The position numbers and the translations under genes were made by a program. From Eubacteriales bacterium (GTDB taxonomy: Bacteria; Bacillota; Clostridia; Oscillospirales; CAG-272), in the NCBI GenBank assembly GCA_045611685.1, contig JAZKXO010000079.1, positions 68,551-132,550 of the forward strand: 64,000 bases of DNA, given 5' to 3'. The notes below the pieces were generated by a model. The model saw nothing but the letters and a program-made list of their open reading frames with translations, was not told the DNA's origin and did no database searches. Positions 1 through 64,000 of the stretch are shown piece after piece (the stretch's first letter is position 1; each line of letters starts with the position of its first letter).

Positions 1-60
1 GAATTGATTACTGCCATTTACCAATCATCTAAAACGGGCAAGACTGTTTATCTTAAATAA
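1..60 (+). CDS. 3' end of an ORF that starts outside the window; its tail resembles the C-termini of Gfo/Idh/MocA-type oxidoreductases
   Basis: Frame 1 reads ...ELITAIYQSSKTGKTVYLK* and stops at 58-60. The ...AIYxSxKTGKxVxL ending is typical of that family, recalled from memory. Only 19 codons are visible. Confidence 0.3.
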   Translation, partial: ELITAIYQSSKTGKTVYLK

Positions 61-76
61 AACGGAGGAATTTACC

Positions 77-982
77 ATGCGTGTAAAGAAAATAGATATG
101 CACGCTCACGCACTCATAAGTCGCGGCATCATGAATCCGCGCAGAGACTATTGGCCGCTTCCCGAGGAGCTGCTCCCCATGTACGATGAACTGGGCATCG
201 AACGCGCTGTCCTCATGCCTCTTATTACAACCGAATACTACTTTGAGCCAACGACCAACCGTGAGATAAAGGCCATCGTAGAAAAATACCCCGATCGGTT
301 CAGTTGGTTTTGCAACATTGATCCGAGGCAGGGTAAACACTCTCCTATGACAGATTTTACCCCTGTTTTGGAATACTACAAATCCATCGGCGCAAAAGGT
401 GTCGGTGAGGTGTGCGCAAATCTCTATTTCGACGATCCGATGACGATGAACCTGTTCGCCCACTGCGAAAAGTGCAATATGCCCATTACCTTCCATATTG
501 GAAAGTTGGGCGGCGACTACGGACTTGTGGACGAGGCAGGACTCCCCCGCCTTGAAAAAGTGCTTAACGCATTTCCCAACCTGAAGCTGATCGGACACTC
601 CCAAAAATTCTGGGCCGAGATCAGCGGTGAGATCAACACGGAAAACAGAAACGCTTACCCAAGCGGCAAGGTTGTCCCCGGCGGACGCGTTGTTGAGCTA
701 CTCCGCCGCTATCCCAATATGTATGCCGATATATCCGCCGACAGCGGCGCGACCGCAATCATGCGCGACCCGGAATTCGGATACAAGTTCCTGGAAGAAT
801 TCAAAGATAAGCTTTTCTTCGGCACAGACATCTGCACGTCAGACATAAATCGCGCGAAAAAAGCAACTCTCTGGAAGCTCAGTGCCTTCCTTGACGATGC
901 TGTTGACAACGGATTTATCACCGAAGACGCCTATTACAAGATCTGCCGCGGAAACGCGGAAAAGCTTTTTGATTTGAAATAA
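77..982 (+). CDS. amidohydrolase-family (TIM-barrel metal-dependent hydrolase) protein
   Basis: 301-aa ORF with GGAGG 8 nt upstream of the ATG. The N-terminal KIDMHAHAL metal-ligand motif and overall layout fit amidohydrolase 2-type proteins. Confidence 0.7.
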   Translation: MRVKKIDMHAHALISRGIMNPRRDYWPLPEELLPMYDELGIERAVLMPLITTEYYFEPTTNREIKAIVEKYPDRFSWFCNIDPRQGKHSPMTDFTPVLEYYKSIGAKGVGEVCANLYFDDPMTMNLFAHCEKCNMPITFHIGKLGGDYGLVDEAGLPRLEKVLNAFPNLKLIGHSQKFWAEISGEINTENRNAYPSGKVVPGGRVVELLRRYPNMYADISADSGATAIMRDPEFGYKFLEEFKDKLFFGTDICTSDINRAKKATLWKLSAFLDDAVDNGFITEDAYYKICRGNAEKLFDLK

Positions 983-1017
983 AGCCTTGTAAAAGATTTA
1001 TTTATAGGAGAAAAAAC

Positions 1018-2358
1018 ATGGAAAAACTCGCTTATCTTGGCGGAAACCCGATTCCGAAAGTAGAAATGCCCCAGGATATTCTCAAATGGCCGATTATAAC
1101 AGATGAGGACAAAGCCGCCATTATGGACGTAGTGGAGCGCAACGCGTTCTCCGGCACGGACATCACCGAAGCATTCGAAAAGGAATTTGCCGAGTGGCTC
1201 GGTGCACCCTACTGTATTGCCACCTGCAACGGCACGTTCGCACTATTTGCCGCTATGTTCGGTGTAGGCCTCGGTGCGGGCGATGAGATCATCTGTCCTT
1301 CAAAAACGTATTGGGCCAGCTGTCTTTCCGCACAGCTTCTCGGTGCATCCGTCGTTTTTGCGAACATCAATCCAAACACACTCGGCATCGACCCCGCCGA
1401 TTTGGAGCGCTGTCTCAGCCCCCGCACCAAAGCAATTATGGTAGTACATTATTTTGCTCATCCCGTTGATATGGATCCTATTATGGCGTTTGCAAAAAAA
1501 CACAATCTGAAAGTAATTGAAGACGTGTCCCACGCGCAAGGCGGCATGTACAAGGGACGCCGCCTCGGCACGATCGGCGACGTTGGCGCTATGTCGCTTA
1601 TGAGTGGCAAATCCTTTGCCGCCGGCGAGCTCGGCGCTTTGCTTACGAGCGATGTTGAGATCTACGAACGCGCGCTGGCTTTCACGCACTATGAGCGCAA
1701 CGATCTCAAGCATATCGTTCACACTGATTATCTGAAACCCTTTGTCGGTCTTCCGCTCAGCGGACTTAAGGGACGCGTAAACCAAACCTGCTCCGCCGCC
1801 GCACGCGTACAGATGAAATATTACGATGAACGCACCGCGGAAATCCGCCGCTGTATGAACTACTTTTTTGATCAGTTAGAAGGTCTTCCAGGCATTCATC
1901 CCGTACGCGTTGACGAAAGCGAAGGCTCCAATATGGGAGGTTGGTACGTACCTTGTATGACCTACCACGCAGAAGAACTTGGCGGACTTGATATCCATAC
2001 GTTCTGCGCCGCCGTAAAGGCAGAGATCGGACTCGCTATCCGCCCCTCCGGTAACTTCCCGCTTCACAACCACAATCTCTTCAAGAAATTCGATCTGACG
2101 CATATCGGCAAGCCCACGCGCATCGCTTTCACAGATCGCGACGTACGCGAAACGGATGCAGGTCTTACGCCCACTGAAGAGGTTAAGATGATTTCCGTAC
2201 CGTGGTTCAAGAAGTTCTATCCCGAGTACATCGATTATGTTGCCGCCGGCTACAAAAAAGTTGCTCTCAACGCAAAGCAGTTGATTGGTGAACAGGCGGA
2301 AAAGAATACCGAAGGCTATTGGTTCGGTACCGCAAACGAAAAAATGAAAGATAACTAA
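1018..2358 (+). CDS. DegT/DnrJ/EryC1/StrS-family PLP-dependent aminotransferase
   Basis: 446 aa with RBS AGGAGA. It has the typical N-terminus (LAYLGGNP..., FEKEFAEWLGAPYCIATCNGTFAL) and a PLP-lysine region, SLMSGKSFAAGELG. Confidence 0.8.
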   Translation: MEKLAYLGGNPIPKVEMPQDILKWPIITDEDKAAIMDVVERNAFSGTDITEAFEKEFAEWLGAPYCIATCNGTFALFAAMFGVGLGAGDEIICPSKTYWASCLSAQLLGASVVFANINPNTLGIDPADLERCLSPRTKAIMVVHYFAHPVDMDPIMAFAKKHNLKVIEDVSHAQGGMYKGRRLGTIGDVGAMSLMSGKSFAAGELGALLTSDVEIYERALAFTHYERNDLKHIVHTDYLKPFVGLPLSGLKGRVNQTCSAAARVQMKYYDERTAEIRRCMNYFFDQLEGLPGIHPVRVDESEGSNMGGWYVPCMTYHAEELGGLDIHTFCAAVKAEIGLAIRPSGNFPLHNHNLFKKFDLTHIGKPTRIAFTDRDVRETDAGLTPTEEVKMISVPWFKKFYPEYIDYVAAGYKKVALNAKQLIGEQAEKNTEGYWFGTANEKMKDN

Positions 2359-2360
2359 CA

Positions 2361-2392
2361 AAAAGATGCCGCGCTCGCGGCATCTTTTTTAT
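2361..2392 (+). terminator. rho-independent terminator after the aminotransferase gene
   Basis: Stem GATGCCGC (2365-2372) pairs with GCGGCATC (2377-2384) around a 4-nt loop, followed by T6. Confidence 0.8.
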
Positions 2393-2429
2393 TACGTCGG
2401 CGCATACACTCTCTTCAGGAGGTGTAATA

Positions 2430-2572
2430 TGCCAGAGCAGAATTCTTTTATAACAAACGTTTTCAAAACGGAGGACGAAACAGAGAGAACGCGTCTCTAT
2501 ACAGAAAAATGGTGTAAGCTTTTGAAAAAAGCATTGGCGGACACATATGATCCGCAAATACATTATGAGTAA
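2430..2572 (+). CDS. small hypothetical protein (47 aa) translationally coupled to the serine recombinase; candidate accessory or directionality factor
   Basis: AGGAGG lies 6 nt upstream of ATG 2430. The product is MPEQNSFITNVFKTEDETERTRLYTEKWCKLLKKALADTYDPQIHYE. Its stop codon overlaps the recombinase start (ATGAGTAA at 2565-2572). Confidence 0.45.
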
Positions 2573-4124
2573 GCAAAAGGCGGCGCTTTACTGTCGCCTC
2601 TCCGAAGAAGACAAAAAGAAAGAATTCGAATCTGATGATTCACAAAGCATTCAAAACCAAAAAGCCATGCTCACAGAATATGCGAACCGTGAAGGTTGGG
2701 AGATCTACGGCATCTACAGCGACGACGACTACGCGGGCGCCGATCGGAAACGCCCCGCCTTCAACCGACTTTTGCGAGATGCAGAGGCACGGCGTTTCGA
2801 TATCATACTCTGTAAAACGCAGTCTCGTTTTACACGAGAGATGGAACTGGTGGAAAAATACATACACGGTCTCTTTCCGCTATGGGGAATCCGATTCGTG
2901 AGCATCGTTGATAACGCGGACACCGCCAACCGCGGAAACAAAAAATCCCGACAGATAAACGGTCTTGTGAATGAATGGTATCTTGAGGATATGTCGGACA
3001 ACATACGTGACGTGCTCACCAGCCGGCGTAAAAACGGTTTTCATATCGGCTCATTTGCGCTCTACGGCTACAAAAAGGACCCCGAAAAAAAAGGACATCT
3101 CATCATCGATGCCGAAGCCGCCGCCGTGGTACGGGAGGTTTTTACGCTGTTTTCAAAAGGCTACGGAAAAACGGCGATCGCACGCATTCTGAACGATCGT
3201 GCCATACCGAATCCGACTGAATACAAGCGTCTCTCGGGGATGAACTACAAACAGCCGAACGGGAAAACAGGCACGCTTTGGAAATACAGCGCGATCTCCG
3301 ATATGCTGAAAAACGAGATGTACATCGGGAACATGGTACAGGGAAAATACGGAAGCATTTCCTACAAAACAAAAATAAACCACTCTCGCCCGCGTAATGA
3401 ATGGATAGTCGTAAAAGGGACGCACGAGCCGATTATCGACATGACGCTTTGGGAGAAAGTGCAAGCCATACTCTCAGAGAAAACGAAGCCGTTCGGGAGC
3501 GGTACCGTGGGCGTTTTCGCAGGGATTGCGCGGTGCACCGCGTGCGGCTATACACTTCGCTCTTCCCAAAACCGCGGGCGTCGGTATCTCTCTTGTCCCA
3601 ATCGCTATATCGCCAAGGATGCATGCACCGGTGCTTTCATCTCCGCTGATAGGCTTGAACAAACCGTTCTCCACGCCATTCACACGTTTAATGAAAAATA
3701 TCTTGATCGAGAGATGCTCTTGGAAAACGCCCAACTAAGAGACGAAAGCGACACCGAAAAAACGCGTCTCCGTGCAGATGCTGATCGGTACGAAAAAAAG
3801 ATCCGCGAAAATGAATCGGTTTTGCAAAAGCTGTATCTTGATCGGGTAAACGGAATCGTTCGTGAAGAGGATTTCATCCTGCTTTCCAAGAGCTTCGCCG
3901 AAGAGAAGGCGCGATTTGAAAAACTTGCCGCCAAAAGCAAAGAAGCACTCGAGCACATAAAGGCTGGGGCCGCCGCCCGTGATTTTGATACGGAGATTAA
4001 AACTATGCTCAACGTTTCAAGTCTCGAGCGCGAGACGGCCTTAGTATTGATTGACCGTATATCCGTAGGGCAGCGCATTGCCGGCACTAGAAACGTACCT
4101 ATCACGATCTGTTGGAATTTCTAA
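2565..4124 (+). CDS. large serine recombinase (resolvase/invertase N-terminal domain, recombinase domain, zinc ribbon and coiled coil)
   Basis: The N-terminus AALYCRLSEED carries the catalytic Ser, followed by DIILCKTQSRFTRE. A central recombinase domain is followed by a Cys cluster (CTACGY...SCPNRY...C) and a long charged C-terminal helix. Start at ATG 2565 (MSKQK) is preferred over 2547. Confidence 0.9.
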   Translation: MSKQKAALYCRLSEEDKKKEFESDDSQSIQNQKAMLTEYANREGWEIYGIYSDDDYAGADRKRPAFNRLLRDAEARRFDIILCKTQSRFTREMELVEKYIHGLFPLWGIRFVSIVDNADTANRGNKKSRQINGLVNEWYLEDMSDNIRDVLTSRRKNGFHIGSFALYGYKKDPEKKGHLIIDAEAAAVVREVFTLFSKGYGKTAIARILNDRAIPNPTEYKRLSGMNYKQPNGKTGTLWKYSAISDMLKNEMYIGNMVQGKYGSISYKTKINHSRPRNEWIVVKGTHEPIIDMTLWEKVQAILSEKTKPFGSGTVGVFAGIARCTACGYTLRSSQNRGRRYLSCPNRYIAKDACTGAFISADRLEQTVLHAIHTFNEKYLDREMLLENAQLRDESDTEKTRLRADADRYEKKIRENESVLQKLYLDRVNGIVREEDFILLSKSFAEEKARFEKLAAKSKEALEHIKAGAAARDFDTEIKTMLNVSSLERETALVLIDRISVGQRIAGTRNVPITICWNF

Positions 4125-4128
4125 AGGT

Positions 4129-4347
4129 TGCTTTTATAAAGGCGCAGCAGAGCAAAAGGCGCGCGTAACCTACGACAATCTTCTTCGACTCATTGACGAT
4201 CCGGACGTACGCGAGCCGCTGAAATTCCTGCGTGAGCGTGAGGTTGTTCACTATCAGCGTTTCGGAGATGCACTCCGTATTGCGAAGGACAGCATGGATT
4301 CAAAAAACTTCTACGCATTCAACCCCGCATACAACCCGTGCAAGTGA
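4129..4347 (+). pseudogene. cotJC: 3' fragment (C-terminal third) of a cotJC / manganese-catalase-family spore coat gene, separated from its 5' part by the element
   Basis: Translation FYKGAAEQKARVTYDNLLRLIDDPDVREPLKFLREREVVHYQRFGDAL... aligns by eye with B. subtilis CotJC ...LYEDIAAEEKARATYQWLIDISDDPDLNDSLRFLREREIVHSMRFREAV. There is no start codon or RBS and no N-terminal di-Mn ligand region. Confidence 0.75.
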
Positions 4348-4351
4348 AAAT

Positions 4352-4380
4352 AAAACGGATGCCTTTCGGCATCCGTTTTT
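4352..4380. terminator. bidirectional rho-independent terminator between the cotJC fragment (+) and yebC (-)
   Basis: AAAACGGATGCC-TTTC-GGCATCCGTTTT is a perfect 12-bp stem with A/T runs on both sides. Confidence 0.85.
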
Positions 4381-4383
4381 CTT

Positions 4384-5115
4384 TCATGCATCTGCATTTT
4401 CCCAGTTGTGGTAGATCTCGCTGATATCGTCGGAATCCTCGAGATGCTCAATGAGGAGGTTCATGTTTTTGATATCCTCTTCACTGGTAAGCGTTACGTA
4501 TGTGCTAGGGATCTTGTCTTTTTCCGCAGATTCGATCGCGTAGCCCGCCTCGGCGAGTGCATCACGCACAGCATACAGATCAGAAACCTCGGTCAGGATT
4601 TCAAACGCATCCTCGTCTGCGGTAAAATCAGCGGCACCGGCTTCGAGGGCTGTCTCCATGAGCGCATCCTCATCCACACCGTCTTCGCGGAGGATCACGA
4701 TCACGCCCTTATCCTCGAACATGAACGACACGCAACCACTCTGGCCGAGGTTTCCGCCGTACTTATCAAAGTAGTGGCGTACGTCGGAGGCAGTACGGTT
4801 GCGGCTGTCGGTTGCGGCTTCCACGATCACGGCAACACCGGACGGGCCGTATCCCTCGTATACGATCTCCTCGTACTCAACTGCGTCTGCACTGCTTGCT
4901 TTCTTGATCGCGCGCTCAATATTATCGTTCGGCACGTTGTTCGCTTTCGCTTTTACGATCAACTCGCGCAGTTTGCTGTTGCCGGACGGATCGGGGCCGC
5001 CCTCACGAACGGCGATGGCGATCTCCTTACCGATTTTGGTAAAGACTTTTGCTTTCTGCGCATCGGTCTTTGCTTTTTTGTTTTTAATATTATTCCATTT
5101 GCTGTGTCCAGACAT
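4384..5115 (-). CDS. yebC: YebC/PmpR-family DNA-binding transcriptional regulator
   Basis: 243 aa with the family's N-terminal signature, MSGHSKWNNIKNKKAKTDAQKAKVFTKIGKEI. Confidence 0.95.
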   Translation of the reverse strand: MSGHSKWNNIKNKKAKTDAQKAKVFTKIGKEIAIAVREGGPDPSGNSKLRELIVKAKANNVPNDNIERAIKKASSADAVEYEEIVYEGYGPSGVAVIVEAATDSRNRTASDVRHYFDKYGGNLGQSGCVSFMFEDKGVIVILREDGVDEDALMETALEAGAADFTADEDAFEILTEVSDLYAVRDALAEAGYAIESAEKDKIPSTYVTLTSEEDIKNMNLLIEHLEDSDDISEIYHNWENADA

Positions 5116-5183
5116 CTCAAAACCTGCCCGACAGTTCGGGCTATCCTTTCTTCCCCGCCGAAAATGCGGGACAAACTTACAAA

Positions 5184-6896
5184 TTAAATTTTCTCGGGCG
5201 TCTTAATGCAGATAAGACGAAGCGCGTTTCTAAGAACGTGACCGGCCGCACGCGTAAGACGGACGCGGGTAGCGCGGACGCTCTCGTCCTCCGCCGTTAC
5301 AACGGGGCACGCCTGATAGAAGCGGTTGAACGCCGTGCATACGTCGATAACGTACCGCGTGATCACAGACGGCTCATACTGTGCGACAGCATCGAGCACC
5401 TTCTCGGGGAATTTCGAAAGCGTGAGAAGAAGGGCGGATTCCTCCGGCTTTGTGAGGACAGCCTCACCGGTGAGATCCATATCGCCGGCTTTCTCAATGA
5501 TACTGCACGTTCTCGCATAGGTGTACTGCGCGTACGGTCCTGTGCTTCCCTCAAAGCTGAGCGCATTCTCAAGCATGAAATTGATATCCTTAATGCGGCT
5601 GTTGTAGAGGTAGTGGAACACGATCGCGCCCACACCGACAGCCTGTGCGACCTCATCCTTATTGGGGAGATCGGGGTTCTTTTCGTTCATGATCTCATAA
5701 ACCTTTTCGATTGACTGACGGAACAGATCCTTCAGAAGAACGACATTGCCCGTACGGGTCGCGAGTTTTTCACCGCCGATGCTGACCGTACCGTACGGCA
5801 CGTGGACGAGCTGATCACACCAATCGTAGCCCATAAGTTCCATAACCTTGAACCACTGGGCAAAATGGAGGCTCTGGCCGGCAGACGTCACGTAGATACA
5901 TTTATCAAAGCCAAAATTCTGTTTTCTGTAAACAGCGGCAGCAATATCGCGGGACGGATACAGCGACGCGCCGTCTCTCTTAAGGATAAGGCACGGCGGC
6001 ATATTGTACTCGGAGAGATCAACGATAGAAGCACCGTCATCCAGTTTGAGAAGCCCCTTATCGCGCATGATCTGAATCTGCGCGTCCATCTTATCGGAGA
6101 AGAAGCTCTCACCCATATAATGATCGAACGTGATTCCGAGCTGTTTGTAGGTTACATTGTACTCCTTGAGGCTGATCTCCAAAAACCATTTCCACAGTTC
6201 AATGTTCTCGGGAACGTGCTCCTCGAGCTTTTTGAACTCGGCTCTTGCCTCGTCGTTGAGCGTGGGATCCTTTTCGGCTTCCTCGTGGAATTTCACGTAC
6301 AGTTCCACAAGGCCGTCGCATCCCTTTGCTTCAACCTCTGCCTTATCGCCCCACCGCTTGTATGCGACGATCTGCTTGCCGTTCTGGGTACCCCAGTCGC
6401 CGAGGTGATTGATACCGATGCACTTATAACCGCAGTATTCGTGGAGCAGTTTCAGCGAATGACCGATGACGGTCGTGCCGAGATGGCCGATGTGGAACGG
6501 CTTCGATGTATTGGGGGAGGAGTAGTCGAGAACGACCGTCTTTCCTTCACCCATATCGTTCTTACCGTAGTGATCGCCTGCCGTCTCCACAGCCGTGAGG
6601 ACGTTCTTCAGAAGGTATGAAGGCGAAATCTTGAAATTCAGATACCCACCCGCAACACTTACCGCGGCTGCGTCAAGCTCGCCGATCTGTTCAGCCAGCA
6701 TGGAAGCGATCTTCGGCGGTGCCGAACGGAGCAATTTGCTCAACTTAAAGCACGGGAGCGCCACGTCACCCATCGTATCATCCGGCGGATACTCGAGCAT
6801 ATCAAAAAGCTCTTTATCCGTGAGTCCGTTATCCTGCCAAAGCGCATTCGCCGCATTCAGAATAGCGGATGCAATCGTTTGTTTGAAAAGAAGCAT
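5184..6896 (-). CDS. argS: arginine--tRNA ligase
   Basis: 570 aa with the class I HIGH motif (KPFHIGHLG). The ArgS-type N-terminal additional domain and C-terminal anticodon-binding domain were recognised by eye. Confidence 0.9.
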   Translation of the reverse strand: MLLFKQTIASAILNAANALWQDNGLTDKELFDMLEYPPDDTMGDVALPCFKLSKLLRSAPPKIASMLAEQIGELDAAAVSVAGGYLNFKISPSYLLKNVLTAVETAGDHYGKNDMGEGKTVVLDYSSPNTSKPFHIGHLGTTVIGHSLKLLHEYCGYKCIGINHLGDWGTQNGKQIVAYKRWGDKAEVEAKGCDGLVELYVKFHEEAEKDPTLNDEARAEFKKLEEHVPENIELWKWFLEISLKEYNVTYKQLGITFDHYMGESFFSDKMDAQIQIMRDKGLLKLDDGASIVDLSEYNMPPCLILKRDGASLYPSRDIAAAVYRKQNFGFDKCIYVTSAGQSLHFAQWFKVMELMGYDWCDQLVHVPYGTVSIGGEKLATRTGNVVLLKDLFRQSIEKVYEIMNEKNPDLPNKDEVAQAVGVGAIVFHYLYNSRIKDINFMLENALSFEGSTGPYAQYTYARTCSIIEKAGDMDLTGEAVLTKPEESALLLTLSKFPEKVLDAVAQYEPSVITRYVIDVCTAFNRFYQACPVVTAEDESVRATRVRLTRAAGHVLRNALRLICIKTPEKI

Positions 6897-6898
6897 AT

Positions 6899-8032
6899 TT
6901 ATTCCTCTGTTTTCGATTCAGCCAATCTCTTTGCCTGCTTATCGAGAAGCGTATGGATTCTCTGTACGGGATCAAGGAGCGTGCTGATGGATTCGTCGTG
7001 ATTCAAAGTGTCGATGATGTACGAGACGTATTTGCACATATTGACCTCCTGATACCAAGGACGCTCACGAAGCTCCGTCGGCTGGTATACAAGGTTCGTT
7101 GTGAACACCTTATCAATAAGTCCCTGCTCGTACGCCTCGTCAAAGATCTTCATGCCGTTACAGAAGAGGCCGAACGTAACGAAGAGGAAGATTCTGCGGG
7201 CGCCCTTTGCTTTAAGCTGCGCGGACACGTCGAGGATCGACTCGCCGGAGGAGATCATATCGTCCACGACGATAACGTCCTTATCTTTGATATCCTTACC
7301 GAGATACTCGTGTGCGACAATCGGGTTCTTACCGTTCACGATCACGGCGTAGTTGCGGCGCTTATAGAACATACCGATATCAACACCGAGAACGGAGGAG
7401 TAATACATGCAGCGGGACATAGCGCCCTCATCGGGGGAGATGATGGTCAGCTGATCGTGCGAGAGGGAGATATCCGGATACGCACGAACAAGTGCTTTGA
7501 GCATTTGATACGTCGGAAATACGTTATCAAATCCGCGCAGGGGGATAGCGTTCTGTACGCGTGCGTCGTGTGCGTCGAACGTAATAATGTTCGCAACGCC
7601 CATATTTACAAGCTCCTGGAGTGCGAGAGCACAGTCAAGAGACTCTCGGGAGCTTCTCTTGTGCTGGCGTCCCTCGTAAAGCATCGGCATGATAACGGAA
7701 ATGCGGCGCGCCTTACCTTCGATCGCGGCAATCACGCGTTTCAGATCCTGGAAATGATCATCCGGGCTCATCGGTACCGTAAAGCCGCGCATATTATACG
7801 TTACGCCGTAGTTAAAGCAGTCAGAGAAAATGTACACGTCCCGGCCGCGCATGGAATGATGAATGAGCGCCTTCGCTTCACCGGAACCGAAGCGGGGGCA
7901 ATCCGTTTCAATGAGATAGGATTCCTCTTCGTGGCCGCGCCATTCTCTCAGGTAACGGTCTACCTGTTCAACAAAGCCTTCACAGCCTCTCATACCGATT
8001 ACGGCAAGTTCTCCGTACAACAATTCCTTCAT
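6899..8032 (-). CDS. prs: ribose-phosphate pyrophosphokinase family protein (long form)
   Basis: Carries the PRPP-binding loop VIVVDDMISSGESI and the FDAHD and RFGSGEAK motifs. ATG 8032 (MKELLYGE) has AAGGGG 8 nt upstream and is preferred over GTG 8047. The gene is 2 nt from argS. Confidence 0.8.
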   Translation of the reverse strand: MKELLYGELAVIGMRGCEGFVEQVDRYLREWRGHEEESYLIETDCPRFGSGEAKALIHHSMRGRDVYIFSDCFNYGVTYNMRGFTVPMSPDDHFQDLKRVIAAIEGKARRISVIMPMLYEGRQHKRSSRESLDCALALQELVNMGVANIITFDAHDARVQNAIPLRGFDNVFPTYQMLKALVRAYPDISLSHDQLTIISPDEGAMSRCMYYSSVLGVDIGMFYKRRNYAVIVNGKNPIVAHEYLGKDIKDKDVIVVDDMISSGESILDVSAQLKAKGARRIFLFVTFGLFCNGMKIFDEAYEQGLIDKVFTTNLVYQPTELRERPWYQEVNMCKYVSYIIDTLNHDESISTLLDPVQRIHTLLDKQAKRLAESKTEE

Positions 8033-8089
8033 GATAAACCCCTTCACATGATGTATTTATATTTGAACCGCCTTTGGTTCATAAGTTAC

Positions 8090-8128
8090 AAAAGAAAGAC
8101 GGGAGAATGACAAAATAACATTCTCCCG
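8090..8128 (-). terminator. rho-independent terminator downstream of the AEC transporter gene
   Basis: Stem CGGGAGAATG (8100-8109) pairs with CATTCTCCCG (8119-8128). A T-rich tail follows on the minus strand. Confidence 0.75.
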
Positions 8129-8266
8129 TATGTTTATAAATCCAGAGGGCAGGACGCCTCAAATGCATACACTTCGCCCGTAATTCCCATGTTCTTCATA
8201 GTGGAAGCGGAAGAATTGTACAGCATGTCCATCGTCCTTTCTCTTTTACTTGTTATCGTTTTAGGA

Positions 8267-9235
8267 TCAGATAAGTCCGAGTGTTTTCAAAACAAAGACA
8301 CCGAGGAATATGGTAAAGACACACATTCCCGTGGTCAGAAGCAAAATCTGCCCTGCCAGTTCATGGTCGCTGCCCATGTTTTTCGCCATTATGTAACTGG
8401 AAACCGCCGTGGGCGTACCGAACATAATGAGAACCGTACCGAGCGGCGCACCGCGCAAACCGATAAGTGCGGCAATGACACACATGATGCCCGGCATAAG
8501 GACTGTTTTCGCCAGAGAGCCGGTAATCGCGTAAGCGAATCTGCCGCGAAAGCTTTTAAGTGAGAAAGTCGCACCCAAGCTGATCAGCGAAAGCGGTGTG
8601 GTAAGACCGCTCAGATAACTGATGGTTTTGGTAGCTGCCGTAGGAAGCTCCCAATCGGTCAGCATAAACGGGATGCCGAGCACAACGCCGATGATGAGCG
8701 GATTGGTAATGATGCTCTTACCGATTCTCTTGAGCGTTTGAAGGACAGTCAGATGCTTTTCGCTCGGAGCAAACACCGAGAGAACGATCACGGAATAGCT
8801 GTTATACATAAGGATTACAATCGGCATCAAAAAAGCAACCAACGTGGAGCCTTCATGCCCGAACATACCGCTCAGAAGCGGAACGCCGAGAATCGCGAAA
8901 TTCGAGCGGCAGATGCCCTGCGCCATAGCACCGCGTTTCCCGTTGTCCTTCGTCACAAAGATCATGATAAAGGAGAGGATAATGAAAGACACGGTAACGG
9001 AGATAACTGAGAACAGAACAAGCTTTACGCTCAGAAATTCAGAAATGGACGCGCCTGACACTTCCAAAAACAGCATACAGGGGAGACCGACCTTGAACAC
9101 CAGCTTATCCGCTATATCGGAAAAAGAGTCCTTCAAAAAACCGATTCTCTTAAGAAAGGTGCCCAAAAGGAGCAACAGAAAAATCGGAAGAATTACGTTT
9201 ACGCTATATATAAAGTTTGATAAAAATGCATCCAT
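8267..9235 (-). CDS. AEC (auxin efflux carrier) family transporter
   Basis: Polytopic membrane protein with N-terminus MDAFLSNFIYSVNVILPIFLLLLLGTFLKRIGFL typical of the AEC family. ATG 9235 is preferred over the TTG at 9286. Confidence 0.8.
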   Translation of the reverse strand: MDAFLSNFIYSVNVILPIFLLLLLGTFLKRIGFLKDSFSDIADKLVFKVGLPCMLFLEVSGASISEFLSVKLVLFSVISVTVSFIILSFIMIFVTKDNGKRGAMAQGICRSNFAILGVPLLSGMFGHEGSTLVAFLMPIVILMYNSYSVIVLSVFAPSEKHLTVLQTLKRIGKSIITNPLIIGVVLGIPFMLTDWELPTAATKTISYLSGLTTPLSLISLGATFSLKSFRGRFAYAITGSLAKTVLMPGIMCVIAALIGLRGAPLGTVLIMFGTPTAVSSYIMAKNMGSDHELAGQILLLTTGMCVFTIFLGVFVLKTLGLI

Positions 9236-9349
9236 ACACTCTATCCATCCATGTGCATATTGAGGTCTGTTATTATTATAAATCAAACCGAGAAAAAAAT
9301 CAATGTTTGTTTTACATAAAACGACCGTAAATTCAAATAAGATTCTCCG

Positions 9350-10246
9350 TTATTGTGCGAAATACGTATGTAACCCGTTTGCGATTCCTTCGGCAAAGGT
9401 CTGACGCCATTCTTCGCTGAGCATATTTTCCGCATCGGTCTTGTTCGAAACGAATCCTATCTCTATAAGTACCGAGGGAACATGGCAGGTGCGGATTACG
9501 TAATACGCCGAATCATACGGCATTTCACGGATGATCGTTTTTTTCGAATTCGGCAGCTTTTCGTTGATGCCGTTCATCAACTGCTTTGCCGCCGCGCCGG
9601 AATCACGAACGTGATCCGTGCCGAGGCAGTAATAGATACGCGTTCCCTTGACGGAAGTATCTGCCGTATAGTTGTCGCAGTGAATGGACAGATAAAATTC
9701 AATATCGAGCTCCGACACGTAGGAGATTCTTTCCTGCGGGCGGAACAGATTATTTCCGTCATCGATAGCCGTTTTCGGGAACGTTTGCCCGTCGTGCGTC
9801 AAAATCACGTTGTAGCCAAGCGCCGTCAGCTTCTCTTTTATGAGATTCACAACGGAAAGTGTGATATCCTTCTCCGTAAGATCGCCGAGATATTCGGAAT
9901 CCGTGCCCACGTCGCCAAATCCGTGACCGGGATCGAGGCAAATAGTGAGAACTCCGTCATCAGGGAGGGGAGGATAGTACGGATCGGTCGTGGCGGCTGT
10001 GGTTGAAGGAGGATTCGTCACGGCGGTCGTCTGGGACGTTTCGGAGATTTCCGTCGTTTCGGCTATCGTCTCAGTCGAGGTCTCCGGCGGGATTTCGTAT
10101 TCTTTATCCCGTCCGATTCCGCCCTCATCCGAAGGAAGATCGAGGATAACGGGCTCGGCATCGTTGCAGGATACGGCGGTAAATAAGACACCTGCCGCTA
10201 AAAGCACAATCACACCGAAGCGTAAAAAAATATGTTTTGTTTTCAT
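9350..10246 (-). CDS. N-acetylmuramoyl-L-alanine amidase (Amidase_3) lipoprotein
   Basis: Lipobox LFTAVSC, then a T/E/P-rich linker, then a catalytic domain beginning ICLDPGHGFGDVGT and ending VLIEIGFVSN. Confidence 0.85.
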   Translation of the reverse strand: MKTKHIFLRFGVIVLLAAGVLFTAVSCNDAEPVILDLPSDEGGIGRDKEYEIPPETSTETIAETTEISETSQTTAVTNPPSTTAATTDPYYPPLPDDGVLTICLDPGHGFGDVGTDSEYLGDLTEKDITLSVVNLIKEKLTALGYNVILTHDGQTFPKTAIDDGNNLFRPQERISYVSELDIEFYLSIHCDNYTADTSVKGTRIYYCLGTDHVRDSGAAAKQLMNGINEKLPNSKKTIIREMPYDSAYYVIRTCHVPSVLIEIGFVSNKTDAENMLSEEWRQTFAEGIANGLHTYFAQ

Positions 10247-10253
10247 ACGTCAC

Positions 10254-11504
10254 TCACTCAAAATAGACTGGTAAAAATTCGTCCGAGATAATTGACCGCA
10301 CGTGTTTATAGATCCATTCCAAAGAGAAATCGGGGGAATGCACGAGCGTGCCGTGTGCTTTTGCCAATTCTTCCGTGTAATCGGAGAGCATGTATATCCC
10401 GAGAGAATCGCGGTTCATGCTGTACTGCGTTACGGTCGGATTGAGGATCGGATTCTCGACGGTACACACGCCGTCTTCCATCAAGATATCAAACGTGAGC
10501 ATACCGCCCACCATGTTGTAGGAATAATACTGCGTGGAGAGAAAATTGCCGAGCGAATAGGTGATCAGCGTGCGGGAGCCGTCTTTATTCTCGTGCCACT
10601 CCACCGGCTGGATAATGTGGGAATGATGGCCGAGGATCACGTCCGCGCCGGCTTCGGCCATAACGGCAGCTACGCGTTTTTGTTCTGCCGTAACCTCGTA
10701 CTGCTCACGCCCCCAGTGCGCCGACACGATCACAAAATCGGCGTTCGCCTTGGCGTTTTCGATCTCCGCCTGGATTTTGGCATCGTCGTCCATAAGCGGA
10801 ATCACGATGTTCGTCATATCGGGCGTGCGCCAAAGGATCGACAGATCAAAGAACGAAAGCCACGCGATCCGTATCCCGTTTACCTCAGTTATGCGGAGCG
10901 TGCTGTGATCCTCCTCGTCGAGGTACGCACCGAGCTCCGTTACGGGCAAAGACTGTACATACTCAGCCGTAGCACGGGCACCCGCCACACCCTTATCCAG
11001 AATGTGGTTGTTGGCGAGATTGATAACGTCGAATCCAACATCGACGAGAGCCTGTCCTGCCTCGCGGGGAGAATTGAACGTGGGATACCCGGAGATACCC
11101 TTGTCATTCCCCGCTATGGGCGATTCGTGATTGATAAACGCGATATCCGCCGCGGCGATTTTTTCCGCCACGCCCGCGTACATCGGCACGAAATTATATT
11201 CCTCACCGTCCGATGCACGCTTTTTCGCATCGGTAAAGACAGCCTCGTGGATTATGTTGTCGCCCACCGCAAGAATGGAAACGCGTTTTACGGGGTCGAC
11301 GGGCGGTGCCGTCGTCTCGGTCGTCTCCGTCGTATCTGCCGTCGTTGTATCGGGGGTAGTATCGGACACGCCCTCCGTATCTCTGCCGACGCCGCCCTTT
11401 GAAGGATCGGGAGAACGGAACAACCCGCATCCGCTCATGGCGGCGCAGCACAAAAGCAGTGCAAGAACGAGAGCCGTTCGTTTTGTATTCCGTTTGTACA
11501 TCAT
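10254..11504 (-). CDS. CapA-family (PGA_cap metallophosphatase-like) lipoprotein
   Basis: Lipobox AAMSGCG, then a T/E-rich linker, then ILAVGDNIIHE..., NLANNH and HWG motifs. The start is uncertain (ATG 11504/11501 or GTG 11516). Confidence 0.8.
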   Translation of the reverse strand: MMYKRNTKRTALVLALLLCCAAMSGCGLFRSPDPSKGGVGRDTEGVSDTTPDTTTADTTETTETTAPPVDPVKRVSILAVGDNIIHEAVFTDAKKRASDGEEYNFVPMYAGVAEKIAAADIAFINHESPIAGNDKGISGYPTFNSPREAGQALVDVGFDVINLANNHILDKGVAGARATAEYVQSLPVTELGAYLDEEDHSTLRITEVNGIRIAWLSFFDLSILWRTPDMTNIVIPLMDDDAKIQAEIENAKANADFVIVSAHWGREQYEVTAEQKRVAAVMAEAGADVILGHHSHIIQPVEWHENKDGSRTLITYSLGNFLSTQYYSYNMVGGMLTFDILMEDGVCTVENPILNPTVTQYSMNRDSLGIYMLSDYTEELAKAHGTLVHSPDFSLEWIYKHVRSIISDEFLPVYFE

Positions 11505-11556
11505 AATAATGGGCACAGCGGCATTTCCCCGCTCACCCTATCTCCTTTTGGTTTTA

Positions 11557-12426
11557 TTAGAAGACGGTCGCCGTACGCGGCATGCACATACGAGCGCCTG
11601 CCACGGCAACAGAGAACGCCTCCTCCGCGGTAGCGTAGACGTCGTTATTGATCTTCGTCTTCTCGCCGGCTTCGAGAGCATCAAGACCGACGAACTCACG
11701 AAGATGCGGTTCCATCGTGGCGATAATCTCGCCATCGCGGATGCGGTTCAGAACGGCAAAGATCTCCGGAATCGCACCGGCACCTGTGCCGGCAACCACG
11801 ATCGAGCCGCCTGCCGCACAGTCTTTTATATGCATATAGGTGATATGATCACAAAGAAGGCGGAACGCCTCTGTACAGTCAGCCCCGACCTGCACGAAGT
11901 TTGCGGGATCGAACACACAGCCGAGCCTTCCGGGGAATGCCTTGAGAAGTTCAAGACAGCGCTCCGGTGTGTCACCGTAGATTCCCTTTTCGTTTTCGTG
12001 GCAAAGCTTCATACCGTACTCGTCTGCGATATCGAGCATCTGCCCCATGCGATCGGTGACCTCATCCTTATAAACGGAAACGTCCTTAGAGTCCTTGGGC
12101 ATCAGAAAGCTGAACATACGGATGCGCTCCGCACCAAGAATACGAGCGATCTCACACGTACGGCGCAGTTTCATCTTGTGCGCCTCAAAATCATCCTCGA
12201 GCGTGATCTTACCGATCGGCGAGCCAAGCGCCGAGACACCGATGCCGGCAGCGGTGAGTTTCTCTTTTACCTCCATCGCTTTCTCCGAAGTGAGATCGGA
12301 AATATTGATCCCGTCAATACCGCGGGGCTCGATGAGGCGGATGCCGTTTTGGAGAAGTCCTTTGATCTGCTCCTCAAAAGATTCGGAATACTCGTCTGCA
12401 AAAGCGCTGAAACGGAAGGTTGCCAT
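11557..12426 (-). CDS. sugar phosphate isomerase/epimerase (xylose isomerase-like TIM barrel) family protein
   Basis: 289 aa with RBS AAAGGAGA. Overall resemblance to AP-endonuclease-2/xylose-isomerase-like TIM barrels (...HENE..., ...MHIKD...). Confidence 0.65.
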   Translation of the reverse strand: MATFRFSAFADEYSESFEEQIKGLLQNGIRLIEPRGIDGINISDLTSEKAMEVKEKLTAAGIGVSALGSPIGKITLEDDFEAHKMKLRRTCEIARILGAERIRMFSFLMPKDSKDVSVYKDEVTDRMGQMLDIADEYGMKLCHENEKGIYGDTPERCLELLKAFPGRLGCVFDPANFVQVGADCTEAFRLLCDHITYMHIKDCAAGGSIVVAGTGAGAIPEIFAVLNRIRDGEIIATMEPHLREFVGLDALEAGEKTKINNDVYATAEEAFSVAVAGARMCMPRTATVF

Positions 12427-12492
12427 ATGTGTGTCTCCTTTGTTTTACAAGTAGAGCCCGAAACAACCGATGTCGGCGGTTTCACTCTTAGT

Positions 12493-12521
12493 ATTATACC
12501 AGTAATCTCTGACGTTTGCAA
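12493..12521 (-). promoter_or_regulatory. sigma-A-type promoter for the sugar isomerase gene
   Basis: The minus strand reads TTGCAA, a 17-nt spacer, then TGgTATAAT (extended -10), about 65 nt upstream of the ATG. Confidence 0.6.
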
Positions 12522-12531
12522 CAGTCGGTTT

Positions 12532-14913
12532 TTATTTCAGTTCTACCACCGTAACGCCGTAATCACCCTCACCGTACGCGCCGGCGCGGAACGAACTGAC
12601 GCGGGAATCCGTCTTTAGATGCCCCCAGATCGCGGCGCGAAGCGCACCCGTTCCCTTTCCGTGAATGATCGTTACGGAATGGATTCCGGCGACCGCGGCC
12701 TCATCCAGATATTTGTCCACCATAAACCACGCGTCGTCCCCGATCTGACCGCGTACATCAAGCTCCGGCTTGAACGTGCGGCTGACCATCGCTTTGTACT
12801 GCTTTTGGTTCTTACGATCCCGTTCCGCATCTGTTTCGGCATCCGCCAAAAGACGCAGATCCTTTACATTGGCGCGCGTCTTCACCTGCCCTATGCGAAC
12901 GGATACATTGCCCTTTTTATCGGGATCGTCGACGAGCACGCCCGCCGTACCGAGATTACAGTGACGTACGCGGTCTCCCTTCACCAAGGGACGCGGGAGA
13001 ACGTAGTCGTCATCTTCATCCATAGACGGATCGTACGCGCTGTCCTCATACTGATGGATGCGGGCGCGGATATCCTTTTTCGCCTGCGCCATTTTCTCGG
13101 CAAGCTTTTCGAAATCCCGTTCCTTTTTCAGTTTTTCAAGCTGATCGTAAATATAATTGCTCGTGGCTTTCGCGCTCAGAAGCTGCTGTTCTGCCTGAGC
13201 GCGCATCCGCTCGGCTTCTTTTTCAGCCGTTCCGAGCTTCTGGTTCAGTTTCGCCTCCGCGTTCTTCTTGAAGGATTCGTATTCGCGTCGGAGACGCTCC
13301 GTCTCGCTCTTCTCTTCCTCGAGCCGACGGCGCGTATCCTCGAGCTTTGCGATAACCGCTTCAAAATCACGCGATCCCGTATCAACGAAACGCGCGGCTC
13401 GCTCTACGATCGCCGGGGGGAGTCCCAATTTTTCCGAAATGGCGAATGCGTTTGATTTGCCGGGCGTACCGATCACGAGCCGATACGTGGGCCGAAGCGT
13501 CTCGACGTTGAATTCACAGGATGCGTTCACAACGCCCTCGGTCTCGATGGCGTACGCTTTCAGCTCCGCGTAGTGCGTGGTGGCGGCGCAAAGCGCGCCC
13601 ATACGGCGCACCTCTTCGAGGATCGCCATAGCAAGCGCCGCCCCCTCGACGGGATCGGTGCCCGCGCCGAGCTCGTCAAAAAGCACAAGCGACTCGGGCG
13701 TCATCCGCTCCATAATCGAAACGATCCCCACCATATGCGAGGAGAACGTGGAAAGCGACTGCTCGATGCTCTGCTCGTCTCCGATGTCGGAGAACACGTC
13801 GTCAAACACGCAGACGGAAGAGCCCATATCAGCGGGAATATGAAGGCCCGCCTGTGCCATAAGAGACAATAGGCCGAGCGTTTTGAGCGTAACCGTTTTA
13901 CCGCCCGTGTTAGGGCCGGTGATAACGAGCATCCCGTACTCGCCGCCAAGCGTGATCGTTACGGGAACGACCTTTTTCGGATCGAGCAGCGGATGCCGTG
14001 CGGCGCGGAGAGATACCGCCCGCTTCTCCGTAATCTCGGGCTCGGATGCATCCATCTCGACGGACAAGGCTGCCGCGGCAAACACAAACGCAAGATCGGT
14101 GATGTTGAGATAATTCGTCTCTATATTGTGCGAGATGTCGGCAACGGATGCGGAAAATTCCGCCAGAATCCGCTCGATCTCGTGGGTCTCCTTGCTCTGG
14201 AGCGCACGCAGCTCGTTATTCGCATCCACGACCGCCATAGGCTCAATAAAGAGCGTAGCGCCGGAGGACGAGGTGTCGTGCACCAGGCCTTTCACCTCGC
14301 CCTTATATTCTGCCTTTACCGGCACGACGAATCGGCCGCCGCGGGTGGTAACGATATTTTCCTGTAAATATTTGCCGAACGCACCACCGGTATACTTCTG
14401 CATAAGATCCTTGATCTTACTGTTGACGGCACGCATTTTCCGACGGATCTCGGCAAGCTGGGGGCTTGCCTCGTCTGCAATCATATCCTCGGCAATAATG
14501 GAACGCGTTATGCTTTCTTCAAGCGTACGATTGGGAAGGAGACGGTCAAAGATCTCGTCGAGTACCGTTTCAAAATCCCTCTCCCCGCGGCTGTAATCAA
14601 CGAGAGCACGCGTGCAGTGAAGAAGTGAGGCAATATCCAGCAGTTCCCTTGTTGAAAGCGTAGCGCCTTTTACCGCACGCTCGAGAGAATCTCCCACGTC
14701 CCGAACGCCCGAGAACGGCGGCATACCCTTCACCATAAAAAGGCGTCTGGCGTCCGTCGTGCGTCCAAGGCGGCGGCGGATCTCGACGATATCGTCCGAC
14801 GGGCGCAATTTTTGTGCCATCAGCTTTGCCCCGTCCGTAAGTGCGATTTCGGCAAGATGATGACGGATCTTGTCAAATTCCAGGGTGGTCAGTGTTTTAT
14901 CCTGAAAACTCAT
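12532..14913 (-). CDS. mutS2: endonuclease MutS2 (MutS-family ATPase with C-terminal Smr domain)
   Basis: 793 aa with Walker A GPNTGGKT, a long coiled-coil region, and a C-terminal Smr domain (LDVRG...IIHGKGTGALR). Confidence 0.95.
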   Translation of the reverse strand: MSFQDKTLTTLEFDKIRHHLAEIALTDGAKLMAQKLRPSDDIVEIRRRLGRTTDARRLFMVKGMPPFSGVRDVGDSLERAVKGATLSTRELLDIASLLHCTRALVDYSRGERDFETVLDEIFDRLLPNRTLEESITRSIIAEDMIADEASPQLAEIRRKMRAVNSKIKDLMQKYTGGAFGKYLQENIVTTRGGRFVVPVKAEYKGEVKGLVHDTSSSGATLFIEPMAVVDANNELRALQSKETHEIERILAEFSASVADISHNIETNYLNITDLAFVFAAAALSVEMDASEPEITEKRAVSLRAARHPLLDPKKVVPVTITLGGEYGMLVITGPNTGGKTVTLKTLGLLSLMAQAGLHIPADMGSSVCVFDDVFSDIGDEQSIEQSLSTFSSHMVGIVSIMERMTPESLVLFDELGAGTDPVEGAALAMAILEEVRRMGALCAATTHYAELKAYAIETEGVVNASCEFNVETLRPTYRLVIGTPGKSNAFAISEKLGLPPAIVERAARFVDTGSRDFEAVIAKLEDTRRRLEEEKSETERLRREYESFKKNAEAKLNQKLGTAEKEAERMRAQAEQQLLSAKATSNYIYDQLEKLKKERDFEKLAEKMAQAKKDIRARIHQYEDSAYDPSMDEDDDYVLPRPLVKGDRVRHCNLGTAGVLVDDPDKKGNVSVRIGQVKTRANVKDLRLLADAETDAERDRKNQKQYKAMVSRTFKPELDVRGQIGDDAWFMVDKYLDEAAVAGIHSVTIIHGKGTGALRAAIWGHLKTDSRVSSFRAGAYGEGDYGVTVVELK

Positions 14914-14952
14914 GCGTTTTGATTCCTCCGTTTTTCTGACGGAAAGTGTATG

Positions 14953-15741
14953 TTACAAAAGCGATTTGTAAAAATCCAGTGTATAAAAGCCGTGCTCAAT
15001 ATGGTTGAGCAGATACTTCTCGCACACCCTTGAGAAGATCGGCATGTCCGACGCGGCAAGCGTAAAGGAAAGGAATTTTCCGACAGGCGACTCGACGGTG
15101 TACCGCATCGCCTTCAGCACCGCGGGCGTAAGCCTCAAATAAATATGCGCGGTTCCCTCGTCCACGAGATCGTCCGTGTGGCGTACGTTACGGAGGCAGT
15201 CTCCGCAGAGAAGCCGTCCGTTCATCACGTCAAGCGACAGCTTTGAGACGGATTCGGGATCCGCCCCACACACGTCGCAGGCAGTCAGATTCGGCAAAAA
15301 GCCCTCAATCGCGGCCGAGCGGAGTTCGAACGCCGCTTTCACCTGTGCGAGCGGAATATGTTTGTGATTGGCAAGCGCGTAGAGCGTATTGAGCGTAAGT
15401 CTCATAAGTTCTTCGTCCCCGATTCCCTCCACCGCCATCTCTGCCGCCACGTCGCAAAGATAAGACGCGAGGGAAAGCCGGTCGAGATCTGTCCTGAGCC
15501 CAAAAAAACTCTCGGTAAGCGCGCTGTCGGATATATAGTAATACCCGCGGGATTTACGCAGGATAAAATTGCTGTAGCAAAAAAGCTGCGTTGCGGCCAT
15601 ATGCTTGCTTTTGAGACTGCGCACCGCCTTGCCGGAGATCACGATACGCCCCATCTCCTCGGTGATGACGGTAAGAAGCTTATCGTATTCGCCGACGGGC
15701 GTTTCTCTGACTACAAGGCCGCGGACGGAAATCTGCTCCAT
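14953..15741 (-). CDS. recO: DNA repair protein RecO
   Basis: 262 aa with an N-terminal OB-fold-like segment and a Cys4 finger (CDVCG...CGDC). It sits in the conserved position downstream of era. Confidence 0.9.
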   Translation of the reverse strand: MEQISVRGLVVRETPVGEYDKLLTVITEEMGRIVISGKAVRSLKSKHMAATQLFCYSNFILRKSRGYYYISDSALTESFFGLRTDLDRLSLASYLCDVAAEMAVEGIGDEELMRLTLNTLYALANHKHIPLAQVKAAFELRSAAIEGFLPNLTACDVCGADPESVSKLSLDVMNGRLLCGDCLRNVRHTDDLVDEGTAHIYLRLTPAVLKAMRYTVESPVGKFLSFTLAASDMPIFSRVCEKYLLNHIEHGFYTLDFYKSLL

Positions 15742-15744
15742 CGT

Positions 15745-16668
15745 TTACGTAAGATCCTTCGGATTAAAGCCGAAGTTATTGAGGCTCGTATCGCTGTCGC
15801 GCCACTTCTCTTTCACTTTGACCCAGAGATTCAGATATACCTTCACGCCGAAAAAGGCCTCAAGATCCTCTCTCGCGTGCGTACCGATGCGTTTGAGCGT
15901 CTCGCCCTTCTTACCCACGATGATGCCCTTATGGGACGCCTTTTCGCAGAAAATCTCCGCGCGGATGCTGATGAGCGTTCCCTCATCCTTGAATTCCTCA
16001 ATCACGACGGCCGTACCGTGCGGGATCTCCTCGGTGAGCGTACGGAGAATCTTCTCGCGGATCACCTCCGCCGCGATCTGCCGTTCCGGCTGATCGGTAG
16101 CGATATCCGACGGGAAGAACCACGCGCCCTCGCTGAGATAGCGCTTTGCCTCCTCTAGAACGATCTCCACGTTCTTTCCCTTCTCCGCCGCCGTGGGAAC
16201 GAAGGCATCGAAATCATGAAGCGCCGCGTACTCGGTGATCGTCTCGGCGAGCTTCTCTTTGTTCACAAGATCAATCTTGTTGAGAACGAGAATCGCGGGC
16301 AGTTTCATATCCTTTATGTTCTCTATGATTCGTTTTTCCGTCTCGCCGGCAGGATAGCCCGCCTCGACGATCATGATGACGGCATCCGCGCCGCCGATCG
16401 CGGAGGACACGGATTTCATCATGTACGCACCCAGTTTATTCTTCGGCTTATGGATGCCGGGCGTATCAAGGAATACGAACTGATCCCCGCCTTCGGTCAG
16501 AATACCGGTGATGCGGTTGCGGGTCGTTTGCGGTTTTGAGGATACGATCGCTACCTTCTCCCCGAGCATCGCGTTCATAAGGGTGGATTTGCCCACGTTC
16601 GGGCGGCCAACGATCGCGATAAAAGCGGTGCGTGTGGCTGTGTTATCAATCTTTTTCACTTCGTTCAT
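15745..16668 (-). CDS. era: GTPase Era
   Basis: Has G1 GRPNVGKST, G3 DTPG and G4 NKID, plus a C-terminal KH domain. Confidence 0.95.
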   Translation of the reverse strand: MNEVKKIDNTATRTAFIAIVGRPNVGKSTLMNAMLGEKVAIVSSKPQTTRNRITGILTEGGDQFVFLDTPGIHKPKNKLGAYMMKSVSSAIGGADAVIMIVEAGYPAGETEKRIIENIKDMKLPAILVLNKIDLVNKEKLAETITEYAALHDFDAFVPTAAEKGKNVEIVLEEAKRYLSEGAWFFPSDIATDQPERQIAAEVIREKILRTLTEEIPHGTAVVIEEFKDEGTLISIRAEIFCEKASHKGIIVGKKGETLKRIGTHAREDLEAFFGVKVYLNLWVKVKEKWRDSDTSLNNFGFNPKDLT

Positions 16669-16712
16669 ACTTTCACGCTCTCATTTTCTTTGATTCAAAA
16701 TTTTCTGACGGC

Positions 16713-17177
16713 TCAAAAGCGGATCGTCGAGACGATCTCGCGCTGACGGCGGCACATCTCCTCGTCGTCCGCCTCCGAACGCTCGTGATCGTATCCGAGA
16801 AGATGCAAAACGGAGTGCACCGTAAGAAAAGCGACTTCACGTTTAAATCCGTGTCCGATCTCCTTCGCCTGCGTCCGCGCACGCTCAAGGGACAGAACGA
16901 TATCGCCGAGCTCACAGCGGAAACCGGGAAGAGGTATCTCGCCCGCGGCAAAATCGTACTGTGGAAACGAGAGAACGTCCGTCGCGGCATCCTTTTCGCG
17001 GTACATGTGGTTCAACTCACGTATGCCCTCGTTGTCCGTAAACGTAACGGAGATCTGCGCCGGTTGATGAAATTCTTCATATTCGAGCGCCGCCTGCACC
17101 GCTTTCGTAACGACGAGCGGCACGGAAAGGTTCACACGGCGCACGTTCTTTTTGGAAAACCTGATTTTAACGTCCAT
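16713..17177 (-). CDS. ybeY: rRNA maturation RNase YbeY
   Basis: 154 aa with the HSVLHLLGYDHE zinc-binding motif. Confidence 0.95.
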   Translation of the reverse strand: MDVKIRFSKKNVRRVNLSVPLVVTKAVQAALEYEEFHQPAQISVTFTDNEGIRELNHMYREKDAATDVLSFPQYDFAAGEIPLPGFRCELGDIVLSLERARTQAKEIGHGFKREVAFLTVHSVLHLLGYDHERSEADDEEMCRRQREIVSTIRF

Positions 17178-17196
17178 ATTTTTGTCCTACCGTTTC

Positions 17197-18225
17197 TTAT
17201 TTTCGAGCGGCGCGGAATTTTTTCGTGTCGCTTTGTCTCTCCGCTGTCCGTGTTTTTCTCTCGCGTTCGTAGCGGTCGTACGCCATAATGATTCTCTGCA
17301 CCAAGCGATGGCGAACCACGTCGCGCTCCGTAAATTCGTGCACGGCGATTCCTTCAATACCCGAGAGGATCTTCACGGCAGCAGCAAGTCCGCTCCGTTT
17401 GCCCATCGGCAGATCCGTCTGGGTAAGATCGCCCGTAACGACGATTTTTGAACCGCTTCCGAGACGGGTTAAGAACATCTTCATCTGCTCTTCCGTCGTG
17501 TTCTGTGCTTCGTCGAGGATGATAAACGAATCGTCAAGCGTCCGCCCGCGCATATACGCAAGCGGCGCGATCTCGATCGTCATTTTTTCAATAAGGCGAG
17601 AAACGTTTTCAGCGCCCATCATCTCGTAAAGCGCATCGTAAAGCGGACGGAGATAGGGGTCGATCTTGCTCTGGAGATCGCCCGGCAGAAAGCCGAGCTT
17701 CTCTCCCGCCTCCACGGCGGGACGCGTGAGAATGATCCTGGAGATCTCGTGAGAGCGAAGCGCTTTCACCGCCATCGCTACAGCAAGATACGTTTTACCC
17801 GTTCCGGCAGGGCCGGCACAGATGACGATCGTATTTTTCCTTATTGCTTCCACGTATTTTTTCTGTCCAACCGTTTTTGCCTTCACGGGCTTTCCGCGTG
17901 CGGTAACGAGAAAACAGTCGTCATCCAGTTCGGAGAGCTGCTCAGTCGCCCCCTCGCTTACCATACGGATCACATAATCCACGCTCTGATCGGTCAGCTC
18001 GTCGCCGAGAGCCGCCACCTTTTTAAGATAATCAATCGCCTCGGCACAGCGGCGCACACCGTCTGACTCGCCTTCAAGCATGATGCAGTCGCCGTCGCTC
18101 GCGTCGGCGGTATTGTACATACGGATGCCGAACGATTCTTCAAGGCGACGGGCATGAGAGTCGAATGAGCCAAAGATCCGTCTCGTTATCTCCGAGGAAG
18201 GCGTGAGAATTTTTTTCTGTGTCAT
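17197..18225 (-). CDS. phoH: PhoH-family ATPase
   Basis: 342 aa with Walker A GPAGTGKT and an ILDEAQN Walker B region. Confidence 0.9.
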   Translation of the reverse strand: MTQKKILTPSSEITRRIFGSFDSHARRLEESFGIRMYNTADASDGDCIMLEGESDGVRRCAEAIDYLKKVAALGDELTDQSVDYVIRMVSEGATEQLSELDDDCFLVTARGKPVKAKTVGQKKYVEAIRKNTIVICAGPAGTGKTYLAVAMAVKALRSHEISRIILTRPAVEAGEKLGFLPGDLQSKIDPYLRPLYDALYEMMGAENVSRLIEKMTIEIAPLAYMRGRTLDDSFIILDEAQNTTEEQMKMFLTRLGSGSKIVVTGDLTQTDLPMGKRSGLAAAVKILSGIEGIAVHEFTERDVVRHRLVQRIIMAYDRYERERKTRTAERQSDTKKFRAARK

Positions 18226-18266
18226 GTGATTCCTTCCGTATCAAAATCAAAATTCAAAAAGCGGTA

Positions 18267-19442
18267 TCAGTGGATGCCGATCTCCGCCGTTTCGGCAATA
18301 TCGGCAATGCATACGGCACGCCCCACGATCCGGCAGACGCCATCTTCAAAAATGCGCTCCGTTTCGATCTCGAGGATCTCCGCATCCCGAAGAAGCCTCT
18401 CCATCTCTTTTTGATAGAGGATCATAGCGTCTGCAAACGCCTCTTCCTCTGTAACCGTTACCGTTTCAACGGCGGTCTCAAGGACCGTCTCGGTAGTAAT
18501 ATAGATGGGAAGCAAGAGCCCACCCGGCAATGATACCTGCTTATCCGTTATTATTGTATCATAAGTTGCATACTCAATTCCAGTATTTCTAAAAAGTTTT
18601 ATCTCTTTCGCGAAAATTCTTACGGTTTTTTTCGTTTTTTCCGCCCCCGTAAAGACGGTTTTCGTTCTCACAAGGGGAGATTCCGCTTCGATCACCCGAT
18701 TCACCTGTGCCAGAACCTCGCCTTTGGCATATTCGTACCGAAGGCCGTCCTCCCCTATCGTAAGCAGTCCGCTTATGAGAAGATCACCCTTTCGGACGAT
18801 ATCTCCGCGCTGGACTTCGGCGCGTCCGCACACCAGTCGAACCTCAAAAATCTGCCCGTCCTCAGCGGCAATCAGATTGGCGGCAGGGCTTCCCGACTCC
18901 CCACGGGATCTCGATCCAAGGTTCTCCCTCACCTCCACGTGCGCGAGCGTTCCCTCCATATTGACGGCGATCCACGCAATCTCGTCCGTAGTCAGAAGAA
19001 AATCGTTCTGAAGCACGTCAAAATCAATCTTGCGGAATCTCGTTCCCACACCAAACCCGAACTCCGAAAGCATCGATACAATTTCCTTATCAGGTAGCTT
19101 TTCATTGCCTGTTACGGACACCTCCCACACGACCGTCGTGGATTGCCACACGAGAACGGCAAACAAAATCACACCGACGAGTATTCCCCACCGTCCGCGG
19201 TATCGGTGGAGGAGCGACGGCAATCCGCGTTCCCGATCCCCACGGGCGAACGAACACCGCACGAGAAACCGACGGGCATCCGGGAGAAGCATGCGAAAAG
19301 ACAATCCGCCGTCCTCTGTGTTTTTCATGTGCCACGATAGAAGGTTTTCGTCGTGAAGGAGATTCAGAACCTCCACCGCATGCTCGTGCGGCACGAAAAC
19401 CGTTTGCCAGCCCGAGAGCCAGTTCAGAACACTTTTCATCAT
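18267..19442 (-). CDS. yqfD: sporulation protein YqfD
   Basis: 391 aa with one central TM segment. The order yqfC-yqfD-phoH-ybeY is conserved synteny in spore formers. The gene overlaps yqfC by 4 nt. Confidence 0.8.
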   Translation of the reverse strand: MMKSVLNWLSGWQTVFVPHEHAVEVLNLLHDENLLSWHMKNTEDGGLSFRMLLPDARRFLVRCSFARGDRERGLPSLLHRYRGRWGILVGVILFAVLVWQSTTVVWEVSVTGNEKLPDKEIVSMLSEFGFGVGTRFRKIDFDVLQNDFLLTTDEIAWIAVNMEGTLAHVEVRENLGSRSRGESGSPAANLIAAEDGQIFEVRLVCGRAEVQRGDIVRKGDLLISGLLTIGEDGLRYEYAKGEVLAQVNRVIEAESPLVRTKTVFTGAEKTKKTVRIFAKEIKLFRNTGIEYATYDTIITDKQVSLPGGLLLPIYITTETVLETAVETVTVTEEEAFADAMILYQKEMERLLRDAEILEIETERIFEDGVCRIVGRAVCIADIAETAEIGIH

Positions 19443-19756
19443 GGCTTTCTCTCCGCGTTTTCAAAATACACGGCGCATATTTCCCCTCGCAGCGTTACGC
19501 GGTCGGCAATCATCGTCTGCATTTGTAGGCATCTGCCTATAATTCGAACACATCCTTCTCTGACGCGGAGCAGGACCGTGTCAGTTTCATACTCCAGAAC
19601 GCTGTCGCAGCCGCTTACCACCGCTTCACGGCTCCCCTTAACTTCCACAATACTGATCGGTGAAAAACACTCCGCCGGCACGTCGAGCGCGTCCGAAATC
19701 CGCTCGGAGATCCTCGTTCTCACACTTTTCAGTCCCGTTCTTTTGGAAGAGCGCAT
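19439..19756 (-). CDS. yqfC: YabP/YqfC-family sporulation protein
   Basis: 105 aa. The segment ...VEVKGSREAVVSGCDSVLEYETDTVLLRV...IIG... fits the YabP/YqfC fold pattern. Confidence 0.8.
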   Translation of the reverse strand: MRSSKRTGLKSVRTRISERISDALDVPAECFSPISIVEVKGSREAVVSGCDSVLEYETDTVLLRVREGCVRIIGRCLQMQTMIADRVTLRGEICAVYFENAERKP

Positions 19757-19852
19757 CTATTTTTCTCCTTTTGTTCATATGATAAAACGGGCACACCGCC
19801 GAATAGGGGCAAGTACCCTTTTTACTACAACATATGCGAAAGGATTTCGGAT

Positions 19853-20953
19853 ATGCGAAACGATCACAAAGCCTCATCCTCACGGTACGCCGTCGCCGTT
19901 TTGGCCGGTGCCGTTCTCCTTCTGGCGGAGTCGAATGTCGTGGGAGATGCTGCGTTAAATGCTTTAAAACTATGCGCTACCGTCATTATTCCGTCCCTTT
20001 TTCCCTACATGGTCATCGCCGGCATGATGGTGTCCCTCGGCGCCGCCGATCTGATCGGAAAATGGACCCGCCCGTTTTGCCGCCGCTTCTTTCGTCTGCC
20101 GGGTGAGTCTGCGGGTGCGATCCTTCTCGGCGCCCTTTGCGGATTTCCCGTAGGTGCACAGACCGCCTCGTCGTTGTTTGAACAAAAACGCCTCACCCCC
20201 GACGAGGCGGAGCGTCTGATTGCAATCGCCAACAATACCGGCCCCGCCTTCGTCATTGAGGTGGTAGGTGCGCACTGTTGGGGCAACCGTGGCTTTGGCC
20301 TGTTCGTATACGTTTCACAAATCGTAACCGCTTTCTTGATCGGTACCCTATACGCTCGATTCTCGCATAAAACGGAAAATTCAAAAAAAGCGGATCCCCC
20401 CAAAAGGGCACGGTATGCACCGAAAACGGATCTTCTCACTACACTTGCCGAAAACGTATCAAAAGCAGCCCTCTCCGTGCTCATCGTTTCGGGGTTCGTC
20501 GTGTTTTTCGCGGTCGTCCTTTCTCTGCTCTCCCGCATCCTTTCAAAGATCGGCGCGGATTTTCTTCTTCCCATCGTGGGCGTACTTCTCGAGTTCACAA
20601 GCGGAACGGCGCTTTCCGCAAAGCTTGGCGGAACGCTCGGTGCATTTCTGACGGGACTCGCGGTTGGCTGGTCGGGGATTTCCGTGTTTGCACAGTCTAA
20701 AGTGTTTACTTCCCCCCTCTCACTTCGTCTCACACCCGCCGCCGTCTCAAAAGCAATTCAAGGAGTACTCACCGGCGGTGCCGCCGCGCTGTATTACCGC
20801 TTTTTCTTTACCCGCTCGGTTTCTGTTTCCAGCTGTATCCCGATCACCGATACCCCCGAAATGCTCGTCCTCGGCGAGGTCGTACTCCTCATCCTTTTCT
20901 GCCTCGTCCCCGCTTTATACGAAAAAAAAGAGCGCCGCACCCGTCCCTCTTGA
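19853..20953 (+). CDS. ylbJ: sporulation integral membrane protein YlbJ (nucleoside-recognition/Gate domain)
   Basis: 366-aa polytopic protein. The segments ALKLCATVIIPSLFPYMVIAGM and GESAGAILLGALCGFPVGAQ are typical of YlbJ. Confidence 0.75.
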   Translation: MRNDHKASSSRYAVAVLAGAVLLLAESNVVGDAALNALKLCATVIIPSLFPYMVIAGMMVSLGAADLIGKWTRPFCRRFFRLPGESAGAILLGALCGFPVGAQTASSLFEQKRLTPDEAERLIAIANNTGPAFVIEVVGAHCWGNRGFGLFVYVSQIVTAFLIGTLYARFSHKTENSKKADPPKRARYAPKTDLLTTLAENVSKAALSVLIVSGFVVFFAVVLSLLSRILSKIGADFLLPIVGVLLEFTSGTALSAKLGGTLGAFLTGLAVGWSGISVFAQSKVFTSPLSLRLTPAAVSKAIQGVLTGGAAALYYRFFFTRSVSVSSCIPITDTPEMLVLGEVVLLILFCLVPALYEKKERRTRPS

Positions 20954-20978
20954 TTTTTGCCGAAATATCTGCTATACT
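20950..20978 (+). promoter_or_regulatory. sigma-A-like promoter for the 72-aa ORF
   Basis: TTGATT (20950-20955), a 17-nt spacer, then TATACT (20973-20978). Confidence 0.45.
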
Positions 20979-21009
20979 GTACGTAGACTTTAATGGATGG
21001 TGAAAAGTT

Positions 21010-21228
21010 ATGCCGAAACAGACGAAGGCGAGACCGGAACTTGACAAACTTTGTAAATACTGCGAGCTTGCGGCGTCCCTCAGCGATCCCGATTCGATGC
21101 TCTGCAAGAAACGCGGCGTTGTAAACGCAGGCTATCACTGCCGCGCCTTCCGCTACGATCCGCTCAAGCGCGATCCCGGAACTGCACCGAAGCTTCAACC
21201 GTTTACGCCGCCCGAAACCGATCTGTAA
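21010..21228 (+). CDS. small Cys-rich hypothetical protein (72 aa)
   Basis: Product MPKQTKARPELDKLCKYCELAA...LCKKRGVVNAGYHCRAF, with CxxC plus C plus HC as possible Zn ligands. It has its own promoter-like element and terminator. Confidence 0.55.
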   Translation: MPKQTKARPELDKLCKYCELAASLSDPDSMLCKKRGVVNAGYHCRAFRYDPLKRDPGTAPKLQPFTPPETDL

Positions 21229-21236
21229 AACTGAAA

Positions 21237-21278
21237 ACGCAGAGGAATGGCTACGCCCGCCTCTGCGTTTCTTTTTCT
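21237..21278 (+). terminator. rho-independent terminator
   Basis: ACGCAGAGG (21237-21245) pairs with CCTCTGCGT (21260-21268), followed by TTCTTTTTCTC. Confidence 0.8.
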
Positions 21279-21313
21279 CAGGCGCGGTTTCCCTATTTTT
21301 TCACACACAACTG

Positions 21314-21342
21314 TTTACAAACCGTCTGAAAGATGATATAAT
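21314..21342 (+). promoter_or_regulatory. sigma-A-type promoter for prfB
   Basis: TTTACA (21314-21319), a 17-nt spacer, then TATAAT (21337-21342). Confidence 0.6.
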
Positions 21343-21402
21343 AACGGTGTGTGCCTTAATGTACGTTATGACATAAATTCCTGTCCGCACACGGAGGATA
21401 TT

Positions 21403-22515
21403 TTGATTATTGCACTTGAACAAGCAAAACAGGAGCTGAACGCGTTCAGCGGTCAACTCATCGAACTGGGCAAAGCACTCCGTATTGAGGCTTTGCGCGA
21501 GCAGGCAGAAACGCTCGAAGAAAAATCCCAATCCCCCGATTTCTGGAACGATCAGGAAAAGTCCACAAAATCTCTCCAGCAGTTAAAGCAGCTGAAAGAT
21601 AAAATCGAACGGTACGATTCTCTGGTACAGCGCCTCGAGGACACCGTCATGATGGCAGAAATGGCCATCGAGGAAAACGACGAAAGCGTAACGGACGAGA
21701 TCCTCGCCGAAAAGGAACAGATTTTTGCAGACGCCGAAAAGCAGCGCATCGAGGTTCTTCTCTCCGGTCAGTACGATAAAAACAACGCGATCGTGTCATT
21801 CCACCCGGGTGCGGGAGGCACGGAGGCGCAGGACTGGGCACAGATGCTTTACCGCATGTATACGAGATGGGGCGAATCCCACGGCTTCACTGTAAAGCTT
21901 GCCGATTGGCTGGACGGCGATGAAGCGGGACTCAAATCCGCGACCATCATCGTAGAGGGTGAAAATGCCTACGGCTATCTGAAGAGTGAAAACGGCGTGC
22001 ACCGTCTCGTGCGCGTGTCCCCCTTTGACTCTTCGGGACGACGCCATACCTCGTTCGCTTCCGTTGAGGTAATGCCGGAATTCAGTGATGAGGACGCGGA
22101 TATCGAAATTCGCGAGGAAGACCTTGAGATCACCGCGCACCGCTCAAGCGGCGCCGGCGGTCAGCATATCAACAAAACGGACTCCGCTATCCGTATTGTC
22201 CATATTCCGACGGGGATCGTCGTCGGATGCCAGACGGAAAGAAGCCAGCTGCAGAACAAAGAAACTGCACTCAAAATGCTGAAAAGTAAGCTTTTGGAGA
22301 TCAAAGAGCGCGAAAAACTCGAACGCATCGAGGATATTCAGGGCGCCAAGGTAAACATCGAATGGGGCTCCCAGATCCGCTCCTACGTCTTTATGCCGTA
22401 CACGCTCGCCAAGGATACCCGCACCGGTTTTGAGGTAGCGGATATCGGTGCGGTTATGGACGGCGAGATCGACGGATTTATTAACGCATACCTGAAAATG
22501 AACGCCGAGCAGTAA
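21403..22515 (+). CDS. prfB: peptide chain release factor 2, encoded in a single frame with no programmed +1 frameshift
   Basis: Carries the GGQ motif (SGAGGQHINKTDSA) and the SPF tripeptide (VSPFDSSGRRHTSFA). The TTG start at 21403 lies 5 nt after GGAGG and gives 370 aa. Confidence 0.9.
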   Translation: MIIALEQAKQELNAFSGQLIELGKALRIEALREQAETLEEKSQSPDFWNDQEKSTKSLQQLKQLKDKIERYDSLVQRLEDTVMMAEMAIEENDESVTDEILAEKEQIFADAEKQRIEVLLSGQYDKNNAIVSFHPGAGGTEAQDWAQMLYRMYTRWGESHGFTVKLADWLDGDEAGLKSATIIVEGENAYGYLKSENGVHRLVRVSPFDSSGRRHTSFASVEVMPEFSDEDADIEIREEDLEITAHRSSGAGGQHINKTDSAIRIVHIPTGIVVGCQTERSQLQNKETALKMLKSKLLEIKEREKLERIEDIQGAKVNIEWGSQIRSYVFMPYTLAKDTRTGFEVADIGAVMDGEIDGFINAYLKMNAEQ

Positions 22516-22540
22516 TTTCTCACGGCAAGGAGGATACCGC

Positions 22541-23293
22541 ATGAACGCCGATACCGTACTCTTTGAGGGCATGACCTCCATTCGCGCAGTGATCGAAGGC
22601 GGGCGGAATGGTGTGCACGATCGGCGAATTCTCCGCGTTTTCATTGATCACACGAAGAAAGAAAGCCGAGCAAAAGAGATCGGCTACCTCAAAGCCGTTG
22701 GGGTTGAAATGGGCTTTCCCGTTACCGAGTGCGACGCTTCTGAGATTGACGCTTTGGTATCCGGTACAACCCACGGCGGTATCGTTGCCGAATGTACAGA
22801 CCGCGCGATCCCGTCGCTCACAGCCGATTCCCTTCCCAAAGGCGGATTCGCCGTAATGCTTGAAGGAATCGAAGACCCCTTCAATTTCGGCTACGCACTG
22901 CGCACCCTATACGCCGCAGGCGCTGACGCCGTGATCCTCTCGCCGCGTAACTGGATGCACGCCGCGGGTACCGTCTGCCGTTCATCCGCAGGTGCCTCGG
23001 AATTATTGCCTTTGTACATAGCAGATGGTATGGATGCCGCCCGTATTGCAAAAGCTGTCGGCTATAAGGTCGTATGCGCCGGCATACGCGATTCGGTCTC
23101 TGCATTCGATGCCGATCTCAAAAAACCCGTATTTCTTATCGTAGGCGGTGAGAAGCGCGGCATTTCCCGTGCGCTTCTGAATGAAGCGGACACCGTCGTC
23201 CGCCTCGATTACGGACGAGAGTTCCGCGGCTCCCTTTCCACAGCGTCCGCGGCTTCGGTTCTCGCTTACGAGATTCTGCGCCAAAACAGATAA
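22541..23293 (+). CDS. TrmH/SpoU-family RNA 2'-O-methyltransferase (RlmB-like)
   Basis: 250 aa with RBS AAGGAGG. Has SpoU knot motifs (GIEDPFNFGYALRT, LIVGGEKRGIS). Confidence 0.85.
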   Translation: MNADTVLFEGMTSIRAVIEGGRNGVHDRRILRVFIDHTKKESRAKEIGYLKAVGVEMGFPVTECDASEIDALVSGTTHGGIVAECTDRAIPSLTADSLPKGGFAVMLEGIEDPFNFGYALRTLYAAGADAVILSPRNWMHAAGTVCRSSAGASELLPLYIADGMDAARIAKAVGYKVVCAGIRDSVSAFDADLKKPVFLIVGGEKRGISRALLNEADTVVRLDYGREFRGSLSTASAASVLAYEILRQNR

Positions 23294-23327
23294 AAGGAGT
23301 TGTTGCATTCATAAACGCAACAACTCC
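23283..23327 (-). terminator. hairpin with a U-tail on the minus strand (distal terminator for the secA operon)
   Basis: 11-bp stem GGAGTTGTTGC (23296-23306) pairs with GCAACAACTCC (23317-23327). On the minus strand it is followed by TTTTATCTGTTTT. Confidence 0.55.
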
Positions 23328-23425
23328 GCGAGCATTCCCTTGTCCGCTGAGGCGGTCATTTTTGCCCGTTTCGGGCAAAAAATCGGGAAGTCTCGCCACA
23401 TATTCCTTTGAAATTTCAAACATTT

Positions 23426-23465
23426 GGGGCTGCCGCGTCTAAACGCGGCAGCCCCTTTTATTTTT
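23426..23465 (+). terminator. hairpin with a U-tail on the plus strand (distal terminator for prfB-trmH)
   Basis: 12-bp stem GGGGCTGCCGCG pairs with CGCGGCAGCCCC, followed by TTTTATTTTT on the plus strand. Confidence 0.65.
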
Positions 23466-24855
23466 AATATTTGTTTTCAAGCCGCTCGTAGATCGCGTCG
23501 ATAGCGCCTGATACCGCGTAAATCACAAGAACTGTAAAGACGCACGAGCACGCGATGTGGAGAATCCACAGTTCCGGATAATACATCGCAGTAGTAAACG
23601 AAGTAGCACGAAGGCCTAAAAATACTGTTCCGCCAAAGCCCACAGCAATCATACGGGCATACACACCCCGCATGATCTCCCTCGTGCGTTCCATCGGATC
23701 GTACTGCGGCGCCTTATGCGTATTCGAAAGAAGCGCGGCGTGCTGTCTGAATACCCGACAGAGAATCACCGCGAACCAAAGAAACGCTACAAGAAGAAGC
23801 ACAAATTCGGCCGTTCCGACGATCCGAATGGGCTTATAGAGACGTGCGGCGTTTGTAATGAATCTGGCGGCTTTCGCTTCGTATTCCGCAAAGTACGGAA
23901 CCTGCAAAAACAAACCGACAACGGAAAGGGCGGCGGAAATGCCGGCGGGAATATAACCGTAAAGCGCGCTTTTGTCAAAGCGGGCAAGGATGCGGAGTGC
24001 GAGAGCGAGCACGCCCGCCGCAATAAACGACGGAAAAACCTGGAGTCCATCTAGTTGGAGCGGGAACAGCGCCACAGAGAAAATGAGAAACATAAGGAGA
24101 ACGTTTTTCATCTGCAGAGCCGCGAACATTCCATGATCGGAGAGAATCTCGTTTTCATAATGCGCGAAAACAGCTTCGCTCAGTTTTTCATCCTTGCGCA
24201 TACCGTTCACATAGATAAGCGTGCGCACGAGCCAAATTATTCCGATGATGAGAACGACAGCGATCTCGAGCGTGTAAAATATCGGCTTGAAATGGGCGAG
24301 TGTCACACCTGTGTGTGCATCCGCAGACAGACCCGAGCGCAGATCGAGCGCCGTGAGTTCCGGCAGGATCGAGCCCAGCGTTTTTACGATAAAGAAAACG
24401 AGCGTAAACAATTTCAATTTTTCCGAACGCTCGGTGAATTGCCCTTTCTTATCCGTTACCGGATAAAATACGCTTTGGGCATCGTACCGACGTCCCAGAT
24501 CGTAAAAGCCGTCAAAAACCTTTACAATAAACGGAATAGCGTACATAGCCTCAAGAACACCGAACGAGAACACAAGCAAAAGCGTAAACGAATCAGATTT
24601 TCCGGGGATAAACAACACGGATGCAATTCTGACCGCCGTTATAATCACCAGCTTCCAAAGAAGGCCGCGTGCATCGCGGAGCTTCTCCGTGGAAAAGGAT
24701 ATGGCAAAAAGGCCGCGGTAGATAAGGAGTAATCCGATAAAGTCCGGCAGAACATCAAAAATATGTACGTTTGGGTTAAAGAGAAAAACAATCCCCGCCG
24801 CTATGAGCGAAAAGCCTTTGGCTCTTTCTTTCGTTTTTACCATAAATGCTCCCAT
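23464..24855 (-). CDS. uncharacterised polytopic membrane protein (463 aa)
   Basis: About 10 or more hydrophobic segments and no motif I recognise. Its start overlaps the stop of the upstream ORF (TAATG). Confidence 0.7.
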   Translation of the reverse strand: MGAFMVKTKERAKGFSLIAAGIVFLFNPNVHIFDVLPDFIGLLLIYRGLFAISFSTEKLRDARGLLWKLVIITAVRIASVLFIPGKSDSFTLLLVFSFGVLEAMYAIPFIVKVFDGFYDLGRRYDAQSVFYPVTDKKGQFTERSEKLKLFTLVFFIVKTLGSILPELTALDLRSGLSADAHTGVTLAHFKPIFYTLEIAVVLIIGIIWLVRTLIYVNGMRKDEKLSEAVFAHYENEILSDHGMFAALQMKNVLLMFLIFSVALFPLQLDGLQVFPSFIAAGVLALALRILARFDKSALYGYIPAGISAALSVVGLFLQVPYFAEYEAKAARFITNAARLYKPIRIVGTAEFVLLLVAFLWFAVILCRVFRQHAALLSNTHKAPQYDPMERTREIMRGVYARMIAVGFGGTVFLGLRATSFTTAMYYPELWILHIACSCVFTVLVIYAVSGAIDAIYERLENKY

Positions 24856-25580
24856 TACTTACGTTTGGATTTTTGTTTGCGCTTCACGCGGAGGTAGCCG
24901 GGTTCAGCCTCTTCGGCATTTTTCGACGGCGTTTTTCGATCTTTTTTCGGACGGAGATACGCATTATCAAACACCTCATCCGCTTTTTGATTAAATCGGT
25001 TAATAAACGCAAAGCGGCTCGGTGTGCGCTCACCGCTCTGTTGCCCTTCAAGACAGATGCGGCAATAACAGGAGTGGATGAGAATGCCATTGAGTATGAG
25101 TATAACGAGTCCGAAAACCGTAATCACCAAAGAAGCGATATTGCCGATGATCCCAAGATACGGCAAAAGAATCACCGCGGCGATATAACCGAAATAATAA
25201 AGCAGAAGATAGAGGATATTGCGCTTTGCGTGCTCTGCTTCCTTCGGAAGATCAACCTTCAGCGCTATGAAATAGATGCCGGCAAGGATAAAGAACTGCA
25301 AAGAGAGAGACGCCACCGCAATACCGAAGCTGAACGCCTTTACGACAAAGCCGTCTGCGGGAATCATTTTGAACATAAGGAGAACCGTACGGGAAAGGCA
25401 CAGAAATATGTACGCGATATCCGCCCACATCGCACGGTAAAAGTTTTTACCGTGCGCCGAAAGCTTTGATAGGCCCAAAAGCATCAAAGCGCCGCCGACG
25501 ATGTCGAAAAAGAAGTACATATCGGCTAAAGTGAAGGCGAACGCCATGAAATAGCCGAGCAAAAGATATCCGAATCCCAT
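24855..25580 (-). CDS. uncharacterised membrane protein (241 aa) with a basic, Cys-containing C-terminal tail
   Basis: About 6 hydrophobic segments, then CYCRIC and a K/R-rich tail. It starts 3 nt after the secA stop. Confidence 0.7.
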   Translation of the reverse strand: MGFGYLLLGYFMAFAFTLADMYFFFDIVGGALMLLGLSKLSAHGKNFYRAMWADIAYIFLCLSRTVLLMFKMIPADGFVVKAFSFGIAVASLSLQFFILAGIYFIALKVDLPKEAEHAKRNILYLLLYYFGYIAAVILLPYLGIIGNIASLVITVFGLVILILNGILIHSCYCRICLEGQQSGERTPSRFAFINRFNQKADEVFDNAYLRPKKDRKTPSKNAEEAEPGYLRVKRKQKSKRK

Positions 25581-25583
25581 AGA

Positions 25584-28382
25584 TTATTCTCCGTCGGACT
25601 CGCCCATGCCGGGCTTGCCGCAGCACTGCTTATATTTCTTTCCGCTGCCGCAGGGACAGGGATCGTTGCGGCCGACCTTGTCTTTATTGACGATCGGACG
25701 AGCGGGATCGGATGCGGCAGGCGTGGCGGGACGTGCAACAGGGCGCTGCACCGGTCGCTTCAAGGAGAGCGGGCGGCCACTCGTGCCGGTTTCCCTTACC
25801 ACCTGTACGCGCTGCATCGGGTTCTGCGGCAGAACGGACAGAATCATACGGGCGGAATCCTCGCGGATCTCCGCGATCATTTCGTCGAACAGATCCGCCC
25901 CCTGGATACGGTACTCACTGATCGGATTACGCTGTGCATACGCCTGCAGGCCAATACTTTCCATCAGGCTGTCCATCGCTTCGAGATGCGCCATCCATTT
26001 CTGGTCGACATTACGGAGCAGAACGACGCGTTCCACCTCGCGGAAATTCTCTTCCCCGAAGAGAGCCTCCTTTTCCGCATACAGCTTTTCCGCACGGGCG
26101 AGAAGCGTTTCGCGGATTTCCTCGCGCACTTTTGAAGCCGAACCGGAAATCTCGGTGAAATCGCTTTCTTCGGTCAAGAGGCCGCGGTATTTCTGGCGGA
26201 GTCCCTCAATATCCCAAGCGGAGATCTCGTCCTCGTGGAGGAACTGGTCCACCGCATCGGAGACGGTGCCGCGCACCATACCGAGAAGTTTTTCCTTGAC
26301 GCTCTCGCCCGAGAGCACCTCGCCGCGCTGGTCATAGATAATCGTTCTCTGCTGATTCATCACGTCGTCATATGCGAGGACGTTTTTACGGCGTTCGAAG
26401 TTGTTGTCCTCAAGCCGCTTCTGCGCCGATTCGATGGAACCGGAAAGAATCTTCGCATCGATCGGATCGTTTTCGCTCATGCCCAGTCTGTCGACGATGC
26501 CAATAATCCGCTCACTGCCGAACAGGCGCATAAGATCGTCTTCGAGGGAAAGGAAGAAACGGGATTCGCCCGGATCGCCCTGACGTCCGGAACGACCGCG
26601 CAGCTGGTTATCGATACGCCGGCTTTCGTGCCGCTCCGTACCGATGACGAAGAGCCCGCCGGCCTCACGTACCTTTTCCGCCTCGGGGTAGATTTCTTCC
26701 TGATATTTCTTGTAGAGTTCGCGATACACCTCACGTGCCGCCATCGCTTCTTCGCTGATCGACATAGAAGAACCGGTAGCAAGCGCGATCACGTCTTCTT
26801 CGTATCCCTGCTGACGCATAGCCGCCTTCGCAAGATACTCGGCATTACCGCCGAGAAGAATATCCGTACCGCGTCCAGCCATGTTGGTGGAGATCGTAAC
26901 GGCGCCGTATTTGCCCGCCTGCGCGACGATGTCTGCCTCTCGGTCGTGGTATTTCGCATTCAGAACCGTGTGCTTGACACCGTTCATCTTCAGCTTGCGG
27001 GAGAGCTCCTCCGATTTCTCGATCGACACGGTGCCGACGAGCACGGGCTGTCCCTTGGCATTACATTCTTTGATCTGCTTTATGATTGCGTTATCCTTAC
27101 CGTTCTTCGATTTGTAAACGGCGTCGGAATGATCCGTACGGATCATCGGCTTGTTCGTCGGGACTTCCACGACGTCGAGATTGTAGATCTCGCGGAATTC
27201 GTTTTCCTCGGAGAGTGCCGTACCGGTCATGCCGGACAGCTTTTTATACATACGGAAATAATTCTGGAAGGTGATCGTGGCGATCGTGCGGTTTTCCTTT
27301 TGGATCTTCACGTTTTCCTTAGCCTCGATCGCCTGATGCAGACCGTCAGAATAGCGGCGGCCGGGCATAATACGGCCCGTGAAGGAATCGACGATAAGAA
27401 CCTCGTTATCCTTGATGACGTAGTCTGTATCGCGCTTCATGATGCCGTACGCGCGGATCGCCTGATACACGTGGTGGGAAATATCCGCGTTCTCGGGATC
27501 GGATAGGTTCCCAATGCCGAAGAATTTCTCCGTCTTCTCGATACCTGCGGCGGTAAGCGTGGTGCTGCGCGCCTTCTCGTCAACGATATAGTCCGCGTCG
27601 ATGTGATCGTGCTCTTCTTTGGAATCAAGTTCCTTGATGACGAATTTTCGCATAGTACGAACAAGCTGATCCGCTCTGCCGTACAGCTCATCCGTCTTCT
27701 CGCCGGAACCGGAAATGATAAGCGGCGTACGCGCCTCGTCGATGAGAATGGAGGCCACCTCGTCGACGATCGCGAAATTGTGTCCGCGCTGAGACTGCAT
27801 CTCCTTGTAGAGGATCATGTTGTCTCTGAGATAGTCGAAGCCGAATTCATTATTCGTACCGTAGGTAATGTCGCATCCGTACGCGTGCTGTTTCTGAGCG
27901 CGGTTCTGGTTGTGGACGACAAGTCCCGTCGTGAGACCGAGAAATTCGTGAATACGTCCCATTTCCTCGGAGCCGAGCCGTGCCAGATATTCATTAACCG
28001 TAACGATATGGACACCCTTGCCGCTCAGTGCGTTCAGATAGGACGGAAGGGACGCAACGAGGGTCTTACCCTCACCGGTCTTCATCTCTGCCACGCGCCC
28101 CTGGTGAAGGAGAATGCCGCAGAGCACCTGTACGTCGAAGGGGCGCTTGCCGAGGACGCGGTCTGCCGCTTCCCTGACGAGCGCGTATGCGTCAGGCAGG
28201 ATATCGTCAAGGGTAGACCCGCCCGCAAGTTCTTTTTTGAAAGCGTCGGTCATCGCTGCCATCTCGGCATCGGTGAGCGCTTTGTATTTCGGTGCAAGAT
28301 CGTTTACCGCCCCCAAAAGAGGACGGATCTTTTTAATCTGGTGATCACTGTACGATCCGAACAGCTTGGTAATGATACTCAT
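25584..28382 (-). CDS. secA: preprotein translocase ATPase SecA
   Basis: 932 aa with Walker A (MKTGEGKTL), the DEVASILIDEARTPLIISG box, and a C-terminal zinc finger, CPCGSGKKYKQCCG. Confidence 0.97.
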   Translation of the reverse strand: MSIITKLFGSYSDHQIKKIRPLLGAVNDLAPKYKALTDAEMAAMTDAFKKELAGGSTLDDILPDAYALVREAADRVLGKRPFDVQVLCGILLHQGRVAEMKTGEGKTLVASLPSYLNALSGKGVHIVTVNEYLARLGSEEMGRIHEFLGLTTGLVVHNQNRAQKQHAYGCDITYGTNNEFGFDYLRDNMILYKEMQSQRGHNFAIVDEVASILIDEARTPLIISGSGEKTDELYGRADQLVRTMRKFVIKELDSKEEHDHIDADYIVDEKARSTTLTAAGIEKTEKFFGIGNLSDPENADISHHVYQAIRAYGIMKRDTDYVIKDNEVLIVDSFTGRIMPGRRYSDGLHQAIEAKENVKIQKENRTIATITFQNYFRMYKKLSGMTGTALSEENEFREIYNLDVVEVPTNKPMIRTDHSDAVYKSKNGKDNAIIKQIKECNAKGQPVLVGTVSIEKSEELSRKLKMNGVKHTVLNAKYHDREADIVAQAGKYGAVTISTNMAGRGTDILLGGNAEYLAKAAMRQQGYEEDVIALATGSSMSISEEAMAAREVYRELYKKYQEEIYPEAEKVREAGGLFVIGTERHESRRIDNQLRGRSGRQGDPGESRFFLSLEDDLMRLFGSERIIGIVDRLGMSENDPIDAKILSGSIESAQKRLEDNNFERRKNVLAYDDVMNQQRTIIYDQRGEVLSGESVKEKLLGMVRGTVSDAVDQFLHEDEISAWDIEGLRQKYRGLLTEESDFTEISGSASKVREEIRETLLARAEKLYAEKEALFGEENFREVERVVLLRNVDQKWMAHLEAMDSLMESIGLQAYAQRNPISEYRIQGADLFDEMIAEIREDSARMILSVLPQNPMQRVQVVRETGTSGRPLSLKRPVQRPVARPATPAASDPARPIVNKDKVGRNDPCPCGSGKKYKQCCGKPGMGESDGE

Positions 28383-28524
28383 TTCGGCAGAAGACCTCTC
28401 AAACGATTTATCTTTATATATGGAACTTCAAACACTTATCTTATATAGTATACAACATTTGCTGTACAGAAAGCATTTCATTTTTGTAAATTTATTTGAA
28501 ATGCTTGACCCTTCCGCGAAAAAC

Positions 28525-28553
28525 TTGCATTTTTTATAAAAGTGGCGTATAAT
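28525..28553 (+). promoter_or_regulatory. sigma-A-type promoter for trmL
   Basis: TTGCAT (28525-28530), a 17-nt spacer, then TATAAT (28548-28553). Confidence 0.55.
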
Positions 28554-28588
28554 AAACACATATTTTGCCAAAACGGAAGGATTTTCGT

Positions 28589-29113
28589 ATGGGACAGATC
28601 AACATCGTACTGGTAGAGCCGGAAATTCCGCAGAACACGGGCAACATCGCTCGGACCTGCGCGGCCACCGGTGCGTCTCTCCATCTCATCAGACCGCTTG
28701 GTTTTGAGATTGACAGTGCCAAACTGAAACGTGCGGGACTCGACTACTGGGACAGTCTCGACATTACGTATTACGACGGTATCGACGATTTTTTCCGCCG
28801 TCATCCTGACGCCGATTTTTACTGTTTCTCCTCAAAAGCACCCAAATCGTACACAGAGGCAGAGTACCCCCTGCCCGTTTATTTGTTTTTCGGGAAAGAG
28901 ACAAAGGGGCTGCCCGAGGATTTCCTCCTTACACACAGGGATCGGTGTGTCCGCATCCCCATGCGCGGCGGACAGCGCTGTCTCAACCTCTCAAACGCGG
29001 CGGCTGTCGGCGTGTATGAGGTTCTGCGCCAAAACGGGTTTCCCGAACAAATGACCGGCAGTACTTATCTGACCGAAGCGGACGTCAGATCATCGGAGAT
29101 AAAAGCACCATAA
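28589..29113 (+). CDS. trmL: tRNA (cytidine/uridine-2'-O)-methyltransferase TrmL (SpoU family)
   Basis: The product begins MGQINIVLVEPEIPQNTGNIARTCAATGASLHLIRPLGF and contains LFFGKETKGLP. Its 3' end overlaps the convergent cls gene. Confidence 0.85.
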   Translation: MGQINIVLVEPEIPQNTGNIARTCAATGASLHLIRPLGFEIDSAKLKRAGLDYWDSLDITYYDGIDDFFRRHPDADFYCFSSKAPKSYTEAEYPLPVYLFFGKETKGLPEDFLLTHRDRCVRIPMRGGQRCLNLSNAAAVGVYEVLRQNGFPEQMTGSTYLTEADVRSSEIKAP

Positions 29114-30620
29114 CGCTTCGGATAAGCCTGCGCCAAAAGCCGCAGCGGCAATCCTCTTCCGTGATACGGCGGCATTTCTGTACGGTATTGATATAGTCCT
29201 CTTTGATTTTTTCGATCTCGCCCACACCGTACATCCACACACCGCATTCAAAATGCAGATACAAACTGCGGAAATCAAGATTTACCGTGCCGACGGTCGC
29301 ATACCGATCGTCAGAGATGAACGTTTTTGCGTGGATGAATCCGGGGATATATTCGTACAGCTTTACCCCGTTATCAATGAGATGCTTGTAGTACGCCTTC
29401 GTCGTTTCGTGGACGAAGAACTTGTCCCCGATCCCGGGCGTGATGATACGCACGTCCACACCGCATTTGGCGGCGTTGCAGAGCGCCGTCTCCAGAAGAT
29501 CATCGATAATGAGATACGGTGTCGTAATGTATACGTACCGTTCCGCACGATTGATCATATTGAGATAGATCGTCTTGCCAACCGGCTCGTTGTCGAGCGG
29601 GTTGTCGGTGTACGGCTGCACGTAGCCACCGCCCGTTTCACAGCCACTGTTTTCGGGCTTATAGTGATCGTACGATTCCGCTGCGGCGCCCGTCTCGCTG
29701 AGATAATCCCACATAGTGAGAAACATGACCGTCATACTCCACGCGGCATCTCCGCGGAGCATGACGGCATTGTCTTTCCAGTGTCCGAAGCGCTCGATCT
29801 CATTTATATATTCATCCGCAAGATTGATGCCGCCGGTGAAGGCAACCTTTCCGTCAATGACACCGATTTTTCTGTGGTTACGGTTGTTGAGGCGTGCGGA
29901 CAAAATAGGAATGAACCGGTTGAACACGTGACAGCGAATGCCCCTTTTGGCCAACTCACGAGGATAATTGTCGGGAAGATGCGTGATGCACCCCATATCA
30001 TCGTAGATGAGGCGTACATCCACGCCCGCTTTTGCTTTTTCGGTAAGGATGTCGAGAATCTCGTTCCACATCCGACCCTCCGCGATGATAAAATACTCAA
30101 GGAAGATATACTTTTCCGCCCCTCTCAGTTCACAACGAAGGGCCTCAAACATGTCCTCACCGAGCGGGAAATAGCGTACATCCGTATTCTCAAAAACCGG
30201 ACACGTCGACGCCTTCGCGATATAGCGGGACTGAAACGCCGCCGAGGGATTCTCTACCTCAAGGCGCTCGACAATCTGCCCGTTTTCGGGCAAGGTGTTT
30301 CGCATCGCACCCGAGATCTTCGACATTTTCTTTTTCGCATGCTCGGAGAGGCGGTTACCGCTGAATATGAGATACAACATACTGCCAAAAATCGGAATAA
30401 GAAGAACCGTAACGAGCCACGCGATCATATACTCTGCCGCATCCTTGCGGTTAACGATTCTGAGGGCAAGAACGAAGGATACCGCCAGGGAAACGAAATA
30501 ATAGATAACGAAATACTCCGTAAAACGAATCGCAGAGACAAAGAGCAGAACGAGCTGAAGAAGAATGAGCACCGATACGATAACGATACGGCTGAAAAGA
30601 AATTTGAGCAGTTTTTTCAT
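29085..30620 (-). CDS. cls: cardiolipin synthase
   Basis: 511 aa with two N-terminal TM segments and two HKD motifs (NHRKIGVIDGKVAFTGGINL and IHAKTFISDDRYATVGTVNLD). Confidence 0.92.
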   Translation of the reverse strand: MKKLLKFLFSRIVIVSVLILLQLVLLFVSAIRFTEYFVIYYFVSLAVSFVLALRIVNRKDAAEYMIAWLVTVLLIPIFGSMLYLIFSGNRLSEHAKKKMSKISGAMRNTLPENGQIVERLEVENPSAAFQSRYIAKASTCPVFENTDVRYFPLGEDMFEALRCELRGAEKYIFLEYFIIAEGRMWNEILDILTEKAKAGVDVRLIYDDMGCITHLPDNYPRELAKRGIRCHVFNRFIPILSARLNNRNHRKIGVIDGKVAFTGGINLADEYINEIERFGHWKDNAVMLRGDAAWSMTVMFLTMWDYLSETGAAAESYDHYKPENSGCETGGGYVQPYTDNPLDNEPVGKTIYLNMINRAERYVYITTPYLIIDDLLETALCNAAKCGVDVRIITPGIGDKFFVHETTKAYYKHLIDNGVKLYEYIPGFIHAKTFISDDRYATVGTVNLDFRSLYLHFECGVWMYGVGEIEKIKEDYINTVQKCRRITEEDCRCGFWRRLIRSVMVLLSPMI

Positions 30621-30667
30621 CTTTGCCTCCTACGGTATACTATATACGGATAGTATACCATATTTTC

Positions 30668-30707
30668 CCGAAAAATACAAGGCAGAAAGCATTTGCTTTC
30701 TGCCTTG
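30668..30707 (-). terminator. rho-independent terminator after spoIVA
   Basis: 13-bp stem CAAGGCAGAAAGC (30678-30690) pairs with GCTTTCTGCCTTG (30695-30707), with TATTTTTC on the minus strand. Confidence 0.85.
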
Positions 30708-30719
30708 TTCTCGTTTTGA

Positions 30720-32231
30720 TTACAGAATGATGCAGATGAGCCCGCCGCTCCCCTCGTTGATGATGCGGGACAGCGTTTCGCCGAGTTTCAGCCGTGCGTC
30801 CGGAGGCATATGGGAAAGTTTCGCGTGCAGTCCATCGTTCACCAGCTCATAGAGCGATTTCCCGAAAAGATTGGATTCCCAGATCTGTTTCGGATCTTCT
30901 TCGAAATCACGGAGAAGGTTTTTCACCAGTTCCTCCGACTGCTGCTCCGTCCCCACGACGGGATTCAGTTCCGTCTCGATAGATGCACGGATCATATGAA
31001 CAGAAGGCGCAGATGCACGGAGACGTACGCCGTACCCACCCGCTTGGCGTACGATTTCGGGTTCCTCGAGGGTGAGACTGTCAATATCGGGCATCACGAT
31101 ACCGTAGCCGTTTTCATCCAGTTCGCGGATCGCCTCGGCGTATTTATCGTACGCACGTTTGGCTTCAGTCAAGGTGCGCAAAGCCGAGATCAACTCCCGC
31201 TCGCTTTCCATCTCGATGCCGGTAAGCTCACCGATAATACGGTAGTACAATGCATCGGGCATTGTGAGCGCCGCCTCCACACAACCGGTACCGAGATTGA
31301 TGTCGAAGAGGCGTACTTCTGCTTTCCCCTCTCCGCCGCCGGCGGCGATCGCCTCCGTGATAGCAGAAGACAGCGCGTCCCCGTACGCCTCCGCCGCGTC
31401 ACCCACCTTTCCGAGAGCACGCGCCGTGCGAAGCACCGCATCAGAAACGGCGACTCTCAGCCAGTGATCGGCATCCAGTGCGCACATCCAGCCGGGCATA
31501 TGAACGCGGATCTCACGGAGAGGAAACTCCATAAGCACCATACGGAGAATGTGCGCCACATCCTCTTTGTCCATCGTCGTACAGTTGATGAGCGCGACCG
31601 GTGCTTTGTACTTTTCTTCAAGTTCCATGGCGAGTTTTTCCGCTTCGGGTGAGGCGGGATTCTGAGAATTCAGAATAACCGCAAACGGCTTTCCGATCGC
31701 AGCGAGCTCGCGCGCCACCCTCTCTTCCGCCAAAAGATAATTCTCTCTCGGGATATCCCCAAAGGAGCCGTCCGTCGTTACGAGAATACCGATCGTAGAA
31801 TGCTCGTCAATGACCTTTCTGGTGCCTGTTTCCGCCGCCTCTTCAAACGGAAGGGGCTCCTTTGACCAAGGGGTATGTACCATTCTCACAGCGCCGTTTT
31901 CGGTATCGCCGAGCGCATCGGGCACCATATATCCGACGCAGTCGATCATCCGTACGTTGACGCGGCCGTGCTCCCCGACCGGGATCTGCACCGCTTCGTC
32001 GGGGATGAATTTCGGCTCGGTGGTCATAACAGTGCGTCCACCCGCACTTTGCGGAAGCTCGTCGCGGGCACGCGTGCGATCATGCTCCCCCTGTATGTTG
32101 GGGATGACCACCGTCTCCATAAATTTTTTGATAAACGTGGATTTTCCCGTCCGCACGGGGCCTACCACACCAACGTATATGTCTCCGCCGGTGCGCGCCG
32201 CGATATCCTGATAGATGTCTTGATTTGTCAT
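30720..32231 (-). CDS. spoIVA: stage IV sporulation protein A (spore coat morphogenetic ATPase)
   Basis: The product begins MTNQDIYQDIAARTGGDIYVGVVGPVRTGKSTFIKKFME (Walker A). ATG 32231 follows GGAGGA. Confidence 0.95.
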   Translation of the reverse strand: MTNQDIYQDIAARTGGDIYVGVVGPVRTGKSTFIKKFMETVVIPNIQGEHDRTRARDELPQSAGGRTVMTTEPKFIPDEAVQIPVGEHGRVNVRMIDCVGYMVPDALGDTENGAVRMVHTPWSKEPLPFEEAAETGTRKVIDEHSTIGILVTTDGSFGDIPRENYLLAEERVARELAAIGKPFAVILNSQNPASPEAEKLAMELEEKYKAPVALINCTTMDKEDVAHILRMVLMEFPLREIRVHMPGWMCALDADHWLRVAVSDAVLRTARALGKVGDAAEAYGDALSSAITEAIAAGGGEGKAEVRLFDINLGTGCVEAALTMPDALYYRIIGELTGIEMESERELISALRTLTEAKRAYDKYAEAIRELDENGYGIVMPDIDSLTLEEPEIVRQAGGYGVRLRASAPSVHMIRASIETELNPVVGTEQQSEELVKNLLRDFEEDPKQIWESNLFGKSLYELVNDGLHAKLSHMPPDARLKLGETLSRIINEGSGGLICIIL

Positions 32232-32274
32232 ACCTATTCCTCCGCATATTCGTGATTTCTGATGCTTTTGCTTG

Positions 32275-32303
32275 ATTGTATGCGACAAAGCCGAAAAGTA
32301 TGA
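32275..32303 (-). promoter_or_regulatory. sigma-E-type (mother-cell) promoter upstream of spoIVA
   Basis: The minus strand reads TCATACT, a 14-nt spacer, then CATACAAT. This matches the B. subtilis sigma-E consensus ZHATAXX-N14-CATACAHT. spoIVA is sigma-E dependent in B. subtilis. Confidence 0.6.
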
Positions 32304-32330
32304 CGGGCTGTCCGTGAAACACAGAATTTT

Positions 32331-32372
32331 TCAAAAAAAAGACTGCCGCATATACACGGACAGTCTTTTTTT
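32331..32372 (-). terminator. rho-independent terminator after polC
   Basis: An AGACTGCCG...CGGACAGTCT hairpin is flanked by A8 and T7, so a T-run follows the stem on the minus strand. Confidence 0.75.
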
Positions 32373-32375
32373 ACG

Positions 32376-35300
32376 TCAGAACAGCGTTAACTGGTTGGTG
32401 GCGGTCAGTCCCTTGAGAACACCGTTGCGTTCAAGAATCTCAATGACCGTTTTGGAGATACCGGCTTCGCGTTTCAGCATTTCCACGGAGTAGATCTCCC
32501 CCTGATCGCGGTAATGCATAATATTTTCCGCCGCCGTATCGCCAAGACCGGGCAGGGATGAGAACGGCAGACGGATCTTGCCGTTTTCCGGCAGATATTT
32601 GTGGGCGTGGGATTTTTTGAGATCCACCGGCAAAAAGCTGAAGCCACGCTGGTAATACTCGTTCACCAGCATGAGGGAGTTGTAAATTTCGACCTCTTTT
32701 TGAGAAAGTTCGTTTTTCCGTTTTTTGAGATCGAGCATCATCTCGTGCACGTGCTGTTTCCCGCCCATAACGATCTCCGAATCGAATCCGCCGGGCGCTG
32801 CGGAGAAGTATCCGGCGTAAAACTCCACCGGATAGTAGATCTTGTACCACATCAGCCGCACGGCATCCATAGCATAAGCGGCGGCGTGCGCTTTGGGGAA
32901 CATGTACCTAACCTTCTGGAGCGAGTCGATATACCACTGGGGCACGTTATTCTCCACCATCACGGACATCATATCGTCGGGGATCTTCGCACCCTTTTTG
33001 TTTTTACGGACGAATTCCATGATCTTGAACGCGATGCCTTTTTCGACACCGTATTTTTGAATGAGGGTAAGCATGATATCGTCGCGGCATCCGATTACCT
33101 CGGAAACGGTACAGGTGCCGTCACGGATGAGATCCTGCGCGTTGCCCACCCACATTCCCGTGCCGTGCGTGAGTCCTTCAATCTGGAGAAGATCGGCAAA
33201 ATTCTTCGGCTGTGCTTCCATTAAAACGTCGCGGCTCAGCTTCGTGCCCATCTCGGGCAGGCCGAGGGTAGACGTTTTCGAATCGATCTGATCGGGATGC
33301 ACGCCGATCGGATCGGTCGCGGTAAAGCCTTTGTACGTTACGGGATCGGTCAGCGGAATGTCCAGCACGGGCACACCGGAATATTCCTCCATACGCTTAT
33401 ATTTCGTCGGAATATCGTGGCCGAGAATATCAAGCTTCAGTATCGTATCGTGGAGATATTTGAACTCAAAGTGCGTCGTGATCACGTCGGAGTTGGGATC
33501 GTCCGCCGGATGCTGGACGGGTGTAAAATCGCATATGTCGTATTCCTTCGGCACGACGATAATGCCGCCGGGATGCTGTCCCGTCGTTCGCTTCGTGCCG
33601 AGGCATCCGGATATGAGCCGTTCGATTTCCGCACGGTTGACGGAAATACCCTTTCCTTCAAGGAATTTTGCGGTGAATCCGAACGCGGTCTTGTCCGCGA
33701 GCGTGCCGATCGTACCCGCCTTGAATGCCTTACCTGCACCGAACAAAACCTCGGTGAACTTGTGCGCGTCCGCCTGTACATCGCCTGAGAAGTTCAGATC
33801 AATATCCGGCGTTTTATCACCGTAGAAACCAAGAAACGTCTCAAACGGGATATCGTGTCCGTCCTGCCCAAGCCTTGTGCCGCACTTCGGGCAGTCCTTG
33901 GGCGGCAGATCGAAGCCGGAGCCGACCGAGCCGTCCGTGATAAATTCGCTATGGCGGCAATTCGGACAGCGATAATGCGGCGGCAAGGGATTGACACGCG
34001 TGATGCCTGCCATCGTCGCGGCAAAGGACGAGCCGACCGAGCCGCGCGATCCGACCTGATATCCCTTGGACTCGCTGTTTTCCACGAGTTTACGGGCGAT
34101 TATATACATGATTGCAAAACCGTTTTTGATAATGGAATCAAGTTCTCTGTCAAGCCGTGCGGCAACAATCTCAGGGAGAGGATCGCCGTACAGTTCTCTG
34201 GCCAAGGCGTTGCATTTCGTCGTCAGTTCTTCCTCCGCGCCGTCGATATGCGGCGGGTAGTTCCCCTCGGGGATCGGGCGGACGCTTTCGATCATAGCGG
34301 CAATCTTTTTCGGATTGTCGATGACCACCTCGCGCGCCGTTTCCTCGTCCAGATAGTCAAACTCCGCGAGCATTTCCTCCGTCGTACGGAAATAAAGTTC
34401 GGTCACCTTGTCCGCATCGGAGAATTTCATACCGGAGAGAAGAATCCGGCGGTAGATCTCATCCTCCGGCTCGAGATAATGCGCGTCGCATGTGGCAACG
34501 ACCGGCTTTCCGAGTTTCTTGCCGAGCGCTATGATCTTTCGGTTCAGTTCACGGAGCGCTTCATCATCCGCCACCTGTCCCTTTTCGACAAGGAATCGGT
34601 TGTTGGTGATCGGCTGAATTTCGAGGTAGTCATAGAAGGAAGCGATCTCCTCGAGCTCATTCTGCGGTTTTCCTTCAAGCACCGCGGTGAATAACTCGCC
34701 CGCCTCGCAGGCAGAGCCTATTATAAGCCCCTCGCGCATCTCGGAAAGGCGCGTCTTGGGAATTCTGGGGGTTTTTCTGTAATATTTCAGATACGATTCC
34801 GAAACGAGCGTATAGAGATTTTTGAGTCCCACGCTGTTTTTCACCAGAATGATCTGGTGGTACGTTTTCAGTTTTAGGGGATCGGAACGCTCGCTCATCG
34901 CGGTGTTCAGCTCCGCCATCGAATGGATGCCCTCGTCGGCGAGTTTACTTATCATACAGTAGTAGATCCTCGAGAGAATCTCCGCGTCATCCGACGCGCG
35001 GTGATGATTGAAATCGCCAAGTCCGAAATACTCTGCCAAAATGTTGAGTTTGTGCTTTTTCAGATCGGGATTCACGTAGTGGGACATTGCCACCGTATCA
35101 AGATACGCGTTCGTGAACGGAAGACCGAGATCCTCCGCGGCACGGCGGATGAAGCTTACGTCAAAGCCCGCGTTGTGCGCGATGAGCATCCGATCACCGA
35201 TAAACGAGAGAAATTCCGGCAGAACTTCACTGATCGGGCGTTCGTTTTTCACCATCTCGTCCGTAATACCGGTCAGCCTCACTACCTCTTCGGGGATCGG

Positions 35301-36794
35301 CACACCGGGATTCACGAGGGAGTTATACACCTCGATGACCTCCCCGTCCTTCACCTTTACGGCACCGATCTCAGTGATCTTGCAAGTCTGCGGGGAAAGG
35401 CCGGTCGTCTCGATATCGAAAACGACGACCTCGTCGTGGAAATCAGCCCCGACGCCACCGAACACCGCACGGGCGGTATCGTCAACGAAATAAGCCTCCA
35501 CCCCATAGAGGACTTTCATGCCGAGTTTTTCCGCTTTGAGCATCGCCGTCGGAAACGCCTGCAGATTACCGTGATCGGTAATCGCCACGGCTTCGTGTCC
35601 GAAGCGGTGCGCCGTTTCAATCACGTCCTCCGGTTTCGCGGTTGCATCCATAGCGGACTGGCAGGTATGCAGATGAAGTTCAACACGCTTGTCTGTCGCG
35701 TTATCCTCGCGCTTCACTTGTTTTATCTTCTGAACGTCGCTGTAATCAATGTACAGTTCCCCGTCGAACTTGTCCACCTTGACACTGCCGCGCACGGCGA
35801 GCGCCGCGCCCGTTTTAAAAATACCGAACAGCTCGTCCTGGGCTTCTGCTTTTATAACCGTTTTTACGAAAATAGACGCATCTCGGTCCGTGAGACCGAT
35901 CGTCACGGCGAGTTTCTCACCGTTTTTGATTTCTTTTACAGTCGTGCCGAACACCACACCGAGGACGGTTACGGTGCGACTGGCTGAGCGGATCATGGAG
36001 AGCGGCGTCAAGTCTTCAATGGCAAAAGGCGTGCCCGCCATCAACTCGGGGGAGGAAATATCAAATTTCGTCCGTCCGCACTGAACGACCGCTTCGGAAA
36101 GAACCGCAACCGTATCCGACGTCTCAAACAGAGATGCCACGCGCGGGAGAACGGGCTTTTCGGGATCGCCGGCAGAAGCTGCATCTGCGGCGGCAGCACG
36201 TGCTGCATACGCGGCTTGTCTTTCCGGGATCTGTGCGGCTTCGCTTCGGAGCCACGCATCCCTCGCCGCCTCGTATTCCGCCTGCACCTCTTTTGCATTC
36301 TCTGCGGTAACGATCTTCACCTCGTAATCGAGCGCAAATTCACTGCGGATGATCGCGGAAAAAAGCTGTCCCGTGCGGGCTAAGTCGAGAAGATCGATCC
36401 CTCCGCTCGGAAACGGAATGGAAACGGTAATGACGTTCCCGTCAAGCGCTGTCTCAAACCGATCAAAGAAGCCGTTTATGACCGTGCCGACGCGGCGGGC
36501 CTCGGCGATAACCTCCCCCATATAGGAAAGGCTGAAAAGTTCACTCGGATAGTGCGGAAAAAGACGAACGGAGTTTTGCGCATAGATCTCCATGAGCGCG
36601 TTTTCGGCCTCGTAAAGGACGTTTTTCGAGACGATCTTCGAAAGAGAAAGATTCACCTCGACCATGCGGCGCTCGCGGTCGGCACGCACGGACACGTCCG
36701 TCGCCGACTGAAACAAATCCCGCTGTGCCTTTGAAACGGGCGAATAGCGGGAAAAGATGTCGCTGAGAGTCCTTGTTTTTTTCGTATCAGCCAT
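32376..36794 (-). CDS. polC: DNA polymerase III PolC-type
   Basis: 1472 aa with a 3'-5' exonuclease motif (VVFDIETTGL), a PHP domain and a pol III alpha core. The length is typical for PolC. Confidence 0.97.
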   Translation of the reverse strand: MADTKKTRTLSDIFSRYSPVSKAQRDLFQSATDVSVRADRERRMVEVNLSLSKIVSKNVLYEAENALMEIYAQNSVRLFPHYPSELFSLSYMGEVIAEARRVGTVINGFFDRFETALDGNVITVSIPFPSGGIDLLDLARTGQLFSAIIRSEFALDYEVKIVTAENAKEVQAEYEAARDAWLRSEAAQIPERQAAYAARAAAADAASAGDPEKPVLPRVASLFETSDTVAVLSEAVVQCGRTKFDISSPELMAGTPFAIEDLTPLSMIRSASRTVTVLGVVFGTTVKEIKNGEKLAVTIGLTDRDASIFVKTVIKAEAQDELFGIFKTGAALAVRGSVKVDKFDGELYIDYSDVQKIKQVKREDNATDKRVELHLHTCQSAMDATAKPEDVIETAHRFGHEAVAITDHGNLQAFPTAMLKAEKLGMKVLYGVEAYFVDDTARAVFGGVGADFHDEVVVFDIETTGLSPQTCKITEIGAVKVKDGEVIEVYNSLVNPGVPIPEEVVRLTGITDEMVKNERPISEVLPEFLSFIGDRMLIAHNAGFDVSFIRRAAEDLGLPFTNAYLDTVAMSHYVNPDLKKHKLNILAEYFGLGDFNHHRASDDAEILSRIYYCMISKLADEGIHSMAELNTAMSERSDPLKLKTYHQIILVKNSVGLKNLYTLVSESYLKYYRKTPRIPKTRLSEMREGLIIGSACEAGELFTAVLEGKPQNELEEIASFYDYLEIQPITNNRFLVEKGQVADDEALRELNRKIIALGKKLGKPVVATCDAHYLEPEDEIYRRILLSGMKFSDADKVTELYFRTTEEMLAEFDYLDEETAREVVIDNPKKIAAMIESVRPIPEGNYPPHIDGAEEELTTKCNALARELYGDPLPEIVAARLDRELDSIIKNGFAIMYIIARKLVENSESKGYQVGSRGSVGSSFAATMAGITRVNPLPPHYRCPNCRHSEFITDGSVGSGFDLPPKDCPKCGTRLGQDGHDIPFETFLGFYGDKTPDIDLNFSGDVQADAHKFTEVLFGAGKAFKAGTIGTLADKTAFGFTAKFLEGKGISVNRAEIERLISGCLGTKRTTGQHPGGIIVVPKEYDICDFTPVQHPADDPNSDVITTHFEFKYLHDTILKLDILGHDIPTKYKRMEEYSGVPVLDIPLTDPVTYKGFTATDPIGVHPDQIDSKTSTLGLPEMGTKLSRDVLMEAQPKNFADLLQIEGLTHGTGMWVGNAQDLIRDGTCTVSEVIGCRDDIMLTLIQKYGVEKGIAFKIMEFVRKNKKGAKIPDDMMSVMVENNVPQWYIDSLQKVRYMFPKAHAAAYAMDAVRLMWYKIYYPVEFYAGYFSAAPGGFDSEIVMGGKQHVHEMMLDLKKRKNELSQKEVEIYNSLMLVNEYYQRGFSFLPVDLKKSHAHKYLPENGKIRLPFSSLPGLGDTAAENIMHYRDQGEIYSVEMLKREAGISKTVIEILERNGVLKGLTATNQLTLF

Positions 36795-36796
36795 AA

Positions 36797-37903
36797 TTAT
36801 ATCTCCGATGTGTTCCCTGCCGCTTTATCCTCGGCAAGGAAGGCATACGTTTCTTTCAGAAGCACGTCGATCACGTCCGCCTCCTCGATGCGCGAGACTG
36901 TCTCTCCGCGCCGGAAAAGGACGGCACATCCGTCGCCTCCCGCGACACCGAAATCCGCCTCGCGGGCTTCTCCGGGGCCGTTGACGACGCATCCCATAAT
37001 GGCAACCTTGACGCGTTTGCCTTTCGTATCGATTCCACGGGCGGCTTCTTTGAATTTTGCCGCCAGAGAGATCAGATCCACCTTCGTTCTGCCGCAGGTA
37101 GGACAGGACACGATCTCAACGCCGCCCTTGGCGTCGAGTCCCAGCGTTCTTAAAATCTCACGGCCAGCCTCAACCTCTTTCACCGAATCGGCGGTGAGAG
37201 AAACGCGGAGCGTATCCCCGATACCGTCCACCAAAAGCGACCCGATACCGATCGCGTTTTTGATAAGGCCGGAGTAATCGTCCCCCGCCTCGGTAACACC
37301 CACGTGGAGAGGATAGTCGCACTGTGCCGCGGCCAGTCTGTATGTAGATACGGTATCTGAAACCGACGAGGTTTTCATCGAGATGACGATATCGGAAAAT
37401 CCCATTTTCTCAAGAACGTCCGCCTGGGAAAGCGCACTTTCAACCAGCGCCTCGGGCGTGGGCGATCCGTACTTCTCGAGAAGCTTTTTATCAAGCGATC
37501 CGCCGTTCACACCGATGCGGATCGGGAGGCCTGCATTTTTGCAAGCGTCAGCGACCTCGCGCACCTTCCACTCCGCCCCGATATTGCCGGGATTTATACG
37601 GATCTTCGAGGCGCCCGACTTAACGGCCGCCAAAGCCAGCTTATAATCAAAATGTATATCGGCCACCAAGGGTGCCGTGATGCCGCGCTGTCGCATAGCG
37701 GAGAAGATGCCCGCCGCATCCATATCGGGAACGGCGATACGAACGATATCGCATCCGGCCCGAAGAAGATCGCGTATCTGCCGCTCGGTGGCATCAAAAT
37801 CGCCGCTCGGCGCGTTGGTCATCGACTGCACCGTAATCGGCGCACCGCCGCCGATCTGGAGTTCACCGAGATGCACCGCGCGGCTGTTTCGAACGTTTTT
37901 CAT
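36797..37903 (-). CDS. ispG: 4-hydroxy-3-methylbut-2-en-1-yl diphosphate synthase (flavodoxin)
   Basis: 368 aa containing GGGAPITVQSMTN and the Fe-S Cys motif SCPTCGRT...GCVVNGPGE. Confidence 0.95.
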   Translation of the reverse strand: MKNVRNSRAVHLGELQIGGGAPITVQSMTNAPSGDFDATERQIRDLLRAGCDIVRIAVPDMDAAGIFSAMRQRGITAPLVADIHFDYKLALAAVKSGASKIRINPGNIGAEWKVREVADACKNAGLPIRIGVNGGSLDKKLLEKYGSPTPEALVESALSQADVLEKMGFSDIVISMKTSSVSDTVSTYRLAAAQCDYPLHVGVTEAGDDYSGLIKNAIGIGSLLVDGIGDTLRVSLTADSVKEVEAGREILRTLGLDAKGGVEIVSCPTCGRTKVDLISLAAKFKEAARGIDTKGKRVKVAIMGCVVNGPGEAREADFGVAGGDGCAVLFRRGETVSRIEEADVIDVLLKETYAFLAEDKAAGNTSEI

Positions 37904-37919
37904 AAAAATCTCCCCTCGC

Positions 37920-38951
37920 TTATGCGAAAAGTCCGACTATATCCTTTGCCATGATAAGAACCATGAGCACCATAAAGAGCACAAATCCGGCAAAGTGCAC
38001 GTATCCCTCGAGCCGTCTCGGGACGGGTTTGCGGCAGATGCCCTCAATAATCAAAAACACGAGCCGTCCGCCGTCGAGTGCCGGCAGAGGAAGCAGGTTC
38101 ATAACGCCAAGATTCATACTGATCACGACTGCCATATAGATAAGATCCGCCGTGCTCTCGGCAGCCATCTCCGTCATAGCGGCGGCAACGCCCACAGGTC
38201 CCGATACGGCTTCCATGCCGTACCGTCCCGTTATGAGATCGTAGAGTGAATCGTACACCATCTTAATCGTGGAGGCAGAGCGAAATAACGCATGCTTTGC
38301 GACGTTCAAGGCCGTTTTCGCCTCACTGTACACGATGAAATCGGGCTTGCCGAAATCTACGCCGCTCTCCGTCATTTGTCCGAATCGCACGTTCTCGAGA
38401 ACGATCTTCTCACCGTTTCTCTCAACAGTGAGTTCTATCGGCTCGACCCCCTTGCGCATGACCTCATACACAAGCTCGTTCGCGGTGAACACACGCGTTC
38501 CGTCTACCTTCAGTACGCGGTCACCTTCGAGAAGACCGCACTGGGACGAGACACTGTCCTCTTGGAAGGAATAGATCGTCGTAGATGCAAGGTTCGGCGC
38601 CGTGGCGATGAGAATCGACATCACAACAACGCCCGCAATCAGGTTCATCGCGGCACCCGCAACGGTGATAATTATTCTCTGCCAGACAGGTTTTTTATGA
38701 AAAGCATTTTCGTCGTCGGATTCCTCGTCCTCACCCACCATGCTGACGTATCCGCCAAACGGAATAAGACGCAAGGAGTAAGCGATATTCGTCTTTTTCG
38801 AGGTGTGCTTGATGATCGCGGGCCCCATACCGATAGCAAACTCGCGCACGGTAACGCCAAAGAGACGGGCGAAAAGAAAATGACCGCCCTCATGGATCAA
38901 AACGAGAAAACCAAATATGAGAATCGCAATAATTACGTACAGAAACGTCAT
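37920..38951 (-). CDS. rseP: RIP metalloprotease RseP (M50 site-2 protease)
   Basis: Has the HEGGHF zinc motif, a central PDZ-like region and NLLPLPALDGG. ATG 38951 is preferred over GTG 38963. Confidence 0.92.
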   Translation of the reverse strand: MTFLYVIIAILIFGFLVLIHEGGHFLFARLFGVTVREFAIGMGPAIIKHTSKKTNIAYSLRLIPFGGYVSMVGEDEESDDENAFHKKPVWQRIIITVAGAAMNLIAGVVVMSILIATAPNLASTTIYSFQEDSVSSQCGLLEGDRVLKVDGTRVFTANELVYEVMRKGVEPIELTVERNGEKIVLENVRFGQMTESGVDFGKPDFIVYSEAKTALNVAKHALFRSASTIKMVYDSLYDLITGRYGMEAVSGPVGVAAAMTEMAAESTADLIYMAVVISMNLGVMNLLPLPALDGGRLVFLIIEGICRKPVPRRLEGYVHFAGFVLFMVLMVLIMAKDIVGLFA

Positions 38952-38992
38952 AGGGAAAACCACCTCTCCTCTATCCCACGCGTGGGATGCGG

Positions 38993-40195
38993 TTAACGGT
39001 ATTTTTTAAGAATCTCAGAAGCCCGGCTGCGCGCTTCTTTTTCCGCCGCATAGACATCTGCGATATCGCGGACGGGTGCATCCGGCGTTTGATGGATCGT
39101 TTCAAAGACGAGATCGGAAATCTGATTGAAGGAAATCTGCCCTTTTATAAAGGCGGCAACCGCCTCCTCGTCCGCCGCGATGAGAGCGGTCGGTACGATA
39201 CCGGCGCGTGCGATGACCTCCTTCGCCGAGAACAGAAGCGGAAACGCCTCGGCATCCGGCTGATCGAACGTAAGATTTCTTACCTTTGTAAAGTCAATGC
39301 CCGATTCTTCGACGTCTGCGCGATGCGGACAAGTCAAAGCGTACCGAACGCAGGCGCGCATATCGGGCAGCCCAAGCTGGGCGATGACAGTATTATCAAT
39401 ATACTCCACCATAGAATGAATTATGCTCTGTCGGTGGATAAGGACTTCGATTTTCTCATAAGGGACGCCGAACAGACGCCACGCTTCGATCACCTCGAAA
39501 CCTTTGTTCATAAGTGTCGCGGAATCAATCGTGATCTTCGGCCCCATTTTCCACGTCGGATGTCGGAGCGCTTCCTCAGGCGTAACGCCGGAAAGCTCGT
39601 CCCGGGTGCGTTCGTAGAACGGACCGCCCGACGCGGTCAGAAGAATCCGCTTTATAACGGAAGGATCTGCCTTGCCCGACAAGGACAGCGCACGGTTCTC
39701 AGCAAGGCACTGAAAAATAGCGCTGTGCTCGCTGTCCACAGGAATAAGCTCCCCGCCTGACGCGCTGAGCGCCTCAAAAATTAGGTCGCCCGCAGCGATA
39801 ATGGCTTCTTTGTTCGCCATGCCAATGCGTACGCCTGTTTTTGCCGCCGCCAAAGCGCTCGGGAGTCCCGGAAGCCCCGCGATCGCATGAAAGATCACAT
39901 CCGCGCCGCACGATGCGACGGCTTCCTCCGCGGCAGTTGTTCCGCCGTAGACCTTCACGTTTTCGCCTGCAAGAGCCGCGCGAAGTTTTTCTGCACTCTC
40001 CCGATCCTCCACGGTGCATATCTCCGGTTTGAAAAGACGTGCCTGCTCTGCCAACAGTTCCGTATTTCGGCCGCCGGCCAGCATCACAACACGGCATCCC
40101 ATATGAGAAAGGGCGTCAAGTGCCTGCGTACCGACACTGCCGGTACTGCCAAGAACCGCGGCTCGCACGGGCTTGTTTGATTTCAAATTATACAT
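38993..40195 (-). CDS. dxr: 1-deoxy-D-xylulose 5-phosphate reductoisomerase
   Basis: 400 aa with the NADPH-binding N-terminus LGSTGSVGTQ and the motifs PVDSEHSAIFQCL and HPTWKMG. Confidence 0.95.
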   Translation of the reverse strand: MYNLKSNKPVRAAVLGSTGSVGTQALDALSHMGCRVVMLAGGRNTELLAEQARLFKPEICTVEDRESAEKLRAALAGENVKVYGGTTAAEEAVASCGADVIFHAIAGLPGLPSALAAAKTGVRIGMANKEAIIAAGDLIFEALSASGGELIPVDSEHSAIFQCLAENRALSLSGKADPSVIKRILLTASGGPFYERTRDELSGVTPEEALRHPTWKMGPKITIDSATLMNKGFEVIEAWRLFGVPYEKIEVLIHRQSIIHSMVEYIDNTVIAQLGLPDMRACVRYALTCPHRADVEESGIDFTKVRNLTFDQPDAEAFPLLFSAKEVIARAGIVPTALIAADEEAVAAFIKGQISFNQISDLVFETIHQTPDAPVRDIADVYAAEKEARSRASEILKKYR

Positions 40196-40235
40196 AGCGC
40201 ACCCGCCTTCGTTTTAAAAATGCCGATTTTAGTTA

Positions 40236-41081
40236 TCACTGAAAGAAATGCAAAGAATCCTGAAACACCGTAAGGAAAAGCATAAACGGTGCCACGGACA
40301 AAACGCTGTCGAACCGGTCGAGAATACCGCCGTGGCCGGGCAGGATCACACCGAAATCCTTGATGCCGTATTTCCGTTTGATAAAGGACATAATAAGATC
40401 GCCGATCTGCGACATAACGCTTACCAGAACGCCTGCGATCGCCATAGACAAGTAGCTGACGGCGGTTACTCCACTCATAAAGTAGTTCACTGCCATGCCC
40501 CAAAGAACGGTAAACAGGGTAGTGAAAACGATACCGCCGATCATTCCCTCCACCGTTTTCTTCGGACTGATCGAGGGGATCAGCTTGTGCCGACCAAACC
40601 ATCTGCCGCAGAGATACGCAAAAACGTCCGATATCCACGGTCCGTACAAAGTTACGACGAAAAACTGAAAACTGAATCCAAACGAGGCGTCAGCTAAAAG
40701 AACGAGACTGGAAAAGCCTGCAATGACGTAAAACGTGGGCGTGAAAGATGCAAATATCTTCTCCGCGTCGAGTGCACCGCCGGAAAACACGCCGACACTC
40801 AAAAGATAGAACAAAAAGACGAAGAGCATCGCCGCCCCCGCGGCACAGGCAACGGTTTCATCGGGGATAAGCCGACAAAGGATAGGCAAAATGACCGCCA
40901 ATGCGTAGGTGGGCAAGGAAACCCTCCAAAATTTTCTGATGCCGATACAGCCGAGCATTTCGTAGATTGCAACAAGTGCCAGAAGAGATGCCGCCACAGG
41001 CAAAGCCCACGTATGGGTCAGAAAACATAGGGGGACGGTTACAAGAACGATTATAACGGCGGTAATAGCGCGCTTCAACAT
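40236..41081 (-). CDS. cdsA: phosphatidate cytidylyltransferase
   Basis: C-terminal signature SFIKRKYGIKDFGVILPGHGGILDRFDS. ATG 41081 follows AAAGGAA. The alternative start at 41123 would overlap uppS. Confidence 0.92.
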   Translation of the reverse strand: MLKRAITAVIIVLVTVPLCFLTHTWALPVAASLLALVAIYEMLGCIGIRKFWRVSLPTYALAVILPILCRLIPDETVACAAGAAMLFVFLFYLLSVGVFSGGALDAEKIFASFTPTFYVIAGFSSLVLLADASFGFSFQFFVVTLYGPWISDVFAYLCGRWFGRHKLIPSISPKKTVEGMIGGIVFTTLFTVLWGMAVNYFMSGVTAVSYLSMAIAGVLVSVMSQIGDLIMSFIKRKYGIKDFGVILPGHGGILDRFDSVLSVAPFMLFLTVFQDSLHFFQ

Positions 41082-41106
41082 AACGATTTCCTTTCGAGGC
41101 CGGTCC

Positions 41107-41835
41107 TTACAGTACCGCGCCATATCGGCGGCGGCGGCCGGCGAAACTTTTCACCGCCGCTTCAAGGTCGTCTGCGGAATAATCCGGCCAAAGCGTGTCG
41201 GTAAAGAAAAACTCTGAATATGCAGACTGCCACAAAAGAAAATTGGACAGCCTGTATTCCCCGGCGGTACGGACGATAAGATCCGGATCACCGCAATGCG
41301 CGGTATAAATAGCCCCTGATATATCTTCTTCCGTAATGGACGTCTTGCCCGCAGCGATAAGCTTATCAAATGCATGGACAAGCTCCGCACGTCCGCCGTA
41401 ATTGAGAGCGATATTAAGTAAACAGCGATTGTTTGCAGTCAGATTTTCAAGATCGGTGCACTTCTTCGAAAGTTCGGGTGCGAGCGCACTTTTGTCGCCT
41501 AGAAACACAAAACGGATCTTGTTTTCCTCGTTCTCACGCTCTGCATCCCTTACGAAAGAATCGAGAAGACGCATAATGGCATTGACCTCAGCACGCGGAC
41601 GCTTCCAGTTTTCCGTGGAAAATGCGTACACGGTTACGGTATCTATACCGACGTCGCCGCACATACGAACGACCTTTTTGAAGTTCTCCGCGCCGTTTTT
41701 ATGGCCGGCTTCCCGAGGCAAGCCCCGACCGGTCGCCCAGCGCCCGTTTCCGTCCATTATAAAGGCGATATGCGAAAGCCCGCTCTCCGAAACCATATGG
41801 CGGATCCGATCATACTGAATACTCTTATCTGTCAT
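41107..41835 (-). CDS. uppS: isoprenyl transferase (undecaprenyl diphosphate synthase)
   Basis: Motifs HIAFIMDGNGRWA, FSTENWKRP and RTAGEYRLSNFLLWQ. Confidence 0.95.
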   Translation of the reverse strand: MTDKSIQYDRIRHMVSESGLSHIAFIMDGNGRWATGRGLPREAGHKNGAENFKKVVRMCGDVGIDTVTVYAFSTENWKRPRAEVNAIMRLLDSFVRDAERENEENKIRFVFLGDKSALAPELSKKCTDLENLTANNRCLLNIALNYGGRAELVHAFDKLIAAGKTSITEEDISGAIYTAHCGDPDLIVRTAGEYRLSNFLLWQSAYSEFFFTDTLWPDYSADDLEAAVKSFAGRRRRYGAVL

Positions 41836-41931
41836 AACACCCTGAAATCTCTCTAATCGTACATTCGCCCCGGTACTCCGAAAAACGGGGCGCCGGGGTC
41901 GAATATGTGATGTCCGTTTTCAAACGGAACC

Positions 41932-42486
41932 TTAAATTTCCATGATTTCCTTGTCTTTTTTCGCGGTGATATCGTCGATGATCTTGGTGTATTTATCGGT
42001 AAGATCCTGCACAGCCTTTTCCGACTGCTTCTGTTCATCCTCGTTCATCTCGGATTTCTTTTTCATATCTTTGCATTTGTCGTTGGCATCGCGGCGGATG
42101 TTACGAATGGCAACCTTTGCGTCTTCGCCCATTTTGGCAACCTGCTTTTTCAGCTCCTTACGGCGTTCCTCCGTCAGCTGCGGGAAAGAGAGACGGATCG
42201 TTTTGCCGTCATTCTGCGGCGTAATACCGACGTCTGAGGCGAGAATCGCCTTCTCGATCTCCTTGTTCATTTTTGCATCCCACGGCGTGATCGTGAGGGT
42301 TCTCGCATCAGCAACGCGAACGTCTGCCACCTGATTGATCGCGGTAGGTGCGCCGTAATAATCTACGGTAACGCGGGAGAGAACGGCGGCGTTTGCGCGT
42401 CCGACACGAACGGTATCCAGATTGTCCTCGTAAACCTCGATGGCTTTTTTCATTTTGCTTTCAAAATCTTTAGTGTCCAGTTTCAT
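41932..42486 (-). CDS. frr: ribosome recycling factor
   Basis: 184 aa with a typical RRF sequence (...ITPWD...LSFPQLTEERRKELKKQV...). Confidence 0.95.
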   Translation of the reverse strand: MKLDTKDFESKMKKAIEVYEDNLDTVRVGRANAAVLSRVTVDYYGAPTAINQVADVRVADARTLTITPWDAKMNKEIEKAILASDVGITPQNDGKTIRLSFPQLTEERRKELKKQVAKMGEDAKVAIRNIRRDANDKCKDMKKKSEMNEDEQKQSEKAVQDLTDKYTKIIDDITAKKDKEIMEI

Positions 42487-43205
42487 TTGTCAGTGCCTCC
42501 TTTAACGATTGTACCGAGCGTTTCGCCCATAATTACTTTATAAATGTTCGCCGGATCGTTGAGTCCAAAGATATGGATCGGCATCTTATTCTCCATCGCA
42601 AATGCGGTAGCGGTGATATCAATCGCCGTAAGATGGTGATCAAGAATGTACATGTAATCAATGAGGGGGAGTTTTTCTGCCTTGGGGTCCACGCGAGGGT
42701 CGGCCGTGTAAATGGCGTCGATGTTCTTCGCCATAAGCGTTACGTCACACTCAAGCTCCGCAGCGCGGAGTACGGCTGCCGTATCCGTCGAGAAGAACGG
42801 AGCACCCGATCCGCACGAAAGAATAACGACGCTTCCCTTTTCAAGATATTCAACCGCACGATCGCGGAGATACGGCTCCGCAAACGAGTCCATCGCTACG
42901 GGCGACATCACGTGCGCGTCAATTCCCGCGCGAAGAAGAGCATCTTTCATACCGATCGAATTGATGACCGTTGCAAGCATACCCATATGGTCGGCACGGG
43001 TACGGTTCACGTCCGTACCACGCGCGCCGCGCCAGATATTGCCGGCACCGATGACGAGGGCAACCTCGACACCCGCTTCAACAGCACGGCGAATCTCGGC
43101 GACCACCGTATCAATATAATCAAAATCCAAAATAGACTCCGCATTGTTTTTGAGTGCCTCGCCGGACAGCTTCAAAAGAACGCGCTTGTAGGTGGGCGTC
43201 TGCAT
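42483..43205 (-). CDS. pyrH: UMP kinase
   Basis: The product begins MQTPTYKRVLLKLSGEAL and contains GAGNIWRG. ATG 43205 lies 5 nt after GAGGTGA. Confidence 0.95.
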   Translation of the reverse strand: MQTPTYKRVLLKLSGEALKNNAESILDFDYIDTVVAEIRRAVEAGVEVALVIGAGNIWRGARGTDVNRTRADHMGMLATVINSIGMKDALLRAGIDAHVMSPVAMDSFAEPYLRDRAVEYLEKGSVVILSCGSGAPFFSTDTAAVLRAAELECDVTLMAKNIDAIYTADPRVDPKAEKLPLIDYMYILDHHLTAIDITATAFAMENKMPIHIFGLNDPANIYKVIMGETLGTIVKGGTDK

Positions 43206-43238
43206 GGAAATCACCTCATCATAGTATATCTATAGTAT

Positions 43239-43267
43239 ATTATATATATTTTACTCCGAAATAGCAA
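43239..43267 (-). promoter_or_regulatory. candidate sigma-A promoter for pyrH-frr
   Basis: The minus strand reads TTGCTA, a 17-nt spacer, then TATAAT. The surrounding DNA is AT-rich, so alternative boxes exist. Confidence 0.4.
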
Positions 43268-43296
43268 ATTTGTAAATAATATTTTGTAAATTTACA

Positions 43297-43329
43297 AAAA
43301 AATCCGCCGGCATTTTTGATGCCGGCGGG
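43297..43329 (-). terminator. rho-independent terminator after tsf
   Basis: CCGCCGGCA (43304-43312) pairs with TGCCGGCGG (43320-43328), with T7 on the minus strand. Confidence 0.85.
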
Positions 43330-43339
43330 AACCGAAGCA

Positions 43340-44269
43340 TTATTTCTTCACGAGGCTGGCAATTTCGTCAGCGAAATTATCTTCTTTCTTCTCAAGGCCT
43401 TCGCCTCTCTCGTAGATGTAGAAGCCTGCGATGCGGATGTTGCCGCCAAATTCCTTGGCGGTGTTGTCTACGTACTTCTGTACGGAGATTGCGTCATCCT
43501 TAACGTAAGCCTGCTCGGTAAGGCAAACCTTCTCGTAGAACTTGTTCATCTTACCCATGATCATCTTCTCAAGGATAGCCTCGGGCTTGTTAGCGTTGCG
43601 CTCGTCATTCTTCATGAGAGTCAGCTGGATCTGTTTCTCCTCTTCAATAGCGGAAGCGGGAACGGACTCCTTGTTGAGGTACAGAACGGGCATAGCTGCA
43701 ACCTGGAGAGCGATGTTCTTTGCAAATTCAGCAAAGCCGGGGTTTGCTACGCAAACGTCATCAGCCTCGAAGTTGATGATAACGCCGGTCGTGCCCTTAC
43801 CGTGGATATAGGTGCTCAGAACGCCGTCAACGATGAGGAAGCGGCGGATGTTCATGTTCTCGCCGATCATGAAGATCATGTCCTTCAGCTTTGCCTCAAC
43901 GGTCATATCGGACTCCGGATAGGGGAGAGCCATAAGAGCCTCGAGGTTTGCGGGACGGTTCTTGAGAATGGTGGAAAGGATGCCGCGAACGAAATCCTGG
44001 AACTTCTCGTTCTTTGCAACGAAGTCAGTCTCAGCGTTTACTTCGATCATAGCAGCGGTCTTCTTGTCATCGGAGAGCATAATATCAACAACGCCCTCGG
44101 AAGCAATACGGTCAGCCTTCTTAGCAGCAACAGCAAGACCCTTCTCGCGAAGAACCTTTACAGCCTCGTCAAAATCGCCATTCGCAGCGGTGAGTGCCTT
44201 CTTGCACTCCATCATGCCGCAGCCGGTCTGTGCGCGGAGATCGGCTACCATCTTAGCAGTAATTGCCAT
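43340..44269 (-). CDS. tsf: translation elongation factor Ts
   Basis: 309 aa with the N-terminal UBA-like segment ITAKMVADLRAQTGCGMMECKKAL. Confidence 0.96.
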   Translation of the reverse strand: MAITAKMVADLRAQTGCGMMECKKALTAANGDFDEAVKVLREKGLAVAAKKADRIASEGVVDIMLSDDKKTAAMIEVNAETDFVAKNEKFQDFVRGILSTILKNRPANLEALMALPYPESDMTVEAKLKDMIFMIGENMNIRRFLIVDGVLSTYIHGKGTTGVIINFEADDVCVANPGFAEFAKNIALQVAAMPVLYLNKESVPASAIEEEKQIQLTLMKNDERNANKPEAILEKMIMGKMNKFYEKVCLTEQAYVKDDAISVQKYVDNTAKEFGGNIRIAGFYIYERGEGLEKKEDNFADEIASLVKK

Positions 44270-44314
44270 TGTATATTCCTCCGTTATATTCAGATATAAT
44301 ATTCGACAAACCGA

Positions 44315-45046
44315 TTATGCCTCAGCAGTCTCGGAAGCTTCTGCCTCAGCCTCAACGAGCTGCTCGCCCTGCTTGCCCTCGAGGACAGCGTTAGCGAGTA
44401 CAGAAGAGATCAGACGGATCGCGCGGATTGCGTCGTCGTTACCGGGGATAACGTAGTCAGCATCGTCGGGATCGCAGTTGGTATCAACGATAGCAACTAC
44501 CGGAATACCAAGTCTCTTGGCCTCAAGAACAGCGTTGTGCTCCTTGCGGGGGTCAACGATGAAGATAGCAGACGGCAGGCCGTTCATGTTCTTAATGCCG
44601 CCAAGGTTTCTCTCAAGGTTATACATTTCCTTCTGAAGAGCTGCAACTTCCTTCTTCGGAAGCATATCAAAGGTGCCGTCCTCCTGCATCTTCTCAAGAG
44701 CGTTCAGACGGTTGATGCTGGTGCGGATCGTCTTGTAGTTAGTGAGCATACCGCCGAGCCAGCGAACGTTTACAAAGTACATGCCGCAGCGCTCTGCTTC
44801 CTCACGGATAGCGTCTGCTGCCTGCTTCTTGGTACCAACGAAGAGAATGGAGCCGCCTTCGCTTGCCACGTCGCGGACAAACATGTAAGCCTCTTCAAAC
44901 TTCTTGATGGTCTTCTGAAGGTCGATGATGTAGATGCCGTTACGCTCGGTGAAGATGTACTCTGCCATCTTCGGGTTCCAACGTCTGGTGTGATGTCCGA
45001 AGTGGACGCCTGCTTCCAGCAGCTGTTTGATGGATACGATTGCCAT
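44315..45046 (-). CDS. rpsB: 30S ribosomal protein S2
   Basis: The product begins [30 protein letters not shown] 45046 follows AAGGAGA. Confidence 0.96.
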
Positions 45047-45183
45047 AGTTTTAATCTCCTTACGGTTTTTTCCACCACGCGAATACATCCTGAAGCCGAA
45101 ATCCCGTAAACTTTTTCTTTACGGGCGGCACCGCCAGAAGTTCACATCGCGTGTGTGTGCTATGCGTTTTCGCATGCTTTGAT

Positions 45184-45212
45184 ATTATAACACAGTTTTA
45201 TTCCGAAAGCAA
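45184..45212 (-). promoter_or_regulatory. sigma-A-type promoter for rpsB-tsf
   Basis: The minus strand reads TTGCTT, a 17-nt spacer, then TGtTATAAT (extended -10). This leaves a leader of about 135 nt containing two hairpins. Confidence 0.55.
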
Positions 45213-45252
45213 CAAATTTTCCCGTGTTCACAAAATGTTTACACATATTTTT

Positions 45253-45290
45253 AATAAAAAGAACAGCCGGCATACGGCTGTTCTTTTTTA
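45253..45290. terminator. bidirectional terminator downstream of the solute-binding protein gene
   Basis: GAACAGCCG (45261-45269) pairs with CGGCTGTTC (45275-45283), flanked by an A-run and a T-run. Confidence 0.8.
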
Positions 45291-45302
45291 TGCCTGTGTT
45301 TT

Positions 45303-47003
45303 TTACATTTCAGCACTGTTTTCGTCAGAGACGCGGGTGCTGGAGAAGTCGTTATAGAACACGACGAGCGAATCCTCGCCGGTATAGCTGAGCAATTTCT
45401 CCATCACGGGGAGCTTTCTGACCTCGTCCTTCAGTCCGTCAATGGCTGCGAGCCATTCTTCGGCACTCATCGCTTCGATGCGGTCGTAATACTCTTTGCT
45501 GAGTTTTGCGAGTTCATCAAAGTCTGCCTTGGTTTCCTCCGTTACGTAATCCGTTCTGTACAGATTGATATACGGGCTGACATGCGATGCGAGGTTCTGC
45601 TGCTTTGCGCTCTCCCAGTATTCCATGGAGATGCCTGCGCCGGGGTACGTCATATATACGTTACCGGTTTCCTCAAGCTTCATCTTGTAGTCTTCGCTGA
45701 GGATGTCGATGACTTCGTCATTATCGAAGTTCTTCTGCCAGTGTACGCCTTCCACACCGTACTGCAGGATCGTGCGCAGTTCGGGGTCGGTGTTCAGCAT
45801 AGTGAGCACTTCCATCGAACGTGCGACGCTCTTGGTATATGCAGAAACAGCAAACATAGAGGCATAGACGTTCTCCGTGGTAGCACGGGGCGTCTCGTAG
45901 ATGTATACGTAATAATCGTCTTCGTATGCGTTCTTTACATTGATATCGCCCGAGATCACACCGACAGCAAACTCTTTTTCATTCTGGGGGTCCTTCGAGA
46001 AGCCGTTGGTCTCGGCAAGATACTTCATGAGGTAGACGGTATCAACGTACTCGTTATTGTTGAGGATAGATCTCGGCGGGCTGTATGCGTTGATGTCAGC
46101 CGCACGGGTGAGCTGCGTGGCGATCAGCGACCAGGAACCGTCCTCGGACCAGTGATATATGTCAGACGGCTCAACGGGAGCAAGGAACGGTGTCACGTCG
46201 GTAAATCTCTGCACGTCCTTAATAAAGTCGGCACACTGAGAAATAGTCGTTACCTTATCCTTATCCCAGTACAGCTCATCAACGAGGCGCTTGTTTACAA
46301 GGAGATATTTGTATTCGCCCAGCGGCCGGTTGTTGGGGATCGCGTACGTCATACCGTTGATCTTTGCATTGTTGATAAATGAAGGATATATGTACTGCTT
46401 CAAAATTTTGGACGTGCCGGTCAACTCGGCGTCCAACGCGGACAGAGCACCTCTCTCGTTGTACGCGAGGTAGTTATCGTAACCGCGAATAAGGAAGATA
46501 TCCATCTGATTCTTTTCAACCTCGGGATACTTGACGACGGTCATACCGATCTCGTTCACGTAGGTTTCCTCCGTCTCGGCAGGTTCTTCCGTTACAGTCG
46601 TTTCGGCGGTGGTAGTGATACCCTGTGCTGCGAGCTCCTTAGCTTCCTTTTTCTTACGGTCGGCTTCCGCTTTTTCAAAAGCGATCGCTTCTTCGATCTC
46701 GGTCATTCTGGCTTCGATTGCCGCCTCGTACTCATCGCTCGGAACAGCATGGAGCTCAATAGCGGTTTCAAACTTCGCCTTCGTGATTTTACTGAGAGCC
46801 TCCTGTACCGCAAGAATTGCTTCTTCGGTCGTATCTTCATCCGTAGGGACCCAAAGAGTGAGCGTTACGGTAGTAAGTGCAGATTCATCGGTCGTGGTAC
46901 CGGCAATCGTCTCGTCTCCTTTGTCGTTGGAGCATCCGACGGCAGCAAAACAGGAAAGCACCATCGTCAGAGCCAAAAGCAGGCACATAAGGTTTCTTTT
47001 CAT
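45303..47003 (-). CDS. extracellular solute-binding lipoprotein (large family-1 ABC substrate-binding protein) with no adjacent permease genes
   Basis: 566 aa with a signal peptide and lipobox (LSCFAAVGCS). Its size and composition resemble LplA/YtcQ-type sugar-binding lipoproteins. The family call is by eye only. Confidence 0.65.
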   Translation of the reverse strand: MKRNLMCLLLALTMVLSCFAAVGCSNDKGDETIAGTTTDESALTTVTLTLWVPTDEDTTEEAILAVQEALSKITKAKFETAIELHAVPSDEYEAAIEARMTEIEEAIAFEKAEADRKKKEAKELAAQGITTTAETTVTEEPAETEETYVNEIGMTVVKYPEVEKNQMDIFLIRGYDNYLAYNERGALSALDAELTGTSKILKQYIYPSFINNAKINGMTYAIPNNRPLGEYKYLLVNKRLVDELYWDKDKVTTISQCADFIKDVQRFTDVTPFLAPVEPSDIYHWSEDGSWSLIATQLTRAADINAYSPPRSILNNNEYVDTVYLMKYLAETNGFSKDPQNEKEFAVGVISGDINVKNAYEDDYYVYIYETPRATTENVYASMFAVSAYTKSVARSMEVLTMLNTDPELRTILQYGVEGVHWQKNFDNDEVIDILSEDYKMKLEETGNVYMTYPGAGISMEYWESAKQQNLASHVSPYINLYRTDYVTEETKADFDELAKLSKEYYDRIEAMSAEEWLAAIDGLKDEVRKLPVMEKLLSYTGEDSLVVFYNDFSSTRVSDENSAEM

Positions 47004-47060
47004 TAGGAATCCTCCTTGTAATCAATGCGTGGGCATTATAGTAAAAGATAATCTTTCAAT

Positions 47061-47089
47061 ATTTTACACTATTTCAACGGCTGTGTCAA
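47061..47089 (-). promoter_or_regulatory. sigma-A-type promoter for the solute-binding lipoprotein gene
   Basis: The minus strand reads TTGACA, a 17-nt spacer, then TAAAAT. Confidence 0.6.
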
Positions 47090-47108
47090 GGGACTTTTTC
47101 GACTCGAA

Positions 47109-48203
47109 TCAATCAAGATAGTCTCTCAGTCGCTTGGAACGGCTCGGATGACGCAGTTTACGCAGCGCTTTTGCCTCGATCTGACGGATGCGCTCACGAG
47201 TGATATTGAATTCTTTGCCTACCTCTTCCAGCGTTCTGGAGCGGCCGTCGTCAAGTCCGAAGCGGAGTTTCAGAACGTGCTCCTCGCGGGGAGTCAGCGT
47301 GTGAAGAACCTCGCAGAGCTGCTCTCGGAGCAGTGCGTACGAAGCAGCATCTGCCGGTGCAGGCGAATCGTCGTCCGGAATGAAGTCACCGAGATGGCTG
47401 TCCTCTTCCTCACCGATCGGTGTCTCAAGAGATACGGGATCCTGCGCAATCTTCATAATCTCACGGACTTTATCGGCGTTCATACCGATGACATCGGCGA
47501 TCTCCTCCGCGGTTGCCTCCTTGCCGCGCTCCTGCAAAAGCTGTCGGGACACGCGGGAAACCTTGTGGATCGTTTCGACCATATGGACGGGAATACGAAT
47601 CGTTCTCGCCTGATCCGCGATAGCACGGGTGATCGCCTGACGGATCCACCATGTAGCGTACGTAGAGAACTTATAACCCTTTGCGTAATCAAATTTTTCG
47701 ACAGCCTTCATAAGGCCAAGGTTTCCTTCCTGGATCAGATCAAGGAAAAACATACCCTTGCCTACGTAACGCTTAGCGATGCTTACGACGAGACGGAGAT
47801 TCGCCTCGACGAGCTGCTGCTTGGCAACCTCGTCGCCCTCTGCCATACGCTGCGCGAGCAAAAGCTCGCGGTCCGCGTCGAGAAGCGGCACTTTACCGAT
47901 TTCTTTCAGGTACATACGCACCGGATCGTCAATGGAAAGGCCCTCCTGCGTGAGAACCTTGTCCATCTCTTCGGGGCTGTCGATCTGATCGAGATCCTCC
48001 TCAAGATCTTCGAACTCCGCGGGGTTGATATAACTGGTTACCTCAATACCGTTGTTTTCCAGCGTCTCGTACAGCTTTTCGATCTGATCGATGTCATAAT
48101 CGGCAAAATCGATCGCTTCAAGAATGTCGTTGTTGGTAAGCGATCCCTTGGATTTTCCTTTTTCAATCAGATCACTTACGTCTGTTTTCTTTTCGTTATC
48201 CAT
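47109..48203 (-). CDS. rpoD: RNA polymerase primary sigma factor
   Basis: 364 aa with regions 1.2 to 4.2. Recognisable segments include [34 protein letters not shown] and [24 protein letters not shown]. Confidence 0.96.
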
Positions 48204-48239
48204 GCACTTTTTTCCTTCCGATATGTAGTTTTTACAAAG

Positions 48240-50015
48240 TCATGTATCAGAGCGCGGCGTAGTGTTTTTAAGTTCACCGCGTTTCTTTTGAATATGGTAT
48301 AAAAAATCGTCGTCCGTTTTCCTTCGGTTCTTCTCGTTCTCGTCGCGAAGCGCACGTACGGTTTCATCAAAGACCGAGGGGCCGTTGTCCGTCAGCTGTT
48401 GTCGCTTATGAAGCATACTGACCGCGCGCGAAACCTCCTCTTGCGTGAAGGCCTCGGAAAGGAGTGCGAGATCAAAGCCGCCCGCTTGCTCTCCGTCCTT
48501 TATCGTCTCGTAGAGACGTCGCCCGAGCTCCGTCGGGAAATCGTCGGCATCGAGCGGTTTCCCGCTTACTGCTTGGGTCAGGTACTCTTTTCGGAGCATG
48601 ACAAGTCCGAGAAGCGTTTCCTCCAGCCGCGCCGCCTTTGTGTGTTTGGCAAAATCCGGATTGACGCGATCGGAGATGCCCATGCCGGCGCGGTACAACT
48701 CCCCGGGTCGTTCCTTTTTCTCATTTCGCGCACGCCGGCGGATTGCCGAATCAACGTCGTTTTTAAGGCTCTTTACATCCACGCCGAGCACGGATGCCGC
48801 CTTCGCCGTGTATATTTCCCGCTCCACGCCGGAATATACATTTGATATCTCCGCCGTAATAAGCGCCGCGGCCTTGATCTTTTGTTCCGGAACGCTTATA
48901 TCATGCTCGGCTAAGATATTATCAAGTTTGAAGTCGAAGCGGGTTCGCCCCTCGTCGAGGAGAGAGGCAAACTTTTTCGCCCCGAACGCTTTTATATATT
49001 CGTCCGGATCCTTCGCGCCGTCCATTTTGATCACGCGGGCATCCACACCCGCCTCAGAAAGAATGCGGAGCGCTTTGTTCGTCGCCGTCTGTCCTGCGCC
49101 GTCGCTGTCATAGGCGAGGACAACGTTTTCCGTATACTTGCGTATGATGCGTGCATGCTCGGGGGTGATTGCCGTGCCGAGCGTAGCGACGGCGTTCTCA
49201 AAGCCCGCCGCATGGAGTGTAATGACGTCCATGTACCCTTCGCAAAGGATAAGACGTTTCTCCGCGTGGGCCTTCGCGAAATTGAGCGCAAACAGATTGC
49301 GGCTTTTCTTGAACGCAGGCGTATCGGAGGAGTTCAGGTACTTCGGCTTGGAATCGTCAAGCACACGGCCGCCGAACGCTATGATATTGCCCGTTACGTC
49401 AATAAGCGGGAACATAAGGCGTCCTCGAAAGATATCGTACACATGTCCCTTTTCGCTTCTCGCGCAAAAATAGCCCGTAATCATCTCCTCGTCGGTGTAG
49501 CCGTTCCTTCTGAGGTGATCGCGCAGCGAATTGAACGACTGCGGCGCGTAGCCGAGTCCGAAACGGCGTGCCACCGTGGTGGAGAGTTTTCGTTTTTCGA
49601 GATACGCTCTCGCCGGCGCACCGATCTTGTCATCAAACAAACAGTCGCGGAAAAACCGCGCGGCACAGAGATTCATTTCGAGAATTCGTTTGCGGCCGAC
49701 TTCGCGTTTTTCGTCGCGCTCGTCATCGGGAAGTGTGATCCCTGCCCTTTTAGCGAGAAATTCAAGTGCCGATCGGTAGTCGAGATTCTCTATCCGCATA
49801 ACGAAGCTGATTACATCTCCGCCCGCACCGCAGCCGAAACAGTAGAAATGCGGCTCACCGTTCGTGAAGACGGTAAAAGACGGCGATCGCTCGCTGTGGA
49901 ACGGACAAAGCCCGTGCAGGTTGGAGCCCGCACGCTTCAAGGGAACGTACGAGGAGATCACGTCCACGATGTCGCACCGATGCTTCAAGTCTTCAATTAT
50001 GCTGTGAGGAATCAT
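48240..50015 (-). CDS. dnaG: DNA primase
   Basis: 591 aa with a zinc finger (CPFHSERSPSF...CFGCG) and a TOPRIM domain (ILCEGYMDV, AYDSDGAG). Confidence 0.95.
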   Translation of the reverse strand: MIPHSIIEDLKHRCDIVDVISSYVPLKRAGSNLHGLCPFHSERSPSFTVFTNGEPHFYCFGCGAGGDVISFVMRIENLDYRSALEFLAKRAGITLPDDERDEKREVGRKRILEMNLCAARFFRDCLFDDKIGAPARAYLEKRKLSTTVARRFGLGYAPQSFNSLRDHLRRNGYTDEEMITGYFCARSEKGHVYDIFRGRLMFPLIDVTGNIIAFGGRVLDDSKPKYLNSSDTPAFKKSRNLFALNFAKAHAEKRLILCEGYMDVITLHAAGFENAVATLGTAITPEHARIIRKYTENVVLAYDSDGAGQTATNKALRILSEAGVDARVIKMDGAKDPDEYIKAFGAKKFASLLDEGRTRFDFKLDNILAEHDISVPEQKIKAAALITAEISNVYSGVEREIYTAKAASVLGVDVKSLKNDVDSAIRRRARNEKKERPGELYRAGMGISDRVNPDFAKHTKAARLEETLLGLVMLRKEYLTQAVSGKPLDADDFPTELGRRLYETIKDGEQAGGFDLALLSEAFTQEEVSRAVSMLHKRQQLTDNGPSVFDETVRALRDENEKNRRKTDDDFLYHIQKKRGELKNTTPRSDT

Positions 50016-50048
50016 AGACGGCCCTCCCTTCCCTTTTATGTAGTTTTA

Positions 50049-51071
50049 TCAGTTGTCGCCCTCCGGCGTCCGCCATACGCTGGGGATAAACAGTTCCTTG
50101 TACAGATCAATGGCGTACCGATCCGTCATGCTGGCGATATAGTCGCACACGCACCGTCCGAGCGGTTCCGTCTCCAGATTCCGACGATAGAGATCCGGCA
50201 GCTTATGCGGATAGCGCGTGTAGTATTCGTAAAGACGGGCAAGCATTTCTCTTGCCTTTACCTCCTCCGCTTTCGCGATCGGATTAAAGTATACGTTATC
50301 GAAAAGGAATCGGCGCAGGCGCATGGTAGCGTCCCCGATCTCCTCGGTCATCCGAATCGTGTCAGCACCCGCACTTCCTTCAATGACGGCGGAAACCATC
50401 GTATTGATGCGGTGGCCGTGGCCCTCGCCGAGTACTTTCAGAATATCGGTAGGAATATCGGAAATCTTCAGTATCCCCGCACGGCACGCGTCGTCGATAT
50501 CGTGATTGATGTACGCGATGCGGTCGGCAAATTTGACGATCACGCCCTCAAGCGTGGACGCTATATCGTCGCCGGTATGATTGACGATACCGTCGCGGAC
50601 CTCCCACGTGAGATTGAGACCGCGGCCGTTATTTTCCAGTTTCTCCACCACGCGCAGGCTTTGCTTATAATGGGTAAATTCGGGTGAATAGCACTGCTGC
50701 ATAACGACCTCGCCGGCATGTCCGAACGGGGTGTGCCCGAGATCGTGTCCGAGGGCGATCGCCTCCGTCAAGTCCTCGTTCAGCATAAGCGCACGGGCGA
50801 TGATTCTGGCAATCTGGCACACTTCAAGCGTGTGCGTCATACGCGTGCGATAATGCTCGTCCTGCGGAAAAAGGAAGACCTGCGTTTTATGGACGAGCCG
50901 GCGGAACGATTTCGAATGAATGATTCTGTCCCGATCTCGCTGGAAATCGGTGCGGTTGGGGCACGGCTCGCAAGGGTGGTCTCTGCCGCGTGTGTTTTCC
51001 GTCAAAAAAGCGCGCGGTGAAAGCGTCCGCCGTTCCCGTTCGCAAAAGAGCTGACTGACCGATTTCTCCAT
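50049..51071 (-). CDS. dgt: dGTP triphosphohydrolase-like HD-domain protein
   Basis: Contains DFQRDRDRIIHSKSFRRL and HTLEV...GHDLGHTPFGH. It sits in the usual position upstream of dnaG in Clostridia. Confidence 0.88.
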   Translation of the reverse strand: MEKSVSQLFCERERRTLSPRAFLTENTRGRDHPCEPCPNRTDFQRDRDRIIHSKSFRRLVHKTQVFLFPQDEHYRTRMTHTLEVCQIARIIARALMLNEDLTEAIALGHDLGHTPFGHAGEVVMQQCYSPEFTHYKQSLRVVEKLENNGRGLNLTWEVRDGIVNHTGDDIASTLEGVIVKFADRIAYINHDIDDACRAGILKISDIPTDILKVLGEGHGHRINTMVSAVIEGSAGADTIRMTEEIGDATMRLRRFLFDNVYFNPIAKAEEVKAREMLARLYEYYTRYPHKLPDLYRRNLETEPLGRCVCDYIASMTDRYAIDLYKELFIPSVWRTPEGDN

Positions 51072-51161
51072 ACGCGCCTCCTAAACATATTCTCAAAAGG
51101 TAACTGCAGATATAATATACGCAAAATTACTCTTTTTTACTTTTTTTGTCGAAAATTAATC

Positions 51162-51797
51162 TCACCCTATATGCGGGCGTTCTTCGTGTCCGATCACGTC
51201 GACCGAGGTTCTGCCGCCGGTCAGTTCCGTAAGTATGCCCGTTATCTCGTCCACGCGCTCTGCCGGAACGCCCGCGCGGATCGTTACCGCCTCATCAAAG
51301 TCCGCGGCATCTTCCGTAACACCGATTTTAGGCAACTGTACTGTAACCTTCTGATAATCGGAATAACTAACGCGAACCGAAAGAACTGCATAGTCCGCCA
51401 TCGCAACGATCCCCGCGGCATCAATCGCAAGTTTTGCAGATGCCGAATATGCGCGGACGAGCCCGCCCGCGCCAAGAAGAACGCCGCCGAAATAACGGGT
51501 AACCACGACGCAGAGATCGGTAGCGCCGGACATTTTGAGCACGTTCAGAACGGGCACGCCGGCTGTTCCCTGCGGCTCACCGTCATCGGAATAGCGCGCT
51601 ATTGCTCCACCGTTCAGAATATACGCGTACACGTTATGCGAGGCATCGTGATATTTTCGGCGCATTTCCGCGATGAGTTCCCGTGCCTCTTCCTCGGAGG
51701 TTACGGGTGCCGCCGTTCCGATGAAGATAGATTTTTTCTCCTCCATCTCTGCCGAAGCACGGCGGGCAAGTGTAATCCTTCCGCTTGTTTCTGCCAT
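51162..51797 (-). CDS. yigZ: YigZ/IMPACT-family (UPF0029) protein
   Basis: The product begins MAETSG and contains KKSIFIGTAAPV...HNVYAY...YSDDGEPQGTAG. ATG 51797 lies 1 nt after the hflX stop, so the longer ORF to 51917 is rejected. Confidence 0.85.
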   Translation of the reverse strand: MAETSGRITLARRASAEMEEKKSIFIGTAAPVTSEEEARELIAEMRRKYHDASHNVYAYILNGGAIARYSDDGEPQGTAGVPVLNVLKMSGATDLCVVVTRYFGGVLLGAGGLVRAYSASAKLAIDAAGIVAMADYAVLSVRVSYSDYQKVTVQLPKIGVTEDAADFDEAVTIRAGVPAERVDEITGILTELTGGRTSVDVIGHEERPHIG

Positions 51798-51798
51798 G

Positions 51799-53148
51799 TC
51801 AGAAATCCTCCAAAAGTCCGTCCTCGTCGTCCATAACGGAGTCGCGCACCGGACGGATGATATACGATGCAAGCTTGCCCCTGAGGCGGGCATCAACCGT
51901 TGCGGTAACGAGCACACCGTCCTCGGTGTATTCCACTTCTACGCCATGAGCAGAGGCGTATAGAAGATTCAACGCCGCACCGTCGGAATGCGGCAGAAGG
52001 AATTTCTCCCTCGTCCGTCCGCCCGCGGCGATCCGCTCGAGCGTCTCCTCAAATTCTTCTAGTCCCTCGCCGGTTTTCGCCGAGATGAACACGGCCTCAC
52101 ATCCGTTTTCCGAAGCCACGCGGCGCATTTCGGTAAGAGAGGTCGGATCGGTACACAGATCGCATTTATTGAACACGAACAGTACCGGCTTTCCTTCCGC
52201 ACCGAGATCACGGAGAAGTCCGTCCGTTACCTTCAGCTGATCGGCAAACTCCGGATCGGATGCATCACACACGTTCAGAATCACATCCGAAAGCGCCGCC
52301 TCCTCCAAAGTGGAGCGGAACGCTTTTATAAGATGATGCGGGAGATTACGGATAAATCCGACGGTATCCGTCAAAAGAAGCTTCATGCCGGACGGCAGAA
52401 CATACTGCCGCGTGGTAGGATCGAGCGTGGCGAACAGTTTGTCCTCTGCCAAGATGCCCGCACCCGTGAGCGTATTGAGAAGCGTGGATTTTCCCGCGTT
52501 CGTATACCCGACGATCGCACATCGAACGAGTCCTGAACGGTCGCGCGAAGCGCGCATTGTGGCTCTGGCGGATTCCACATTCCTCAGTTGCTCCTCCAGC
52601 GCGTGGATACGGGATTTGATCCGACGGCGATCCACCTCGAGCTTGGTCTCACCGGGGCCGCGCGTACCGATGCCGCCGCCGAGGCGAGACATATCCTTAC
52701 CCTTGCCCGCAAGACGCGGCGCCGTATAACGGAGCTGTGCCAGTTCGACCTGCAGACGTCCCTCGGACGTAACAGCGTGTTTTGCAAATATATCAAGGAT
52801 CAGCATAGAGCGGTCAAGAACCTCGACCTCCCTGTCGATCGCTTTTTCGATTTCGCGCAGCTGTGATGGCGAAAGCTCACAATCGAACACCACGAGCGAC
52901 GCCTCTTCGGTATTGCAGAGTTCGGAGAGTTCCCGGAGTTTGCCGCTGCCGAAGCAGGTAGAAGCATCGGGGCGGTCTCGCATCTGCGTGACGGTGGCGA
53001 CGAGCGCGGCGCCCGCCGTGTCAAGAAGCCGTTCCAATTCCCCGAGTGAGACCTCGCACTCGCGCTCGCCTCCCTGGGGAAAGATCGCGCAGGCAATGGC
53101 GCGGGGCATCTCGGACGTATCTTCGCGAAGTAAAACATTCTGAGCCAT
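51799..53148 (-). CDS. hflX: GTPase HflX
   Basis: 449 aa with an HflX N-domain, G1 GYTNAGKST, DTVGF and NKCD. Confidence 0.93.
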   Translation of the reverse strand: MAQNVLLREDTSEMPRAIACAIFPQGGERECEVSLGELERLLDTAGAALVATVTQMRDRPDASTCFGSGKLRELSELCNTEEASLVVFDCELSPSQLREIEKAIDREVEVLDRSMLILDIFAKHAVTSEGRLQVELAQLRYTAPRLAGKGKDMSRLGGGIGTRGPGETKLEVDRRRIKSRIHALEEQLRNVESARATMRASRDRSGLVRCAIVGYTNAGKSTLLNTLTGAGILAEDKLFATLDPTTRQYVLPSGMKLLLTDTVGFIRNLPHHLIKAFRSTLEEAALSDVILNVCDASDPEFADQLKVTDGLLRDLGAEGKPVLFVFNKCDLCTDPTSLTEMRRVASENGCEAVFISAKTGEGLEEFEETLERIAAGGRTREKFLLPHSDGAALNLLYASAHGVEVEYTEDGVLVTATVDARLRGKLASYIIRPVRDSVMDDEDGLLEDF

Positions 53149-53183
53149 AAAATCCTCCTCACGGTCAAAATTCGACCGTATAA

Positions 53184-53233
53184 ACGAAAAATCGGATAAG
53201 ACGGGCGCTGAACCGCGCTTTGTCTTATCCGAT
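53184..53233 (-). terminator. rho-independent terminator after rpmE
   Basis: 12-bp stem ATCGGATAAGAC (53191-53202) pairs with GTCTTATCCGAT (53222-53233) around an inner GC hairpin. TTTTTCG follows on the minus strand. Confidence 0.75.
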
Positions 53234-53254
53234 TCGTGACATTACAGGTACAGA

Positions 53255-53473
53255 TTATTTGCCGGATGCAGCAAGACGCTTCTTGAACTTATCAACACGT
53301 CCGCCGGCATCAACGAATTTCTGCTTACCGGTAAAGAACGGATGGCACTTTGAGCAAATATCAACGCGCAACTCACCGTTTGCATCGCCCTTGGTAGAGC
53401 GGGTAACGACAGTCTCACCGCAAGCGCAGCGGATCGTTACTTCTTTATAATCGGGATGAATTCCACTCTTCAT
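53255..53473 (-). CDS. rpmE: 50S ribosomal protein L31 (Cys-containing type A)
   Basis: 72 aa beginning [12 protein letters not shown] and containing ...CACGE...[10 protein letters not shown]. Confidence 0.96.
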
Positions 53474-53566
53474 TATTACACCTCTCTCTGTAGATATTCA
53501 TATGGATGTATTATATCACACATTTGAAGACAAATCAATACCTTTTTCACACTTTTTTCTGATTTT

Positions 53567-54304
53567 TCAGATTTTTGTTTCGATCCTGTCCTTCAATCGG
53601 CGGATGATCTTCTTCTCAAGCCTTGAAATGTACGATTGCGAAATGCCCAGCATATCTGCTACCTCTTTCTGCGTCCGCTCTTCCCCACCCGTAAGACCGT
53701 ATCTCAGTTCAATGATGAGCCGCTCCCGCTCGCCGAGCTCGGAAACCGCCGCGCGGATCGTCCGTTCATCCTCGCTCCGCTCGAGATCGCGTCCTACCGT
53801 ATCCTCCTCCGTTCCGATGACGTCCGACAGCAGAAGCTCGTTCCCGTCCCAGTCGATATTGAGCGGCTCGTCAATAGAGACCTCTCCGCGAAGGGAGGAA
53901 TTTTTCCTTATGTACATAAGTATCTCGTTTTCGATGCACCTCGAAGCGTACGTCGCCAGCTTGATCTGCCGTCCCGCCTGGAACGTACGGATCGCCTTGA
54001 TAAGTCCGATCGTGCCGATCGAGATAAGATCCTCGATCCCGATACCGGTGTTCTCAAATTTTCGCGCGATATACACTACAAGCCGGAGATTATGTTCGAT
54101 GAGCTGTGCGGATGCACTTTCGTCCTCCGCAAGGCGGGCGATGGCGTCGGCCTCCTCTTCGGCGGATAGCGGCGGCGGCAGCACCTCCGCGCCGTTGACA
54201 TAGAATGTGCCGTAATCCCCCGCGTTAAGGCAGGCGGTAAGAAGCCGCCCCACAAGCGAGCGGAAATCGCTCATAACCGTTAGAATTCCGTTACTGATAC
54301 GCAT
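53567..54304 (-). CDS. sigE: sporulation sigma factor SigE (pro-sigma-E)
   Basis: A pro-sequence is followed by [17 protein letters not shown], matching the Bacillus YIGGSEALPPPLS. Sigma-70 regions 2 to 4 are present. The gene lies directly downstream of spoIIGA. Confidence 0.9.
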
Positions 54305-54335
54305 ACGTTTGTCCCCTATGTATAAAATGGTAAAA

Positions 54336-55196
54336 TCAAAAAAGAAGTGATGCCGGAAGCAAAGCGCGCGCGCCGCCGTATCCGGACGCACCGTCCGCAC
54401 CGTGATCGACGGAGACCACGGCACAGCGATGCACCTCGCGCCCGCCCCGACGGATCGTCAGATCACGGCAAAGAAATCCATAAATGAGGCGTGTCCCGCC
54501 GACAGTCCTCACGGGCACCGCACGCACACCGACCGAAGCCTCCGCCGGTTCGCCCTTGAAAACGGTATCCGCGAGCGTGCCGAGAAGTTCGCGCGCCGCA
54601 GGCAGGCTGAGAAGAACGACCGGATACCCACCGATCGGATCGGTGAGAAGATTCCCGCTGTCAACGAGCGCCCGTCCCTGCCACGTTCTCCCCTCCCGGG
54701 AAATGACGATCTCCGCATACCCACCGGCAAGACGCCGCCGCGCAAAACGGATGCATCCGACAAGCGCGATCCCACCCGCCAGAAGCATATCCCCGCCTCC
54801 GACGGAAAGATTCCCGCCGAACAGCCCTGAGAAAGCAGTCATAATCCCGCCGAGAAGCGTGCCCGCGCCCCATACGGTAAGCGTAGTGCGAAGGAGTGAA
54901 CGAAGCCCACCTTCCAAGCCGAAGGCAATCACGGACAGAAGCATCGAAACGAAAACGGCGAAAATGGCGCCAAAAAATCCTCCGGGCAAAAAGAGAACGG
55001 CGACAATCCCGTACAGACCGCCCACGGCGGATGCCAGAACGCATCTTGGAAGCGTTGTCGGGAGAGAAAGTAGTTTTGCCGCCGCAAACAGCGACAGGTA
55101 GTCCATACTGAAATCAATAAGGAAGAGTACATCCGCGTACAGTACCGTATCCGTATTGCTCCCTCCCTGCCGACGAGATGTTATTGATGAGAACAT
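54336..55196 (-). CDS. spoIIGA: sigma-E processing peptidase SpoIIGA
   Basis: N-terminal TM segments ([17 protein letters not shown]) and the aspartic protease motif [12 protein letters not shown]. The start is uncertain because ATG 55196 has a weak RBS. Confidence 0.85.
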
Positions 55197-55347
55197 TATA
55201 CCGCGCCCGTTTTGCGATTTCTGTCGGTATCCGCAGGGCGACACGGATCGAATATTGAAGAGATGCGGCAAAGCCCGCGTTTCCCCTTGAGAAATCACCT
55301 TTCGAGCGTAAAAAAATGAAAATTCATGCGCAAAAAATCAACATTTC

Positions 55348-55382
55348 CGGCAAAAATGTATATTTTTGCGGCAAAAATGTAT
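55348..55382. repeat. 14-bp direct repeat CGGCAAAAATGTAT in two copies with a 21-bp period, just upstream of the -35 of the ABC operon promoter
   Basis: The exact copies lie at 55348-55361 and 55369-55382. A degenerate third A-tract copy sits at about 55328. Confidence 0.9.
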
Positions 55383-55391
55383 GAACCCCTC

Positions 55392-55420
55392 TTGACACAA
55401 GTGTATAATGCGTGTATAAT
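55392..55420 (+). promoter_or_regulatory. consensus sigma-A promoter for the amino-acid ABC transporter operon
   Basis: TTGACA (55392-55397), a 17-nt spacer, then TATAAT (55415-55420). A second TATAAT lies within the spacer because GTGTATAAT is tandemly duplicated. Confidence 0.7.
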
Positions 55421-55502
55421 TACAGCATATGAATGATAATCGTTCATCCATATGCACACAAATTTCATTATTTATTACTTAAGCACACAAAGGAGATTCA
55501 TC

Positions 55503-56354
55503 ATGAAAAAGAGAATTTTTGCAGTTCTGCTCGCAGCTCTTATGGTTCTTCCCGCTTTGGCTATGACCTCTTGCGGCAAGGATAGCACCGCAGTTAAGGT
55601 TATCGAAATCAACCTGACTGAAGAAGAGTACGCATTCGGTGTTGACAAGACCCAGCCTGAGCTGCTCGCGAAAGTAAACACCTTCCTCGCGGAAATCAAG
55701 ACAAACGGCAAGTTTGAAGCAATCTGCAACAACTACTTCGGCGATGGCACTCCCGTTCCTGTCAAGTCTGCCGCAAAGGATTCTTCCAAGGATCAGCTCG
55801 TCGTTGCCACCAACGCGGCTTTCGAGCCGTTTGAGTACATGATCGGCGAAGATTACTACGGTATCGATATGGAGATCGCCGCAGCTCTTGCCGAGTACCT
55901 CGGTCTTGAACTCGTTATTGATAATATGGAATTTGAGTCCGTATGTCTCTCCGTCGGTCAGCAGAAGTGCGACATCGCAATGGCGGGCCTTACCGTTAAA
56001 CCCGACCGCGAAGAGTACGTAACCTTCTCCAACTCCTACTACAACGCTTCCCAGAAGCTGATCGTTCCCGCAGACAACACCGAGTTTGATGCTTGCAAGA
56101 CCGCAGACGATGTTGTTGCTATTCTTTCTACAAAGGATAAAGCAACCGTTATCGGCGTACAGAACGGCACCACAGGTCAGTTCTATGTTGAAGGCGATGC
56201 AGAGTGGGGCTTTGACGGATTCCCCGTTTCCTGTACCGGCTACAAGAACGGTTCCCTTGCAGTCCAGGATATGATCAACGGCAATATCCAGTACGTTATC
56301 ATCGACTCCGCTCCGGCCGCCGCTATCGCAGCCGCATTCAATGAGCTGAACTAA
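55503..56354 (+). CDS. amino acid ABC transporter substrate-binding lipoprotein
   Basis: Signal peptide and lipobox (LAMTSCG). A family-3 SBP pattern is present (VVATNAAFEPFEY..., DIAMAGLTV). ATG 55503 follows AAAGGAGA. Confidence 0.88.
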   Translation: MKKRIFAVLLAALMVLPALAMTSCGKDSTAVKVIEINLTEEEYAFGVDKTQPELLAKVNTFLAEIKTNGKFEAICNNYFGDGTPVPVKSAAKDSSKDQLVVATNAAFEPFEYMIGEDYYGIDMEIAAALAEYLGLELVIDNMEFESVCLSVGQQKCDIAMAGLTVKPDREEYVTFSNSYYNASQKLIVPADNTEFDACKTADDVVAILSTKDKATVIGVQNGTTGQFYVEGDAEWGFDGFPVSCTGYKNGSLAVQDMINGNIQYVIIDSAPAAAIAAAFNELN

Positions 56355-56449
56355 AAACAAATAATACATTCTCGGCTAAATAGTCAACTACTCCCTCACT
56401 GCTTATGCCCGTGGGGGAGTACTCATTCCTCCTACATAAAGGAAGCATC

Positions 56450-57160
56450 ATGGGAAATTTTGAAAAAAAGATCGCAAAATTCATAGACATATTTATTGAG
56501 CAAAACGGTTACGTACGCGTTCTTGAAGGCTTGCAGAACACTATTATCATTGCCGTTCTTGGCTTGATCATCGGCAGTTTGATAGGCACGTTGATCGCTA
56601 CAGTAAGAGTGACACCGAAGTATAAGACGCTTCCAAAAATTTTGAACTCACTCTGCGACGTATACGTCGGCTTCTTCCGCGGAACGCCAATGACCGTTCA
56701 GTTGCTTTTGTTCTACTACGTTCTTTTGCCGCTGATGGGCATCCGCATCACCGGTGTAAACGTCTCTATTTTAGTCTTCTCGCTCAACTCCGGCGCGTAT
56801 ATCTCTGAAATCATGCGAAGCGGTATTCAGTCAGTAGATATCGGCCAAATGGAGGCTGGTCGCGCTGTGGGTCTGTCCTTCCCCGTTACGATGATTAAAA
56901 TCATCATACCGCAGGCTGTAAAGAACATTCTTCCGACACTCGGAAACGAATTCATCGCGCTGATCAAAGAGACCTCTGTTGTCAGTTTTGTCGGCGCTGC
57001 CGATTTGTACGTTGCATTTAATTACATCGGTTCCAACAGTTACGAATTCATGGTTCCCTATCTCGTGATGGCACTCATCTACATCGTGATCGTTATGCTT
57101 ATCACAATCGGAATCAAGTTGATGGAAAGGGGGCTGTCCAAGAGTGATCGACGTCATTGA
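56450..57160 (+). CDS. amino acid ABC transporter permease (HisMQ type)
   Basis: Polytopic protein with an EAA-like loop ([18 protein letters not shown]). Start assigned at MGNFEKK. Confidence 0.88.
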
Positions 57161-57968
57161 TTTGAAAAAGAGTTTCGGCGACAACGAAGTCTTAAAAGGC
57201 ATAAACATCACCATCAACAAAGGCGATATCGTATGTGTGATCGGTCCGTCCGGCTGCGGAAAATCGACCTTCCTGCGCTGCTTAAACTGTATGGAAGACC
57301 CTACCGGCGGCAGCATAATATTCGGCGGTGTAGATATCGCAGATATGCGCGTTGACATCAACGAACACCGCCGTCACATGGGTATGGTTTTTCAGCAGTT
57401 TAACCTCTTCAACAACAAATCCGTAATCCAGAATATTATGTTGGCACCCGTCCATACGGGTATCCAGGATCTAAAAAAAGCCCGTCGCCACAACAGACTC
57501 ACTAAGTTCTTCAACATTTTCCACAAAAATAAAAAAGAGCTTTTGCCAATCGCAACGACGAAAGCGCAAATCCGTGCACAAGCCAAAGAAAACGCACTGA
57601 AACTGCTTGATCGAATCGGTCTTTCGGATAAAGCAGATGTATACCCCTCCACGCTGTCCGGTGGTCAAAAACAACGTATTGCCATTATCCGCGCGCTTGC
57701 CATGAATCCGGATGTGATTCTGTTTGACGAGCCAACAAGCGCACTTGACCCCGAGATGGTTGGAGAGGTATTGGATTTGATGAAATCATTGGCTGAAGAA
57801 GGCATGACGATGGTCATCGTTACGCATGAGATGGGATTTGCTCGCGAGGTTGCCAATCGCGTAATCTTCATTGACGAAGGAAAGATTCTCGAGGAATCCG
57901 CACCCGACGAATTTTTCTCAAATCCGAAAAACCCCCGTTTGAAGGAGTTCCTCTCAAAGGTCCTTTGA
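57144..57968 (+). CDS. amino acid ABC transporter ATP-binding protein carrying a roughly 30-aa insertion
   Basis: Walker [10 protein letters not shown], signature LSGGQKQR and Walker [12 protein letters not shown]. The GTG start overlaps the end of the permease gene. Confidence 0.9.
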
Positions 57969-57971
57969 AAG

Positions 57972-58004
57972 AAAAAGCAGAGTTTGCACTCTGCTTTTTT
58001 ATTT
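57972..58004. terminator. bidirectional terminator between the ABC operon (+) and trmB (-)
   Basis: GCAGAGT-TTGC-ACTCTGC hairpin flanked by A5 and T6. Confidence 0.8.
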
Positions 58005-58736
58005 TCACTTATGTATCACCGCTTCGAGGCAGTGGATCTTCATTCCCTTTTCGGAGAAATTCCGTTCGTATTCCGTCATGATATTCGTCGCCGCGCGCTC
58101 GGATGCGTGCAGATCCCGTGTCTCGAATACGATCTCAAAGGGGGACGCGCCGACCGTTTCGAGAGAATAATCGAACAGGCCGACGTTATCCGTCTTGAAG
58201 CAGAACGTGCCGCCGTCTTTCAAAAGACGTGCGTACAGTGCGAGAAACGCGGGTGCGGTCAGGCGGCGGTCTTCATAACCTTTTTTCGGCCACGGATCGC
58301 TGAAATTCGCGTAAATCGTATCAAACGTGCCGTCGGGGAAAATTTCGCAAAGGGTCTTTGCATCCCCGCGGATAAAGCGGACGTTGCCGCGTTTTTCGAG
58401 AGGGATATCCCACGCCTCTTTATGAAGAGTTCCGTCCGGCTCTTCCCAGCCGCCGTGGACGCCGAGTTTTCCGAGTCCTCTGCTCACAGCGTATTTTTCC
58501 ACGGCCGCCACGAGCACGTCGTCGATCAGTTCCATAGCATAATAGTTATATTCGGCGTCGCGGACAGACAGCTGCGTTACAAAATCACCCTTGCCGCAAC
58601 CGATTTCGAGGCGAAGCGGCGCCTCCTTCTCGAAAGGCGCTGTCGGATTCTCGCGAATTTCGAGAGGATTTTGACACACCAACGCTCCTAATATCGAAAG
58701 TCTTTCGCCTCCGTGCTTCTTTTTTCTCGCTCTCAT
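58005..58736 (-). CDS. trmB: tRNA (guanine-N7)-methyltransferase
   Basis: 243 aa with the SAM-binding segment LEIGCGKGDF and the motif NFSDPWPKK. Confidence 0.9.
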   Translation of the reverse strand: MRARKKKHGGERLSILGALVCQNPLEIRENPTAPFEKEAPLRLEIGCGKGDFVTQLSVRDAEYNYYAMELIDDVLVAAVEKYAVSRGLGKLGVHGGWEEPDGTLHKEAWDIPLEKRGNVRFIRGDAKTLCEIFPDGTFDTIYANFSDPWPKKGYEDRRLTAPAFLALYARLLKDGGTFCFKTDNVGLFDYSLETVGASPFEIVFETRDLHASERAATNIMTEYERNFSEKGMKIHCLEAVIHK

Positions 58737-58891
58737 ACTTGATATTCCCGTTTCTTTCTGTTAAAATAATATAAAGGCTGGATTTTAAGGAACAAGCTCC
58801 TCAAAAATCGTGCAATTTCCAATCGCTGTACACCATTGTACCATACTTGTTTCGAAAAATCCACAGAATCTTTGTAAAGAGGTGATTTTCT

Positions 58892-59638
58892 TTGGAGAAA
58901 GATTTGTTTCTCACTATACTGCGGGACGAACTGATAAAGCGTGGTCTTACACCGGAAGTCGCTCAGCGCCACGTGCGATCCATTTCTCTCACCTTAACGG
59001 CGGAAGACGTAAAAGCTATTGAGCACATTGACGATCCCGCTGATATTGAAGCGCTTGCCGAAGGAATCGCCAGCCTAAAACTGCGCACGTCCGAAAAAAA
59101 GGCAGAACCCAAAACGGAAGATCTCCCGCCTGTATCGGTCGCCAAACGGCCCACCGCCGAGAAAAAGCGCCCTGCGCCCGTCTATATAGAAGATGAAGAA
59201 GCCATTGTTACGACTCCCTTGCACACCAGCACCAAATCCCGGTTGCTCTTTGTCTGCACGATTCCCTTATTCCTCCTCTTGTTAGCATTGTATCTCGGCG
59301 TGTTCGCGCTCGGATTTGCCACGCTTCTCGGCATAATCGTTCTTTTGGTTGCCGTTCTCATCGGCGGCGTTGCCGCAGGGGCCGCTGTATCGCTTGTAGG
59401 GATCATTTACGGCATCACGCAGCTGCTCACCGCAACATCCATGGCACCCGGCCTTTACGAAATCGGTCTTGGTCTCGCTATTGCCGGTGCCGTCATGCTG
59501 GGCGGCATACTTGTATATAATTGCGCTATACGGCTGGTTCCGAAGCTGATCCGACTTTTGGGAAAGCTTTTCAAGCTCTGTGCAAAAAAACTGAAGCAGT
59601 TGTTCAAAACAGCAAAGGAGGCGTTATATAAACTGTGA
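58892..59638 (+). CDS. membrane protein with DUF1700-like architecture (N-terminal helical domain, P/K-rich linker, TM bundle, amphipathic basic tail)
   Basis: The TTG start lies 8 nt after GAGGTG. The product begins EKDLFLTILRDELIKRGLTPEVAQRHV and has 3 to 4 TM segments. The family call is by architecture only. Confidence 0.55.
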   Translation: MEKDLFLTILRDELIKRGLTPEVAQRHVRSISLTLTAEDVKAIEHIDDPADIEALAEGIASLKLRTSEKKAEPKTEDLPPVSVAKRPTAEKKRPAPVYIEDEEAIVTTPLHTSTKSRLLFVCTIPLFLLLLALYLGVFALGFATLLGIIVLLVAVLIGGVAAGAAVSLVGIIYGITQLLTATSMAPGLYEIGLGLAIAGAVMLGGILVYNCAIRLVPKLIRLLGKLFKLCAKKLKQLFKTAKEALYKL

Positions 59639-60540
59639 AACCGACATCCATTGTCTTTTTGGTTATCTCCGTCCTCCTTATTTTGAGTGGTATCATTTTG
59701 TGCATAACCGCCGAGAACATCGCCGAAACAGACGGCTACGTCCTCTTTAATCAAACAGAAGACGGCGTCTCGTATCGAGATTACGATTTCTCCGGTAAGC
59801 CGATAACAAAGATTTCTCTCGTCGTACAGAACGCGGAGATATACGTTTACGGCGGTGCCGAAAAATCGTATATCGAATTTTTCAATTTCCGTGAGGGACT
59901 TTACACATTCTCCACGGCGGGCACGATTATTGCTCTCGATGAGATTCCCGATATTGAATCCCTGCTCGATTTTAACACTGCGTTTTCCTTCGGTGGAATC
60001 CGTCAGTTTTTGAAGAGAAGCAATGTCTCCGACGGACCGCGAAGAGTGAATATACACCTCGACGACTTCACAGAAAATCTTAAGATCATCGCGATTGATG
60101 CGAAAAACTGTTCTTTGAATGTGGACGCACTTTCCGTACACTGCGATGTAGCCGTTACGGCAGAAGAACAGTTAAACGTAACTGCCAGGGATATGCACAC
60201 ATTCAGCGCCCTTACGCTCTCGGCGAAAAATCTATCGGCATCTCTCGACAATGCTTCTCTTGATACGGTGATTCTCACCGCTGAAACGGGCGACGTCAAA
60301 GCCGGGCAGATCTCCTTTAAAAATCTCGATTGCAAAATAAAAGACGGCACGGCCGACTTTCTCACCTTTGACAAGCTTGCCTTTTACGACATAGAGATAG
60401 GCGCCGGTCGCGGATCCGTCCGCTTCGGCGGCATGGACCGTCCCCGCCCCTACACGCAGAAGCCGGCAGGCGATGCCACAGGTACAATCCGGATCGAATC
60501 CGAAAACGCAGATTTCTCCATCACCGAGATGGCAGGATAA
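59635..60540 (+). CDS. membrane-anchored beta-strand-repeat protein (DUF4097-like putative adhesin fold)
   Basis: The GTG start overlaps the upstream stop (GTGA). It has one N-terminal TM segment and then repetitive short beta-strand units (...LNVDALSVHCDVAVTAEEQLNVTARD...TGDVKAGQISFKNLDCKIKDG...). Confidence 0.5.
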   Translation: MKPTSIVFLVISVLLILSGIILCITAENIAETDGYVLFNQTEDGVSYRDYDFSGKPITKISLVVQNAEIYVYGGAEKSYIEFFNFREGLYTFSTAGTIIALDEIPDIESLLDFNTAFSFGGIRQFLKRSNVSDGPRRVNIHLDDFTENLKIIAIDAKNCSLNVDALSVHCDVAVTAEEQLNVTARDMHTFSALTLSAKNLSASLDNASLDTVILTAETGDVKAGQISFKNLDCKIKDGTADFLTFDKLAFYDIEIGAGRGSVRFGGMDRPRPYTQKPAGDATGTIRIESENADFSITEMAG

Positions 60541-60574
60541 CCCTTATCTCTCCACAAACCGAAAGGATATTTTT

Positions 60575-60823
60575 ATGACGTATTCATACAAAACGAAAGG
60601 AACCTGCTCTTCCAAGATCTCGTTTGATCTGGAAGAAGGCAAGGTCAAAAACGTATCTTTCACCGGCGGATGCAACGGCAATCTGAAAGCGATCGCCCGC
60701 CTGGTCGAAGGAATGGAAGCCGAAAAGATTATCGAGCTTCTCTCCGGCAACACCTGCGGCTTCAAGAACACCTCCTGCGCCGATCAGCTCGCAGCCGCCG
60801 TTAAAGAAGCGCTGGGTGCGTAA
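60575..60823 (+). CDS. TIGR03905-type TSCPD-domain small protein
   Basis: 82 aa: MTYSYKTKGTCSSKISFDLEEGKVKNVSFTGGCNGNLKAIARLVEGM...CGFKNTSCADQLA. This matches the family pattern from memory. Confidence 0.8.
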   Translation: MTYSYKTKGTCSSKISFDLEEGKVKNVSFTGGCNGNLKAIARLVEGMEAEKIIELLSGNTCGFKNTSCADQLAAAVKEALGA

Positions 60824-60829
60824 TCACAA

Positions 60830-61897
60830 TCACCACGATCTGTATTTGAGGATGCTGAAGAACCGATAGACGGCTTCGGCATCCTCTCTGTTTTTTACGG
60901 AAAACGAAAGAATGCTTCCTATCCCCCTCCTTGGATCATAGACTGTCGTTCCGTCCGGCTGCGTCTCGTAAACGACAATATACCCCATCTGTCGGGCATC
61001 GTCTATATATACTTCCATCATTGTAACAAACACGCCGTCCTCTCGGATGGCGCGTCCGCCAATCACCGCCGGTCGATGATATCCGCGTTCCGTTTGGAGA
61101 GATAGAAAAATTGTACCGACGAATTCATCTTCGTTCAGCGGATCGTATGGCGTATATCCGCTGACGCTCATACCGAACGTTCCGTAATCCGGCCGAAAAA
61201 GATACCGCGTCTCCTTGCCCGTGAACGTAATCGTGCGGGGAATACAGTAATCCTCATCGTATTCTTTCCACTCGATCGCTTCAAGGGTAAATTCGACAGA
61301 CGTATTGGTATGGGCACCGTCCAAAATCCAGAGAACGAAAAAAATGCCAAAAAGAACACAAGCGCTTAGCAAAAGCCATTTCAACGCCCCACCCACACGG
61401 GAAAGGACAGCATCGCGCCGATCGCGCCGTCTCTGATGCTTCAAAAACGCACGGTACATGGCGTTTTTCTCCTCGTCCGAAATATCCTCGTGCCGATGAA
61501 AGTGAAGTTCTCTCGGCTTCGGTGCTTCTTCATCCGCGCCGTCGATTGCCTTTACAAGCGCCTCTAAAGACGTAATCGATGCGCCGTCTACCGATTCCAG
61601 ACGGGAGACAAGAGGAGTCATCTCCCGATAGAGTGCCGTTTGCTCTGTGCGGTACTCTTCAAACACGGCGGCACATCGCCTTTCATCCGCCAGCATTTCC
61701 TGAATCTGACCGATGCTGAAATACGCGCGGCGAAGAGCCGCAATCATTAAAAGATCACGGACATTTTCCTCCGTATACTCGCGAAAGTGTCGGCCGTTCA
61801 ACTGCCGCGTCTGCGGTGTAATCAGATGTTTTGCCTCATAAAAACGTATCGCCTTTTCGCTGAGATTCGTACGTGCAGCGGCTTCTTTGATCTTCAT
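60830..61897 (-). CDS. membrane-anchored MerR-family transcriptional regulator with an uncharacterised extracytoplasmic C-terminal domain
   Basis: N-terminal MerR HTH (MKIKEAAARTNLSEKAIRFYEAKHLITP...), a helical linker, one TM segment (WLLLSACVLFGIFFVLWIL), then about 155 aa of unknown domain. Confidence 0.8.
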   Translation of the reverse strand: MKIKEAAARTNLSEKAIRFYEAKHLITPQTRQLNGRHFREYTEENVRDLLMIAALRRAYFSIGQIQEMLADERRCAAVFEEYRTEQTALYREMTPLVSRLESVDGASITSLEALVKAIDGADEEAPKPRELHFHRHEDISDEEKNAMYRAFLKHQRRRDRRDAVLSRVGGALKWLLLSACVLFGIFFVLWILDGAHTNTSVEFTLEAIEWKEYDEDYCIPRTITFTGKETRYLFRPDYGTFGMSVSGYTPYDPLNEDEFVGTIFLSLQTERGYHRPAVIGGRAIREDGVFVTMMEVYIDDARQMGYIVVYETQPDGTTVYDPRRGIGSILSFSVKNREDAEAVYRFFSILKYRSW

Positions 61898-61928
61898 AGG
61901 CTGCCTCCTCTAAGGTTTTTACGTATGG

Positions 61929-61959
61929 ATTATACCATATGCCCTTAGGGCATAGTCAA
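61929..61959 (-). promoter_or_regulatory. MerR-type promoter and operator with a 19-bp spacer and internal palindrome
   Basis: The minus strand reads TTGACT, a 19-nt spacer, then TATAAT. The spacer contains the perfect palindrome ATGCCCT-A-AGGGCAT (61939-61953). Confidence 0.75.
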
Positions 61960-61977
61960 GAGATTTACTCACTTTTC

Positions 61978-62010
61978 TCAAAAAAACCGGTACAGCCACG
62001 GCTGTACCGG
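61978..62010 (-). terminator. rho-independent terminator after the PPIase gene
   Basis: CCGGTACAGC (61987-61996) pairs with GCTGTACCGG (62001-62010), with T7 on the minus strand. Confidence 0.85.
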
Positions 62011-62018
62011 TTTCCATA

Positions 62019-62765
62019 TTAGAATTTATCTACGGGGTAAAGGATCTTGAGCTGATTGATCTTGCTCTGGTAAGCCGCCTGCTGCTTGTCACCGATCAGC
62101 TTTTGACGGATCTGTTCCTTCACCGTCTCGTACGGGATCGGTTTCGCCTCATTCTTCCCGTTCAGTTTGATGAGATGATAACCGAACTGCGTCTGTACGG
62201 GGCCGCGCAGCTCGCCGACTTCCATCGTAAAGCACGCCTCGTCGAACTCGGGAACCATCTGTCCCTGACCGAAATCGCCAAGACAGCCGCCCTCTCTCGA
62301 AGACGGGCAGGAGCTGTACTCCTTTGCGGCGTCCTCAAAGGAGATCTCGCCATTCTGAATCTTCTCGAGAATCGACTTTGCCTCTGCCTCATCGGAGACG
62401 AGAATGTGGCTTGCGTTCACACTTTCCTCACCCTGGAACTGCTCCGGGTTCTCGTCAAAGAATTTCTTCGTTTCCTCATCGCTCACGCGGACGCTCTCAA
62501 TCGCCTTGCCAACGGCGTAATTCACGAGGAGATCTTCCTTCACGCGTGCGAGCTCTGCTTTGAAAGCGGGCTCACGCTCGTAAAGATTGCGGGTAGCGTC
62601 GATCAGAAGCAGCTTCTGATTTACGAGCTGCTCAAGAACGATCTTCCGCCCTTCGGGAGAATTGTAATTCTGTCCGCGCTGGGCGAGGGACGCGACCATC
62701 GCCTCCACGTCCGCTTCCGTAATATTCTGACCGCCCACAGCGGCTAATACTCTTGCTTCTGCCAT
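62019..62765 (-). CDS. parvulin-type peptidylprolyl isomerase (PrsA/SurA-like) with no obvious signal peptide
   Basis: PPIC rotamase domain (NASHILV...GGCLGDFGQGQMVPEFDEACF...FGYHLIK). ATG 62765 follows AAAGGA, so the TTG at 62810 is rejected. Confidence 0.88.
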   Translation of the reverse strand: MAEARVLAAVGGQNITEADVEAMVASLAQRGQNYNSPEGRKIVLEQLVNQKLLLIDATRNLYEREPAFKAELARVKEDLLVNYAVGKAIESVRVSDEETKKFFDENPEQFQGEESVNASHILVSDEAEAKSILEKIQNGEISFEDAAKEYSSCPSSREGGCLGDFGQGQMVPEFDEACFTMEVGELRGPVQTQFGYHLIKLNGKNEAKPIPYETVKEQIRQKLIGDKQQAAYQSKINQLKILYPVDKF

Positions 62766-62827
62766 TTCATTTATCCTTTCGGTTAATAAATCGTAAGTGT
62801 CGCCGTACAAAGGTCGGCATCCTTGTT

Positions 62828-62856
62828 ACTGTATCATATTTGGGAGAGTTTGTCAA
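62828..62856 (-). promoter_or_regulatory. sigma-A-type promoter for the PPIase gene
   Basis: The minus strand reads TTGACA, a 17-nt spacer, then TGaTACAGT (extended -10). Confidence 0.5.
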
Positions 62857-62876
62857 GTATTCCCTCCCCGACGGGA

Positions 62877-63452
62877 TCAAAGAGAAAACGTATAATTAAA
62901 ATATCTGTAAAGAGGGATGTAATCATTGAACGAGGCGACGACGCATTCGAGAAGGAACACTTTCTCCCTTTTCGCATACATAGTGATCTTCGTTGCGAGC
63001 TGCTCGTCTTCGCCGGTGAATCCGTACTCGGCGGCGCGGGGCACAAAGAAGACTGCCGCGTAGGCGGCACCGGAGCTTTTGTACAGCTTCGGAATCAGCG
63101 GCAAAAATTTCGCATCGTCTGAAAGCGGACCGGATACCAAAAGATGCGTTTCGAGAAGGCACCGTTTTTTATCCATCAGACAAAGGACGACAGACATAGG
63201 CGGCAAATTCTCCATAAGGAGAGAGGCATATCTGCCCAGCCGATCCGGCGTATCGAGAGGATTCTCTTTGAGGCGGCGAAGTTCTGCCGCCCGCAGCACG
63301 TCAAGCCCGACGGCAGGCGCCGTTTCGCCCTTGGCGAATGCCTCCGATAGAACGGTGTTTCGCTCCGTCTCGCTTACAGAGTCCCTCTGCTTCGCCGACA
63401 AAGCGGCATAAAGAAGTGCTTTCGCCGATTTCGCCGTTTTGAGTTCGCTCAT
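62877..63452 (-). CDS. hypothetical protein, possibly a degenerate RadC/JAB (MPN)-like domain protein lacking the metal-binding motif
   Basis: 191 aa. The C-terminal half aligns by eye with RadC (VVLCLMDKKRCLL...AAVFFVPRAAEYGFTGEDEQLATKI...VFLLECVV). However, HNHPSG is replaced by FVPRAA. The start overlaps the upstream stop (TGATG). Confidence 0.4.
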   Translation of the reverse strand: MSELKTAKSAKALLYAALSAKQRDSVSETERNTVLSEAFAKGETAPAVGLDVLRAAELRRLKENPLDTPDRLGRYASLLMENLPPMSVVLCLMDKKRCLLETHLLVSGPLSDDAKFLPLIPKLYKSSGAAYAAVFFVPRAAEYGFTGEDEQLATKITMYAKREKVFLLECVVASFNDYIPLYRYFNYTFSL

Positions 63453-64000
63453 CAGTTCTTGAGGCTCTGCATCGGAGCGGGAATTCTGCCGCCGCGGTGA
63501 ATAAATTTCGCGGAACTCCGATCGTTATGGAGCGGCATTACGGGACCGCTTCCGAGAAGACCGCCGAAGGAAAGCTCCTCGCCGACGCCCTTGCCAATCG
63601 CGGGGATCACGCGGACAGCGGTCGTCTTAAAGTTGACCATACCGATTGCCGCTTCGTCCGCGATAATAGCCGAGATCGTCTCCGCGGTGGTATCGCCGGG
63701 GATGACGATCATATCAAGACCGACGGAGCAGACCGCGGTCATCGCTTCCAGCTTTTCGATCGACAGATCGCCGGAACGGGCAGCGTCGATCATACCGGCA
63801 TCCTCCGTAACGGGAATGAACGCACCGGACAGACCGCCCACGTGGGACGATGCCATCACGCCGCCTTTTTTGACCGCGTCATTGAGAAGTGCCAAAGCCG
63901 CCGTCGTGCCGTGCGTACCGCAGACCCCAAGGCCCATTTCCTCAAGGATGTGTGCCACGGAGTCGCCGACTGCGGGCGTGGGCGCGAGGGAGAGATCGAC
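63452..64000 (-). CDS. UPF0210/DUF711-family protein (PFL-like fold), C-terminal part; the gene continues beyond the window
   Basis: The segments ...[23 protein letters not shown]...[15 protein letters not shown]...[14 protein letters not shown] are typical of UPF0210 proteins, recalled from memory. Confidence 0.75.

Follow-up and report, generated by a model that had tools for sequence, protein, structure and literature searches.

A large serine recombinase family that adjoins one codon of cotJC in gut Clostridia, and its possible role in rebuilding the gene during sporulation

We analyzed a 64,000-nucleotide stretch of contig JAZKXO010000079.1 from a Eubacteriales bacterium (hereafter, the window), in which a large serine recombinase (LSR) gene is followed by part of the spore coat gene cotJC. 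To the left of the recombinase gene lie genes for an amidohydrolase (77-982, plus strand, Pfam Amidohydro_2) and a DegT/DnrJ-type aminotransferase (1018-2358, plus strand, Pfam DegT_DnrJ_EryC1). The latter ends at a terminator hairpin (2360-2389, plus strand) with a 13-pair GC-rich stem, which was reported on the minus strand and has a T run after it in the plus-strand sequence. This hairpin is the upstream edge of a module composed of a small ORF and the LSR gene. On the other side, the cotJC fragment and a convergent yebC-like gene (4384-5115, minus strand, YebC domains) share a bidirectional terminator (4352-4379, 12-pair stem, both strands). DNA to the right of the fragment belongs to the host, and its yebC-argS-prs synteny is kept in a sister locus, L043. 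Among the sporulation genes that the sequence-only reading had named in the window, spoIVA was confirmed (30720-32288, minus strand; TIGR02836, 670 bits), and a probe match located a SigE-like gene (53624-54202, minus strand).

The LSR gene (2565-4124, plus strand, stop codon 4122-4124) was identified by Pfam and PHROG matches and by its orthologs, and encodes 519 residues if translation begins at ATG 2565, or 525 residues if it begins at an alternative ATG at 2547 (ORF 2547-4124). The start at 2565, also chosen in the sequence-only reading, is the likely one since it agrees with the alignment of relatives and with the overlap of ATGAGTAA with the upstream small ORF. Within the longer ORF we detected Pfam Resolvase (residues 12-164, E 5e-22), Recombinase (PF07508, residues 190-312, E 5e-26) and Zn_ribbon_recom (PF13408, residues 324-378, E 3e-10), and the segment YCRLSEED, which carries the presumed catalytic Ser, was invariant in the alignment with relatives. 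The protein is thus the complete LSR, with catalytic-Ser N-domain, recombinase domain and zinc ribbon, that had been proposed from the letters. A DUF4368 match at residues 476-525 scored 17.9 bits, under the cut-off of 25; PF14287 was among the precomputed matches of two orthologs (L002 and L004). The best PHROG was PHROG 95, integrase (E 9e-98). The protein is not an XisF member, because the NCBIfam XisF model gave 91 bits, far under its cut-off of 375. The phage database held no close relative of this LSR, the best match being 44% identical over part of the protein. We rejected a prophage origin given this result and the IMG/VR matches, which were integrated elements, conjugative or other, flanked by cotJC. 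In one locus, L100, the ORFs upstream of the LSR had no Pfam match.

The small ORF (2429-2572, plus strand, 47 aa) is preceded by the ribosome-binding site AGGAGGTG and overlaps the LSR start through ATGAGTAA, an arrangement from which we predict that the two genes are translationally coupled. It represents a family of 45-55 aa proteins whose genes were found by tblastn directly upstream of the LSR in 78 of 80 genome loci; the copy in the window is diverged. It had no match in Pfam, NCBIfam or PHROGs, and is a candidate directionality or regulatory factor.

The cotJC 3' third (4144-4347, plus strand) consists of 67 codons (AAEQKAR...NPCK) and a stop codon, and does not have a start codon of its own. 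Its identity as CotJC, proposed by eye, was borne out by Pfam and tblastn. The ORF spanning 4078-4347 matched Mn_catalase above its cut-off of 27 bits (43.7 bits, E 2e-11), but only at positions 148-198 of 284, and residues 133-189 of B. subtilis CotJC, a sequence that served as a probe only, aligned to 4144-4314. The beginning of the fragment had been placed at about 4129, and this part of the claim did not hold: cotJC-derived sequence begins at 4144, 20 bp from the LSR end, and the element is the source of the residues FYKG that had been read from about 4129. These residues are encoded in the recombinase-proximal arm of a putative attR (4126-4143, plus strand, AGGTTGCTTTTATAAAGGC), which corresponds to the family consensus GTTGTTCTTATATGATT. 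The arm is followed by GCAGCAGA (4144-4151, plus strand), an 8-bp core which ends the 5' half and begins the 3' half of cotJC in relatives that have both halves. The crossover had been predicted within 4105-4140, and the core lies about 5-10 bp further right. Based on the symmetry of the arms, we presume a 2-bp crossover at its terminal GA (4150-4151), within the GAG codon of a conserved Glu, which is presumably a di-manganese ligand as in Mn catalases generally. The N-terminal two-thirds of CotJC, said to be missing from the 64 kb, were indeed not found there by tblastn, nor was any other CotJC, CotJA or CotJB match. The reverse complement of the arm did not recur within the window, and no second arm or attL-like site was detected in it.

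The same arrangement was common in other genomes. Among species-representative genomes, at least 562 loci were found to have an LSR 62-66% identical to that of the window (best identity among genome loci, 66%), and 80 of these were fetched. Orthologs in the equivalent place beside cotJC were 63-66% identical, and carriers include Parablautia intestinalis D8-82, Anaerotignum lactatifermentans DSM 14214, Clostridium fessum and Anaerotruncus colihominis JM4-15. In 76 of the 80, the LSR adjoins cotJC at one codon (residue 132-135). Simple gene decay, in which relatives would carry the truncated fragment without any element, is not what these loci display. Of the 120 database sequences closest to the fragment, approximately 90 break at this codon with element-derived residues ahead of it, whereas approximately 25 are uninterrupted across the site, reading ..EDLAAEQKAR.., and represent the empty-site alleles sought in the sequence-only reading. 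By sequence comparison, the attachment site of the family is one precise spot in cotJC, between ..EDL and AAEQKAR... The arm consensus precedes the core in 61 loci, and the attL, attR and attP-like junctions of relatives have the form GTTGTTCTTATATGATT-GCAGCAGA-TGGGGCGATTTTGTAAGAACAAC, which the attR of the window fits. The element ends are imperfect inverted arms around the 8-bp core, as expected of serine integrase attachment sites, which are about 40-50 bp long.

Thirteen loci contained both halves of the gene, in the order cotJA-cotJB-cotJC 5' part, 4-11 kb of intervening DNA, small ORF-LSR, and cotJC 3' part; the split gene is the third of a cotJA-cotJB-cotJC operon. These loci share the core, flanked by inverted element arms, and in all 13 the halves are in direct orientation. 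When the halves were joined in silico at the core, as the sequence-only reading had suggested, one intact CotJC ORF of 183-202 aa resulted in each of the nine relatives' loci examined in this way. One rejoined ORF was profiled and matched Mn_catalase over positions 1-198 of 284 (E 7e-47). Recombination between the two core copies is thus predicted to rebuild an intact cotJC. The proposal that cotJC has the architecture of a developmentally excised gene gained support in relatives from the 76 of 80 adjoining loci, the 13 loci with both halves and the nine successful joins, and none of the outcomes that the sequence-only reading had named as refuting it was observed.

These loci also bear on another reading, namely that the 3' fragment is expressed by LSR read-through as a stand-alone small protein, or that the LSR inverts the intervening DNA. 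In many relatives the element arm does provide an in-frame ATG (..ATGATTGCAGCAGAG.., giving MIAAEQ), and the missing 5' half of the window lineage could have either orientation. However, beyond the stop codon of the LSR gene the window offers no in-frame ATG, and the one start codon available is a TTG within that gene; the ATG of relatives can be explained by the likeness of the element arm to ..GATATGGCAGCA.. of the 5' half beside the core; a 57-residue piece of a helical-bundle catalase would be unlikely to fold alone; and the uniformly direct orientation of the halves speaks against inversion. We regard this reading as very improbable.

A sister lineage, represented by locus L043 (JAZPZY010000043.1), has in common with the window the host synteny, the cargo and the insertion. 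The amidohydrolase and DegT genes occupy the equal position beside the LSR in L043, with 74% and 84% amino acid identity, respectively. These genes (77-2358) may be the cargo of a large, old element whose left boundary is outside the window, or else a part of the chromosome that lies between the cotJC halves. There was no compositional shift left of the LSR, and a metagenome scan with the amidohydrolase found relatives of at most 57% identity, none of them linked to an LSR or to cotJC. Given such metabolic genes, the even composition and homologs that are not element-linked, the term element may misname the DNA between the halves. The 5' half of cotJC was absent from within 10 kb of the LSR in L043 as well, and a search with the middle of CotJC for the 5' half of this lineage yielded only fragments of 54-90 aa from other lineages; the closest of them (L109) was rejected because its context is different.

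Comparison of the window with L043 revealed unusually strong constraint on the fragment (97% amino acid and 85% nucleotide identity, pS 0.63, dN/dS 0.009), tighter than on the neighboring yebC (0.025), prs (0.026) and argS (0.044). A gene fragment under such purifying selection does not behave like part of a permanently silenced gene. Both LSR ORFs are intact (pN 0.23, pS saturated), but are only 65% identical, so that replacement of the module is possible. The core is perfectly kept in both. It could still be argued that the insertion is stranded, its left end and the 5' half having been lost or moved by rearrangement, so that cotJC is never rebuilt. The 5' half is indeed not seen within the 4 kb available in the window or the 10 kb in L043, the neighbors look chromosomal, and the promoter and arm of the window are degenerate relative to the family. 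We nevertheless consider such a remnant improbable, as its fragment would hardly retain a dN/dS of 0.009 with synonymous sites near saturation, nor would the LSR, the small ORF and the core be preserved in both lineages.

A candidate promoter of the mother-cell type (2380-2410, plus strand) precedes the small ORF. It has a weak -35 element, GCATCTT (2380-2386), a 16-nt spacer and the -10 element CATACACT (2403-2410). As an internal control we used the window's own spoIVA promoter (TCATACT-N14-CATACAAT), and the two -10 elements agree at 7 of 8 positions. The family consensus is kmATAnn-N15-CATAnnnT. A composite motif, kmATAnn-N14-16-CATAnnnT, which is the form of the spoIVA promoter, preceded the small ORF in 52 of 74 unique loci compared to 1 of 296 control windows, a difference that reflects conservation and not an independent probability, as the counted sequences are related. 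Both the sigma-E and the SpoIIID assignment are based on resemblance to a consensus, that of B. subtilis in the case of sigma-E. In addition, 50 of the 74 loci had GGAC(A/T)(A/T)GC in the promoter spacer, a box that resembles the SpoIIID consensus TAGGACAAGC (PMC11180830). The LSR operon of most family members thus appears to have a sigma-E-like promoter with a SpoIIID-like box. In the window the match is weak: the promoter fails the composite motif at -35, the box is absent and only the -10 element is kept. The composite pattern was not found upstream of cotJA in relatives, and cotJA was therefore unusable as a second internal control. Two other assignments of the conserved promoter were rejected. 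Sigma-K needs a spacing of 16-17 nt, and the conserved AC is only 11 nt from CATA; for sigma-A, most -10 variants (CATACGCT, CATAGGCT) are not TATAAT-like.

The family was also found to move between hosts. LSR genes 94-99.5% identical at the nucleotide level adjoin cotJC fragments that are merely 61-76% identical, and attP-like junctions and tandem copies occur. Near-identical LSRs in unrelated hosts indicate mobility, and by these comparisons the family is large, widespread in gut Clostridia and horizontally mobile. It comprises small cargo cassettes, islands and conjugative elements of the Tn916 type; for example, L091 contains a VirB4-like AAA_10 ATPase, TcpC and an NlpC/P60 lysozyme (Tn916/Tcp-type). 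The likening of the locus to skin or SPbeta does not extend to content, in which the family is nearer to the non-prophage element gin.

Such mobility would be expected if these were ordinary integrative mobile elements that use cotJC as a safe landing site and excise only for transfer, outside the sporulation program, with carriers living without this CotJC and perhaps covered by paralogs. Apart from the clear horizontal mobility and the Tn916/Tcp-type conjugative members, this explanation draws on DUF4368, which marks the TndX-like transposon clade, and on TndX, which alone performs both integration and excision. Mn-catalase paralogs do occur, as in L063, where an additional copy matches CotJC residues 1-174, and C. 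difficile cotCB and cotD mutants still make a normal coat. It accounts poorly, however, for the very strong purifying selection on the 3' fragment of an old insertion common to two lineages, and for a conserved LSR-operon promoter of the mother-cell CATAnnnT form and not of the sigma-A form. We consider it unlikely, though less so than a stranded remnant.

We favor the reading that positions 2396-4151 of the window are the attR-side end of an integrated element and that excision during sporulation restores cotJC, to which we assign a probability of roughly 0.65. For the family as a whole, excision during sporulation probably rebuilds cotJC. Selection on the fragment, the sigma-E-like promoter of the family and the mobility of the LSR together favor reconstitution over a dead insertion; that excision is specific to sporulation we infer from the first of these and from the family-wide sigma-E/SpoIIID-like promoter. 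According to this model, the 5' two-thirds of cotJC, together with cotJA and cotJB, would lie beyond the left edge of the window, at the far end of a large old insert (>4 kb in the window lineage and >10 kb in that of L043). The missing half would be expected to end in ..GA(T/C)(C/T)TNGCNGCAGA, followed by an arm roughly inverse to AGGTTGCTTTTATAAAGGC. During sporulation, the small-ORF/LSR operon would be transcribed in the mother cell from the sigma-E-type promoter, aided by SpoIIID in most family members. The LSR would then recombine attL with attR, and the insert would leave as a circle. In this way cotJC would be restored for coat assembly while the interrupted copy stays in the spore, and the conserved small ORF may control when or in which direction recombination occurs.

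Several known systems resemble this model. The skin elements in sigK of B. subtilis (SpoIVCA) and C. difficile (CD1231/CD1234) similarly place an LSR at the edge of a split mother-cell gene, and their excision rejoins the ORF, as joining in silico does for the cotJC family. Sigma-E and SpoIIID control is documented for the C. difficile skin directionality factor CD1234 (PMC5025042), and the cotJC family has a conserved promoter of that form. However, skin splits a sigma factor gene, whereas the cotJC family splits a coat enzyme gene, is not prophage-like and has a DUF4368/TndX-like LSR; the small ORF ahead of this LSR is not related to CD1234. In kind, the 4-11 kb cotJC cargo cassettes most closely resemble gin in gerE of B. 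cereus ATCC 10987, a non-prophage element of 28.6 kb with three recombinase genes known from one species (PMC5595907). Both contain a serine recombinase, in both a short shared core lies within a small sporulation gene, and neither has phage genes, but the cotJC family has one LSR with a conserved small ORF and occurs in many species. SPbeta (SprA-SprB, spsM), vfbin (spoVFB), vrin (spoVR) and yin (yabG) follow the same logic of interruption and LSR-mediated reconstitution, but are prophages or prophage relics with other LSR lineages and targets.

Judged by described features, the LSRs are similar to TndX (Tn5397) and TnpX (Tn4451), which have a DUF4368 C-terminal region, as matched in orthologs of the cotJC family and, below cut-off, in the window. 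A central GA dinucleotide in the target is documented for TndX and inferred for the cotJC family, and some members of the latter, like the TndX/TnpX group, are associated with conjugative elements of the Tn916 type. For excision, TndX requires no additional factor. Insertion at multiple targets is described for the TndX-like clade, and few site-specific LSRs (0.73%) contain DUF4368. In contrast, the cotJC family is strictly site-specific, and we do not file it as multi-targeting because 76 of the 80 loci are at one cotJC codon. Finally, in Anabaena heterocysts, which are terminally differentiated, the LSR XisF excises the fdxN element from a gene, although in another phylum and with a different target and regulation.

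Both the general concept and the use of cotJC as a target have been published before. The preprint bioRxiv 10.1101/2021.11.22.469490 credits Abe et al. 2013 with cotJC as a target of intervening elements, and the Galperin et al. 2022 preprint has a one-line mention of interrupted cotJC in Laceyella sacchari. Such mentions, one line each, concern phage-, transposon- or skin-like elements in other taxa. The literature found on interrupted cotJC described neither the att site nor the recombinase family, nor how this family is regulated and distributed among gut Clostridia.

Repair of sporulation genes by site-specific excision is a classic developmental genome rearrangement, of which few cases have been studied experimentally, most of them in Bacilli and C. 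difficile. Through this locus a very large family becomes apparent in Clostridia of the human and animal gut (Lachnospiraceae, Oscillospiraceae, Ruminococcaceae), with a precisely defined attachment site, a compact two-gene module and a conserved candidate mother-cell promoter. The locus also has a bearing on annotation, as fragments of cotJC are routinely annotated as stand-alone "manganese catalase family" mini-proteins; on ecology, as the elements carry cargo, defence and conjugation genes and move between species; and on tool development, as a site-specific member of an LSR clade elsewhere described as multi-targeting.

A broader and more speculative reading, which we think may well not hold, is that cotJC of gut Clostridia is a hot spot for programmed rearrangement, entered at no fewer than two codons by unrelated elements, with the LSR family wired to the mother cell yet mobile and the window lineage domesticated. 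If so, sporulation in that lineage would strip the mother-cell chromosome of over 10 kb of ordinary metabolic genes. The family would be wired through the conserved sigma-E/SpoIIID promoter while spreading as cassettes and conjugative elements. The two recurrent insertion codons would both lie in conserved metal-ligand motifs of cotJC. One is ..AAEQKAR.., occupied by the 520-aa DUF4368-type LSR family; the other is ..GTEELAH.., occupied by a prophage or by a 1.5-kb mini-element with genes for a serine recombinase of 305 aa and a protein with a Spo0A_C domain.

The recombinase ORF (2547..4124, plus strand) was complete, and its stop lay at 4122-4124, as the sequence-only reading had it. This large serine recombinase (LSR) contained the Pfam domains Resolvase, Recombinase and Zn_ribbon_recom, a DUF4368 match below threshold and a match to PHROG 95 'integrase'. 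Its likely start, according to the ortholog alignment and the sequence itself, is ATG 2565, which overlaps the stop (ATGAGTAA) of a 47-aa ORF (2429-2572, plus strand) that has a strong ribosome-binding site of its own. Just upstream of this small ORF, a DegT-type aminotransferase gene ends in a terminator hairpin (2360-2389), which is followed by a short stretch with CATACACT (2403-2410). The cotJC fragment begins at 4144 (plus strand, encoding AAEQKARVTYDNLLRLIDDPDVREPLKFLREREVVHYQRFGDAL...); its assignment to this Mn-catalase-family spore coat gene was borne out by Pfam (Mn_catalase 148-198 of 284, E 2e-11) and by alignment with residues 133-189 of B. subtilis CotJC. Four residues previously read as CotJC, FYKG, derive instead from the element arm (4126-4143) between the LSR stop and the cotJC sequence. 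Downstream of the fragment, a bidirectional terminator (4352-4379) is followed by the convergent housekeeping genes yebC, argS and prs. No further CotJC, CotJA or CotJB sequence was detected in the whole 64-kb window, so the N-terminal two-thirds of the protein are indeed absent from it. The host is a spore-former, also as proposed: it has spoIVA (30720-32288, minus strand; TIGR02836, 670 bits) and a SigE-like gene (53624-54202, minus strand).

We then examined the best 120 of 2046 database matches to the 72-aa fragment, every one of which was only 67-119 aa long. In ~90 of these 120 the break was at the identical place, directly before AAEQKAR, and the preceding residues were unrelated but similar to one another (CCFYKI, CEYVI, CSYKI, MI). 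Alleles continuous across the site (..HEDLAAEQKAR..), for which a search had been suggested, were found in ~25 of the same 120. On two long metagenome contigs, a 519-521 aa LSR lay directly 5' of the fragment in differing chromosomal neighbourhoods. When an alignment of three LSRs was used to scan a single genome for each GTDB species, at least 562 related loci were found; the 80 that were kept encoded LSRs 62-66% identical to the window protein and came from Lachnospiraceae, Oscillospiraceae, Ruminococcaceae, Anaerotignum, Anaerotruncus, Parablautia, Clostridium fessum and others. Counting the window and the two metagenome loci besides the genome loci, 61 LSRs had the 3' part of cotJC within 25-270 bp downstream, and 15 had instead the end of the cotJC 5' part on the opposite strand, with an identical break residue; eight had no assigned junction class, several of them being attP-like junctions between tandem copies. 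In the opposite-strand loci (L013-L019, L021-L023, L025, L026, L039, L046, L058; L085-L099), the attachment site is almost a palindrome, and the LSR gene has the reverse orientation with respect to it. Several of these elements are filed as viral in IMG/VR.

Both cotJC halves were present on one strand, only 4.1-10.7 kb apart, in thirteen loci. Their left junctions read ..GAGGATATG-GCAGCAGA-TGGGGCGATTTTGTAAGAACAAC.. and their right junctions ..GTTGTTCTTATATGATT-GCAGCAGA-GCAAAAAGC.., which therefore have a common 8-bp core, GCAGCAGA. The element-side arms of the two junctions are inverted repeats of each other; inverted arms around a short core are the usual anatomy of serine-integrase sites. 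Judging from this symmetry, the 2-bp crossover should fall on the GA that ends the core, within the Glu codon. Joining the halves at the core in silico, as had been advised, regained an uninterrupted ORF of 183-202 aa in all nine relative loci tested (9/9), and the one rejoined ORF that was checked matched Mn_catalase 1-198 of 284 (E 7e-47). The 5' half was preceded by cotJB, and in most two-half loci also by cotJA; thus, it is the genuine coat operon that is targeted. The right junction of the window, AGGTTGCTTTTATAAAGGC-GCAGCAGA-GCAAAAGG (4126-4159), follows the family pattern with a diverged arm.

Full attP-like sites (arm-core-arm) followed some LSR genes (L011:11549-11640, L034, and L079, where GTTGTTCTTACATTGTCGTACCATCTGCTGCAATCATGTAAGAACAAC lies just after the gene). 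Two elements stood in tandem between the cotJC halves in L011, and the L079 site may represent a tandem copy or an assembled circle. In six loci with 3' fragments (L047, L052, L055, L068, L075, L081), the CotJC match ended at ~residue 175, and the rejoined ORF of this type ended ..QRFGEANREDCSK (183 aa), which reflects either a C-terminal variant or another break near the gene end.

Besides the small ORF and the LSR, the smallest element (L024, 4.1 kb) had a single gene, for a Na/Pi cotransporter; others contained a methyltransferase with DUF4435/AAA ATPase and HTH genes. For example, an N6/N4 DNA methyltransferase beside an AAA_21/DUF4435 ATPase and an HTH/DUF3990 gene was present in L002:1-5245, a cargo that looks like a defence type. 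At least one opposite-strand element (L091) was of the Tn916/Tcp conjugative type, with a VirB4-like AAA_10 ATPase, TcpC and an NlpC/P60 lysozyme. Prophages were rejected as an explanation of the family, as the cargo is non-phage and no close LSR relative was found in 50,697 phage records. The LSR family moves horizontally: LSR genes with 94-99.5% nucleotide identity were found beside cotJC fragments merely 61-76% identical, and LSR similarity was uncorrelated with host-fragment similarity (r = 0.04). A 45-55 aa ORF directly preceded the LSR in 78 of the 80 loci, with the pattern ..C.SVFKSGE.TT.K.QFTKKWIELINRLEKNK.., and no Pfam, NCBIfam or PHROGs family matched it. In one genome, 8 kb away from the split gene, a second copy (L063:2798-3295) preceded by cotJA and cotJB aligned with CotJC residues 1-174; some hosts may therefore have a redundant paralog.

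The Eubacteriales MAG L043 represents a lineage that is sister to the window and has in common with it the gene order downstream (yebC-argS-prs and beyond), the amidohydrolase and DegT genes to the left of the small ORF/LSR pair, and the insertion itself. These shared neighbours are as diverged as host genes, which argues that the gene was most likely already split before the two lineages diverged, and hence that the fragment has been under strong selection while apart from its 5' part. Between the two, the fragment showed 97% protein identity and only 85% DNA identity (pS 0.63), and its dN/dS of 0.009 was the tightest compared with yebC (0.025), prs (0.026), argS (0.044) and the DegT gene (0.062). 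Both LSR genes are intact and 65% identical (pN 0.23 versus saturated pS), and they are weakly each other's closest relatives.

When the sequences preceding the small ORF were aligned for the whole family, a conserved composite motif emerged, gtAATAa-tGgACatGC...-CATAta.T, of the form kmATAnn, 14-16 nt spacer, CATAnnnT. It occurred in 52 of 74 non-identical upstream regions versus 1 of 296 equal-size control windows, a figure that measures conservation and not independent probability, since the loci are related. Within the spacer, 50/74 loci contained GGAC(A/T)(A/T)GC, a box that resembles the SpoIIID consensus TAGGACAAGC (PMC11180830). The spoIVA gene of the window has a TCATACT-N14-CATACAAT promoter (-35, 32303-32297; -10, 32282-32275; minus strand) 44 nt before its probable start codon, with a GGACAGC box (32313-32307, minus strand) just 5' of it. 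We take this promoter to be of the classical sigma-E form, the textbook mother-cell type in B. subtilis. The likely true start is ATG 32231 (region 32229-32313, minus strand), and the listed 522-aa spoIVA ORF is therefore ~19 codons too long. B. subtilis spoIVCA depends on sigma-E and SpoIIID. The same dependence applies to the C. difficile skin directionality factor CD1234 (PMC5025042). The window copy of the family motif is degenerate, with a good -10 (CATACACT), a weak -35 (GCATCTT), a 16-nt spacer and no SpoIIID-like box; that of L043 retains CATATACT and a GGACAGT box.

The DUF4368 tail is tied to the multi-targeting TndX-like clade and present in only 0.73% of site-specific LSRs (Durrant et al.); the cotJC family, whose window member matches this tail below threshold, is strictly site-specific, unlike that clade. 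TndX, which uses a central GA, excises without an accessory factor, and by analogy one promoter on the LSR operon would plausibly be a sufficient switch. The same logic operates in skin, SPbeta, vfbin, vrin and yin, and in the non-prophage gin, which is closest in content to the cotJC elements. The main claim of the sequence-only reading, that an LSR element with the architecture of developmental excision splits cotJC, is supported, and we consider developmental excision the best-supported mechanism, with odds of roughly two to one. As a target, cotJC is already in the literature: one preprint sentence citing Abe et al. 2013 lists it with gerE, yaaH and yhbH (bioRxiv 10.1101/2021.11.22.469490), and it was named in Laceyella sacchari (Galperin et al. 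2022 preprint). Our literature search found no published work linking manganese catalase to serine-recombinase integration and no published account of the spread or regulation of this LSR family. The family is of interest chiefly for how large and precise it is and for its candidate regulation, together with a second site of insertion.

The cotJC 5' two-thirds and the left end of the insert were detected neither in the 64-kb window nor in L043 up to 10 kb from its LSR, a stretch that encodes a two-component system, an AraC regulator, an oxidoreductase, a BNR protein and amidohydrolases. The window DNA left of the LSR showed no compositional shift, the amidohydrolase and DegT homologs found in other places had no LSR linkage, and the window contained no further arm or core-plus-arm sequence. 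The intervening DNA is therefore either a large, old, cargo-laden element, to which tandem accretion as in L011 gives a route, or chromosomal DNA caught between the two sites.

Additional breaks were observed in cotJC. The closest database relative of the window fragment (P0001, L001:1-655, 94% aa identity) was uninterrupted at the LSR site and cut farther upstream, before MEEIEKSG at ~residue 85, where a small ORF unrelated to it was attached; as the contig has 1x coverage, either a third site or a chimera could account for this. The second recurrent break was at ~residue 58-63, in a ..GTEELAH.. motif (L016:1975-4014, minus strand; L045, L046, L067, L078, L092, L093, L096, L109), and all 83 database matches to the middle of CotJC were pieces of 54-90 aa. 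CotJC residues 1-66 and 58-135 were ~1.5 kb apart in L016, and the DNA between them encodes a 305-aa serine recombinase with no domain besides Resolvase and Recombinase, together with a Spo0A_C-domain protein. Another example involved L109, in which a phage lysis module (r1t-type holin, C39-like peptidase) adjoins the ..GTEELAH.. site.
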